Source of the DNA: Octopus vulgaris
Taxonomy: Eukaryota
DNA length: 64,000 nt
Direction of reading: 5' to 3'
Assembly (NCBI GenBank): GCA_951406725.2
Contig: OX597822.1
Span: 70,122,001-70,186,000, forward strand
The stretch's first letter is position 1. The number at the start of each line of letters is the position of its first letter. The translations under genes and the position numbers were made by a program. Below are positions 1 to 64,000 of this stretch, in pieces. The notes beneath the pieces are model-generated. The model was not told where the DNA came from and made no database searches. It was given only the letters and a program-made list of their open reading frames with translations.

Positions 1-510
1 TCGGTTCCTTTCCAAAATAATAGTGGGTAAAACTAAAAAATCTGGTGATGAAGGGTCAAAAAAATTAACTTGGCATTATGGTGAGGTATTGATAACTATA
101 TGCAAGAAGAATGACTGCTTTAATTTTTTTTTGTCTTTTGATGCTTGTGTAGGTTGACCCAAATAGTTGACTAAAAACAATTTACAGTTTAGCCAGATTA
201 AGTCTGCAGACACTACCACTGAAAGGGGTTGCACCTAGTAAAAACCGTTTTCCAAACATAGCCAGCAATTAAAACATATTTTATGATGACAAGTCTTTAA
301 TTTCAAACTGTTCATAGGTTATTCTGTAAGTACAACCAATTCATGTCAGCATAGAAAAAGGAACATTAAAACATGGTTGTGCGGTTAAGTAGCTCATTTT
401 GCAGTTGCATGGTTTTGGTTTCATGTCAATTCTTTCCTTCCATGCTTGCAATGGATACAATGATTTACTGGTGGAATCAGTTGTTTTTATAAGTGGACAC
501 ACCCCTTACT

Positions 511-1102
511 CTGAAGGCTTGTAGCTTAGTGTTTAGGTAATCAGCTTATTATTGTAAGGTTGTGAGTTCAATTCCTGGTAGTGCGTTGTGCTCTTGAGTA
601 AGACATTTATTTAATGTAGCTCCAGTCCACTCAGATGGCAAAAATGAGTTGTACCTGTAATTCAAAGGGTCAGTCTTGTCACATTCTATGTCATGCGGAA
701 TCTCCCTGAGAACTAGTGTTAAGGGCATGTGTGTCTGTGGAGTGCTCTTGCTTCAATAGTATAGCTATTATATGCTATTATTATTATTATTATTATTATT
801 ATTAAGGTGGCAAGCTGGCAGAATTGTTAGTGTGCCAGGTGAAATGCTTAACAGTATTTTGTCTGCCGCTATATTCTGAGTTCAAATTCTGTCGAGATTG
901 ACTTTGCCTTTCATTCTTTTGGGATCAATAAATTGAGTACCAGTCAAGTACTGGGATCGATATGTCATGTGGAATCTCCCTGAGAACTAGTGTTAAGGGT
1001 ATGTGTGTCTGTGGAGTGCTGAGCCACTTGCATGTTAATTTCATGATCAGGTTATTCTGTTCATCAGATCAATGGAAACCTCGTTGTCATAACTGATAGT
1101 GC
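511..1102 (+). mobile_element. tRNA-derived SINE family D, interrupted by an internal insertion
   Basis: A/B-box-like head and homology to the 61812-62128 copy. 13-bp TSD CACACCCCTTACT at 498-510 and 1103-1115. Confidence 0.85.
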
Positions 1103-1914
1103 CACACCCCTTACTAAAAAACCACCCAATTGTAAAATTGGGAGAGAACCTCTTTTTTATTTTGTTATTCCCTTAGGCAAACTGGATCAAGGAAAATTAT
1201 GAAGCTTGCTTAAAGATGCAACACAATGATAATAGTATGATTTGAGCTTATTTGCTTTAGTCATTTGACTGCAGCCATGCTGGGGCACTGTCTGGAAGAA
1301 TTTAGTCTAACAAATCAAACCGAGGGAGTGTTTTTTTGTTTTTTTTAAGCCAGTTACTCATATCTGTTGGTTTCTTTCACTGAACTTCCAGTAGTCTGGT
1401 TTCTTAATCTCACAGCTGTTGTGCCACATAGATATGTCAAGAAATTATTTATTTTCATTTATGAACTTCTTTGTTAACATTGGGTGAAATATTTCTTCTA
1501 ATTATGTAACAAAGTGGGTGGCTGGATGCATGGTGGAGAATACAACAAACGTAGTCCTACTTACATCTTCATTTTATTAATAGATTCAGCATTTCTTTAT
1601 AATTGCATAACTATTTTGATGAAATAGTGCTAGAAATGAATTCGAGTTGGTACTACAAATTAGAGTGGGGTTTGGCTAGACCAAATAAGATCTATCATGA
1701 AGTAATTAAGTTGGTCCTTAAAACTTGTTCATCTCACTAATGAGAGGATACAAATCTGTGATATGTAAAGAAAAAAATACTACTTTTCAAATAAACTGGT
1801 CATGTAATTGATGCTAGTATAACAAAATGTTAACAAATGATGATAGATGATAATTCAACCATTCTTTCTCAAAAACACGCCCCCCCTCATATTGATTCAT
1901 ATTATTTGTTTCAA

Positions 1915-2120
1915 ATTTTGGCACAAAGCCAGCTATTTCAAGGGAAGGAGTAAGTTGATTACATCTTCCTTAGTGCTCGATTGGTACTTATTTTATTGAC
2001 CCTGAAAGGATAAAAGGCAAAAATGGACCTTGGCAGAATTTGAACTCAGAACACAAAGACAGATGAAATGGTGCTAAGCATTTTACCTGGTATGCTAATG
2101 ATTCTGCCAGCTTGCCACCT
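1915..2120 (-). mobile_element. SINE family B
   Basis: Reverse complement of the family-B consensus (AAGGTGGCAAGCTGGCAGAA...GAGTTCAAATTC...CCTTTCAGGGTCAATAAAATAAGTACC). Confidence 0.8.
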
Positions 2121-3379
2121 TATTGATTCATACTATTGAAATGAATTTATTCCTTGGTTTTGGAAGGATTCAGTAATTATATCTTACTTTTGATTGCTTT
2201 GTTGCTAATGACTTGCTTATTCATCGTGAAATATAGCTTCCACTTTCTTAATAAGTAAACTTATATATATATATATAATATGTATGTATGTATGTGTGTA
2301 TATAAATAGACCCCCTTCAACTGCCAGTGAGGTAAGCTAGTAGTAGTAGATAGCTTCCATTATCTATGTGACCAAGTCAGTAGTGGAGGTGGATGCTCCA
2401 ACAGCATAGTGGTGAGAATAAGATTAGGATGGCCAAAATTCAGAGAGCTTTGTCTAAAGAACCTCTTGGGGCAGTGCTCCAGCATGGCTGCAGTCAAATG
2501 ACTGAAACAAGTAAAATAGAATATATATATATATACATATGTATATATATAGGAAATAGTGGAACAACATGGTACCAGTTTTTGCTTTAAATAGCAGTTG
2601 ATAATCAATTGACGTTAGGTAAAGCTTCACTGAATGTATAGAGGCAAAAGTTAGTGCCTTGTCTCTGAATGTAAAGAGGCAAAAATTAGTACTAGTCTCT
2701 ATTTATAATTCTACCTTTATGGTGCTTTATTTCGCTGGAAAATAATATTATTGTAGTAGTAGTAATAATAATAATAATAATAGTAATAATATATATATAT
2801 ATATTTAGTATGTATTTGTAACAAATTTAATTTTAAAACTTTTGATAACCTGGAGTAAATGATGTGCTATCACTTATGAAATGCCTGTTGCTCTCTAATA
2901 AGATTAAGTGGTGGACTAAAGTGATTAGATTAGCATTAAACAAGAACTGTTGTTTTGCATGGTAATTTCTTTAAATTGAAAAGATCTAGATTAACTTGTA
3001 TTTACAAGTGAGCTTATGTATAATTAATCTTGCAAAATCTGCAAGGGGCTTTTTTCTATGTCTGAAATGTGTTTCAAGAGGGACTTATTTGCACAGCTGA
3101 TATCTGCAAAATATTTAAGGCTTTACGTGACTTTGAACAAAGAACTGAGTCACTTGTAAGCTAGTTGTTCCAAAGAGAGTTCAGCCTGAAACAATGGTTT
3201 CTTTGTAGTTGGTTACTAGCGAAACCCTAAATTTGGATGGCTATTATCAATGTGCTGTTTATAATAACCATCCAAATTTCCCTTCTCCTAAAATATGGTG
3301 CTATTATCAATGGCATTAGGATTGATATTTTGGGTTGCTTTTTAATTTCAGCTTAAAATTTTTGGATTTTTTAGCTTTT

Positions 3380-3745
3380 ACTAATTTCAGTCATTGGATT
3401 GCAGCCTCACTGGGGTACCATCTTCAAGGGTTTAGTCAAATAAATGGACAGCATTATTTATTTTTTTCAAGGCTGGTACTTATTCTGTCAGTCTCTTTTG
3501 CTGAACTGTTAAGTTATGGGGAATGTAAACAAACCAGCCTCACTTGTCCAGTAGTGGTGAGGACAAACACAACACACACACATTTATATATGATTGGCTT
3601 TCTAATAATTTCTGTTTACTTAATTCCTTTACAAGGGATTTTCAGTCTGAGATTATAGTAGACACTTGTCCCAGGTACTGTACAGTGGTACTGAACCTGA
3701 AATGACATGGTTGCAAATCAAGCTTCTTAACCACACAGCCATGCT
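3380..3745 (-). mobile_element. SINE family A (diverged, full length)
   Basis: Colinear with the reverse complement of 30321-30740. Confidence 0.8.
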
Positions 3746-3904
3746 AATTGTGTTGTCTATTTATCTCACATCCTTAGTATGATTTCAAAGGGCTTTGGTA
3801 ATATCCTTAAAGGTAAATAACTGAACATTTAAAATAACTAAATCACACAGTAAATACATCAGCTTACACAACGTATTTATATAATGTTATAAGTTGATGG
3901 TAGT

Positions 3905-4120
3905 CGAGCCAGCACCACCTGACTGGCTCCCTATGTAAAAAGCACCATCCGAATGTGGTCAATGCCAGTGCTCTCAAAGTGGTTGGCGTTAGGAAGGGCA
4001 TCCGGCTGTAGAAACCTTGCCAGATCAGATTGCAGCCTGATGCAGCCTACTGGCTTGCCAGTCCTCAAGTCAAACTGTCCAACCCATGCCAGCATGGAAA
4101 ACAGATGTTAAACGAGGATG
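3905..4120 (+). mobile_element. Retroposon family C 3' part
   Basis: GGTTGGCGTTAGGAAGGGCATCC...CCCATGCCAGCATGGAAA followed by a GAT-type tail. Many copies in the window. Confidence 0.8.
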
Positions 4121-5028
4121 AATGTAAATGACTTACACAAGTATTTTTAAAAATTACAATTATTGTTAAAGCTATAAACAAGAGAGAACTAAGAATTTTA
4201 CCATTTGATTGATTATATAATACAATTCTGCTAGCTGATAAATTACCGATTTCTTGGCTTCCTTTCTATTATTTTTCTTTTTAATTTTGCTTTTCTGCTG
4301 TTCTTATCTTTTAATTCATCAACGATGTTAATTAGTATCCTTCCACATTTGCGATGTGCAGATGGGTGTGAGAATAGATTGTGGGAAGTTTGTAAATTAA
4401 TGATCTTTTTTTTCTATTTTTTTTTTCTATATTTTATCAGTCTTATTGATTCATTTGGCATAGAAATCATTTTGATGATTGTCTTAAAATTATTTTATTA
4501 TCACTTGGATTATTAACCATATTTCTGACAGACTTTCCTTTCTGGAAGTATGTGTGTGTGTAACTTCCAGTTCATTTGCCAATTTGTTGACTCTACTGTT
4601 TTGTCTTGTAGCTTGCCTGTTAGCCTATTTATATCTTCTTGTTTAACCCTTTTATCACCATATTTCTGCTGGAATACACAATTTTTCTTTCAGTCGATTT
4701 AGAAAATAATGAAAACCATGGTCAAATACCATCATTATTAAGACTGCATCCTCTGGTGAAGAGGATTGGCCAGCAAGAGTCCTGAGTTGGTGCCATGTAA
4801 ACAGCATTTATGCCAGTGCAATCTAAAAACCACTTGCACTGGTGGCACATTAAAAGCACCAAGCATACACTGTAAAGTGGTTGGCATTAGGAAGGGTATC
4901 CCACTGTAGAAACCAGGCCAAATCAGACTGGAACTTGCTGTTTCTCTCCAGCTTGTCAGCTCCAGTCAAACCGTCCAATGGCAATAGATTTTTTTTTCTA
5001 GATTAGAGAAATTTAGTTCAATTCTTTG

Positions 5029-5255
5029 ACCCTTTTGATACCAACCCAGCTGAAACCGCCTCTGGCTCTGTAGTACAAATGTCTTCTTTTCAAAAGTTCT
5101 GAATTAAAATCTTCTACCAAACCTTAGTCACAATTCATGTTCTGAATGCTAGCTTGGTCATAACTAAGTTATTTCACTAAATTCTTTGTTATATTTAAAA
5201 TTAATTGAAAGAAACTTGGAGCATCTCAACAGAAATATAGTAACAAAAGAGTTAA
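5029..5255 (-). mobile_element. piggyBac-like MITE monomer
   Basis: CCCTTT...AAAGAG termini next to TTAA-like sites. Homologous to 6250-6473 and to the dimers at 26.6 kb and 41.7 kb. Confidence 0.75.
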
Positions 5256-6249
5256 CAGCTGTCTTATAATTTTTACTGACTTGTTTGAAGAAGTCCTGCA
5301 TACTGAAGTATATTTATAATTTATCTGTCATTCAGGAAACCAGAAAATCTAGCTTAAGCTATTTAACAATAGACAATAGAAGAAAAAAAAGAGAAGCTAT
5401 ATTCAGTCCTCCTTATCAGTTGTGTTTATCAATTTGACAGCTTAGCTTAGAGGTTACTTCCTTAGTCACACATTAGCCAGAGACTAAGCCACTAAGGATC
5501 ACCCCAAAACAAAGTCTTGATTGCCTCTCCAACACTATGGAGTTGTTATTGAGTTGTATGAGTCAATTAAATTGTTATGGTTTCATTTACCGCTCAGAAA
5601 TTATGCTGATGAATGTAAGATAACATACAAAAATTCCATAAGTAAAATGTGGGATAGTTTTTCTTCCTATGATTAAAATAGACACAGCTAATCCAGATGA
5701 GTTAAAGGCTATCATTGTTACTTACTACTGCCATGTAAATCCTCCTCCTACATCACCACCGCCACTGCTACCATCCTTAGTCTTCATTATTCTTCAACTA
5801 CTCCATTAATATAGTATTGGCTGCTGTCTTAATCTTGTTCTTCCCTCATCTGTTTCTCATTTGACTGAGGTTTTCTGTTGCCTTTAGTAATGAATCGAGG
5901 ATCTCTGAACTTTGTCATTTGTTGGCATGTGTTGCTAATATGATTGCCACGGTGTGTGTCCATGTCCCAGGTTTAATAAACTTGATGAAAATAACCATTA
6001 TTTATCAGCTTCTTTCATTTAATGTCTTTCGGGTTGTTGGGAAGCAAGGACTGAACACAATATGGATGGATCGTGTGAAATGCAGTTATGACATGAGAAA
6101 AAGAAAGGTGAAGTGTATTCAAGAATAATGCTAATTTAACTGCTCGTAATAGTAAAGATAACATTTCCCCTTCAACACTTTTGGTTATCTTAGAACCAGT
6201 TTAACTGAACCCAGCATGGAAAACTTGCTTTCTATAACAGTGTTGTTTT

Positions 6250-6473
6250 AACCCCTTTTATACCAACCTGGCTGAAACTGTGTCTGGCTCTGTAGTACAA
6301 ATGTCTTGCTTTCATAAGTTTTGAATTAAAATCTTCCACCAAACCTTAGTCACAATTGATGTTCCTAACATTAGCTTAATGATAACTAAGTTATTTTACT
6401 AAATTCTTTGTTATATTTAAAATTAATTGAAAGAAACACAGGGCATCTCAACAGAAATATGGTAATGAAAGGG
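6250..6473 (-). mobile_element. piggyBac-like MITE monomer
   Basis: Close homology to 5029-5255; ends CCCTTT/AAAGGG. Confidence 0.75.
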
Positions 6474-6716
6474 CCCTGTCAAATTCCGCCCCCCTTTTAT
6501 TTTCTAAATTAAAGTTGCATTTTATTATTTGGATAACCGTTTGTTCATATATTTACAACTTTTAGTCAGTAATAAAATATTTCAGGGATATTCTATCTAT
6601 TATAATTATTAATACCATTGTTCTTCAGTAGCTCTAGTTTTAAGTTCAAATCATGCCAAAGTTGACATTATTCTCATTGCAATTCCTTTTTATCTTTTTT
6701 TATTTTATTCTTTTAC

Positions 6717-6950
6717 ATGCTGGCATGTGGCTTAATGGTGAGGGTATATAGTTCACAATCGCAAAGTTGTAAGTTCAATTCTTGGAGATGCATTGCATCC
6801 TTGTGCAAAACACTTTATTTCATGTTGCTCCAGTTCACTCAACTGGCAAAAATGAGTAGTACCTGTATTTCAAAGGGCCAGCCTTGTCACATTATATGTC
6901 ACTAAATCTACCTGGGAACTACATTCAGGGTTTGCATATCTGTGGAACAC
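6717..6950 (+). mobile_element. SINE family D (3'-truncated)
   Basis: Homology to 61812-62128. Confidence 0.75.
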
Positions 6951-7235
6951 AATTAACTATACTTTTCCACCAACAAAAGGCTTTGTATTTAGTCAAAATG
7001 GAAGAAATCATTTATGATATATATAAATGTTTATGTAATTTTTCTTCTGAGGTATTGAGTTGATAAATATTTCAAATTTACTAACCTTCAAATATTACCA
7101 ATATCAACTTATATGTTCTTTCATTTAATTTTATATTAAGGTTTTATTGTGAAAAACTGATATCTTTTAATTTTTTTTTGAACATTTTTTCAATCCATCA
7201 TGTATTTTTAAATATTTTTTTCAAGTTTTAAAAAT

Positions 7236-7580
7236 AGGCACAGGCATGGCTGTGTGGTTAAGAAGCTTATTTTGCAACCATGTGGTTTTGAGTTCAAGCC
7301 CACTGCATGGCACCTTGGGCAAGTGTCTTCTACTATAGCCCCAGGCCATCTGTGCCTTGTTAGTAAACATTGGTAATTAGAAACTGTGTGGAAGCCCATT
7401 GCATATATATATATATATGTGCGTGTGAAGGGGGCCCTTTGTATTTTTGTTTGTCCCCAGTCCCCATAATTTAGTGGTTCAGACTTTAGAAAAAATAGAT
7501 CTTGGGGTTGATTTGTTTAACTAGACCATTCAAGGCAATGCCCCAGCATGTCCACAGTCCAATGACTGAAACAAAGAAAG
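7236..7580 (+). mobile_element. SINE family A
   Basis: TGGCTGTGTGG A box, GAGTTCAAGCCC B box, CORE-like CACCTTGGGCAAGTG, and GACTGAAACAA tail. Confidence 0.8.
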
Positions 7581-7949
7581 GGGTTTTTATTAATGATGTG
7601 TCTTGTATCAAATTCATCTACATCAGTTTATGATATATGGGATCAGAAACACTTGGATGGAAAAAGGGTAGAAAGTTACCTACACGTATTCTGTAACTCA
7701 AACACACGTTACCAATTACACTGAAGAAACCTCCATCTTTCTTCCATCAAAGTAAACACAAATCTTACCACTGAAAAAAGTGTTTACATTTAGAATTCAT
7801 ATGTGGAAGTATTGAGAAATATGTTACTAAGTTTTTACTATCGATGTATTTTGATGCCAATTTGGCCATAAATAATAGTTTATTGTGCATTGAATGCGGT
7901 GATGGTGGGGGAGAGGGAGGGTAGGCAGAAAGCTATGTGTTTTCTGCTT

Positions 7950-8365
7950 AAAGGCGGCGAGCTGGCAGAAATGTTAGCACGCCAGGCGAAATGCTTAGCG
8001 GTATTTCATCTGTCGTTACATTCTGAGTTCAAGTTCCACCGAGGTTGACTTTACCTTTCATCCTTTCGGGGTCGATAAATTAAGTACCAGTTACGCACTG
8101 GGGTCGATATAATCGACTTAATCTGTTTTGTGTCCTTGTTTGTCCCCTCTGTGTTTAGCCCCTTGTGGGTAGTAAAAAAATAGGTATTTCATCTGTCTTT
8201 ACGTTCTGAGTTCAAATTCTGCTGAGGTCGACTTTGCTTTCATCCTTTTGGGGTTGATAAATTAAGTAACAGTTACGCACTGGGGTTGATCTAATCGACT
8301 TAATCCCTTTGTCTGTCCTTGTTTGTCCCCTTTATGTTTAGCCCTTTGTGGGCAATAAAGAAATA
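7950..8365 (+). mobile_element. SINE family B with tandemly duplicated body
   Basis: One head followed by two ~183-bp bodies (about 8000-8182 and 8183-8365), each ending in an A-rich tail. Confidence 0.85.
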
Positions 8366-8849
8366 AGAAAGCTACCTGCTTGACATGAATTGAGTTTTAT
8401 TTTAAATGTTACTGGGAAATATACTAACCAAATTTTCATTTCAATGTTGAAATATCAAGTGTTGGATAGGTTTTATTTTTCATGAGTTCTTAACCTTTCG
8501 ATGTTCTGTTATATAAGCAATAGTGCTTCTTTTGTGAGTCTTTGATGTAACTGGATTTAGTTTAGGTTATGGTAGATAAAGGGGTAACTTGGTAGCTGGT
8601 GAATATGGAGATTGTTAAAGTAATTTTACTAGTTTCTTAAACTGTATGAAAAGAAAATATAATATTACTCAATGTCAAGTATGGTTATTCACCAGAGATT
8701 GATAAAAGGGTAGTTACCATACGAGAAATTCAGACCTGGTCCCATTTGCATGGATTCTATAACCATTTGGGAACACACATTGTTGTTGCTCTCATTATAA
8801 TTACAGTAATATGAGTTTGAAGAAAATTGTTGAATTCTATGCTTTACAG

Positions 8850-9270
8850 TGCTAGATGATTGTATAATGGGAAATATCATCAGCCAGGTGCCCTCCCTGC
8901 GTCCTGGGGTTGGCTTGCCAAAACTTACTGTGTTGTGCTGCATGTATACAATCAGCCAGGGCTTTGTTTCCAGTCCATTCTTTGATGTCTTCAGTCCATG
9001 AATCTCTTTGACAACCTCTTGTTCTCTTTCCCTCAACACAAAATGGTCTGAGATAGTGATTCATGGTGCCCAAAATATGACAGCTTTGTGGATTTGATTC
9101 TAGCATTGCAGTATTTGTTACCCTGTCTTTTCAGCTTATCCTATCCAATCTGCAAAAGGTCCACATCCTTTGCTCCGTAGCTGGTGTACACTGTCCAAGT
9201 TCTTGTCTTGTAGAGGCCAATTAGCATGATGTAGCAGTTAACTAGCCTCAGTTTTAGATGGAAAACATAA
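8850..9270 (-). mobile_element. RTE-clade LINE 3' remnant
   Basis: Translation VEGKRTRGCQRDSWTEDIKEWTG...AAQHSKFWQ resembles the RTE C-terminal G(K)RxRGRPxxxWxDxI motif. Degenerate upstream. Confidence 0.75.
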
Positions 9271-9995
9271 ACATTTAAAGTAATCCCCCCTCCCCAAAAA
9301 AGGGAACCAGCAACTGACAAAAAACAACAGTAATTTCAGAGTCATCCAATCCTTTAGAGTAAGATGATAAAAAAATTTTTTAAATCATTTAAAAATAGAA
9401 ACAAAACAAAATTCACAATTTCGAGTATAGTTACTATTGCTCATTTGGACTGTAAAAAGATAAACACTATTGACCTTGAAACTAAAAGCAATAATAATAC
9501 AAGTAGTTATTTTAATGCTATCTTGAAGTGAATTATCACAAGTGGTTGTTACAGTCACTGAGTATGAACTTTTAGACCTGCCCCCCCACCCCCACCCCCA
9601 AAAGCTTATCATAGGGAAATGTCCGGTAAATCCAGTTTTTACAAATGGTTTGTGCAACCCACTAATATTTAATAGATATAATCAAGGCAGTGAGCTGACA
9701 GAATCATTAGCATGCCGAGCGAAGTGCTTAGCAGCATTTTGTCCGTCTTCATGTTCTGAATTCGAATTCGGGCTCAATAAAAGAAGTACCAATTGAACAC
9801 TGGGGGGTCGATGTAATTGACTTACCCCCTCCTCTGAATTAACTGGACTTGTGCAAAAAGATTTGAAACCAATATTTGTTTTTATGTGGGGGATATAATT
9901 AATTATAATCTTATGAGTTTATTAATATTCTTGTAATTTATTTGTAATATGGGAGCCCCTCCATTTATTAATTTAATTAGGAAGGTCATATTATA

Positions 9996-9999
<4 letters not shown>

Positions 10000-10090
<91 letters not shown>
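10000..10090. repeat. (CT)n(TA)n compound microsatellite
   Basis: Read directly from the sequence. Confidence 0.98.
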
Positions 10091-10094
<4 letters not shown>

Positions 10095-10284
10095 TTTATA
10101 GAAGGAGCTTCTACAGGACTAGAACTGTTTCATTCAAAAGAAATCATCAGGAAGCTCCTGATGATTTCTTTTGAATGAAACAGTTCTAGTCCTGTAGAAG
10201 CTCCTTCTATAAAATAAATTAATTTACTCTGCTATGTATTGAGTACCTTATTTACTGTGGTTAACCCCGACTCAACCCGGGACC

Positions 10285-10288
<4 letters not shown>
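10089..10288. mobile_element. Penelope-like/retrozyme-like remnant: perfect palindrome plus ~70-bp unique tail, inserted in a (TA)n tract
   Basis: Arms 10089-10152 and 10156-10219 are exact reverse complements with a 3-nt loop (AGC). Contains hammerhead cores and is flanked by (TA)n on both sides. The Penelope assignment is inference. Confidence 0.6.
10103..10159 (-). ncRNA. Minimal type I hammerhead ribozyme motif
   Basis: Minus strand reads AGGAGCUUC-CUGAUGA-U UUC UUUU GAA U-GAA-ACAG UUCUAGUC CUGU-A-GAAGCUCCU. This gives a perfect 9-bp stem I, intact CUGANGA and GAAA core, short stem II, 4-bp stem III and a GUA cleavage triplet (cut between 10112 and 10111). Confidence 0.8.
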
Positions 10289-10322
<34 letters not shown>

Positions 10323-10344
10323 GGGTTTTTTTGTTGTTTTTTGT

Positions 10345-10377
<33 letters not shown>

Positions 10378-10765
10378 CTCTTTTGTCATTTGACTGTGGC
10401 CATGCTGGAGCACTGCCTTTAGTCGAGCAATTCGACCCCAGGACTTATTCTTTGTAAGCCTAGTACTTATTCTATCGGTCTCTTTTGCCGAAGTGCTAAG
10501 TTACGGGGGACGTAAACACACCACCATCGGTTGCCAAGCGATGTTGGGGGGACAAACATAGACACACAAACACATACATACATATATATATATATACATA
10601 TATATGATGGGTTTCTTTCAGTTTCTGTCTACCAAATCCACTCACAAGGCTTTGGTCGACTCGAGGTTATAGTAGAAGATACTTAACCAAGGTGCCACGC
10701 AGTGGGAATGAACCCGGAACCATGTGGTTGGTAAGCAAGCTACTTACTACACAGCCACTCCTATG
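10378..10765 (-). mobile_element. SINE family A (young, full length)
   Basis: High similarity to the reverse complement of 30321-30740; CpGs retained. Confidence 0.9.
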
Positions 10766-10788
10766 TTGTGGCAAAAATTTGAAATAAG

Positions 10789-11005
10789 AAAGGTGGCGAG
10801 CTGACAGAAATGTTAGCACACTGGGTGAAATGCTTAGCGGTATTTCTTCTGTCTTCATGTTCTGAGTTCAAATTCCGCCAAGGTCAACTTTGCCTTTCAT
10901 CCTTTTGAGGTTGATAAATTAAGTACCAGTTGTGTACTGGGGATGATCCATTCGACTGGACCCCTCCCCCCAAATTTTGGGCCTTTTACATTGAGTAGAA
11001 AAGAA
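10789..11005 (+). mobile_element. SINE family B
   Basis: Matches the family-B pattern from head to GTAGAAAAGAAT tail. Confidence 0.85.
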
Positions 11006-11276
11006 TATATGTATATATATTTGTGTACATATGAGTGTCTGTGCATTCTTACATATGCATTTCCCTGAGAAATGGTGAAATTGTTGTCCTGACTTTGTGC
11101 CTTCAGAAATATGTGAAATAAGGGGGGGGGTCTTACGTGAAATACAAATAAGGCTTAGCGACAGGGAAGGGTATCTAGCTGTAAAACGATGCCTCAACAA
11201 TATACTTGTCTAACCCATGCTAAGATGGAAAATCAGATGTAGAATGACCAAACAATTCACACTAATATAATCCTTT

Positions 11277-11650
11277 GTGGAGGCACATGGCCTAGTGGTT
11301 AGAGCAGGGGACTCATGGTTGAGGGCTCGTGGGTTCAAATCTCAGACAGGGTGATGTGTGTGTTTATGAGCAAAACACCTTGTGAGTGGATTTGGTAGAC
11401 AGAAACTGAAAGAAACCCATCGTATATATGTGTGTGTGTGTGTGCTTGTGTGTCTGTGTTTGTCCCCCCAACATCGCTTGACAACCGATGCTGGTGTGTT
11501 TACATTCCTGTAACTTAGTGGTTCAGCAAAAGAGACCGATAGAATAAGTACTAGGCTTACAAAGAATGAGTCCTGGGGTCGATTTGTTTGACTAAAGGTG
11601 CTGCTCCAGCATGGCCGCAGTCAAATGACTGAAACAAGTAAAAGAATAAA
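11277..11650 (+). mobile_element. Chimeric SINE: family F head plus family A 3' two-thirds
   Basis: Head matches the 5' end of the 31240-31594 element up to AAAACACCT, then continues as family A (TGTGAGTGGATTTGGTAGAC...). Confidence 0.8.
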
Positions 11651-12226
11651 ATATATATATATATATATATATACATACATACATACACATGTAGATATAC
11701 ATGTAATGTGGTGGCTGTCAGAACCAGTAGACCATCAAACAGAATGCGTGGTCGTATATGGTTATGTCCTTTTATGCTCTGCATTCAAATCTTGCCCAAG
11801 TTGGTGTTGCCTTTCATCTTTTCAAGGTTGATAAAATATGTACCAGCTGAGTACTAGACAGTTGATATAATTGACTATATTTTTGAAGGCAGTGCCAAAA
11901 CATAGTTACAGTACACAATAAGTGAAAGCATTATATGTATATATGTTCTGGCTTGAGAATAAACCACAAGGTGAATGGAAAATCAGTGGAGAGGCCAATA
12001 GAGGAAAAAAAAAAGAAAAAGAAAAAGACCCCCCACCCCTCAAAAATCCAATCTATCCCTTCCTGTTAATACTTTGGTGTATTATTACATTTATGTTGTT
12101 GGTTATTTATTGTTTCTCGTTTAGTTCTGTAATGATGATAAGCCTTCACACCACATGTCAGGAACTTCATGCTACTCTTCTGTTCAATAAAACATCTGAC
12201 TTTGCTGATAAGAATGCAGGGAAATT

Positions 12227-12274
<48 letters not shown>

Positions 12275-12325
12275 CCACATTAGATTATCCTGCGTGTGTG
12301 TTTGTGTGTGTGTGTGTGTGTGTGT
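12227..12325. repeat. (ACT)n and (GT)n microsatellites
   Basis: Read directly; source of the poly-T/S/L pseudo-ORFs. Confidence 0.95.
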
Positions 12326-12553
12326 TTCTCACTCTACTAGAGTCAAGATATCTTCTTTGTCTCATTCATTAAGATAACAATACACAAATTTTTGTTTACT
12401 ATCTGCTAAATAATTTCATTTAATGAGCTAGTTTTTTTTTGTCTTTATGAATACAAACTGTGTTGTGGAATATGTGTATCTGAAATATGACAAAAAGACA
12501 TAAATAACGTGCTTATGCAGGTGTGTGTGTGTGTGTCTATATATATATGTGTG

Positions 12554-12587
<34 letters not shown>

Positions 12588-13096
12588 TGCACACATGTAT
12601 AAACGTGTGTGTGTCTACATATGTATTGACATATGTGTGTACATGCAAAATTAGTTCATGGCTTTTTGATAAACAATTTTCTCTAAATTAAGTAAATTAG
12701 TGACTGTGTGTATGTCTGTATATGAATGCAAATATGTGTTTTGTATATCTCTGTGTTAGAAAGAGAAAGTTGAAAACCATGTGATTTCAACTTTTGTACA
12801 TACAAAATAAACTTGATTTATAGAAGATTGCTTATAAAAAGAAATATATATATATATAAAGTGAATAGTTAGATGAGATTGTTTGTATGTCATTATTCCA
12901 TTTCTGTAATAATGTTCTGTATTTATATCATCTTAATGCATCAGGTATTTATATGTTAATAGGACTTACAAAGATGTGTTTGTAAATATTCACATTAAAA
13001 CTTTGCTATAATCTGCAGTTTTTAACAGTTGTTGCATTAGTGTCATGCATTCGCTAAAATGTCTGTCAGACTCAGTAAAAATAACATCATGTAATA

Positions 13097-13162
<66 letters not shown>

Positions 13163-15749
13163 TGATAATGTTTAGTAGCCTTGTACTTAGAGATAAATAT
13201 ATTGAAATGTTGAGCCGGTATAATGAAGCTTTATTTTTTGGCATGAGTTGAAAATGTCAGAGACAGTTTTAATAACTCTTGCAAGCTCTGACATTAGGAA
13301 ATTTTATTTATTTATTTTTTTTAAATTGCCTTCTTTTTTTTTTTTTAAAACAAAGTTCAAAGTGATTGTAGAGAGACAAAAAAATGCATTGAAAGGTGTT
13401 TGATGGAAGCAGTATGTTATGACTTTTGCTGTATTGCAGCCTCTGTATTAAATCCTGGGCCTTCTTTGTTTTTTATTGTAGTGAATGATATATGCTGTAG
13501 TATCTTTATCGATTAGTGACGTAATTGCTGTGCTTGATGATGTTTTGCAGTATTTGCAAACAGTGCTAGTATAGTAGTGGAATGGTAGAGTTAATAAAAC
13601 ACTGAATTATAAGCATTGCACTGTTTAGTTCTTCCTCTGTGTTCTGGGTTCAAATTTCCTGTCAGTGTTGACTTTGTGTTTCATCTCTTTGATATTGATA
13701 AAATACGCATCAAACATATCGAGGTTAAATTAATTGACTGTATCTTTTGTTAATGTGAAGAATCTTTATTGAATTAGTAAAATAAGGAGAAGCCCGATAG
13801 CCTTAGAAATGGGTTTGTGGCAAATTTGTTTTACAGGGTTTACCTATTGGGTAGTTATTTTAGTTCTAGTTTAGTCTCATGTTTGCATCTGAGGTTTCTC
13901 TTTTCAAATAAGGGTGAGCTTTCTCAAGGTAGAGTAAATATTGTATCTTTATTGACTAGTGTTGCAATTGTTGTACTTGATGAGTTCTCACTTTGGGGTT
14001 TTATGTTTGAAATATGGACTGCTTTGGAGATAGTACTTGAAGGTTGCATGCTGTGCATGTTTTCTGGTGTTGGTTGTTTATGATGTAAAGTAATGATGAT
14101 GTGACTTTATTTTCTTGTGATAAGCTATGTTATGGATGTTGATGGTGTTAAATGTTATGAATTACTGTTATTAAATAGTAGAATGTGTTGGGTATGTAAA
14201 TATGTAAGGAGCTGTCATGGTTACAGGCTGATTGTAATTGGAGTGAGAGAGAGAGAGAGGGAGAATGTGAGGAGGTTATTGTTGCCTGAAAGGTCAAAGG
14301 TCCCATGATTTATAGGTCTTTGTGGGATTACCTAGTGTTTGTGAGGAAGCTTTAAAAGCCTCCATTTATGTATGACGCAATAAAACTGGTTGTTGGAATC
14401 TAATAATCTGGATGGTTATGTTGAGATGCACTCAAAGATCGGGGTTTGGTTAGATATTCATGTGATGCTCAATTAGAAGTATTTTGGATACCTGCAACAA
14501 CAAATTTATATATTCACTTTAGCAGCACTTTATTCTGATATAGAAGAAATGAGTAGCTTCTGTATCTGGTATTTTAGAATTCCTGTCTCGATGAGATAAA
14601 GTGTATGTCTTGCAGCAACAACAACAATAAAACAAAACAAAACAAAAAGATAATAATAGCTGGAATGCTGTTCAGAACAAATAAGTTTATTTGAACTGTA
14701 TGAGCAGTGTGCTGTGAATAGGCAGTTATTTTGTTGTTGGGATAAAACTAATCATTGGAAGATTTCGGAGAAGTTAATAAGATCATCTCCTACAAGGATG
14801 GAACAGGCTGATGGATGTTGGAGATAAAGTTATCTGCAGATCTGTCCAATGTGTATCAGTATGGAAAACAGATGTTAGACTAATTTTATGATGATGATGA
14901 TGATGATGATGGTGGTGGTGATGATCTATTTTCCATGAATCAATTTGTGCCAGTATATTTTTAATACCCTGATGTCTAGCTTTGATTGACAGAAAAGTTG
15001 AGATTGAATATGCTTCTACTGTTTCATTATTTTCTTTCTTTTTCTTTTTATATTTCATTATTAAAATGCGAATGAAGCTAGTTTTCAATTTCTGGTGAGG
15101 AATCATCATGATTGATTGGACTGTTAACCTCTTCTCTTCTGTCTCTATTTAAGAATTCATAAATTCTCCAATCAGATGTCATATTTTCCTCCATATTTGC
15201 ATTTTCGTGAATTAGGATTAAAGTCGAACTTCCTTTATCGAAATCACATGGTTTTCAACTTTTTGTCTAATGCAACAATGCTATTTTATTACAGGAATAG
15301 TTTATGGTATAAATCTTAGCTGGAGGAAATGCATGCATTTTGAGTACCCGTCAACAAGGCAGAAAGAATTTAGTGGGGTTGGCAAGTTTATTTTGTTTCT
15401 TTGGATGGGTCTTTTAAGTTACCAAATTGTGGGAGTGTCAGATCAAAATTCACCACTTGGCAAAGGAATTCAAATTATAAAATTGAATTGCAGTTATTCT
15501 ATATTATAAGATAAATATTGCTTTGAAATTTTGGCACTAAGTTCAGGGAGAGGGAGTAAGTCGACTACATTGACCTCAGGACTCAACTGATACTTATTTT
15601 ATCAACTGCAAAAGGATGAAAGGCATCAAGCGTGTAATTTAAAGGATTTCCCTTTCACAAGAGTTTCAATACTCTTCAATTTTAGAGTTGCCTGAAAGAT
15701 TGTGAAGCTTGAGTAGCAGTCAAATCCTCAATTTAAGTAACTATATCTT

Positions 15750-16425
15750 TTTATCTTTTACTTGTTTCAGTCATTGGACTGTGGCCATGCTGGGGCACCG
15801 TCTTGTTGGGTTTTAGTTGGACAGATCAACCATAGTCTAGTACTTATTCTATTGGTCATATTTTTACCAAACTATTAAGTTACCGAAAGGCAAACAACCC
15901 AACACACTTTTTCAAGTGATGGGCAGGGGAACAAGTACAAGTTCATGCATATATAAATATATAGTGGGCTTCTACACAGTCTCCATCTACTGAATTCACT
16001 CACAAGGCATTTGTTGGCCTGTAGTACAGTAGAACAGTGCTTCTCAAACTATCGGATGTGGCGTACTGGCAGTTTTTTTTTTTTTTTTACCAATGTGCCA
16101 GGTAGCGGTAATATTTCTTAGTAATATTAATTTATACCGGAAACAATATTCATAATGAAAATGATAAAAGTTGACAATTTTTTTTATCTTAAATTTATTT
16201 TGTAAACAAATAATACAATATTACATAAGCATTTTTTAATGTTTCTTTCTTTTCTGGAAACTCGCCGCATACTGGCAGCTGATGGCCTGTGGACTGGCTC
16301 CAGTCCACGGACCACCGCTTTGAGTAGCACTGCAGTAGAAGATGCTTGTTCATGGTGTCACATGGTGGGATTTTACCTGAAACTGCATGGTTGCAAAGCA
16401 AGCTTCTTAGCCACACAGCCATTCT
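15750..16425 (-). mobile_element. SINE family A interrupted by a hAT MITE
   Basis: Family A homology resumes colinearly on both sides of 16035-16332. Confidence 0.8.
16035..16332. mobile_element. hAT (Charlie-like) MITE
   Basis: TIR CAGTGCTTCTCAAA / TTTGAGTAGCACTG (13/14). Perfect 8-bp TSD CAGTAGAA at 16027-16034 and 16333-16340. Confidence 0.9.
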
Positions 16426-17690
16426 ATGTATTGAGTACTGTCTTTTCTCTTTTATTTACAAACTATAAAACACACACACACAAAAAACATACCATTTGAA
16501 TGTAACTGGACAAATGTTGAAAACAGTTTAGGTATCAACACAAAAGATTATTAAGCTCTTATTCACTCCTCTAATAATTAGTCTCACAAACGTAGACGTA
16601 TAGTTCTGCTAAGGAGTTATATATCTGTTTCTTGGAAAAATATTTTGCTTAAGGGAGGAAAGCAAAAATACATTCAAAATGTTTTTATTGAATTATTTCT
16701 TCTTTTTTTCTTCCCCTCCTTTTTAATGTCAATCAATTTCATATGGCAGTGATTTTATCTCTTTCTGTTTGCATCTTTTGTAATTGAAACATCTTTTACC
16801 TCTGTTTTTCCCATATTTTCATTGTATGCTTGACTAACTGTGCTAAACTCTAAAGCAAAAATGTCTATGTATTCTGAGAGGTGTCAGCTGTTTAAATATA
16901 TATGTATATATTTATTTATGTATGTATGTATGTAAGGTGTTTAATTATTTTCCATATTTCCCTTCAGCCTGTGGTGTTTTTATGGATCTGCTGACAGCAT
17001 ATGTCTAATTTTAAGTGTATTGGTTTTTGGGGTATCAATTTTTTTTTTTTTTACTCTTTTTGGTTTGATCTTTTGATGTGTATATATACTCCTTTAGTAG
17101 ATTGTGCAAAGCATGGGGTTTCAGCCAATGCTAACAGTTTGTCTGTAATTAGCTGAGCTTCAGTCTCTGCTGGCTTTAGCAACTTTTTCCAACATTAATA
17201 CATTCATGAATGTATTAGTACTTCTACCAACTTTGTTATTAATGTATATGAAATGACAACAGCTGAACTCCCTCTCTCTCTCTCCATCTGTCTGTCTCTG
17301 TCTCTCTGTCATGTGCGCGCACACACACACACACACACTCTCTCTCTCTCTCTCTCCCTCTGTATGTATTCATTGGTATTATTGATTATCATCTCTTAAA
17401 AATATTATATAATGTACAAGTGTTAGACTGGTGTGGACATCAGCCACAAAAGATGAGTAATTGCTATACTAGTACAGGTTGGTGACTACTGCTATTTTGA
17501 AGTAAACTGTACATATATCACCTACAAAATTGGACATTATTACTGCTTGGTAACAGCTCATAATATTGGTGGTGGGGTGGCAACCTAGATGAACCGCCAA
17601 TGTAGATGACATATTTAATCAAAATTGCGACTGACTGGTGATGTCTACTGTCTGTGTTGAATTTGGAACTAATATATATCTGCAAGCATA

Positions 17691-18320
17691 AGGCAGTGAG
17701 CTGGTAGAATTGTTATGGTGTCGAGCACCAATGCTTAGCAGCATTTCATCCATCTTTACATTCTGAGTTCAAATTCCGCTGAGGTTGACTTTACCTTTCA
17801 TCCTTTTGTAGTTGATAAAATAAGTACCAGTTGAGTCCTGGGGGTCAATGTAATCGACTTACTTCTTCCCCCTGAACTTGTGCCAAAATTTCAAAGCAAT
17901 ATTTATCTTCAGGCATGGCTGTGTGGTTAAGAAGCTTGCTTCCCAACCACATGGCTCTGGGTTCAATCCTACTGCATGGCACCCCTGGGAAAGTGTCTTC
18001 TACTATAGGCTCGGACCAATCAACGCCTTGTGAGTGGATTTCATATGTGGAAACTGAAAGAAGCTCATTGTATATGTGTGTGTGAGTGTTTGTATGTATT
18101 GTTGTGGAAGACTTCATATGATGGCGGTAAATGTGCATCATTATCATCATCATACACATGAGATTGTTCATTTTCAGTCTTCTGTGTGAAACATGTCCAG
18201 GCTATGGGAAAATATTAGCTTGCTAGGAAACAGATGAAGGTTGGCTACTGAAAGGGCATCTACCTGTTGAAAATCTGCCCCAATAAATTCTGCCTAGAAA
18301 AATGGTCATTAAATGATGAT
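17691..18320 (+). mobile_element. Family B SINE (17691-17900) abutting a family-A-headed SINE with an alternative tail (17910-18320)
   Basis: Homology to other copies. The alternative tail is also seen at about 24030-24265 and 11050-11250. Confidence 0.7.
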
Positions 18321-19505
18321 GAAAAAAATTGGAGGGATAACTAACTTAAAAAACAACATGAATCAAAATCATCTATTTATTATTGATACCTTATAATTAA
18401 ATAACTATTGTTAATTGGCAGACTCATTAGAGTGTCTGACAAATTCTTTGTGATATTTATTCTAGCTCTATGCATTTTGCCATGGTTACTGGTGCCATGG
18501 TGAAATTCCCTCAAGGTCACTTTTGCTTTTCGTCTTTATAGATACAACAGCAACAAAAAAGAACCTGTTAAATACTAGGTCACTTAATGCCTCCGAACTA
18601 GTTGATCACCACCTGGTTCATTATCCAAATGAGGATGCTGACCTATCCTCTAAGCCTGGGTAAAAAGAGGAGAGTTGAAACTAGGGCCTAGCCGTCATTT
18701 CTCATAACCAAAAAAAAAAAAATGATATCTACACAAAGGTAAATACAAATACATGCATGCACACATTCACACACTGAATGGGCTTCTTTCAGTTTCCACC
18801 TATCAAATCCACTCACAAAGCTTTTGTTGGCCTGGGGCTATAGTAGATGCTTTGGTTGGTTGCCATCGTTAGAAATCAGTAATAGTTATTATGCACTGAT
18901 TTAGTTTAATGGCCTCTATTATAATCGAGGCTTACCCTCTGTAGTTTCCCCACCTTATTTTTTTGTACAAACTAGCTGACTGAACCTTTTAAGTTCTGTA
19001 ACTTACTTTTCATTGTAAGACCATCATTCCTTAAACTCTACTGTAGTTATATCTTAAGCACATATGGAACATATTGTATTTAATAATACACTTCTCATAA
19101 TTGAAATTTTTCTCTGTTTTTGTTTTCTTTTTTTCATGAAAATTCCAACAACTGAAGAATAAATTCTATTTCATGATGTAAAAAGAAAAAAAAAGAGGAA
19201 AAATGTTATCTTAACCTGAAAATATATATGTTCATTTAATTATATTATTTAAGAAGAGCGAAATGAAAATATCATATATGGTAAATAAACTGTAAAACTA
19301 ATGTGAAGAAAATAAACAAACATGAGAGTGACTTGTGGAAAAATAGTGAATCTAAGTGATGAGTAAAAGTAAATATGTTATAATCAGGTCACAAAGAGCA
19401 TATTTTTTTATCATTCATTTATTATTTATAAGGACAGTGAACGGAGGATTGATTCTGGGATGATGGTTGCATATTCTATACATATTCAGTCAGATCCAGT
19501 TAGAG

Positions 19506-19780
19506 TAGTGGTTTCCAAAGTGGACAGTATTCAAGTGGGGCATTGAAGAAAAGCGGGACAATAACGAGGTGGCCAGAAGGGAGCAATGCATCTAGGAACA
19601 ACAAAAATAATGGGTTAATTAGGTTAAGTTTTATTTGTGAAATACAGTTGTTTTGAATTTGCTGCAGAAAGCGATCAATGTTTGTGATGGGTGGTGAGTA
19701 GGGGAGGGGGTGGGTGGCGCACTAGGATTGTGACCCAAGTGCCGAGGGGGCGGAAGCCCAAAGAATATTGGGAACCACTG
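19506..19780. mobile_element. hAT-like MITE
   Basis: TIR (T)AGTGGTTTCCAA / TTGGGAACCACTG; 8-bp TSD AGTTAGAG / AGCTAGAG. Confidence 0.8.
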
Positions 19781-21294
19781 AGCTAGAGTTTACTTTGCAT
19801 TTCATCTTTCTGTACGTGTCATGGGGTCAGTTAACCAAGAACCAGCAGTCAATGGGGTTGATCTAATCTGTCGTACTTTTTCTGAAAAGTTGTGGTGCTA
19901 TGCCTAATTTAGAAATTATTTATTTATTATTGTCCAATCTTTGCCAGCCTCTCTGTATGTGTGCATCTGCATGTGTTTGTGTGGTTAAGAAGTTCATTTT
20001 CCAACCACATAGTTCTGGGTTCAGCCCCACTGCATGGCATCTTGGGCAAGTGTCTGATAGAATATGTACCATACTTAAAACATTAAGTACTGGGGTCAAT
20101 TTGTTTGACTAAACCCTTCAAGGCAGTGCCCCAATATGACCACAATTCAGTGAGTAGTGGTGGTGGTGGTAGTAGTAGTAGTAGTATGGGATCATGTGTT
20201 GTAACGGTGCATTGCTGCTGTCACTATTTGTTGATGATTCCCTACTTCTGGTGGATGACATCTTTGCACCACTCTGCCAACAATCCTCCATCCCATGGAT
20301 CTGTCTGGGTATTCATTGCTTTTGAGGGTTTTACGAGGTCGGTGTGCAAATCCTACCTCAGCCTATTTAGTCACCTTTTACGACATGCAGAAGAAAAGTT
20401 GGGCCTGTTTTTTTTAACATGCTGGTCCCCACACAGTTCTAGAGCAACATGAAATGAATGCTTTGCTCAAGAATATGACACGCTGTCTGGTCGGAGAACT
20501 GAACCCACCCACAATCATTGTGAGTGCAATGCCCCAACCACTAGGTCATGTGCCTTCACAATGTAAAATATAAAAGGATATAGCTCAATTTACTTTTCTT
20601 CCTTCTTACCCTGCCCCATATAATCAGCCTTGTGTGCAATTAGAAAACATTGTCAATTCTTATATGGGTTAAATGAATATAGCAATGTGTTGTTTCTTTC
20701 ACAATAGTGGAAAACTATTCATGGGTGTAATATATGTATGAATACTGAAACAGCAACTTTATTGTTAGTAGTTTGTAATCAAATCTCTAAACTCAAATTT
20801 ATTTTCATTTGTAAAAGCTTTCAGGTTTATTTTTATCCAACCCATTCTAGTATCGGTAAATATTTCTTTAGGTCCACCCCCTTGCTAATGGTCGGTTTGT
20901 TGTGGTTTTCTTAATTTTGTAGTTCGCATATAATTAGTTGCACAAGTTAGTGAATGTTGTTTTAAGTTGTAATTCTGTTGTGGTCTTGTTTGTATACAGC
21001 GTTGATCTTGAAACAATCAAAAGGACTTCCAGAGGATTAACGTTTTGGTAATTCCTTTAAAAATATATTCTTAAAGGAAGAGAGTGGTTTTGATTGTAGA
21101 TTAAATATTGTGATTATTTTTTTCTAGTTGAGTTAGGCTAATCTCATTAAACTTTTTCAATTATTTGATGTCGTTTCCTCAAACAGAGGTTTTTACAATT
21201 GAATATTGAGTAATTATTTTAGTGGTGTTTTGAGAAATAATACTTCAGTTTGTTTTTCATTTCTGAGAACATTCAATAAACAAATAAATACTTT

Positions 21295-21690
21295 TCTGTT
21301 TTACCTTTTAAGTCATTGGGCTGTGGCCATGCTTAAGCACCATTTCTTAAAGGGCTTTAGACAAACATATCAATTCTAATACTTATTTTTTTTAAGTGTG
21401 GCACTCATTCTACCAGTTACTACTACTGAACTGCTAAATTATAGGAACATAAACAAACCAACTCTGGGGGACAAACATTAACACACATGTATGCATGAAT
21501 GTACACAAATGCATGCACATATGTGTATATATTCACATATACAAAATGTTTCCACACAATTTCTGTCTACCAATTCACAAGGTCAACCCTGAAGTATAGC
21601 AAAGGACACTTGCCCAAGGCACCATGCAGAGGAATTGAACCCAAAACCACATGGTTGCAAAGCAAGTTTCATAACCACACATCCATGCTT
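21295..21690 (-). mobile_element. SINE family A (diverged)
   Basis: Colinear homology to family A. Confidence 0.75.
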
Positions 21691-21797
21691 TCATCTCTAA
21701 GTATATATTTTAAATTTCCTGAAAAATACTATTTCACTATTGTCTATATTCATCGATGAGCCAAATTGTAAAGTGTTTAAGACTGTAGTTGATGTTT

Positions 21798-22165
21798 TAT
21801 TATTATTATTATTATGGAGTGAAAGAGCATTTGCATGCCATCAAAGTGACACTGGGGTAAAATATACAAAGCCCAGTATACCCATCATGACTACCCGTCT
21901 GATAAGGGTATACCAGGCACATGCATCACAACCACATGTGCGTGACATGGCGATCTCATATCAAGATTAACAATGCATGACCTTGCAGGTGGGGCCCAGT
22001 TAGAATTTTTTTCATGTCAAGTAGCCCATCCCATTCAAAAGGTCCCTGAATAAGAGTTGTTTAAAGATGTTGAACAAAACACCCATGTTTCCAAAGGTGA
22101 ATTATCCAAACCCCAAAGAATTCCTCTCAACACATGGCTATGATGCTCCCCCACTATCCTCCTCT
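21798..22165 (-). mobile_element. Probable retroposon of another family with a (TAA)n tail
   Basis: Sharp GC-richer block ending in (TAA)n on the minus strand. Single copy in this window. Confidence 0.45.
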
Positions 22166-24552
22166 TCCTCATCATCATCATCAGCAGCAGCAGCAGTGGC
22201 ATCAACAACAACAAAGTGGTGAGCTGGCAGAATAATTATTAATTCTGAGTTCAAATTCCGCTGAGGTTTATTTTGCCTTTCATTCCTTTGGGGTTGATAA
22301 AATAAGTTCCAGTTGAGCACTAGGGTTGATGTAATCGACTGGTCCCCTCTCCCAAAATTTCAGGCCTTTTGCCTTTAGTAGAAAGGATTATTATTATTAT
22401 TGTTACTGAGGGTGAATGGCCTAGTGCTTAGGGTGTTGTACCCATGACCACAAGACCGTGGTTTCAATTCCTAGACCGGGTGGTGCATCGTGTTCTTGAG
22501 CAAAACACTTCATCTCACTTTGCCCTGTGATCACTTTGACACCTGATGCATGGTACACCAATGCATCTGTTCAGGCAACGTTGAATTGTTGGAGAGCATG
22601 AGCTATAATGTACAGCACATACCTTTGATCACTATAAACATATCATTTGTACAGAATATTTGGCAAAAGCTGAGCACTCATACGTTGTCTTCGATGGGAG
22701 AGTCCATCATCATCATCATCACCATCATTACTGTGAATTTTTGTTGTTATAATTCCTGTTATAGAAATGGGTTCTGAGTTGTGCTGTATCAGATTTGTAT
22801 AATCAGTTAAGCAATAATGTATGTTATACAGTTTATTAATAAAAAAAATAGTTGTTTATAAACATTATTTGTATAAGATTCAAGACTGATTGTTATACCA
22901 TTGTATATATATATATAGTTATATTTGGAATCATAGGGCAATACTTATGTGAATTGCCTCGTATTTTATTAGTTGCCTTTGAGCCATCCCAATACATTTC
23001 CATTTATATCATAACCGTGTAGGTGGATTTATTTTTACAGTATCAAATGTCTTTTATATGTTGACATATACCACATACGTTTTTGTATTTATTCAGAATC
23101 AAATATTTTTAGTGAGATGCCCTAAAGCATGATGTGTATAAATTTAACTGGTCATATCAAAGAAATTTTTTTAAAATAAATGTGATGGCTATTTTAATGT
23201 AATACTGCTTCTGTTGCACAAAATGGGTTTTTATTCAGCTTGCTGGCTAATTGCAACATCAGTGATTTTTCAGTCTCCTTTTCCTAAATCAGTAGTAATG
23301 GATTTTTTCTTAGCTTACAGATGGTTGTGGAGGCACATGGTTTAGTGGTTGGGGTGTTGGACTCATAATCATAAAATTGTGGATTCGATTCCTGGTCCAG
23401 GCAATGCCTTGTGTTTTTGAGCAAAACACTTCATTTCATGTTGCTTGAGTTCACTCTGTTGTTACAAATGAATATTCCTCTAATTGAGGGAAAATTATAT
23501 ACACCAGAGAAACCAGGAAACTGACACTATATCGCTGATGGAGTCCAGTAAGGCAGAAATGTGCATCTAGTATCTTCACTGCCACTGCTGGATAATTTTC
23601 ACCTGCTACTGTTATATTTTAGTCATTTTAAACACAGTATGTCCATAAGAAATGTTATCTCCAAATGAACACCTCACTTAATTTGCCTTTTTGCAATATA
23701 TCTGCATTAAATTTGACATACAGATATCTAAATAAAGTTTTCTTATCAATTATTTATTTCAATGAAAATCCTATTAAGGGATAAGATCTAGCTGTTGACT
23801 AAGAATATCGATCTATAATTACTGATATCAAATTCAGTTTTCTTCTGTTTCAAATAGAGTAATTATTTGTAACTCAGATAAACTTTGACCAGTATTAGCC
23901 AATGCCATTTCTAACTTAATACTGCCAACAATTAAGAAGAAAATTCTCCCAGAAAGGATTAATTAATTAAATTATATATGGATGAGGATGCATGTGTGCA
24001 CGCATACATATATATGCATATGTATATGTTGGTATGTGTGTGTGTGTACCTTTGTCTTTGAATCGTGTGATGGTATGATGGTTGTAAATAAGTATCACCA
24101 TCATACAAGCAGTGTTGTTTATTTTCAGTCTTCAATGGAAAACATGTCTGGACACTGGGAAATATTACCTTGCTTGAGGGTAGGCAACAGGAAGGGCATC
24201 CAACTGTAGAAATTCCATCTGATCCATGCTTGCGTGGGGAAATGGATGTAAAATAATGATGATAATGATATTAATAGTCCAATCAATGCCAGCATGGAAA
24301 TTGTGGAGGTAAAATGATGATTGTGATTAGAAAATTAGATTTTCTTTTATCTTTGATGTAAAGATATAAGTTAATAAATGTACTGGTGCAGATGAGGCTG
24401 TGTGGTAAGAAGTTTGCTTCCTAACCACATGGTTCCAGGTTCAATCCCATTGCATGACACCTTGGGCAAGTCTCTTCTGCTATTGACTTAGGCCAACCAA
24501 AGTCTTGTGAGTGGCTTTAGTAGATGGAAACTGAAAGAAGCCTATCATATGT

Positions 24553-24585
<33 letters not shown>

Positions 24586-26183
24586 TTTACTGTCTCCTTC
24601 TGACTCATGCAAGCATGGAAAATTGGATATTATGATGCTGATGACTGAAGTCTGGCATCTTTTATTTGATTTATAAATGAGTGGTTAATGTTTACTTCTA
24701 TTTTCCTCATATTTGTAAAACTGGAAAGATTTTAAAGATGGGAAAGCTCCATATATTAATTAAAATTAGTTGACCTTTAGTGTATTTATTGTCAATTGGA
24801 ATAAAGCATTTGCCAAATGTTGAGCATTATCAATTAATTTAGTTTTTTAAGTGACAAGCTAATAGAAATATCATTTCCTTTTAATTAATTCTAACGATTT
24901 CTTTTTTAAAGCAATTCCTTCCATATTTGTTTCAATCACTATTATTTTTAGAAGAGTAATTGAAATAATTTCTATTGTACAAGTTTATCATTCTCCCTCA
25001 TCTAATATATCCATCATCACCATCACCACCACGTCTGCTGCCGCCTCCGCCACCGCTATCATTACCATCAATACTGCTGCTATTTTGCATCTACTTTCCA
25101 TGCTGGCATGTGTTGGATGGCTCATCATGGTCTGAGTCATTTATTTTTTTTATTATGGGAGCCACTGCTCTTGTAGACCAGTGCTTGTACATACTTTGGT
25201 TGGTTTCTATAGCTGGGTGCTCTTTGTCTCACCAGCTACTTTACAGAGGTGTATTGGGTGTATTTTCTCATAGAACCAATGCTTGAAATGTGATAGTCCT
25301 CAATAAAACAGGACTCGAAGAACCTTACAATCCTACACTTTCTCTGCTTATATGCCAACCGCTTTTCAGTGCACACAGGGGTCGTTTTTTTTTTGTGACA
25401 CCAGCTCTAGAGAGGTTGTCATGCTCATTGGTCCCTCTAGATGTGGTATGATTTGGTGAATTTTCATTATGGTACAAGCACAAGAGCAGTTGAGGAAGGT
25501 GCTTTGTACACAAGAAATGTAGATAGACACAGGCACAGTTGTGTAGCGAGAAGCTTTCTTCTCAACCACATAGTTCCCGGTTCAGTCTTACTGCATGGCA
25601 CCTTGGGCAAGTGTCTTCTACTTTAACCTCAGACCAACCAAAGCTTTGTGAGTGGATTTAATATATGGTGATGAGGCTGATGTGCTCCTCATGGGTTCAT
25701 GGGTGATGCAGAGATGGGAGATAGAGTGACACAAGACAAGTGGCATAAACAGAAAATTAGGGGTCAATTTGTCTAGTGTTTGCTTCTTTGATAGCTTTTT
25801 TGTGTCCCCTCTATGAGAAACAAAATATCGTGATCATCATCGTCATCATTATCATCATATGTCTGCTTTCCATGTTGGATGGGTCATTTCTTATTGGGAG
25901 CCACTGTTTCCTTAGATTGGTACTCCATATATGTCAGTTGACATGGTTTCTGTAGTGGGATGTCCTTCCTATTGCCAACCACTTTACAGAGTATAGCGAG
26001 TGTATTTTTTCATGGCACCAAGCACTAGAGTTGTTGACAAGCGTTTGTTGGGACAAGGCTGCAGAGACCTCACAATTCTACACTTTCCTCTGCGAGAGCG
26101 AGAGAGAGAAGGAGCAATGACAGCAGAAATGTGAGAAAGGCTAGGTGAAAGGGACAAGAGTAAATGTAAAGAATATTCAGTAA

Positions 26184-26220
<37 letters not shown>

Positions 26221-26591
26221 GCACACACACACACACACACATGAGTAATTTTTCAGTTTACGTTTGGCTGTTTTTATGAATGCTTGCACAATGAACCCCA
26301 TGCCACGTACTGGAAAAGCTATGGGTTATACACTACACAAAACAACATAGCACCTCAATTTCTTAAAGTATTTGTGGCTGCAATATTTGGCAGAGCAAAA
26401 CATTCAAATACTAATGACATGTAGAGAAATATAAATTTCCTTTTGTTTTCGTTTCTGTATTAAAATACTGGATCAAATATTTGTCCTCATTATCTAATAT
26501 GGAATGGAAATGGGAACACTGCACACTGATGGTAGTCCCACTTATATATTGTTCATTCCTTATTAAATATGATCTATTAAAATTAATATTA

Positions 26592-27061
26592 TTAACCCTT
26601 TTGTTACTGTATTTATTTTGAGATACTCTGTGTTTCTTTCAATTAATTATAAGTATAGCAAAGAATTTAGTAAAATAACTTAGCAATCATTAAGCTGGTA
26701 TTAGGAACATATATTGTGACTAAGATTTTAATTCAAAACTTATGAAAACAAGACATTTGTACTACAGAGCCAGAGGTGGTTTTAGTCAGGTTGGTATCAA
26801 AAGGGTTAAGATTTGTTTCTCTACTATAAATTTTAACCCTTTTGTTATCATATTTCTATTGAGATGCTCTGTGTTTCTTTCAATTAAATTTAAATATAAC
26901 AAAGAATTTAGTAAAATAACTTAGTTATCATTCAGCTGGTGTTAAGAACATAAACTGCGACTAAGGTTTGGTGGAAGATTTTAATTCAAAACTTATGAAA
27001 ACAAGACATTTGTACTACAGAACCAGAGGCAGTTTCAACTAGGTTGGTATCGAAAGGGTTA
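26592..27061 (+). mobile_element. piggyBac-like MITE tandem dimer
   Basis: Two units bounded by TTAACCCTTT...AAAGGGTTA(A), separated by a 23-bp spacer at 26810-26832. Confidence 0.85.
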
Positions 27062-27070
27062 CATATAGAT

Positions 27071-27338
27071 AATTTTGTTGTGTCTGGGGAGAGTCATACT
27101 GCCTCGATATCTAACACAGTCACCGCTCAATTTCCACTCATCTATTATTTATATTTTTTCCTTTCCAAAATTTTCATTGCTTTTGTAATCTTGTCCCTTG
27201 TCAATAGATGTTGACTCTCCGTTGACAAGGTTACAAAAGCAACAAAAATTTTGGAAAGGGAAATATATAAATAATAAATGAACTGGTGAGTGTGTTAGAT
27301 ATTAAGGCAGTATGACTCTCCCCAGACACAACAAAATT
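27071..27338. repeat. Long imperfect inverted repeat (~125-bp arms)
   Basis: AATTTTGTTGTGTCTGGGGAGAGTCATACTGCCT at the left end pairs with AGGCAGTATGACTCTCCCCAGACACAACAAAATT at the right end. Pairing continues inward with indels. Confidence 0.9.
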
Positions 27339-27431
27339 TGTTTCAACACACGAATTCACATTAAGAATCTTGCAAACTAAATACAATAATGAAGTGTTAT
27401 AGATGAATAATTTATTTAAAGATTGTGTGGT

Positions 27432-27825
27432 AGGCACAGGATCGGCTATATGGTTAAGAAGCTTGTTTTGCAACCATGTGGTTTGGGGTTCAGTTCTAGT
27501 GTGTGACACCTTGGGCAAGTGTCTTCTACTACAACCCCCTCAGCTGACCAATACCTTGTGAATAAATTTAGGAGATGGAAACTGTGTGGAAGCCTGTTGT
27601 ATAAAATTGTGTGTGTTCTTGTGTTTTTGCTTGCTACCCACCACCACCATCATCACTGCTGCCGCCACCACTATTTGACAGCTGGTGTTTTGCAAAAGAA
27701 ACTGATAGAATAAATACCAGGTTTTTATAAAAAACTGAAAAGTAGTGGGGGTCAGTTTTTTTGATTAGATCCTCTAAATAGGTGTCCCAGCATGGTTGGA
27801 GTTCAATAACTGAAACGAGAATAAA
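27432..27825 (+). mobile_element. SINE family A (diverged)
   Basis: Head, CORE-like segment and tail are recognisable. Confidence 0.75.
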
Positions 27826-28108
27826 TATATAGTTAAGAGTGTCGTTTCTGGCATTTTGCGCAGAGTTTTTCATTATTTATATTATTTCTTAACTTTGTCA
27901 GTATACCTAAATACACCTTGCTCTCCAATCATGGCATATAAGCATCTGCTGTCTGGTCAGATCCAAATGTGACTTCAGAAATTGGAAGAGCATTGATAAC
28001 TTGTGTGTAAATAGGGTTACTGCACCCCTCTTTTTGCCTACGTTGATAAACAATAATGACCTAGAACATAGATATTGTTGTTGATGGTTGTAGTTGTAAA
28101 TGTGTTGA

Positions 28109-28335
28109 TTAACACTTTAGCATTTAAACAGGTCTTATCTGGCCCAAATATTCTAGCTGTTTAATGTTCAAACTGGGCAGATCCAACTTTTCACACCAAC
28201 CTTACAATGTCATTCTTAAAATAAATAATCACATCATTGAAATCTCAAAGCTACATGACAATGCATGATTAATTCAAAACAGTGTGAATAATAAGCATGA
28301 CATTTGACAGAGGAATTTGAGTGCTAAAGGGTTAA
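28109..28335. mobile_element. Second piggyBac-like MITE family
   Basis: TTAACACTTTAGCA...TGCTAAAGGGTTAA. Related copies at about 30125-30768 (split by a SINE) and 43370-43830. Confidence 0.75.
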
Positions 28336-29251
28336 TTATGGTCTGATTTTGGATAATGGAATTTTGTGAAATTGGAGAGATTTCATACTAATTTTATATC
28401 TATAAATTAGTGTTTGAGTTTATGCATATATGAATTTATTTATATATGTGTGCTCGTCTATGGTCCCTATCACTAGCTAGCATTTTTAATGAAGCTAGCT
28501 AACTTGTCTATTGATAAAAATTTTATAACTTTCGGAGACAAGATAAAATACCATCGTAACACCTCATCACACGTGACTCATTTCCTTTCCCAGCTACCCG
28601 TTCTTATATTATGCAGGTTAGTTATATATATATTTCTCATGTATAGTAAGTCACCTGGGCCTGTCCCTCTTTCATACTCTAGCTTCTCAACACTTGGCAT
28701 AAAGCCATTTCTCTCCCCCAATTCAGTTATGGGGCCATTTCAGTCTTGTGAGTTTCATGGCGACTTCATTAGTACCGGTACCATGGGGTGGGGTGGGGGG
28801 AAAGCACCCAGTAGACTCTGGATAATGGTTAGTGTTAGGAAGGGCATCCAGCCATAGAAACTATACCAAAGCAGATATCAGAGCTCGATGCTGTCAGTCT
28901 TCCAGCTTGTCAGATCCTGTCACGCCCTTCCAACTCCTGTTAGTATGAAAGAGATGTTTAATGATGACGATGATGATGATGATGTACATCTATATGCATA
29001 ATTTACTATGCTTGTGTATGTTGGCACAAGCATTGTGATCTTTGGAGTGCAGCTGTGTACTGACGCACACACGCACGCACGCACGCACAAAAATGTCTGT
29101 CACTTTAAACACTGACATTGGAAATAGGCTTTTTGGGTGCACGCACACACACGAATGTGTGTGTGTGTGTTGGTGTGTAGCTATTGTTTATCTTTATTTA
29201 CTATGTCAAAAAAAAAATGAAATAAACAAATTCTGAACATACACAGTTGGT

Positions 29252-29258
29252 ACCACTG

Positions 29259-29325
<67 letters not shown>

Positions 29326-29371
29326 CACCACCACCACCACCACCACCACCACCACTACTACTACTACTACT
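29252..29371. repeat. (ACT)n/(ACC)n compound trinucleotide repeat
   Basis: Read directly from the sequence. Confidence 0.97.
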
Positions 29372-30320
29372 GTTTTCATTTCCCTTCTATTTCTTAAACT
29401 AGTTGTTCTGTTATGAGCTTTCCTTACCAGTTTTACATTTTAACTGGAATAATAACCAGAAATGCCACAGACTAATTGGCCACTCAGATAGCTGTGTGTA
29501 TATGTGGTTTTTATGTGTGTGCGTGTGTTTGTGTGTGTGTGTGTGAGTGTGTGCACACTATGAAGGGCTCTGGTGTGGAGGAAGAGGAGGAAAAGATTCC
29601 CTATAGTCATCTGTTTGAAGGAAGACCTATTTAATAAGAAAACCTTATACTTTCTTTCTCCCTCTTCTCTCTTTATTTTTCTCTCACTTTCTCTCCCTCT
29701 CTCATCTTGGTTTCCCTCTCACTCTCTCTCTCTCTGTTGGACAACATGCAACAGTTGTTATTTTGACCGATTCTACCAAACTGGGTCAAGAAACAAAATA
29801 TAAAATTGCATAGAGAACATTATGTTAGAGACATTTAAAGCAAACTAGCAAAGTTTCCCTTCCTCCCCTCCCTGCCTCCTACTTTTCATCGCTTTCCTTC
29901 TCTTTCACCACTCCTTTAAACATCTCCTCTTCCAATTTTTTTTTCTCCTGGCTCCCTTGTTATTTCTGTTACTTGGAAAGATTCAAATCCAGAAATATGA
30001 AGCCCTAAATTAAATACATTTCTCCCTCCTCTTAATGAATATCCTTAGTTTTATCGTTATTAAAGATAACAGCTGCTAAATAATATTTTAATAACAGTTG
30101 CTGACAGAGATGGAGGAATTATGTAGTCCTTTAGCATTTAAACAGGCCATCTCTGGCCAAAATATTCTTCCAGTTCTATGTTCAAACTGACCAGATTTAA
30201 CCGCTTGCACCTACCCTACAATGTCATTCTAAAAATAAGCAATCATGTCATCGAAATCTCAAAGCTACAAGATAATGCATGATTGTTTTTAAAACATGTG
30301 AATTACATTTGGAGTAATAT

Positions 30321-30487
30321 AGGCGTAGGAGTGGCTGTGTGGTAAGTAGCTTGCTTACGAACCACATGCTTCCGGGTTCAGTCCCACTGCGTGGCACCTT
30401 GGGCAAGTGTCTTCTACTATAGCCTCGGGCCAACCAAAGCCTTGTGAGTGGATTTGGTAGACAGAAACTGAAAGAAGCAGCCCATCG

Positions 30488-30518
<31 letters not shown>

Positions 30519-30740
30519 ATGTTTGTGTGTCTGTGTTTATTCCCCCAACATCGCTTGACAACTGATGCTGGTGTGTTTACGTCCCCGTAACTTAGCGGTT
30601 CAGCAAAAGAGACCGATAGAATAAGCACTAGGCTTACAAAGAATAAGTCCTGGGGTCGATTTGCTCGACTAAAGGCGGTGCTCCAGCATGGCCACAGTCA
30701 AATGGCTGAAACAAGTAAAAGAGTAAAAGAAAGTAAAGAG
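30321..30740 (+). mobile_element. SINE family A reference copy (tRNA-derived, CORE-like, internal (TA)/(GT) microsatellite)
   Basis: A box TGGCTGTGTGG 30332-30342, B box GGTTCAGTCCC 30375-30385, GGCACCTTGGGCAAGTG, (GTAAAAGA)n tail. TSD GAGTAAT at 30312-30318 and 30742-30748. Nested in a MITE. Confidence 0.92.
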
Positions 30741-31239
30741 AGAGTAATGTGAATGCTTGAGGGTTGAATATGTAAAAATATCTGGAAATAAGAAAGCAAT
30801 AACCATCTCCACCTCATATCAAAAACCAAAAAGCATATAAGAACCAAAATTATTAAGTGACATAAATACGTTTCTTAAATTCTTGCATTTACTCACACAC
30901 AAAATTAGCACCACCTGGGATTGTAACACATGTAGAGCACTATTAATACAATGATGAAAATAAAAACACTGTACATACCTAAGGGACACACAAGGCTTTG
31001 CGCAGTTAAGCAGTGAAAGCATGTAGTAATAATACAACTAGTAAAACCATGTACTGTATTTGATGGCATAAAAAACATACAAGCATATTAGACACATCCC
31101 AATTTCAGCAGCACGTAATCAGTTAAAAAAAAGATTCTAATATATTACAGCTTGTGGGAGGTCTAACTTCCCATATAGGATCTGGGGTGACTTTTTTTGA
31201 AAAATGTACATTTCTTTTGGTGCAGGTGTGGCTGTGTCA

Positions 31240-31594
31240 TGGCACTCTGTGAGTTATGATGACAAGGGTTCCAGTTGAAATTAATGTGCAAGTGGCTGAG
31301 CATTCCACAGACACGTGTACCCTTAATGTAGTTTTCAGGGAGATTCAGCATGACACAGTGTGTGACAAGGCTGGCCCTTTGAAAATACAGGTACAACAAA
31401 AACAGGAAGAAAGAGTGAGAGAAAGTTGTGGTGAAAGAGTACAGCAGGGTTCACAACAACCCCCTACTGGAGCCTTGTGGAGCTTTTAGGTGTTTTAGCT
31501 CAATAAACACTCACAACACCCAATCTGGGAATTGAAACCATGATCCTATGACCATGAGTCTGCTGCCCTAACCACTGGGCCATTGCACTTCCAC
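31240..31594 (-). mobile_element. SINE family F (own head, family D 3' half)
   Basis: tRNA-like head TGGCCCAGTGG...GGTTTCAATTCC. 11-bp TSD TGTGG(C/T)TGTGT at 31227-31237 and 31595-31605. Confidence 0.85.
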
Positions 31595-31611
31595 TGTGGT
31601 TGTGTATACCT

Positions 31612-32218
31612 ATAGGTGCAGGCATGGCTGTGTGATAAGAAATTTGCTTCTTAACCAGATGGTTCTGGATTCAGTTCTACTGTGTGACACCTTGGGCAAG
31701 CGTCTTCTACTATAGCCTCAGGCTAACCAAAGCCTTGTGAGTAGATTTGGTAGACAAAAATTGACAGAAGTCTGTAGTATATACAGGGTGGCCCAAAAGT
31801 AGGTTTACAACTATCTCTTTCGCATTCATATATTAACAGTTTAGATCTTAATTATAAAAAAAAAAATGAACCCATTATTCTATGCTAATTTAGTTAATTG
31901 TAAGATAGAAATTTAAATGAAATAAAATAAAATGTTTTAAAAGAAATTTAAAGTGCCTACATGATAACTGTAAACCTACTTTTGGACCACCCTGTATATC
32001 TATGGGTGTCTCTTGTGTCTGTGTTTGTCCCCCATTATCGCTTGATAACTGGTGTTAGTGTGTTTATATTCTCATAGCATAGCGGTTCGGCAAAAGCTAC
32101 TATAAAGTACCACGCTTGAAGAAGAAATAAGTACTAGGGTTGACTCGTTTGACTAAACTTCTTCAACACTGTGCTCCAGCATGGCCACAGTCTAATGACC
32201 GAAACAAGTAAAAGAAAA
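31612..32218 (+). mobile_element. SINE family A with a nested Tc1/mariner MITE
   Basis: Family A homology on either side of 31784-31994. Confidence 0.85.
31784..31994. mobile_element. Tc1/mariner MITE
   Basis: ~26-32-bp TIR CAGGGTGG(C/T)CCAAAAGTAGGTTTACA, with TA on both sides. Confidence 0.92.
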
Positions 32219-32724
32219 AAAATCCCTTATACATCATCAAACATGGCATTTATCATTTTAAGAAATGATACCTTGTGGTAGTTCATTGGCCCTGAGAGAG
32301 AAGGCACATTAAGTAAACCAAAGATTTAAATCTAAAAAAAATGAACGACAAAACATTGGGTAGTGAAATTATTGCTAAACTCAAATGTGAAGCTAGAAAT
32401 TATTTTTCTTGTTCTTAATATAAACTGCAAGTAGTTGTTGGGTATGTTCCTTTGAGAATTTTGTCATGCTGGATCCAGTAAAATTCCATATAATTCTAGT
32501 ATATTGAGTCCATGCATCTTATTTTGCCATTTGTAACAAAATCTGAACTCACATATTTGGGGAGTTGGGCATTTAATGTTTCAGCACCTTGGTTATTCCA
32601 TTGTTTCTAGGTTGTTCATAGTGGCAGATGATGTTCTATAGGCTGAAGATAATGGTTTGTGTATTAATAATTTACTGTTGTTATTGTTTTAATAACAAAA
32701 AATTAATTGTGGTTGATTTATTTT

Positions 32725-33250
32725 TTTTTACTTGTTTCACTCATCAGACTGTGGCCATGCTGGAGTACTGCCTTGAAAATGTTTAATTGAATAAATTAAC
32801 CTCAGTACTTATTTTAAAGCCTGGTGCTTATCCTATCTTGAAGGCATATGGCTCTGTGATTGCAAGATTCTGGTTTCATTTCCTGGACTGGGTGGTGCTT
32901 CATATCATGTTGCTCCAGTCCACTCAACTTAAACGAGCAACTCAGAGAGAATGTGATCTTAGTCACTTGTACACCATGCAAACCTTAGTACTTGGTACTT
33001 AGTTACTTAATCCGTCAGTCTGTTTTGCTGAACTACTAATGTTACAGTAATGTAAACAAACCAACACTGGCTGTCAAACACACACACAATAGGCTTCTAC
33101 ACTGTTTCCCTTTATCAAAATTAATCACAAGGCATTGATAGGTTTTGGGATACAGTAGAAGACATTTGCCCAAAGTGCTATACAGTGGGACTGAACCGGA
33201 AACCTCATGGTTGCAAAGCAAGCTTCTTAATCACACAGCCATGTCTGCAC
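32725..33250 (-). mobile_element. SINE family A with a nested family-D-like fragment (~32840-32930, +)
   Basis: Homology to both families. Confidence 0.7.
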
Positions 33251-34357
33251 CCTAAATTATTTTTAGAATTTTAGTTTTAGAATCTTGGAATAACTTTGGT
33301 ATTTAGTTTACTTCTAAATTGCTTTTACAAATTGACAGTGACGTTCATTCTCTAATTCATTCTTGGTAATTATGTAATTGTCACTTGTAATTTTATATAT
33401 TTTTTGTTTTGGTGATCATAACCTTTGTGGTTGGACTATGTAGGTCGTTTAAAAACTGTGTTAAATTTGAGGTTCAGTCGGGATTTTATTTACACGGAAA
33501 CAAAATATTCCATTGAATGGCTAGGGTCATGTGAATAATAAAAGAAGAAGGGTTAAAGTTGATGCTTGAATGATTGTTCTACGAGGATATTCATTCTGTT
33601 TCTTTCTCCCCATCCCCTCTATATCGTGTTACAGCTTTGAAACTGTTCTCAAATTACAGGGTTTCATATGACCCTCCTCCAACACTGTCTTCGTCTTCAA
33701 AATAGAAATCTGATAATCTCTGTAGACATATATAGGAAAATCAAGGCAGAACTAACTGCTCCACAGAAGTTCTATTCTAATTGTGAAGGAAGTGGTAAAA
33801 AAAAAAAAAAAGAACGAAGTGGGAGAGAAAGAAGGAGAGAAATGAACTGGTTTCTTGTGTTATTGAAACGATGCAGACAATGGCTTCAAAACAATTATTT
33901 GACAACAATAGAGATGACCTCCAGAATGGGCTGGCATATCCAGCATATCCAGCTCATTGCGTTGGGCTCATTGTGTTTGTAGTAGGGTTTGTTTCTAGCT
34001 TCTGTCAAATGTAGTTGTATAGAGAAATGAAAAAAAAAAAAAAAATCAGACTGCATGTCTCAGAGACAACACATAATAGCACTAGAGTTAGCTGTGCATG
34101 TAACCAGACAAACAGCCTGCTATTACATTCACAAGCAACACACTAAAAGTATACATGTAGGAGTAATAAATAGCTAAGGTAAACAACCTTAAATGCTGGG
34201 ATTAAGATGGTTTCGCGTTTAAAAATGTTTTGGAAATATTATCATGTATAAAAAAAAAACAGAAAGACAAGAAAGAACACTGAAACTTGCTGCTCATAAC
34301 AGATGAGCTGAGAATATGTGCAGGTAGACTGTCAGAATCAGTAGAGCATCAAGCTAA

Positions 34358-34585
34358 AGCTGGCAGTACCGTTAGCACGCCGGGTGAAATGCGTAGCCGT
34401 ATTTCGTCTGCCGTTACGTTCTGAGTTCAAATTCCACCGAGGTCGACTTTGCCTTTCATCCTTTCAGGGTCGATTAAATAAGTACCAGTTACGCACTGGG
34501 GTCGATGTAATCGACTTGGTCCCTTTGTCTGTCCTTGTTTGTCCCCTCTGTGTTTGGCCCCTTATGGGTAGTGGGGAAATAAAAT
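34358..34585 (+). mobile_element. SINE family B (young, CpG-rich)
   Basis: GAGTTCAAATTCC B box; GGTCGACTTTGCCTTTCATCCTTTCAGGGTCG...AAGTACCAG central domain. Confidence 0.88.
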
Positions 34586-35649
34586 AGCTTGTGGTATTTG
34601 TTTACACCCTTTTATGCTGAGCTCAAATTATGCCTATGTCCTTTTTGCCTGCTGTCCTTCTTTGGTTGATAAAAATGAGAGCTGGTCGGAGGGAAGTTAA
34701 TGTAATTGGCTGTATTCTATATCACTGTGTTCACACGTAATTACCAACGAAAGATGAAAAATTAAAAAAGCAAATATTGAAAGAGCTGTGTGTCACAAGC
34801 AAGCTAGCGAAGACAACCACCCTTAGTTGTATAGATTTTCATGAAGTATTAGTGATTACTTCTGATTCATGTATACTTTTATTGGATCAAAGGCTAAAAA
34901 GAAAATGAGTCATCTCTCTATTAAAGATATTTATTGTTAATAAGTTTATTGAGTGGTTAAGATATCTTACTGGTTGTACAGAGATGTATTGAATTTATAA
35001 TAATGGTGATTATGATTTCAATTCAGTAGGTCAGTTTAATGGTACTTTGCTTTGTTATGTAAGCTGGAAAAGTTATGTTTTTCATGTATACTCTAGTAAT
35101 ATTTAAGCAGGTCTGTGTATTGAGAAAAATAGCAGGGATTTTTGTGAGAGTGTGTGTTTTAATCTCTCAATGATTTATAATGCTAATTATTAGGCAGATG
35201 ATTAATTCTGAACTTTATTGATTGATTCAAGTAACATAATATTCATGGGCAAGATATGAAAGTACCCAAGTTGGTGAGGACCCAGCCTGGGAGTTCAGGA
35301 ATTTTGGTGGGAAGTATTGGAGTTACCCCTTTGTCACCACTACTCCCAGTTCTGCTCTGGCCTGAGGTGGCGGTATCTGTTGAGACCCTAGCTATTACTC
35401 AAATAGAAAAACAGCAGAAGATGGTCTTGTGGTTAAAGTATACACTTCTTGGATGAGGGTTGACTCCTAAATAAGTATCACTCAGGGTTACCAGTGTGTG
35501 AACGTCCTCTGAAGTCATGTCAAGCAGTTCTCTTGTCTAAGAGTGAAATAGGCTCTTTGTCTTAAGGGTAAACTTTAGAAAGCACAGGACTAGCAGAGTG
35601 AATTGTCAAGAAAGCAGCAGAAAGTAACAGGAAACCATTGGTGTATCTT

Positions 35650-37130
35650 TCCTTAGAAAAATTGTAGATTTTTAAACTTTGGCATGGAGGCCCATGATTG
35701 CTGATGTCTACAGGTATGGCACATAGAGGGTGAGGGGAGAGAGAGAGAAAGAGAAGTAGAAAATAAGTGATTGTCTGTGTTCTGTAATATGAGAATCAGA
35801 ATGTTGTTCCAATGTTCTGAATTCCAAAGTGGAGTATCAGTGTGAATCAGGATTTCAATGGTGAAAAGTTTGTATGTGGTTATCACATGTGCTCAATGCT
35901 ACCTTGAAGAAAGAGATATGAGAATATTACAGTGAGAGGTTGCTGAATAAAGAGAATGCATAGCCGAGAGTGGGACTATCCCAAGGAGACCCAATGGAGG
36001 GGCCATCTGTAGAATTATCAGCTATATGATTAAAATGGCTATTAAGGTTATAACGACAGAGAATGCAACTGGACCATGAAAGATAGTTGTTGAGATAGTG
36101 AAAAATGGTGAAGCAGGACACATGTTAATTGCTGGCATAATTAAGGAAGAAATACAGGGAAAAGTCACTCCCAGAGACTGGCATATCAGTATCATTGTTA
36201 ACTGTTACAAAGGGCAAAGGAGATACCCTTAGAAGAGAAACATCAAACTAATGGGTCAAGTTATGAATAGAACAGAAAACATTATAGCATGACTAATGAA
36301 TTAAGAAAATTAGCTTAGATGAAGATGCTGTTCAGGTTTGTGCATCACTGGTGTTTTTTACTCATTGGATAACTGTAGAAGTTTGTAGTAATAAGCAAAC
36401 CACTATACCTACCATTTTTTTTTTTTACATCTGGAGAAGGTCTTTGATACAACACTATGTTATATTGTTTGGCTGTTGTTAAGAAAACTAAAATGAATGA
36501 CTTGAAAGAGCAGTGTAAGCCTTATACAGGGGCACTGAGAGCAAGGTGAGAGTGAGAGTTGTCCATCAGGTCTTTAAGCCATATCGCAAGAATTTAAAAC
36601 CAGCTGTCTGTGGGAGTTTCTGTATGCCAATGACCTAGTTCTTATAGTTGAATCTGCTGCAGAATTAGAGAAATTCCATACATAGGAGCAAAGCCTAGAA
36701 TTGAGATCTTGAATAAATCTAGCAAAGACAAAAGACTTAAAGTCTATTGCCATCAAGATAGTGGCCATGTTGAATATACAGAAATGGAGGTCAGTAGGAA
36801 TTCTATCCTGTGTACCAAAAATAAAATGAGTGGATAAAAGATGCAGTAGAATTACTGACAGATTGACAAAGAAGAGGGACTTCATAGGTAGCAGTTGCAT
36901 AAGAAAAGTTAGCAGTAAGAATACTAGCTGAATAAATTCTTTCAAATGCTCTGAGGGTTCCTAGATGTAGTTAAGCACTTATCCAGGTGACCTAATTAAT
37001 TATTTAGATGATCTAATTATTAATGGGAGAGTGTGTGTTTGAAAAGCATATTAGCCAGAGTGAAACTGGGGTGGAAAAAGTTCAAGGAGCCATGACGTCT
37101 ACTGGCAACAAAAGCTTGTGTATGACGTGT
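35650..37130 (+). mobile_element. Decayed RTE-clade LINE (reverse transcriptase remnant)
   Basis: Frameshifted motifs: PRDWHISIIVNCYKG (~36170), IKLMGQVM (~36242), LEKVFD (36431-36448) and WEFLYANDLVL (LYADD-like, 36620-36637). Confidence 0.85.
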
Positions 37131-38129
37131 GATGTGGCAGAGTAGTGTAACATGGGAATCGAATGTGGAAGATGTGCGGTGTTGGTGTGTTTGGACAACA
37201 GAGCACAAGAAGGAAATGGAAGAAAGATCATATCAAACATGGGAAAACAAGGGTGGTAGTGACAGTGGTAGCAGTACTGTGGTAGTTTGCATAAGTTCAC
37301 CTAATCATTACTGTGGGCATTGTTCATATGTTAATTTGGAAATTCTAATTTCATACTACAGATGTTTGTTTCCTTATAAATCAGCTATTTGTTTTGTCAT
37401 AAGTATAAGCAATTTGGTCATTGTGGTTTATAGATTTATTAATCTTTCTCTCAGTTTCATTGTAATGCTTCACTGATAATCCATTCTTATTATAAGAAAT
37501 ACAGTAAAACCAATGATTAGCCTGTTTGAAACCTGTTATCATCTGTACTATTGTTCGCAAATTGCAGCATGAATAAATAAATAAATAGGAACTAATAGAA
37601 AGAATTTGTGTTTGGTTGAGGAACTTAGTGAATGAATTTTGGCATTATTAGTTTCTGACAAAGAAAAGTTTCAATTCTATCAAAAGAAAAAATTCAGGAT
37701 TGGTGGAATAAAGATTGTTAACCTAATTTATTTTGTCTTCTTAATTCTTGATAAATGTAAATTTAGGTTATACTGTAGACTATCACTTCTGCTCTTGAGT
37801 TCAGGCTTTGTCATTGGCTGTTGTATTTTGGTCACATGGGTGTAAGTCACATTAGCTCTCATGATCTGCATGAGTGAAAATTAAGTATCATGCTTAAAAA
37901 ACAAAAAAAAAACAGAGGCCATTTAAGTTGAATGATTAAGAAGTTGTAAGAAGGATGATGTATTGTAAAATAACTTGCTTCAGTAATACTGAAATTTGGT
38001 AAAATTAAATGCAGAAGTTGTGGAGTGGCTGTGTGGTAAGTAGCTTGCTTACCAACCACATGGTCCTGGAATAAAATGGTGGTAATGGTGGTGGGAAATC
38101 TACTGAGTCTGAAAACAAAACTGTCATGT

Positions 38130-38400
38130 AATCATTATCATCATCATCATCATTGTTTAAAGTTCGTTTTCCATGCTGGTATGGATTGGACAATCTGACC
38201 GAGGACTGGCAAGCCAGTAGGCTGCACCAGGCTCCAATCTGATCTGGCAAGGTTTCTAAAGCTGGATGCCCTTCTTAATGTCAAACACTCCAAGAGTGTA
38301 GTGGGTGCCTTTTACATGTCACTGGCATGGGAGCCAATCAGGCGGTCTAGCAATGACCATGTTCGGATGTTGCTTTTTATGTACCACTGGCATGGGTGTG
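38130..38400 (-). mobile_element. Retroposon family C
   Basis: (CAT)n followed by the reverse-complement family C body. Confidence 0.85.
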
Positions 38401-38439
38401 CCAGATATTATTAGCTTCTGCTCTGTTGCTAATGCCACA

Positions 38440-38830
38440 AATATTTTGCTTCAATGTAAAAGACTGGTCCATCCACCTATCTTCTCCATCCATTGTTCCT
38501 GGGAGTGCTGTGGAGCTAGAACCTTTAGGCATCTCCTCTATAGAGTCCACTCAGAAGTAACTGTTATTACACTTTATAACTGGATTCCCAAGTGTGATTA
38601 TCTGAGACTATGAATATTATCCAACCATATCATTCTTGGTCTACCTCTAGGTATCTCGTTAATTGGCTTGGCTTAAAGAATATGTCTTGCAGCATTCTAA
38701 TCACATGTTAATAGTACTGGAGCTGTGACCTCTCAATGTGGAGAAGAAGTGGATCAACCTGGGAAAACTTCCTAACCTCTGAGCTATGCATCTTGTCAAG
38801 TAATGATATGCTAGAGATCCTTTGGAGAAC
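38440..38830 (-). mobile_element. RTE-clade LINE 3' remnant
   Basis: Minus-strand translation LQRISSISLLDKMHSSEVRKFSQVDPLLLHIERSQLQYY*HVIRM...PRGRPRMIWLDNI. Confidence 0.85.
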
Positions 38831-41675
38831 TTTCATTTTGACCACTAATATTAGTGATTTTGGGAAATGACTGAAAGAAAAGACTGTTAAATATCTATAA
38901 TTCTAGTTTCATTTCACTCCTGCTGATTTGAAGTGTACTATGATTTCTATTTATTCAAGCAGTAGTTTAGGCTATATTTTTGAATAAAGCTTTATTTAAC
39001 TTCAGGAGATACCCATTCCCTGGTCCTCATGTTCCCTGTAAATACAAAGAGTCCATTTTTCACGATTAATGAGCTGCAAATTGTTTTGTGAGAAAACTAT
39101 ATTCTCATTCGAGATTTACAAAGGCAAATTTGTGTATAAAGCTTGGCTGTTATTTTTTTGAAAATTTATTTGCATTTTGTATTTACAGTACTGACATATT
39201 TTATCACGAGTGTTTTGATAGAGTAAATGAATGATGTTAACTTTGGCAGTAAACTGGGTTTTCTTGTGGTCTCATCTTAGGAGCTCATTGTACATATTAC
39301 CATACTTCTCTTCCACCTTAAAAAAAAAAACCCAGAAAAAATAAAATAAAAACAAAACAGACAACTACTTTGGTAAGCCTGAACTTGATATTGGTATACT
39401 AAAAATATACAAGCTATTAAATCAATTCTTGGCACTTTTGAAGTCTCATATACTCTATGAACTTTTGAGCATGTAATGTTGATTTCTTCGTACATTTACA
39501 CAATTATTATTTCAAGATATACAGGTTTTATTTATTTAACATAAAAGAATAAAGGATAATGTTTATTTTCAATTTCACTTTATTAGGTAAGATATTTAAA
39601 CCGAATTAAGTAATCCATGTTTACAAACTAGCCTTCAATACTTTGTGAATTAATTCTCCATCCTTCTTCTCCACCTACTATTCTTCAATGGCTTTGATAT
39701 GCACTGACCTCATCACTGATGTGAGGCCCCTCCTACTGGATTAATTTACTAGTATTTGATCTGAAGTCCTTCAGCTAGGGATCATCAGTGCCATTCACTG
39801 AAGGAAATATATCTAAGAATGAACGGTATAATTTCTCACATTTCTGATGAGTTTGCAACAGATTCAACTCCTAGTTGAAATGATTTTCTCTGACATTATT
39901 ACTAATACCATGTAGTAAGACATGAGTATTACAATGTTTCTCTCTGTCTATAAATCTTTTACTGAAAAAAAGTCAAGTACTTAATACTTTCTATCAGCCG
40001 TGTTTGAGACTGATGTCATATCTTCAGTTTGACATGAGATTGTATTGTACACACTTCACCACACCACTGTTTGGGTGGTCAGGGCACAGTGGGGTTAACT
40101 GGATATGTTACATGTTTATTTTACTATATACTTTGATGTAATAGTATTTTGTTGTTGTTATTTAAGCTCATGTTAGCCCTGATCAAGCAAACCTATGATA
40201 AAAAACATCCCTGATGTAACCATCACATTTTGTATATAAAGGACTTCATTTTCTAGTGTATTCTGTATTTTACATGGTAGACTGTGATTTACAAGTGATT
40301 TGACTGCTATATCTAGCAGGTTGAGTGACTTTGTAAAACCTCCCTTGTTGACCTATTTTGTTTATGATTCAAAAGTTTGGTAGTTGTGGCAAGGGGAATG
40401 CTTAAGGAAGGTTTAAGCATTTCTCAGTTTTGATTCTTTGTATTATGTGAATATGTATTGTTTAGATTAACTAACTAAAACAGTAACCAAGTGTTAGTAA
40501 TAGAATATTATGAATTGTAACATATGAAGATATGTTCAAAGTTTTAAGCTTCACACCTTATTCCCAGTTGGTTAATTTAGTAGGTTAGAATTTATATGTA
40601 TTTGGTATCCCGGTTCATTACAATTGGGGCTTATCAGACACGTACTCATTCTAAGTTATTGAGAACTTGGAATAAGATCAACGTTGCTTGTTGTAGTTTG
40701 GTCTACTTTAGCAAGCCATTCAGTAGATGTGTCATTACAGTGTACTTGAAACTACACACCAGCGGGCTTAACGTAAGTAACAGGCTTGGCACATTGTAAC
40801 AAGCTTGGCACTCTGATGCAGGTTTGGCATTACCTTGTATCAGTTACATTTTGGGAGTTGTATTAATGCAATTTAAAATATATTAATATAATCAGAACTT
40901 TTACACGCTTTGGGAAAGTGTCAACAGCTCCTCACCAATTGAGCATGATATAATTAAATAATCTCAATTTTCTGTATGGTTGTATATCTTTGAATGCAGC
41001 CAGGAAGGGAAAATGGATATTATTTTGGTGAAAAAAACCTCCATGAAGTTCTAGACATTAGAGTAAAATAGGAAAAACAAAATGTGAGTAAACTAGTAAA
41101 AGAACTAAGGAGTGTTTTGTGTTGAAAAAGATATGCAAACACAACTTCAGAAGGTTAGGCTTTACCTACCATCTTTCAACTTAACAACTAGGTCAGCTGC
41201 CAAGAATGTTGGATCTCTCTCATGTGCTTGTAAATTTCTGAAGCCTGAGTGTATTCTTGTACCTCTGTAAGACCACCATTTGACCTGGCTTTGAATACAT
41301 CTATCATTTTTGAGTTGGTGCCTCCTCTGAGTGTCTTCATTTTCTCAATTATATCCAGAATTGAGTTGTTAACATGGTGGGTCTTCTTCTTTTTTCAAAA
41401 TCTAGGTTGGAGTTACAGGCTCATTCTCAGAATGTTTCTTCAATTTGTCTTTTGTAGAAGTATTTCCATGGTCGTTGCTCCGATGAACTTTCCAACCTAG
41501 TACCCTCTCTCAAGACCGTTAAAAGAGTCATCCACTTCTCTTCTCAGGCACATTGTTTCTCTGTTGAGCTTCCTGTTGGTTAAAAGTCCTTTCATTCTAA
41601 TAGCTTCTTTCCTGCTGTTATCAGGAACTCGCTACCATTGTCTTGTTCTCTTCTGATCTATAATATTCAGTCCTT

Positions 41676-42150
41676 TTAACCTTTTTATTACTATATTTCT
41701 GTTGAGATGCTCTGTATTTCTTTGACTTCATTTTAAATATATCAAAGAATTTAGTAAAATATCATTAAGCTAGTATTAGGAACATAAATTGTGAGTAAGG
41801 TTTGGTGGAAGATTTTAATTCAAAATTCAAAACCTTTGAAAACAAGACATTTGTGCTACAGAGCCAGAGGTGGTTTTAGGTGGCTTGGTATTGAAAGGGT
41901 TAAGAATTGTTTCTCTATTATATATTTTAACCCTTTTGTTACCATATTTCTATTGAGATGCTCTGTGTTTCTTTCACTTCATTTTGAATACAACAAAGAA
42001 CTTAGTAAAATAACTTAGTTATCATTAAGCTAGTGTTAGGAACATAAATTGTGAGTAAGGTTTGGTGGAAGATTCTAATTCAGAACTTTTGAAAACAAGA
42101 CATTTGTGCTACAGAGCCAGAGTTGGTTACAGCTGGGTTGGTATAAAAAG
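41676..42150 (+). mobile_element. piggyBac-like MITE tandem dimer (second copy)
   Basis: Same two-unit structure; spacer 41904-41926 is homologous to 26810-26832. Confidence 0.85.
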
Positions 42151-43469
42151 CTCTCTGTCAATCGACATCTTTTGAGTTTGTTGGGTCCTTTGTTTCTTTC
42201 TTTGTAATCTCTTACACTACTGTGGCCTCAAGCCCTGAGCCCTGTTTGAAACAAAATTGTTGAAAATAAAAAGAGAAGGTCCTTCTTTTGGAATCAAAAG
42301 AGTATCCAAGAGACAGTTGACCAAGATTTGCATACTGTCATTGACTGTTATAACTTCACAACAAGGTGGACTACTGGTTGGACTTGTGAGATTGTTTGAC
42401 TGCTCCAGTATTTGGCTATGAGATGTCTTGGCACAGCTATTTTGGTACCACTTATTATTTGGTATTGCTGATTCAATGCTCATTATTTGACATCAGATTT
42501 CTCTCTCTCTCTCTCTATGGGCATGAGCATCTAGCTGTTTTTATGTATGTCTAATGTCTCAATGTCTCTCTCTTTTCCTCTTTCTCTTACTTTCTCACTA
42601 TCTGCTTGTGTACATTTCTCTGCGTGTGCCTCCAGTGTCAAAATGTATTGTTGCCAAACCGGTTGAATGCCCAACCAACCATAGTAAACCATGAGCCTCC
42701 AACCAACCTTGCTCAGTCATCTAATTATGCCAGCTTTTTTGGCTGGTTTTAATGTTATTACATTCAGGTATATTAGATAATTGGAGAAAATGTGGTAAAA
42801 GAAATACAAAAACTTAACACTATTCTTAATAGTACCATTCCTGAAATAATTGGGATTAATTTGCATTTGAAAGCTAATTTAGCAAAATTTATGAGTCTTT
42901 CTCTTTAAAGGTTAAGCACATTAATACAGTTTTATATATTTTAGTCTCATAAAACTAGTTGATAATTAATTGTGCAAGGAATTATTTTTGAGAAATTAAT
43001 GAATTCTTTGAATTAATTAAATTTTTTAGAAAAGTATGGTGGCAGTTATGCTGTGGTGATAAATTTTTGGCAAACTGCCAGCAATCCTTTTCAGATTCCT
43101 GTTAGAAGTTTCTTCACTTACATAAATGATGTACTCATGATAGCACAGCTGTAAAAAAATTCCATTTCTTCTTCCCATTCATATGCTAAGTTTATGTAAA
43201 ACAAATTCTTTTTGAGAAAGAGATTAAATCTGAAAGTTATAATTTCAGACATAACACTTTTTATTTTAGAGCAATCAGTTTGTTGTCTGTCGTAGATCCT
43301 GCATCAGTTAACCAACATTGTTACAATATAAAAAAAAACAAGCAAAACAAAAAAACAAACACAAAACCCTTAACCCTTTAGTATTCAAGTTACTTTCAAA
43401 TCTAATGTTTGTTTATTCATGTTATTTTGAATTAATCATACATTATCTCATAGCTTCAAGATTTCGGTG

Positions 43470-43750
43470 ATATCATCATCATCATCATCGTTTAGCGTCC
43501 GCTTTCCATGCTAGCATGGGTTGGACGGTTCAACTGGGGTCTGGGAAGCCAGAAGGCTGCACCAGGCCCAATCTGATCTGGCAATGTTTCTACGGCTGGA
43601 TGCCCTTCCTAACACCAACCACTCCATGAGTGTAGTAGGTGCTTTTTACGTGCCACCGGCACAGGTGCCAGATGAGTCTGGCAAACGGCCACGATTGGAT
43701 GGTGCTTTTTACGTGCCACTGGCACAGGGGCCAGGCGAGGCTGGCAAATG
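43470..43750 (-). mobile_element. Retroposon family C (young) nested in a MITE
   Basis: (CAT)n tail, CpG-rich body and an internal ~62-bp tandem unit. Confidence 0.88.
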
Positions 43751-44296
43751 ATTACTTATTTTAGAATGACTAGTTTTAACATAAAACTAGTTGAATATTT
43801 GGGCCAAATATGACCAGTTAAAATGCTAAAAACTTCATGTAATGTTTTGATCAAAGATGTCTGATTATTTTGGTATAAAATTAGCAGACTTGAATTATGC
43901 AAAATGGATTGGTCTGTTAATTTCTTTTTGAGATGAACATAAGCTGGTCAGATTGAAAAAATCCAAATAAACTCCAAATGTTGTCTTCTGAAAGGATTAG
44001 CCAGTAGAATTCCATAGGAAGACTTTATAGTGGAGAAGGATATTTCTCATTTAACCAATGAATTTAATGACCCACAAATGTTTCACCATTACTCGTTTTC
44101 ATTTTTTTTTTTACCTTAAACATAGAGAGTCTTTGAGATTGCAATACTGAGATTATGAATATTGATGCTTTCAGAATTTTTTATTTCAAAATTGCAACTC
44201 ATCAACAAAGTGGATGGTTTGTAATGTCAACCAATCCCGACAGTTTAGCATCTTATTCTGGAGTAGTTTTACTCCTTTAAATGTATTCCTCTTGAT

Positions 44297-44490
44297 CAGT
44301 GGTTTCAACTATGACTCTCAGGGGCCATGCGACCCTCAAGCATCCTTCCAGTGGCCCTTGATGATCTTCCCTTTATAGATATAATAATTCTACATAAAAT
44401 GATTTGTTTTTTTACTTTTTTTTAGATAATCCACTAAAAAGATCCAGGTTTTGGATCTAGTCTGGATATTAAAACGTTTGAGAATCACTG
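44297..44490. mobile_element. hAT-like MITE (old)
   Basis: CAGTGGTTTCAA...TTGAGAATCACTG termini; TSD not clear. Confidence 0.55.
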
Positions 44491-46079
44491 ATCCTCATCC
44501 TGCCTAATACCTTTTCATAGGCAATCAACATGTTACAATGAAGAATTTTGATTATATTTCAAGACCGTCACTACTAATGATAAAAAAACACAAAATGTAA
44601 CAAGTACTGATCTGCTCAACATAACAGTGAAATCATCCAGTGAACTACATCGGGACAACACGTTTTGTAGATCTAAAGTTTTGGTGAACATTCCCTTAGC
44701 ATAGTCACATTAACCATAACTAGTCAACCAGCTTCATACATAGATCTACATGAATGGATCTGACTTAGTTTCCCACAGACATCATCACCAGCAGTAGCAG
44801 CAACAACAACTTGGAAAATGTGACTACTGCATAATAAATTGTGGTTTGTCACCACAGCCTATCACAAGACGTATAAAATATATATCTTGTTCTTGGAACT
44901 AAGTCAAACTGAATCTCATTAATTTTATTATGTACTACATGCTGTGTCACATTATTAGCAGATTGCATAATGGGTGCAGCTTGGAGACATGAGAGTTGTC
45001 TCTGTTAGTTTGCAGGTGATGTTCTGTTGGTCTGTTTTGACTAGATTTAGCTGTTCATTTGTGCATTCCAGAAATTACTGTGAAAAACTCCAGGTATGTG
45101 AGTCATCACCTGCACATTCTAATGGTTTGTCTCTTTATTTTTGAAAATTCAAGGAAAAATTTATTTACAAATTGAATAAGAAGTAAATCGGTTTTAGCAA
45201 TCTTGTAAAATGGGATATTTTTAAAGTTTAAATCCAGAGAATGGGGAGGATAGCAAAAAAATGGAAAAAGAAAACAAAACAAATGCAACAACAAAAAACA
45301 AACCAAAAACCCCCAAAAGCCAAAAAAACCCTAACAAAAAACAAACAAAAAAGGGAAAACTGCAAAAAAAAAAAAATGAAGTAAAAAAGCAATTTATATG
45401 AATATTTTTTTTATTTTACTTTACTGCAGCTATTTTGTCAACTAGAGTGGATGGAAAGCAATGTTGACTCTAGCAGTATTTTAGCTTAGAGACATAAAGC
45501 CCTGAATTAAGTAAATGTTAATCGTCTACTGTCGCTTCCTTCCCACTCTGTTTGTCGTTTTCACATTTACAGTTGCATGCATAATGACTAAACGATTATC
45601 CTGTTTTTGTTTCACGGGTCATGAAAGTCATCTGTTGCTGCAGGCATTACATTCTCTTGGACAAAGTACTTTATATACCTTGCAGCCGAACCAATGCCAA
45701 GAAAATGAAAACACGTGCGCAACACGTTTGTGATTGATTAGCCCCAAAATTATTGTCCTGCTGTCTGTTTTCACTTAACTTAGGAAATGGTTGTAATTTG
45801 CTTGTGAAAGAATTATCGAATACATTAAGTTTGCAGTTTTATTTAATGGGGTTGTTTTTACTTATTAAATAATGCCAGCCCCTTGGATTGTTTGTTTTAT
45901 TTTGTTCTCTCCAGTGCATTGTTTTTTTTTTTTTTTTTATCAAACAACTGTCTTTTGACTAAAGTGTTCTCCCTTATTAGTGCCCCCCACCAAAAAAAAA
46001 TGTGACTCATGACTACAACATGTTATCAATAATTTTATACTTTTATGCTCTGAACACTAGTGGCTTTTATTCTTGAGAC

Positions 46080-46132
<53 letters not shown>

Positions 46133-46959
46133 TTTCTGATGCAGATAAATAGGCTTCTAGACCAACTTGTTGGGATTGTACATTTCTATGAATTCCATGT
46201 TTGTGTTGGTGTAAGGATTCTGAAAAAATTTGAGTAGAAACCCCCTTTTAGTCTTGACAATCCAATTATGGCAGTGTAATATCATCATCATCATTTAATG
46301 TCTGTTTTCCATGCTGGCATAGGTTGGATGGTTTGACGGTTTTGGCATGGTTTCTATGACTGGATACCCTTTTTAATGCCACCCACTTTATATAGTGTAC
46401 TGGATGCTTTTTTTTTCGTACAACTAGCATTAATGAGGTTACCAAGTAACTTGCAAGATAAGAAAAGAACAAGAAGAAGGAAAAAGGAAAAAGGGAGAAA
46501 AGAAAAAAGGGGCAAAAGGAAAAAGGGGAAAAAAGCTTCTTTGACTAAATGGGCAGGGACTATTTGAGAAGGGGAGGAGGCAGTGATGTTCTATGCTAAA
46601 GTGTAATGGAAAGACAAGCCCAGGTGTCTTGCTATTGAGGAGATGTAAGGCTACCTTGTGGAAAGAAGATAGAGATGTTGATGACAAGATTCAGACCTTC
46701 CAGTTTCTAGTTCAACATTTTAGCTAAATGTTTACATGTGTAGTTTTGAGGTTGAAATTAAATTTTGAGTTTTATTTTTATAGAAACGTAAAAGAGGAAA
46801 CATGATAACTTGACAAGTGGAAACTTTAAATTTTGGAAATTATTGTACATCTGTTAAAATAGTTTGAAGGCAAAGGTACATCTTTTTTGTTCTGAAGCGA
46901 GGAAAGAAAAAAAAAAAACAACAGTATAGGTTTAGGTTAATTTGCCTGTTGCTTTAGCC

Positions 46960-47136
46960 CAGCACTTCTTAAACTTTTTTCATTCATGACCCCATTTTTC
47001 ATCATGAGATTTTTCATGATCCCAGGTATTAAATATGTGTTTGTGAAATAACATATAAACTGAAATTCAAGTGTTTGAATTCAATTTTCATGACCCCCAG
47101 CATTTCACTTCGTGACCCATAGTTTAAGAAGTGCTG
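46960..47136. mobile_element. hAT-like MITE
   Basis: Perfect 16-bp TIR CAGCACTTCTTAAACT; 8-bp TSD CTTTAGCC / CTTTAGCA; internal repeated ATGACCCC motifs. Confidence 0.9.
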
Positions 47137-49914
47137 CTTTAGCACATCCAAATGATAACCTTAATAAGTTGAGATATAAAAATTCTTTTACAAACATTCT
47201 TCCGAATATTAAAGGTTGCACAATGTTATGAAAAGGAAACACTGAGAAATGCTTAGGTATTTTCCTGAGGTAATGGAAAATCTTAAAGGTAGATTTTAGT
47301 GTCAATTCTTTTTAACCTGACAAAGTTCAGCAGAATATCCAAATGCATAAAAAAAAACAACAACAAAAAAACCTAAAATGGAACACCTATAACGAATGAA
47401 AAATTTGCAAACACACTTTGAACCTGATTTTTGTTTTTCATTTTATCAGTGTAAGCTTTTTACTCTTCCACATGAAGTGAAAGTTCTAAAATAGGTTGTT
47501 ATTTGAACATTTTTTTCCAAAATATTTTATACATGCACTTAAGTAACTACATCTCAAAATTATTTCACATTTCTTTTTGTCTAAAAACACCATTTAAAAA
47601 AAATTCCCTTTCTAAGTGGAAAAGTGTGAATTGACATAAGTCACCTATTTTAGTAGGTGTCTATGTCAAAGCTCAGTAAATGGTCTTCGCCTCATTAAAC
47701 TTAAATGCTCTTCAGATATTCTTTCCTCGCTCTTTGTATATCCAGAAATGTTCCTTAATAATATTTTCTTTTGATACTATTTTTAATGAAACGAGATCTC
47801 TTTTAGTTTTCTTTTTCCTTCTTTTTTTTTTATTTGTAGTTGTCAATTTGTTTAGTTATTCTTTGTTCTTTGAACTTCTTTTGGTAATCATGAAGTTATG
47901 TGGTATAATGTGATGTGAATGAATTAAGTTGGCACAATTACTGTATAGTTTTTATTCAAAATAGGCAAAAATGAAAGTCTTTTGATGATGGCAACAAAAA
48001 AAAAAGAAACAGCAAAAAAAAAAAGAGAGAAAAGAAAACTCAAGTGATGTTTACAAGAGTCAACACTTTGGTAGAATGATACTATACAGTAGATGTGAAT
48101 TGAAGTTCATATCGTAAATAATGGTAATGTTAAGATCAAAGAGGGTGTTGGTTGCAGTAGATGGGATGAAGTCATAGACAACAAATTTGGTCTAGTAATG
48201 AAACTAATGAGATAATAACGAGAGCAGTTTATACTGTAATATGTAATTTTTATTTTATTTTATTATATGTTCTGAACTTTTATTTATGAAATATTTTTAG
48301 TATGACTGTTGCTCACTGATTGATTCTGTAACATATTTTATAGTAATTGTTCAACTAGATTCATTATATATGACAAGTGAGAGGAAATGAAACCTGAAAG
48401 ACACAAGCAGACAGACAGATACACACACATACACACACTCACATGTACATGCACACAACCACATGTCACGCACACGCTCATGCATGCCCCTCCCCGCACC
48501 TCACACATGCCACATACACGATTATTGAATTTGTTTTCTTTGCTCTGCAAGCATTGTTTGCACTTTACTGTATCAGACAAAGGCTCCCTATTTTCTGTAT
48601 AACAAGTGTAAGCTTCACATATAATTGGAATAAGCAAATCAGCAATTTGTATTCAGCCTGTATTGAATACCCTGACTGGTTCATCAGTGTGTTGCACTGT
48701 GCTACTACATAGGTTAATGAGGTGTGTTTTAGAAATATCGTTTGGAACTTACGCATCAAATATGAAAATATCTCTTCGAATTTTATATATGATTCTTACT
48801 GAAAAAGAAAACCAGTATTCTCTACCAGAATGCTGCTTACAAAATTAGCTGCAACATATGCTGTATTAATTACTGAGATGCTGCTTACTCGAACCAATAC
48901 TTCTAAGTCTAAGTACAGATGTCTCATGATACTCAACAGTCAAAAGCAATTTTCTCCTTATTGGAACCAGTGAAGAGAACTATTTATGTTCATTGTATCA
49001 CCATTGTAGATTAACAACGCTATGAATTATTCAAGAAAACTATTTAAAAGCAACAACAACAAAACATGGCCAAATATAGGCATATGTCTTCATTTCCTTG
49101 ATAATACAGTTTAGTTTCATGATTATTTATTATTCATAACCAATATTTTAGTTGAAGTACTGTTACTATTGTACATTATGTAATACCTTCTGGATGGTTT
49201 CTTATTCACTCTGTTTCTCTTTGTGATAAACAATAATGGATATTCTTTTTTTTTTTGTAATTTAATTTAATTTTTTTTTTAAATTTCATTATTTTTGTTT
49301 ATTTAACTATCTTTTACATTGATATTTAACCAATGTCGAGTTAATTCTAAAAAATAAATAAATATTAAGATAACAACAACAACAACAATAATAATAATAT
49401 GACCTGGGTTGCAGTAATTTTGTGCACGGTTCTTATATATTCATTGTTCTAATTCTTCCAATTCAATATTTGAGATAATGGTTGTCGTCTGCAATTTCCT
49501 TCTTTCTTTGTGCTTATTTTAATTGAAAGACTATTAGTTTTTTCTTTTTTTTTTGAAAGGAAGGATTGGGGTGGTGGGGAGATCTTCTTGGCTAGTTTGT
49601 TGTTGTAAATAAATTTTTTTTTTCTATCATATTCTTCATTGTCTTTTCAAATGAATTATTCTGTATTTGATTAAATTTACCACAGAATATAACTAGGAAA
49701 GGAAATAAATATTGCATTGCTATGTCTCTTGTTATAACCATTTTAATATTAGTTTTTTTAAAATCTTTTATTCACACAAGTCAAAAGAATCCTCTTTTAT
49801 CACATTTTACACGATTTGGATAATGCCTCTAGAATTAGCACAAAAGTTAACCATTCCTGATGGAATGGATAGAATTGGATGTTGTTATCGCACACAATAA
49901 CATGTTATTCTGGT

Positions 49915-50336
49915 GTAGGCATGGCTATGTGGTTAAGAAGCTCACTTTGTAATCATGCAGTTTTGGGTTCAGTTCCACTGTGTGGTATGTTGGGCAAGTG
50001 TCTTCTACTATACCCCCAAGTTGCCCAATGTCTTTTGAGTGAGTTTGGTTGATGGAAACTGTGGAAACCCCATGATTTAGTGTCCGCTTTCCATGCTGGC
50101 ATGGGTTAGATGGTTTGACTGGAACTGGTAAACCAGAAAGCTGCACCAAGTTCCAGTTTGATTTGCCATGGTTTCTATGGCTGGATGCCCTTCCTAATGC
50201 CAACCAGTCCAAGAGTGTAATGGGTGCTTTTCATGTGCTACCAGCATGGATGCCAGTTACGTGACACTGGCATGCAAATCACCAAAGGTCTCGGTCATAT
50301 AAATAAATATATATCATCATCATACACACACGCACA

Positions 50337-50380
<44 letters not shown>

Positions 50381-50582
50381 TATATATATTTGTATATATC
50401 TCTGTGTGTGTTTGTTCCCCCACTCCTTGATAATCAGTGTTGGTTTGTTTACATCCTCAAAACTTAGTAGTTCAGCAAAAGATACTGTAAGAATAAGTAC
50501 CAGACTTTAAAAGAAAAAACAGTTCAAGGCAGTGCCCCAGCATGGCCACAGTGCAATGACTGATACAAGTTAAAGATAAAAG
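49915..50582 (+). mobile_element. SINE family A with a nested inverted family C element (~50073-50275)
   Basis: Homology to both families. Confidence 0.8.
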
Positions 50583-50643
50583 ATACTTAAGAATGGTCCT
50601 TAAAATGACTGGCATTGTAGGCAATAGATATAATGATAATATA

Positions 50644-50829
50644 CTGTATTTGATGGCATAAAAGATGTATAGGCCTATTAGATACTCCCTAATTTAAACA
50701 GTTCATATTTAGAAAATAAAGTTTTTAGTGTATTAAAGCTTATGGGAAACCCAACTTTGCATATAATCTGGGGTGATTTTTTGAGACACTTTTTAAAAAG
50801 ATTGCATTTTATAATGCCATCAAATATAG
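50644..50829. mobile_element. TA-flanked MITE (Tc1/pogo-like)
   Basis: TA-CTGTATTTGATGGCAT...ATGCCATCAAATATAG-TA. Related copies at about 31053-31210 and 53655-53822. Confidence 0.8.
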
Positions 50830-51683
50830 TACTTGAACATGAAATACACTTGTGCCAAAATGTCAGCCCACCATGTCTGTTTGAAAGAAAGCACAGCTGT
50901 TGGTATTTATAAATTTTTAGCGCAATTTTTTTTTGTAATAATAACACCCTTATTCTTTTTATATGTCATAAAAATGGTTCTATCTTCTTTAGTTGAGAAG
51001 CATCAATAGATTTTGTCTCCAAAGGATGGGTGTGTAATTCTTACCTGCCTCAGTTAGTAATTTAAACTAATTGGTGCAAATAGATGTGTTTTGTTAAAGA
51101 ATTGACCATCATTGAATGACATGATAGATTCAAGACAATTCTAGCCATTTTGTTATGTACCTTGGCAAGGTATATTGTTATATTTGTTTCAGCCTGCTAT
51201 TCTTCATTGATGAGTGATGTGTAGTAAGTAGAAAGAGTGTTTATATAGTGTATACATATAATGTTTATAGAATGTATGCATTATATAATGTTGTTTATAT
51301 AATGTATACATTTTCAAACCCTATCGCTCCTTTAATGCTATCAAGGAAAATAGATATAAAAAACCTTACCTTCACGAGAGGGGGCGGAGGTAAGAGAGAA
51401 AGAGAGATTTCAGGAACTTTTGCTCTAAGTGGAGCATGACTATAAGCAGGGAAACATGAAAAAAATGTGAGTGTAAGCAGTGTGACTATAATGGTAGTCA
51501 CTACTCTTTCTCTTGCTAATCGGATATGCCAAATGAGGAAACAGTACATAATGAGAATATTGTGTGACAAAATGTATAAATAAATAAAAATGCCAAATAT
51601 TATAGCTCATTTGTAGTAATTTCCAAATTAGCCAATAGTATTTGGAATTTTGTATGCAACAAGAAGTTTAGCATTCACATTAA

Positions 51684-52022
51684 GTAAAGACCCCCTTCAG
51701 TTATGCACCTAGAAAATGGGATTGAACTTAGAAAGTTCCCCTCCAAGGCACAAATCCAGGCAAGGTTGTTTTATGGAAGACCAGCAGTCACCCATACATA
51801 CCAGCCACCCCTTTCCATGCCACCGATGTTATCCAAGGGAAAGGCAAAGACCGATAAAACTTGGCACCAGTGGTGTTGCAACACATTCTACAGCTGAGTG
51901 AACTGGAGCAACATGAAATAAAGTCTTGCTCAAGAACACAACACACAGCTTGGTCCAGGAATCGAACTCACTACCTCATGATTGTAAGCTCGATGCTTTA
52001 ACCACTGAGCCATACACCTTCA
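51684..52022 (-). mobile_element. tRNA-derived SINE: family-D-like head with a different tail
   Basis: TGGCTCAGTGG / GAGTTCGATTCC boxes. Flanking repeat TTCACATTAA at 51674-51683 and 52019-52028. Confidence 0.85.
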
Positions 52023-52344
52023 CATTAAATTGTATTATAATTCTTATTTATTGGCATTGTTTTGAATTAATTGGGCATTATGCCATGTCTTTGAGATTTT
52101 AATGATGTGCATGTATATGCTTAGAACGACATGGCAAGGTTGGGGTGAGAGAACTGGTTGGTTTGAACATAAAACAGGTAGAATATTCTGGTTGGATTTT
52201 GCCTGTTTAAATGGTAAAGAGTTAAAGGCAACCCTCCAAAAAATGACTTTAGTATAGGAATAAATAATATACCACTTAAATGTGATTCTCTTATAGATTG
52301 AAGTATTAATGGTCTGCTTACTTTTTTTTTCAACCTTTAAATTT

Positions 52345-52547
52345 TTACTTATTTTAGTCATTTGACTGTGGCCATGCTGGGATGCCATCTTGAAAGGTTT
52401 TAGTCAAACAAATTGACCCAATACTTATTTTGAAAATCAGTGCTTATTTTGTCAGATTCTTTTGCCAAACTGCTATATTATGAGGATGAAGTAAGCAAAT
52501 TAACAACACTTGTCAATTAGTAGGTGGGACACACACACATACACACA

Positions 52548-52598
<51 letters not shown>

Positions 52599-52755
52599 GG
52601 CTTCCACATAGTTTCTGTCTACCAGATTAACTCATAAGACACTGGATGATCTGGAGCTGCAGTAGAAGACACTTTCCCAAAGCACCACAGGAAGGGACTG
52701 AACCTGGAACCATGTAGTTGCTAAGTGAATTTCTTCACCTGACAGCCATGTTTGC
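52345..52755 (-). mobile_element. SINE family A (diverged)
   Basis: Colinear homology; internal (CA)n. Confidence 0.78.
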
Positions 52756-54994
52756 ATCTAAAGCCATAGTTGTTAAGCACGGAATTAACAACATCAATAA
52801 ATACCAGCAGATGGCCACTATATCTTAACCCATTGAAGACATGATTTAAAAATAACATTTATTGTGTTTGCTCTTCTTATATGTATTCCTGGCAAATCTA
52901 GACTTGATAGCATCAATTTAAAGCAATTGATATTGTGAAAACCGCCTCTAGTCAAATCTTTAAATCAAAAGAAGTGATGCTGTTTGGTTAACTGATATAA
53001 ATACCATGAGATATAGCAGAACTTAGCTACTGAAAATGTTGGCTTGACTAAAATAGTATCTTAGTTGTAGATGTTATTCAGGCACAAGTAAATTTTGATC
53101 AGTATGTTCCAAACATGACCATCCTATGTAATTTCTTTTGCATATAATCTATCTAGAGTTCTTTATTCAGTGTTTTTTTGTTTTTCTTTAAAGACAGTAA
53201 GAAGTGGTTTGAAGGGAAATTTGGCTGTTATTTCTGGAAGGCTATGCAGTTATGTAGTGTCTATATTGTATTAGTTCTTGTAGGTGATTAATGCATCTTT
53301 GGAGTGTCAAAAATTTGAAGTTTTGTTGCTTAAATTGACCTTGATAATTGAATTCTCTGGAGAGAGGGATAGAGGGAGAAAAAGACCTTTTTGTATATGA
53401 AAAAGGACTCTTTGTCTGATTTAACCCCTCCACTCCCTGTCTGCTTCATGGGTGCCACTAGTGGAGTAAGATCTATGGCCAAGTTTTCAGTTTGAGAATA
53501 ACTTTTTCCTGCTACTTTTCCTATTCTGACTTAATGATGCAGACCCCCCCCCCCCCAAAAAAAAAACAAAACAAAACAAAACAAAATAACTTTTACTTGT
53601 TTCAGTCATTAAATTGTAACCATGCTGGGGCACCACTTTGAAGAATTTGAATGGATAAAAGATGCATGGGTATATTAAATGCTCCCTAATTTAAGCAGTG
53701 CATATTTAGAATACAAAAGTCATTATTGCATTAAAGCTAATGGAACGCCCAATATTGCATATACAATCTGGGGTGAATTTTTGGAGACATTTTTTAAAGG
53801 AAAAATTGCCATCAAATATAGTATTTGTATACGAAATACACTTGTTATAAAATTTGTCAAAATGTGAGCCCACAATTTCTGTGTTTTACCCCAGTTAAAA
53901 AATAGTAGTTAAATAAAAATAAAAACGAAATAAGTAGGATGTAATTTGAAGGAGATTCAGTTGCTATTTCTAGCAGGTTGAGCGACTGTATAGAGACTCA
54001 TTAAATGCATAAACTTTGTTTCAAAAACATTTTATAGAAAAATGTAAATTCATTTTTGCTAAACACAGAATTGAAGCTTACCAAACTTAAACAAACAAAC
54101 CACAAGGTTAGGTGCAATATCAAAATTATGTTTTACAGTTCCTTCTATTCTATGAATTATGAAAGTTCTTTCCTCAAAATTTAATGAGAGTATTTCTCTT
54201 AAACTTATTTCTGAAAACATTTGTTTGCTTTTAAAATTTAAAGATAGAGACATCACTCCCTTCACTGCTTTGCTTGTTTGCTTCTTAACCCTTCTCTCAC
54301 TATCTCTACTCCTACCCCCCCTCTCTCACATGGCCTCTTCTTTTGCTCCTACTCCTACTCTTTTCTCCCCACCCTGCCACTCTTTCACTCTCTTCCCTGC
54401 TTTTAATCACTCTCCTACATTCAACCTCTCCCCCAACTCTTTTTCAGTCTCTTTTACCCATCACTGTTATCGTTTTTCACCTATCTCTTTCATATCTCAG
54501 ACCTCCTCCTCCTCCTCATCCCCACTTCTTTCAGTATGTCTTCTCTTATCTCCCACCGATTCTTCCTCTCACCAGCTCTGCTCTTATTTACAATTTTTAC
54601 AGTTCCTTCTCTTACAATTCCAACATTGTAAAATGAAAACTTGGTGAACCTGTGTGAAAGCTTTCTGCTGTAATTTCTACTGCATCATTAACACCCGATA
54701 GATTGTTGAGAATTGAGTTAAAAAGGAAGAGAACAGTGTTTTGTGTGTTAAAAAGCACTTTTGAAATTTTAGATGGGGAAGCTGGCAATCACTCAGATGT
54801 TTTTTCTGCGTACAATAGTATAACTACCAAAACGAAATTAATACATCCAACATAGAGATGTCCCCTTCTGAGTGATAATTATAAATATTTGGATATACAT
54901 ATCTATGCTCATTTTACGTCTAGGTTTGGGCGGTATTGCTTTTCTTTTCTTTTTAGTGAATATTCATGTTTTTACAACACAACACATGCATGCA

Positions 54995-55118
54995 TACACA
55001 CACAACCTTATGTATACTCATAGACATGCAGAGAGATGCATATGTACACATATGCACTTATATGCCAGTTCTGACACTGCATGCACACACAGATATACAG
55101 TGCACTCACATAGTCATA

Positions 55119-55152
<34 letters not shown>

Positions 55153-55520
55153 CTCACTGCACACACACACACACACTCTCACTGCACACACACACACACA
55201 CTCACTGCACACACACACACACACACAACCTTGTGTATACTCATAGACATACATATGCACATACATGCAGTTATATGCCGGTTCTGACACTGCATGCACA
55301 CACAGATATATAGTGCACTCACATAGTCATACACACTCTCACTGCACACACACACATACACACACACACTCTCACTGCACACACACATACACACACACAA
55401 CCTTGTGTATACTCATAGATATGTGTATTGACATACATGTGCTTATATGCAGGGTCTGACACTTTGTATGCACATGCAAGTATATAATGAACTCACATAG
55501 TCACACACACACACACACTG
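54995..55520. repeat. Three-unit tandem repeat (~170-225 bp) with embedded (CA)n
   Basis: Units begin CAACCTT(A/G)TGTATACTCATAGA at about 55003, 55226 and 55398. Confidence 0.9.
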
Positions 55521-55699
55521 GACACAAATATACTTGTGTCCTATCTATCCCAATTCTAGTAGGTATATAAAAAAAACAAAACAAAACACAGAAACAAAAC
55601 AACTAAATGCTAACCCATTAACTCCCAAGTTTTTTTATTCATATTTTTTGGCTTTGGCCAGGTGTGTTAGGAGTTAAAATGATATATAGTATTTAAAAT

Positions 55700-55912
55700 T
55701 CAGCAGGCTGGCAGAAACATTAGCATGCCGGGCGAAATGCTTAGTGGTATTTCATCTGTCTTTACGTTCTGAGTTCAAATTCTGCTGAGGTTGACTTTGC
55801 CTTTTATCTTTTCGGGGTCGATAAATTGAGTACCAGTTACATACTGTAGTCGATCTAATTGACTGGCCCCCTTCCCCAAAATTTCTGGCCTTGTGCCTAG
55901 AGTAGAAAAGAA
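55700..55912 (+). mobile_element. SINE family B
   Basis: Consensus match; flanked by repeated TATAGTATTTAAA. Confidence 0.88.
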
Positions 55913-56398
55913 TTTATAGTATTTAAATTTTCTTCATATGTGAATTATTTTGGAAATTATGATAAATTTTTCAAAAATTCCAAATGGGGATTGCTGAAAA
56001 AAAGCATATTTATCCTTTTCTATTTAATTGCAATAATAAACATTTTAGTCTTTTTGAAACTATAATATCAAATGCAAATGTGTATGAAATATTAATGAAT
56101 GATATAGATGGGAAATGCAAAAAAGAAAAAGAAAAAAGTTTTCAAAATAGTCAATATTTTTGTAGTTTTCAAAAATTGCGATTTATGACATAAAATGTCC
56201 TCTAGAATTAGCCAGAGCTGATAATGACAAACTTTAACTACTAAATATTGTTAAACACACCTATGCAGATGCAATGTACATAAGCAATTCACTTTAAATA
56301 CAACGAACAACTGGCAGTGAGACTGTTTTTAGCAGATCCCCAAATGAGGCTCATGGAAGGCAAGGGATTAAACAAAACTAATATTGAGACACATAGGC

Positions 56399-56578
56399 TA
56401 AAAAGCACCCACTACACTCACGGAGTGGTTGGCGTTAGGAAGGGCATCCAGCCGTAGAAACACTGCCAGATTTGACTGGGCCTGATGAAGCCTTCTGGCT
56501 TCACAGACCCCAGTAGAACCGTCCAACCCATGCTAGCATGGAAAACGGACGCTAAACGATGATGATGATGATGATGAT
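56399..56578 (+). mobile_element. Retroposon family C, 5'-truncated, young
   Basis: (GAT)n tail; ATAGGC at 56393-56398 and 56577-56582. Confidence 0.88.
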
Positions 56579-57930
56579 AGGCAAGCAGTGTATTTCACCA
56601 GAAATATGGACAGGGAAGAGTTACTATAAAGCATTAGTGTATTTTATGATGTTTGATGTCAAATTACTTCTGAACACAGTGTTTTTGTTCAGTCAGTAGT
56701 AGTTCACATATAATGCTGTGTCCTATCTTTCCTCTGTTTCTGTGAATTTGTGGACAATCTTCCATTTGCAGTGATACTTGTTCTCCATATGCATCTCTCT
56801 TCCAATCAACTATTACAGTGGAAGTTTTAGGCTTAGAGCATGCAACTAGAATCCCTGACAATCACTTCTTGTTGAGTCTCACCCACTATCACAGAGGATC
56901 TCTCCTGATGAAAGCATATTCCTTAACATCGCTAGCACCATATTCCAGGGATGGGTCGTTCTCTTCAGCCCTCAACAATTATTGGATAGTCTACAGAGTT
57001 CATGTGAGGCCCACAATTGTAGTAGTGCCCTCATGTTTGAAATGGTGTTGTTGCACATGCAGATAGCTCAACCTGTATCCCATAAGAGTATGAAGTCACT
57101 GATAAGCTATCTTCAAGATTCAGCAAGTAAAAAAGAAAAAAAAAAGATTGTGTGTGTGTGTGTGTGTGTGAGTGTGAATGAGAGAGAGAAAGAGAGAATT
57201 TTCACTGTCCTTTGGTTGTATTTATAGATGAGACTTTGAGAGTAACTTCACATTGAGTATTTTAGAATAATTCTTTATTTTTGATGATAACTAACGACAA
57301 TACGTTGTTTGTGTGTTTCAATTCATTTTAAGAATAACTAGAATTTTCAGTGATTGAATAGGATAACATTTTTGAAATAATTAAGCCATGTTTGAAACAA
57401 AGTACTGATATGAGATTATGGAAGAAACTTTTAATTCAGATAAGAAGACTTTAAACATTGGCAGTTTTGCCTTGCAGAACCAGAAATGGTCTCTGGTGAG
57501 TTGGTTATCAAAAGAGTTAAGCATTTCAAACATAAGATTGTAGCAAACTTAATTTCCTTATATATGTGTGTGTGGGTATATATATATATATTAACTTCAC
57601 ACACACACACACACGCTGGAAGCTATTTACATGTCAGATACATTTGAAATCATTCTTGCTGCATAGATGTACACAGTGAAGCTATGCACTGATGTCTCCT
57701 TCAGAACTGTCTGGTGAAGCCATTTTTGATTGGTTTACTACAGTTATTATAGTCCTATTATATTTTTGTGTTGGTCTTTCAGATTTTAATAATCACTTTG
57801 CTCACAGACTTACTGACTTGGATATATTTATGAGACAAACACACACCGAGGGCAGTTTGATACTATTTGATATTTAGATTATAGGTATTTTATTCTAATT
57901 ATTATATACATTTTGTGTCAAGCTTACTTA

Positions 57931-58302
57931 TTATTACCTCTGCCTTAGCGAAGGCGGAGGTATTGTTTTCAGTCATGTTTGTTTGTTTGTTTGTCTGTGG
58001 ACAAGATATCTCACGAACTGCTGGATGGATTCAAATGAAACTTTCAGAGATGTTTGGCCCCGTGACTGGTATGAATTTATTAGATTTTGGGATCGATCCG
58101 GTACTGGACAAAGATTCTGGGATATTTTTCCGTATTTTTTTTACTTAATTTTTGAGAGTGGTCGGGTTCATTTCTAGTATTCTCGTTTGTGAGAGCAGTC
58201 AAGTTTATTTCATATATTCTCATTTTAAAAATCATCTCTGGCTAATCATTGAGAGGGCGTTGGTGTTGCCTTGGTGAAGGTTTGCATTCTCTAAGTGCTC
58301 TT
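57931..58302 (+). mobile_element. Helentron-associated non-autonomous element (HINE/DINE-1-like)
   Basis: 5' TACCTCTGCCTT...AAGGCGGAGGTA inverted repeat, (GTTT)n/GTCT microsatellite, 3' sub-TIR GCCTTGGTGAAGGT plus a short hairpin, in a TT context. Confidence 0.75.
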
Positions 58303-60044
58303 ATTATTATTATATCTTTTTTCAGTTACTCATAATATTGATTATCTGAACATCATTAGATACTTACTGATAGTTTGATCTAAATGTATATGAAGGTACA
58401 GTAGGCCTTAGCTGTGATGGCTAAAAGAAACTAAACAATATAACTATTCTCTGATTCCTTTTTACATTGTCCCTCATTCAGCCCCGATTGACCAGATATG
58501 TTAGGAAGGGCATCCAGCTGTAGAAACCATGCCAAAGCAGACATCTGAGCCTGGTGTAGTTATATATCTTTCCTTTTTTTAAGACAGTAGGGTGTGATTT
58601 GAGGGAGAGTTGGATACTATTTCTATCAATTCAAGTTACTATGTAGAAGATTCCCTCTATATACTTATTCTCTCACTTATAAGCCACACTGTCTTATACG
58701 GTAACAAAAGGTTACCGTATTTCTGTGGTAATACAGTCTTTATTTCAATTTATTTAAAAAAAATAATTATGAATTTAGTAAAATAACTTTGTTGTTATAG
58801 TGTTAGAGAATGGGGCGTAAATTATTATGAAATTTTGATGGCAGATTTAGATCACTTTAGAAGAGTGAGTTTGTATCATTGGGCTAAGGGTGGTCTCAGG
58901 CTGGTTGGTATCAAAAGGGTTAACCTAAAACATTTGTGGTGCAACTTACACACGGAACAAAGTTAATATCAGGTTTGAAAATGAAGTGAAAAAAAACATT
59001 GTATCAAGATTTAACACTAACTTAGAAGTGTGAGTTATACACAAGTAAATATCATCATCATCATCATCATTTAATATCGATGCTGGTATGGGCTAGATGG
59101 TTTGAGAGCAGCTGACAGGGTCAAGAGCTGCACCAGATCCCATAGTCTGTTTTGGTTTGCCTTCTACTACAGCTGGATGCTCTTCCTAAAACCAACCACT
59201 TTACAGAGTGTAATGGGTGCTTTTTATGTGACACCAGCACCAACACTTTGTACATGGAATCAACAGCATTGTCCCTCTTCCTGCTTTTCTAAACTATTTG
59301 TAGTAAATTAGCTGTTTAGCATTTTAAATAAAATGGAATTGGTTAGCAACCAGTTCTTGTATGAGGCTTACATTTCTTTGGTATTTTTCACAAATTTCTC
59401 TTCTACTTGAAATAATGATTTCAGTGAAGAGTTATCGGTTATATAATGAGCAGTGTCTGTGATTTTTGAAAGAGTTAACACATTGACTAGAACATTTGAA
59501 ATTAGGGTAGATTAATATAGTAGTAAATACATTGTACAGCTTTATCAGCTCTCAAGTTTAACAGAGGGTTAACAAGAGAGAGGGAGAGCGAGAGAGGAGG
59601 AGAGAGAATGTCAGTGACTAATAAAATATTTAAAGCTTCTATCTTCCTGGAGCCTGAAGTCTTACCACTGAGCTACATTGTTATCAGCTGTCAATGTGGT
59701 GTTAAGAATCATCACTTGCAGTTCTTCTGTCATCAGATGGTCGCTTTCATTGTTTTCGTTCACTCTTCGCTGTCTCTTCAATTCTGTGCTAGTTTTCTTC
59801 TTCTTTTTTTTTTTTTTTCAAACACATCACTTTGCTTCAGATAGAATGCTGTCTGACTATTAGAGTCTTGTTATCTTGCAGGAAGTTATTTGTCATGTTG
59901 AATGTGTTGAATGAAGACACTGCATGGAGTTAACGTAATTTGGCACCCCACCTCAATTCATTTGGTGCTCTAAATGATTAAAACTTTGAGCATAGCTGCT
60001 ACGTAGGTAGGTATGTATGTATATATGTATGTATGTATGTATGT

Positions 60045-60092
<48 letters not shown>

Positions 60093-61199
60093 AAGAGAGA
60101 AGGCTGGGTAGATATTGGAAAAAAGTTTGAGAGATTGCGTTTCACTGTTTTTACGTAGAGTAATTGTTTTCAACTATTTTCAATCTGTGAACCCCTTTGA
60201 TTACTACTATTTTATCCTGACGAACCTGCCCCATCTGTTTCATGTTTAATAACTAGTGTTATAGATACTTCATTCATAATTCCTATTTTGTTTTTCACAC
60301 GTTCACTTACATAGGTTTGCAATAGCATTCTTTGAGAGAGCATGTTTCAGTTGGTGACTGTGTGGTAAGAAGCTTGCTTCCCAACCACATGTTTCTGGGT
60401 TCAGTCTCACTGCGTCGCACCTTGCATGGCCACAGTCAAATGAATGAAACTAGTAAAAGAGTACATTCTAAAGACCTCAAAGTTTCTAGATGTTGGTAGC
60501 CGTGTATAGTGCTGTTTCATCCTTCAGTGGAATCATCAGTATGACATAACTCGAGGCAAATAAATTTAGATAAACATTTTATGAAGTTAGACTTTGCTTG
60601 TACATACTTTCTTGCTTGTGTCTTTTCTTCATTCAGTATGTACTAACACCAGTTTACACTTGACAGCATACTAGTGCAGTTGTACTAGCAAACACATTTT
60701 AAGTGTCCAGTCTTCTTTTTTTTTATTTTTTTTTTTTTATTAGAATTCTATGCTGAACCTTTCTCTCAAGGCCATGTTGTACATTCAACTGATCATGCAC
60801 AATTCATTTATGCTTTACCAATTATTTCAATTCTTCTTATTGTATAGCCCATTTTTCATTGTCATAAAATGTCACATACTTAATTATTCCACCTTATCCT
60901 CACTGTAGCGTGTTACTAGGTAACCTAGTACAAAACAGTAGCAATAAAGTTATATTGTTTCATAGTTACTACACACAATTATCATTTTGAATTATTTTTT
61001 TTTGTTTCCTCTTATTTAATTGAATTATTCTCTAAAGTGGAAAGAGTTCTCTCGGCTCTTTGTTCTTATCTATATAACTTTGTCTCTACATTTTTGTCAT
61101 GTTTTGTGTTTTTTAATATCATATTGTTTTGAATCACATATTTGCCAAATGATGCTCATGTGTACTCAATGTTGTTTTCGTTTTTTTTTTTTTTTGTAG

Positions 61200-61256
61200 G
61201 GTCGCCATACTAAAACTGGGCAACTCGCTGCTATTAAAGTTATGAATGTGACTGAA
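61200..61256 (+). CDS. MAP4K4: Internal coding exon of a misshapen/MAP4K4/TNIK/MINK1-like (GCK-IV) Ste20 Ser/Thr kinase; peptide GRHTKTGQLAAIKVMNVTE
   Basis: Long poly-T tract plus TGTAG acceptor (AG 61198-61199) and GTAAGT donor (61257-61262). 57 nt, phase 0/0, open frame. Near-identical to the vertebrate MAP4K4/TNIK exon GRHVKTGQLAAIKVMDVT as recalled, including the subdomain II catalytic Lys (AAIK). The invertebrate gene is co-orthologous to the three vertebrate paralogues. Confidence 0.95.
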
Positions 61257-61811
61257 GTAAGTAAATCAGTTCAATTTATATTACTGTTTAAATTCTTCTC
61301 AGCTACGCTACTAGAAATGTAAAAAAAAACAAAACAAAAAAAAACACCCTCAAAACAAAACAAAATACACATTTACACTACTAGAAAAAAAAAGAGAGAA
61401 AATGTAATTCTATTGAGAAAAAAGAAAAAAAGGATATTGTTTGTATCTTTTATTTAGATCAATTTTTTTAGTTGTTTTTTTTTTATTCTAATTTAATTTT
61501 GTTTTATTTCTGATATGTTTTTTTCAACAGAAAAGTAAACTTTTTTGATATGGTTACTAAATTAAAGAATTTGACATGGGTATCAGTGTGTGAGTGTGCA
61601 TCCTTCACATGTGTGTGTGTGTGTGTATATATATGTGTACTCACTTGTGTATGGTTTTCTTTGCTATTTTTTTAATATTTATAATATCCTTCATTTATTA
61701 AAACCAGAAAGAGCTGTGATATTTTGTATCCACTGTGCCAAATTCATTTATAATATCATTATATAATCATCACCACTCCTGAAGATTCACTGCTACATTT
61801 ATTATGTTGTA

Positions 61812-62128
61812 TGAAGGCGTGTGGCTAGGTGGTTAAGGTATTCAGCTCACAAGGTTGTGAGTTCGATTCCTGGTGACACGTTGTCTCCTTGAGCAAGACA
61901 CTTTATTTCACGATGCTCCAGTCCACTCAGCTGGCAAAAATGAGTGGTACCTGTATTTCAAAGGGCCAGCCTTGTCACACTCTGTGTCATGCTGAATCTC
62001 CCTGAGAACTACATTAAGGGTGCACATGTCTGTGGAGTGCTCAGCCACATGCACATTAATTTCACGAGCAAGCTGTTCTGTTGAGCAGATCAACCTGAAC
62101 CCTCATTGTTGTAACTGATGGAGTGCCA
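61812..62128 (+). mobile_element. SINE family D reference copy
   Basis: TGGCTAGGTGG / GAGTTCGATTCC boxes and CORE-like CCTTGAGCAAGACACTT. Flanking TTATGTT(G/A)TAT repeat. Confidence 0.88.
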
Positions 62129-62144
62129 ATCTTATGTTATATTA

Positions 62145-62340
62145 AAGGTGGTGAGCTGGCAGAAATGTTAGCACACCAGGTGAAATGCTTAGTGGTATTT
62201 CATCTGTCTTTATGTTCTGATTTCAAACTCCACTGAGGTGAGACTTTGTCTTTCATCCTTTCGGGGTGGATAAATTAAGTACCAGTTGCATACTGGGGTC
62301 GATCTAATAAACTGGCCTCCTTCCTCCAAATTTCAGGCCT
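62145..62340 (+). mobile_element. SINE family B
   Basis: Consensus match. Confidence 0.85.
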
Positions 62341-62664
62341 AAGTCATAATTAAAGAGAAGTTATTATGGTAAGGGTGAAAGTGAAGAATTAAAACTGGTA
62401 AGATAAAGATGGAGAGGTAAAGTGATATAGTAAGTAAGATAAATTAGAGATTAAAAACACTCTATTTCTCTCAAGCTCCTGATAAACTAAGTGAGCTTTG
62501 CTTAATTACAATAGATTAAGTAATCTATGTGATTATACACTCAGTTTTGATTATGGCTGAAACACTGCAGTAACACCTTATTATATGTGTATGTCCACAT
62601 GTAGACATGTATACATATGTTTATGTGTACAGGTTGCTGATATTCAAAATTTTTTTTAAATAGT

Positions 62665-62916
62665 TTACTCTTTTACTTGTTTCAGTCATTTGACTGTGGC
62701 CATGCTGGAGCACCACCTTTAGTCGAGCAAATCGACCCCAGGACTTATTCTTTGGAAGCCTAGTACTTATTCTATCGGCCTCTTTTACCGAACTGCTAAG
62801 TTACAGGGACGTAAACACACCAGCATCGGTTGTCAAGCGATGCTGGGGGGGGGGGACAAACACAGACACGCAATCATACACATACATATATATATACATA
62901 TATACGATGGGCTTCT

Positions 62917-62973
<57 letters not shown>
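62665..62973 (-). mobile_element. SINE family A 3' half, ending abruptly at (GA)n
   Basis: High similarity to 30470-30740; (GA)n at 62921-62973. Confidence 0.85.
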
Positions 62974-62977
<4 letters not shown>

Positions 62978-63139
62978 AATTCCAAACTTGCTTTCTTTAC
63001 CTCCAAAACCGATTTAAGAGGAAACATAGTAACTGCCAGGATTATATATCCCTTTAAACTCCTTTTTGGATATACATACATACACACATACATACATACA
63101 TACATATATTCATATATATATATGTGTATGTGTGTGTGT

Positions 63140-63375
63140 GTGCTAGTGGCACATAAAAAGCACAATTCGAGTGTGGTTAATGCCAGTGGCACGTAAAAGT
63201 CACCCACTACACTCTCAGAGAGTTGGCATTAGGAAGGGCATCAAGCTGTAGAAACATTGTCAGAACAGATTGGAGCCTGGTGCTGCCTCCTGGCTTGTCA
63301 GTCCTCAGTCAAACCATCCAACCCATACCAGCATGGAAAGCAGATGTTAAAAGATGATGATGATGATGACGATGA
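63140..63375 (+). mobile_element. Retroposon family C
   Basis: Two GGCAC(A/G)TAAAA modules, conserved body and (GAT)n tail. Confidence 0.85.
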
Positions 63376-63635
63376 TATATGTATATAAATAAACTCATTA
63401 CCAATTCAAATATGTTTGAGGCATATTCAAACCTGTAAGAAAGCTATTCACTGTATATTGTCATGGAGGAAATCTCTTTGGTGTAAACATATTAAGTCAG
63501 CTCACAGCGCCCCCTAACCGGACAGTTGGATGCATGCATTTCAGAGTGGTCATCTCCTCTCTAGGAACAGACACTGAAGTGATGGACGCTATGAACTGAC
63601 AGGGGAGGCAGGTCCCTGATATTCCCGTCATCATT

Positions 63636-63685
<50 letters not shown>

Positions 63686-63756
63686 ATTTATATATGTGTA
63701 TATATTCCCCCTCTCTCGTTCTTTTGGAGAGGCACTGAGCAGCTATATGCACACAG

Positions 63757-63907
63757 CAGTAACTTCTGCCTACCGAATTCAATCACAAAGCTTCAGTCGA
63801 CTCGGGGCTATTGTAGAAGACACCTACCCAAAGTGCCACACAGTGGGACTGATCCCGAAACCATGTAGTTAGGAAGCAAGCTCCCTAACCACACAGCCAT
63901 GCCCGCG

Positions 63908-63910
<3 letters not shown>
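63757..63910 (-). mobile_element. SINE family A 5' half
   Basis: Reverse-complement head and CORE-like segment, followed by (TA)n. Confidence 0.8.
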
Positions 63911-63960
<50 letters not shown>

Positions 63961-64000
63961 CATTAAATAAAATATTTAATTCTATAAAAAAATGCATACA

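What the first reader, a model, noticed from the sequence alone, without database searches (positions are those of the whole stretch)
10089..10288. Perfect 64-bp palindrome places hammerhead cores on both strands and would mask them
Seen: arms with no mismatches and a 3-nt loop; the fold-back point coincides with the 5' strand of stem I. The plus strand (host pre-mRNA sense) has a second core (CTGATGA 10158-10164, GAAAC 10177-10181, GTA ending at 10196) with an imperfect stem I. The element sits in a (TA)n tract. Inference: a young Penelope-type inverted-end insertion made by fold-back. In read-through RNA the long hairpin should outcompete the ribozyme fold, protecting the kinase pre-mRNA while creating an ideal ADAR/Dicer substrate. 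Editing-dependent unmasking is speculative.
Basis: partly seen in the sequence, partly recalled or inferred. Interest (0 to 1): 0.75.

Follow-up and report, generated by a model that had tools for sequence, protein, structure and literature searches.

The report
Twin-primed stub of Penelope-like retrotransposon
This perfect DNA palindrome is one of about 700 head-to-head stubs of a young Penelope-like jumping gene, likely made when two DNA copies of the element's RNA start were pasted in from both sides of a break and joined; hiding of its predicted self-cutting RNA motif is likely a by-product, not protection of a host gene.

Summary
The palindrome is real: 64-bp perfect arms, loop AGC, hammerhead cores on both strands, inside (TA)n. 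It is not unique. The genome has 2,813 exact core matches and 709 head-to-head core pairs at most 12 nt apart, with variable junctions. The unit is the start of the 5' leader of a young Hydra-clade Penelope-like element; two uninterrupted 713-aa RT/GIY-YIG ORFs were found. In 67 of 71 pairs one arm carries a 68-nt tail and the other lacks it, both arms share subfamily variants (62 of 64; 39 of 39), and either arm can hold sequence the other lacks, which argues for two cDNAs (twin priming) rather than one fold-back. Arms stop sharply at the first base of hammerhead stem I, 29 nt after a conserved TATAAA, often with an extra G: likely run-off at the capped RNA start (inferred). The hairpin does beat the ribozyme fold (74-89 kcal/mol), but the plus-strand core is crippled anyway (2-bp stem I), and no kinase host was verified. 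RNA-like contigs give one weak hint of A-to-I editing. Known kind of insertion; the junction set makes an open question about Penelope inversions testable.

The parts
10040..10088 (.). Left (TA)n target tract (after a (TC)n run)
   Evidence: all sampled copies sit in (TA)n
10089..10156 (-). Tail-less arm, element sense on the minus strand: starts at AGCTTC (10156-10151, the native 5' strand of stem I and likely RNA start), ends at the proximal priming site ...TATAAAATAAAT (+62 from the C of CTGATGA)
   Evidence: 3' ends of tail-less arms peak at +62, 32 of 118 arms
10104..10158 (-). Type I hammerhead with native 6-bp stem I (8 bp here through the junction), 3-bp stem II closed by U.U, 4-bp stem III; predicted cut between 10112 and 10111
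   Evidence: (-13.5 kcal/mol vs MFE -13.8 in isolation)
10151..10157 (.). Head-to-head junction, 7 nt between the two cores; one of several junction forms in the family
10156..10287 (+). Tailed arm, element sense on the plus strand: hammerhead core 10158-10196 with truncated stem I, then leader to the distal priming site GGGACCTAC (+130)
   Evidence: 51 of 118 arms end at +134 = +130 plus 4 nt shared with the (AT)n target
10220..10287 (+). 68-nt tail between the two priming sites, ending in a predicted stem-loop (about 10257-10287); in full-length copies it continues ATATCC... into the ORF start 48 nt later
10288..10319 (.). Right (AT)n target tract

Best explanation
The palindrome is a promoter-less stub of a young Hydra-clade Penelope-like retrotransposon, likely made by twin target-primed reverse transcription: both ends of a cut (TA)n tract would each prime a cDNA on the element's RNA, one at a distal site (tailed arm) and one at a proximal site (tail-less arm). 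Shown: family, partner ORF, the one-tailed/one-tail-less rule, shared variants, private sequence in each arm, the sharp 5' limit at AGCTTC and the TATAAA 29 nt before it. Inferred: the limit is the capped transcription start, so on a transcript that begins in the element's own promoter the cDNAs are only about 70 and 135 nt long, run off the RNA 5' end, and are joined head to head through 1-6 nt microhomology (often the self-complementary AGCT or a cap-derived extra base). The template was mostly uncut RNA, since the arms run through the cut site. The resulting hairpin would mask both hammerheads in read-through RNA and would be an ADAR substrate, as a by-product.
For: Family size and variable junction: 2,813 core matches, 709 tight pairs. 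Partner: L038 links the unit to an ORF start; uninterrupted 713-aa ORFs in L151 and L152. Tail rule: 67 of 71 head-to-head pairs in 85 chromosome-C1 loci. Shared variants: loop II 62 of 64 (about 43% expected at random), A/T site 39 of 39. Two cDNAs: of 55 pairs with both 5' ends near the junction the tailed arm reaches further in 23, the tail-less in 18, equal in 14; 14 of 30 loci have a tailed arm without the core joined to a tail-less arm with it (two loci cut from view). 5' limit: in 65 loci taken in genome order, 30 of 118 arms start at the A and 11 at the G of AGCTTC, none 1-4 nt further up, and 28 of 37 tight pairs reach exactly these two bases; arms joined straight to (TA)n or to unrelated partner positions stop at the same base, so the AGCT palindrome alone does not explain it. 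TATAAA lies 29 nt before that A in 15 of 16 native upstream variants; TATAWA at 33-42 nt before the core in 7 of 32 divergent relatives vs 10 of 224 other windows, p 0.002, window chosen after seeing the data. Extra base: G 8, C 1, T 6 (T is native). In vitro a Poseidon-clade protein cuts and extends both strands, starts at two internal sites that define the tail, and prefers uncut RNA (PMC11167929).
Against: No RNA 5' ends were available: the transcription start is inferred, not mapped (only contigs). The extra-G test on AT-rich joints is weak: G 23, C 18, though 13 of the 18 C joints have T before the C and so read TCAG, which may be a snap-back remnant. BLAST arm ends are uncertain by 1-2 nt because of microhomology. 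Four of 71 pairs break the tail rule as scored (L093, L099 twice, L190; rearranged or interrupted tails) and 16 loci showed one arm within the fetched stretch. Most relatives (25 of 32) lack the TATA at that place; 5 of 32 have a splice-acceptor-like YAG just before stem I. The sample comes from chromosome C1 only. This locus itself is not confirmed by raw or long reads.
Confidence: 0.68

Rival explanations
1. Twin priming as above, but the 5' limit is not the transcription start: upstream RNA is trimmed by a 5'-3' exonuclease or a splicing/processing step up to the closed stem I, or the enzyme lets go where the hammerhead fold ends.
For: The limit coincides exactly with the outer pair of stem I; 5 of 32 relatives have a YAG right before stem I, as the D. 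virilis intron does (PMC4209133); this family also has TAG or AAG there.
Against: Fixed TATAAA spacing of 29 nt while the spacer sequence varies; extra G over C 8 to 1; no shared upstream exon sequence appears at the joints.
Confidence: 0.14
2. Self-priming fold-back: one cDNA or an antisense RNA (model of PMC3846280) snaps back at stem I and copies itself, and one end is then shortened.
For: Arms are identical at birth; the window junction can be written as a 3-nt-loop snap-back; some copies have only a 2-6 nt inverted remnant (L010, L128), which looks like snap-back.
Against: A self-copy cannot hold sequence its template lacks, yet each arm has private sequence here, in 18 of 55 pairs and in 14 loci; the short arm ends at a fixed site also in copies whose partner is kilobases away.
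Confidence: 0.1
3. The palindrome is itself a non-autonomous unit (SINE- or MITE-like) copied whole from a palindromic master.
For: The first search returned 39 of 40 scored copies with the same inversion.
Against: That set was biased by the query; in genome order the junction takes many forms and both orientations, variants are mirrored within each subfamily, the stub lacks the promoter, and there is no TIR/TSD signature.
Confidence: 0.04
4. The hairpin is kept or favoured because it shields a host kinase pre-mRNA from ribozyme cleavage, with editing able to unmask it.
For: Hairpin beats the forced hammerhead by 89 (plus) and 74 (minus) kcal/mol; A>G at a UAG site of the arm in 9-10% of contig depth in two RNA-like runs against 0.04% in a DNA run.
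Against: No kinase exon verified; the plus core lacks stem I anyway; 709 such pairs arise genome-wide; metazoan PLE hammerheads cut poorly in vitro (PMC4209133) or need the protein (PMC11167929); a few edits could not close a gap of this size (inference).
Confidence: 0.04

Closest known systems
Hydra clade of C-terminal GIY-YIG Penelope-like elements (Craig et al. 2021, PMC8557442; read: passages, section 11, first places of a supplement search)
   Same: Single ORF with RWK-like (RWR), DKT, CxCX5C linker, CxxC and CxH around the EN E and N, no CCHH; hammerhead in the terminal repeat; (TA)n target; inverted 5'-truncated copy and a tail at one end (Fig. 2 legend).
   Different: Unit about 4.3 kb (L110, core to core) against under 3 kb, because of a microsatellite-rich 3' region; tail 68 nt against 30-40; dominant insertion is a 200-nt stub of two arms only. 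The two Octopus rows seen in the supplement were Naiads; 2 of 4 'octopus' places and most Hydra rows were not viewed.
Poseidon element PAc of Anolis (Frangieh et al. 2024, PMC11167929; read: parts 1-2 of 4)
   Same: Two internal reverse-transcription start sites bounding the tail, a stem-loop at the start site, both target strands cut and extended, uncut RNA as main template.
   Different: Different clade; in the parts read the paper does not link the two sites to the two arms of an inversion, nor the junction to the RNA 5' end; there the ORF starts inside the hammerhead, here about 180 nt after the core begins.
Head-to-head pLTR palindromes of Adineta vaga Penelope (Arkhipova et al. 2013, PMC3846280; read: parts 1-3 of 5 and passages) and opposite-strand min-hammerhead pairs in Schistosoma (Cervera and de la Pena 2014, PMC4209133; read: parts 1-2 of 4)
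   Same: Inverted pLTRs with palindromic junction, tail on one arm, putative TATA in the pLTR; hammerheads on opposite strands 100-700 bp apart.
   Different: Explained there by self-priming on an antisense template; the present junctions favour two sense-templated cDNAs. Here the cores are 0-12 nt apart in 709 places.
L1 twin priming (recalled from memory, no call)
   Same: Both target strands prime cDNAs that are joined by microhomology.
   Different: L1 primes two different parts of one RNA, giving an inversion without duplication; here both cDNAs cover the same RNA stretch, giving a palindrome.
Animal non-LTR retrozymes (bioRxiv 10.64898/2026.07.22.740005; read: part 1 of 5)
   Same: Non-coding, type I hammerhead, derived from a PLE terminal repeat.
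   Different: Retrozymes are head-to-tail tandem units thought to move on their own RNA; this stub is head-to-head, promoter-less and remade at each insertion.

Membership tests
EN+ Penelope-like element | Single ORF with RT and GIY-YIG endonuclease | tested here: met
   713-aa open ORFs in L151, L152 with YRDD and LVY...YIG motifs; own Pfam scan found no RT or GIY-YIG model, but homologues carry PF01541, PF00078, PF26215
EN+ Penelope-like element | pLTR/partial tandem with hammerhead, inverted truncated copy, tail at one end | tested here: met
   L110 has the core at both ends of the unit; 67 of 71 pairs tailed plus tail-less
Hydra clade | RWK, DKT, CxCX5C linker, CxxC and CxH, no CCHH, C-terminal EN | tested here: met
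   RWR, DKT, CNCPDKTTC, CDLC, CMH read in the ORF; 115-118 of 119 homologues share these motifs
Hydra clade | (TA)n target | tested here: met
Hydra clade | Element under 3 kb | tested here: not met
   4,340 bp core to core in L110; the paper says 'generally short', so this is typical, not defining
Hydra clade | Placement inside the clade on an RT tree with reference families | not tested
   no named reference proteins were available from a tool
Type I hammerhead ribozyme | CUGANGA, GAAA, NUH with stems I-III | tested here: met
   minus core; relatives show compensatory changes in 8 of 10 pairs and all 64 descriptor hits lie on the coding strand (the descriptor itself required pairing)
Type I hammerhead ribozyme | G10.1-C11.1 pair closing stem II | tested here: not met
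   U.U here and in many relatives
Type I hammerhead ribozyme | Self-cleavage | not testable with these tools
   only an indirect hint from insertions that start at the cut site, inconclusive
MITE / DNA transposon | Terminal inverted repeats at both ends, fixed internal sequence, TSD | tested here: not met
   arms are unequal (68-nt tail outside the palindrome), junction varies, sequence belongs to an RT element; a TSD cannot be read in (TA)n
Non-LTR retrozyme | Head-to-tail tandem of hammerhead-bearing units | tested here: not met
   single head-to-head pair

The most novel reading that the evidence does not exclude
Penelope-like elements insert by a dedicated two-cDNA mechanism in which a dimer copies one RNA twice, once from each tail boundary; in this family the hammerhead's first base is the capped transcription start, so promoter-initiated transcripts can only yield dead 200-nt hairpin stubs while full copies need read-through RNA from a tandem. 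The stubs would be hundreds of fresh double-stranded RNA sources that are edited and could silence the element, and a minority of insertions record ribozyme cutting in the germ line.
Probability: 0.35. Interest if true: 0.72.

Novelty: new member of a known kind. Interest (0 to 1): 0.48.

Why it matters
How Penelope-like elements make their head-to-head inversions and one-sided tails is stated as unresolved in the papers read (PMC8557442, PMC3846280, PMC11167929). A young family with about 700 near-identical minimal junctions, two uninterrupted ORFs and a candidate promoter lets twin priming and run-off at the RNA start be tested directly. For host biology the single locus is ordinary: a by-product hairpin with no shown link to a gene.

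Tried and rejected
Fixed family-wide inversion point: suggested (39 of 40), rejected as query bias. DNA search with the tail alone found nothing (tool skips such words; uninformative). Rfam: no hammerhead at significance. Pfam on the ORF: no RT/EN hit. Kinase host: motif scans, Pfam on 150 of 169 plus and 150 of 179 minus GC-filtered frames and 60 further plus frames, PDB, atlas and homologue searches on two exon-like frames all negative; short or AT-rich exons may be missed, so a host gene is neither shown nor excluded. Raw-read check of this locus failed: 13 reads laid from X22, cut at the repeats; contigs are family-level only and no empty site could be seen. RNA 5' ends, strand and small RNAs could not be examined (contigs only); the fall of RNA-like contig depth upstream of the core is not usable as evidence. 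In-vivo cleavage test by counting arms that start at the cut site: 20 matches, against 7 at -6 and 20 at +1 (the latter pools +1 to +3 through shared A), so not decisive. A variant check read position 56 instead of 55 and was redone. Search for a family of the second hammerhead in the window found only itself. Literature searches showed no paper tying PLE inversions to twin priming or to the transcription start; the library lacks most subscription papers (for example the early Penelope promoter and structure papers), and bioRxiv supplements are closed, so absence from print is not established.

Full report
Observation. The arms 10089-10152 and 10156-10219 are perfectly complementary over 64 bp around the loop AGC, and both hammerhead cores are at the stated places. 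The element runs on for 68 nt on the right only and both sides are (TA)n. A model built from 24 hammerheads of distant relatives, without any sequence of this family, scores the minus core at 26.4 bits and the plus core at 19.1 bits.

Family. The genome (G000, 2.8 Gb; earlier AI notes call it octopus) has 2,813 exact matches to a 29-nt core pattern on both strands and 709 places with two cores head to head at most 12 nt apart. Tailed arms average 98% identity to this copy (69 arms). The first BLAST-type search suggested one fixed junction (39 of 40), but copies taken in genome order show many junction forms in both orientations. Contigs from three other sequencing runs (organisms A, B, C) hold the element, with pieces crossing the junction and the one-base-longer junction form; this speaks against an assembly artefact for the family, though this locus itself was not confirmed.

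Autonomous partner. Locus L038 showed the unit running on into an ORF start. Following it gave uninterrupted 713-aa ORFs in L151 and L152 and a unit of 4,340 bp with the hammerhead at both ends in L110. The protein has RWR, DKT, a CxCX5C linker, CxxC and CxH around the endonuclease end and no CCHH, the features given for the Hydra clade (PMC8557442 section 11); 1,116 homologues were found at about 40% identity, and 115-118 of 119 long ones share these motifs. No tree with named references was built. The window's element is the first 130-odd nt of this element's leader, without promoter or ORF.

Two priming sites. In 65 loci taken in genome order from the first 100 core matches on C1, arm 3' ends fall at +54 to +70 (63 of 118, peak +62) or +133/134 (52 of 118), with 3 in between; +134 is the end GGGACCTAC plus four bases shared with the (AT)n target. 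With 20 more tight pairs, 67 of 71 head-to-head pairs have one tailed and one tail-less arm; the four exceptions have rearranged or interrupted tails, and 16 loci showed only one arm in the fetched stretch. The two arms carry the same subfamily variant in 62 of 64 pairs at loop II and 39 of 39 at a second site, so they come from the same template type and are remade at each insertion. This matches the two internal start sites and two-strand extension seen in vitro for a Poseidon element (PMC11167929).

Two cDNAs, not one fold-back. A strand that copies itself cannot add sequence it lacks. In the window the tail-less arm has the full AGCTTC while the tailed arm has only TC, and only the tailed arm has the tail. 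Among 55 pairs with both ends near the junction, the tailed arm reaches further in 23, the tail-less arm in 18, and 14 are equal (ends uncertain by 1-2 nt). In 14 of the 30 loci fetched the tailed arm stops at the hammerhead cut site and the tail-less arm carries the whole core (two loci were cut from view; this set was selected by the pattern). Self-priming, proposed in PMC3846280, may still explain copies with only a 2-6 nt inverted remnant (L010, L128).

Why the junction sits at stem I. Of 118 arms, 30 start at the A and 11 at the G of AGCTTC, 32 start further 3', none start 1-4 nt further 5', 6 start 5-31 nt further up and 39 extend 35 nt or more further. Arms joined directly to (TA)n or to unrelated partner positions stop at the same base. 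TATAAA lies 29 nt before that A in 15 of 16 native upstream variants while the spacer sequence varies; the sixteenth has a deletion. That spacing fits a TATA promoter (textbook value, recalled). In divergent relatives from metagenome contigs a TATAWA lies 33-42 nt before the core in 7 of 32 non-redundant cases against 10 of 224 other windows (p 0.002, post hoc). An extra base before AGCTTC is G 8 times, C once and T (native) 6 times in one junction class; at AT-rich joints it is G 23, C 18, which is weak. An extra G is the expected trace of copying a cap (recalled from L1 work). I infer that the cDNAs run off the capped 5' end of a transcript that starts at stem I; trimming to stem I is the main rival.

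Masking and editing. Forcing the hammerhead costs 89 kcal/mol on the plus strand and 74 on the minus strand against the hairpin, so masking in read-through RNA is predicted. But the plus core alone has a 2-bp stem I (+0.2 against an MFE of -7.8), so it needs no mask; in a native leader the hammerhead is 5 kcal/mol above the MFE. No kinase exon could be verified. In contigs of two RNA-like runs of one study, the A of the UAG equivalent to window 10121 reads G in 8.8% and 9.6% of depth against 0.04% in a DNA run and none in a third RNA-like run. UAG is the preferred ADAR context (recalled). This is a family-level hint only: run type is guessed, individuals differ, and the mirror site on the other arm was not listed at the 3% threshold.

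Possible cutting in vivo. Twenty arms start exactly at the cut site after an AT-rich joint, against 7 at -6 and 20 at +1, which is inconclusive; in five insertions (L314/315, L319/320, L321, L323, L332) both arms stop within about 2 nt of the cut site with filler between them, as expected if a cut RNA was the template.

Verdict. The element is a stub of a Hydra-clade Penelope-like retrotransposon, a known kind of insertion; earlier AI notes on other families in this genome reached the same general reading (seen after my own reading was recorded, not independent evidence). The protective role is unsupported. What is of value is the junction set, which favours twin priming and points to the transcription start as the limit of both arms.

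Noticed in passing
window 60497-60547 (-): A second, solitary hammerhead of the same architecture but another sequence (21.5 bits with the relatives' model); the exact pattern occurs once in the genome, so probably an old copy of another family.
   Followed up: partly
L314/L315, L319/L320, L321, L323, L332: Insertions in which both arms begin at or within about 2 nt of the hammerhead cut site, with filler between: possible record of ribozyme cleavage in the germ line.
   Followed up: partly
L260, L263, L275, L297, L313 (metagenome loci): Relatives with a pyrimidine run and YAG directly before stem I, like the intron end described for D. virilis Penelope; others have a TATA box instead.
   Followed up: partly
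L110 native leader (window equivalent 10194-10212): The 3' strand of stem I can form a competing hairpin over the cut site, leaving the hammerhead 5 kcal/mol above the MFE: a possible built-in off state.
   Followed up: no
L088, L100, L154, L155 and others: Many near-full copies break frame at the same place after about 506 codons; L151 and L152, which are open, carry CTGAAGA instead of CTGATGA in the core.
   Followed up: no
window 10385-10649 and 11378-11629: Two copies of a common short repeat in inverted orientation, 83-89% complementary, about 0.7-1 kb apart: another possible double-stranded RNA source beside the palindrome.
   Followed up: no
window 34284-34421 and 54658-54852 (+): Two exon-like open frames; no match in Pfam, PDB, the atlas or the homologue search.
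   Followed up: partly
L052/L053: Two near-identical stubs 221 bp apart in tandem, separated by (TA)n.
   Followed up: no
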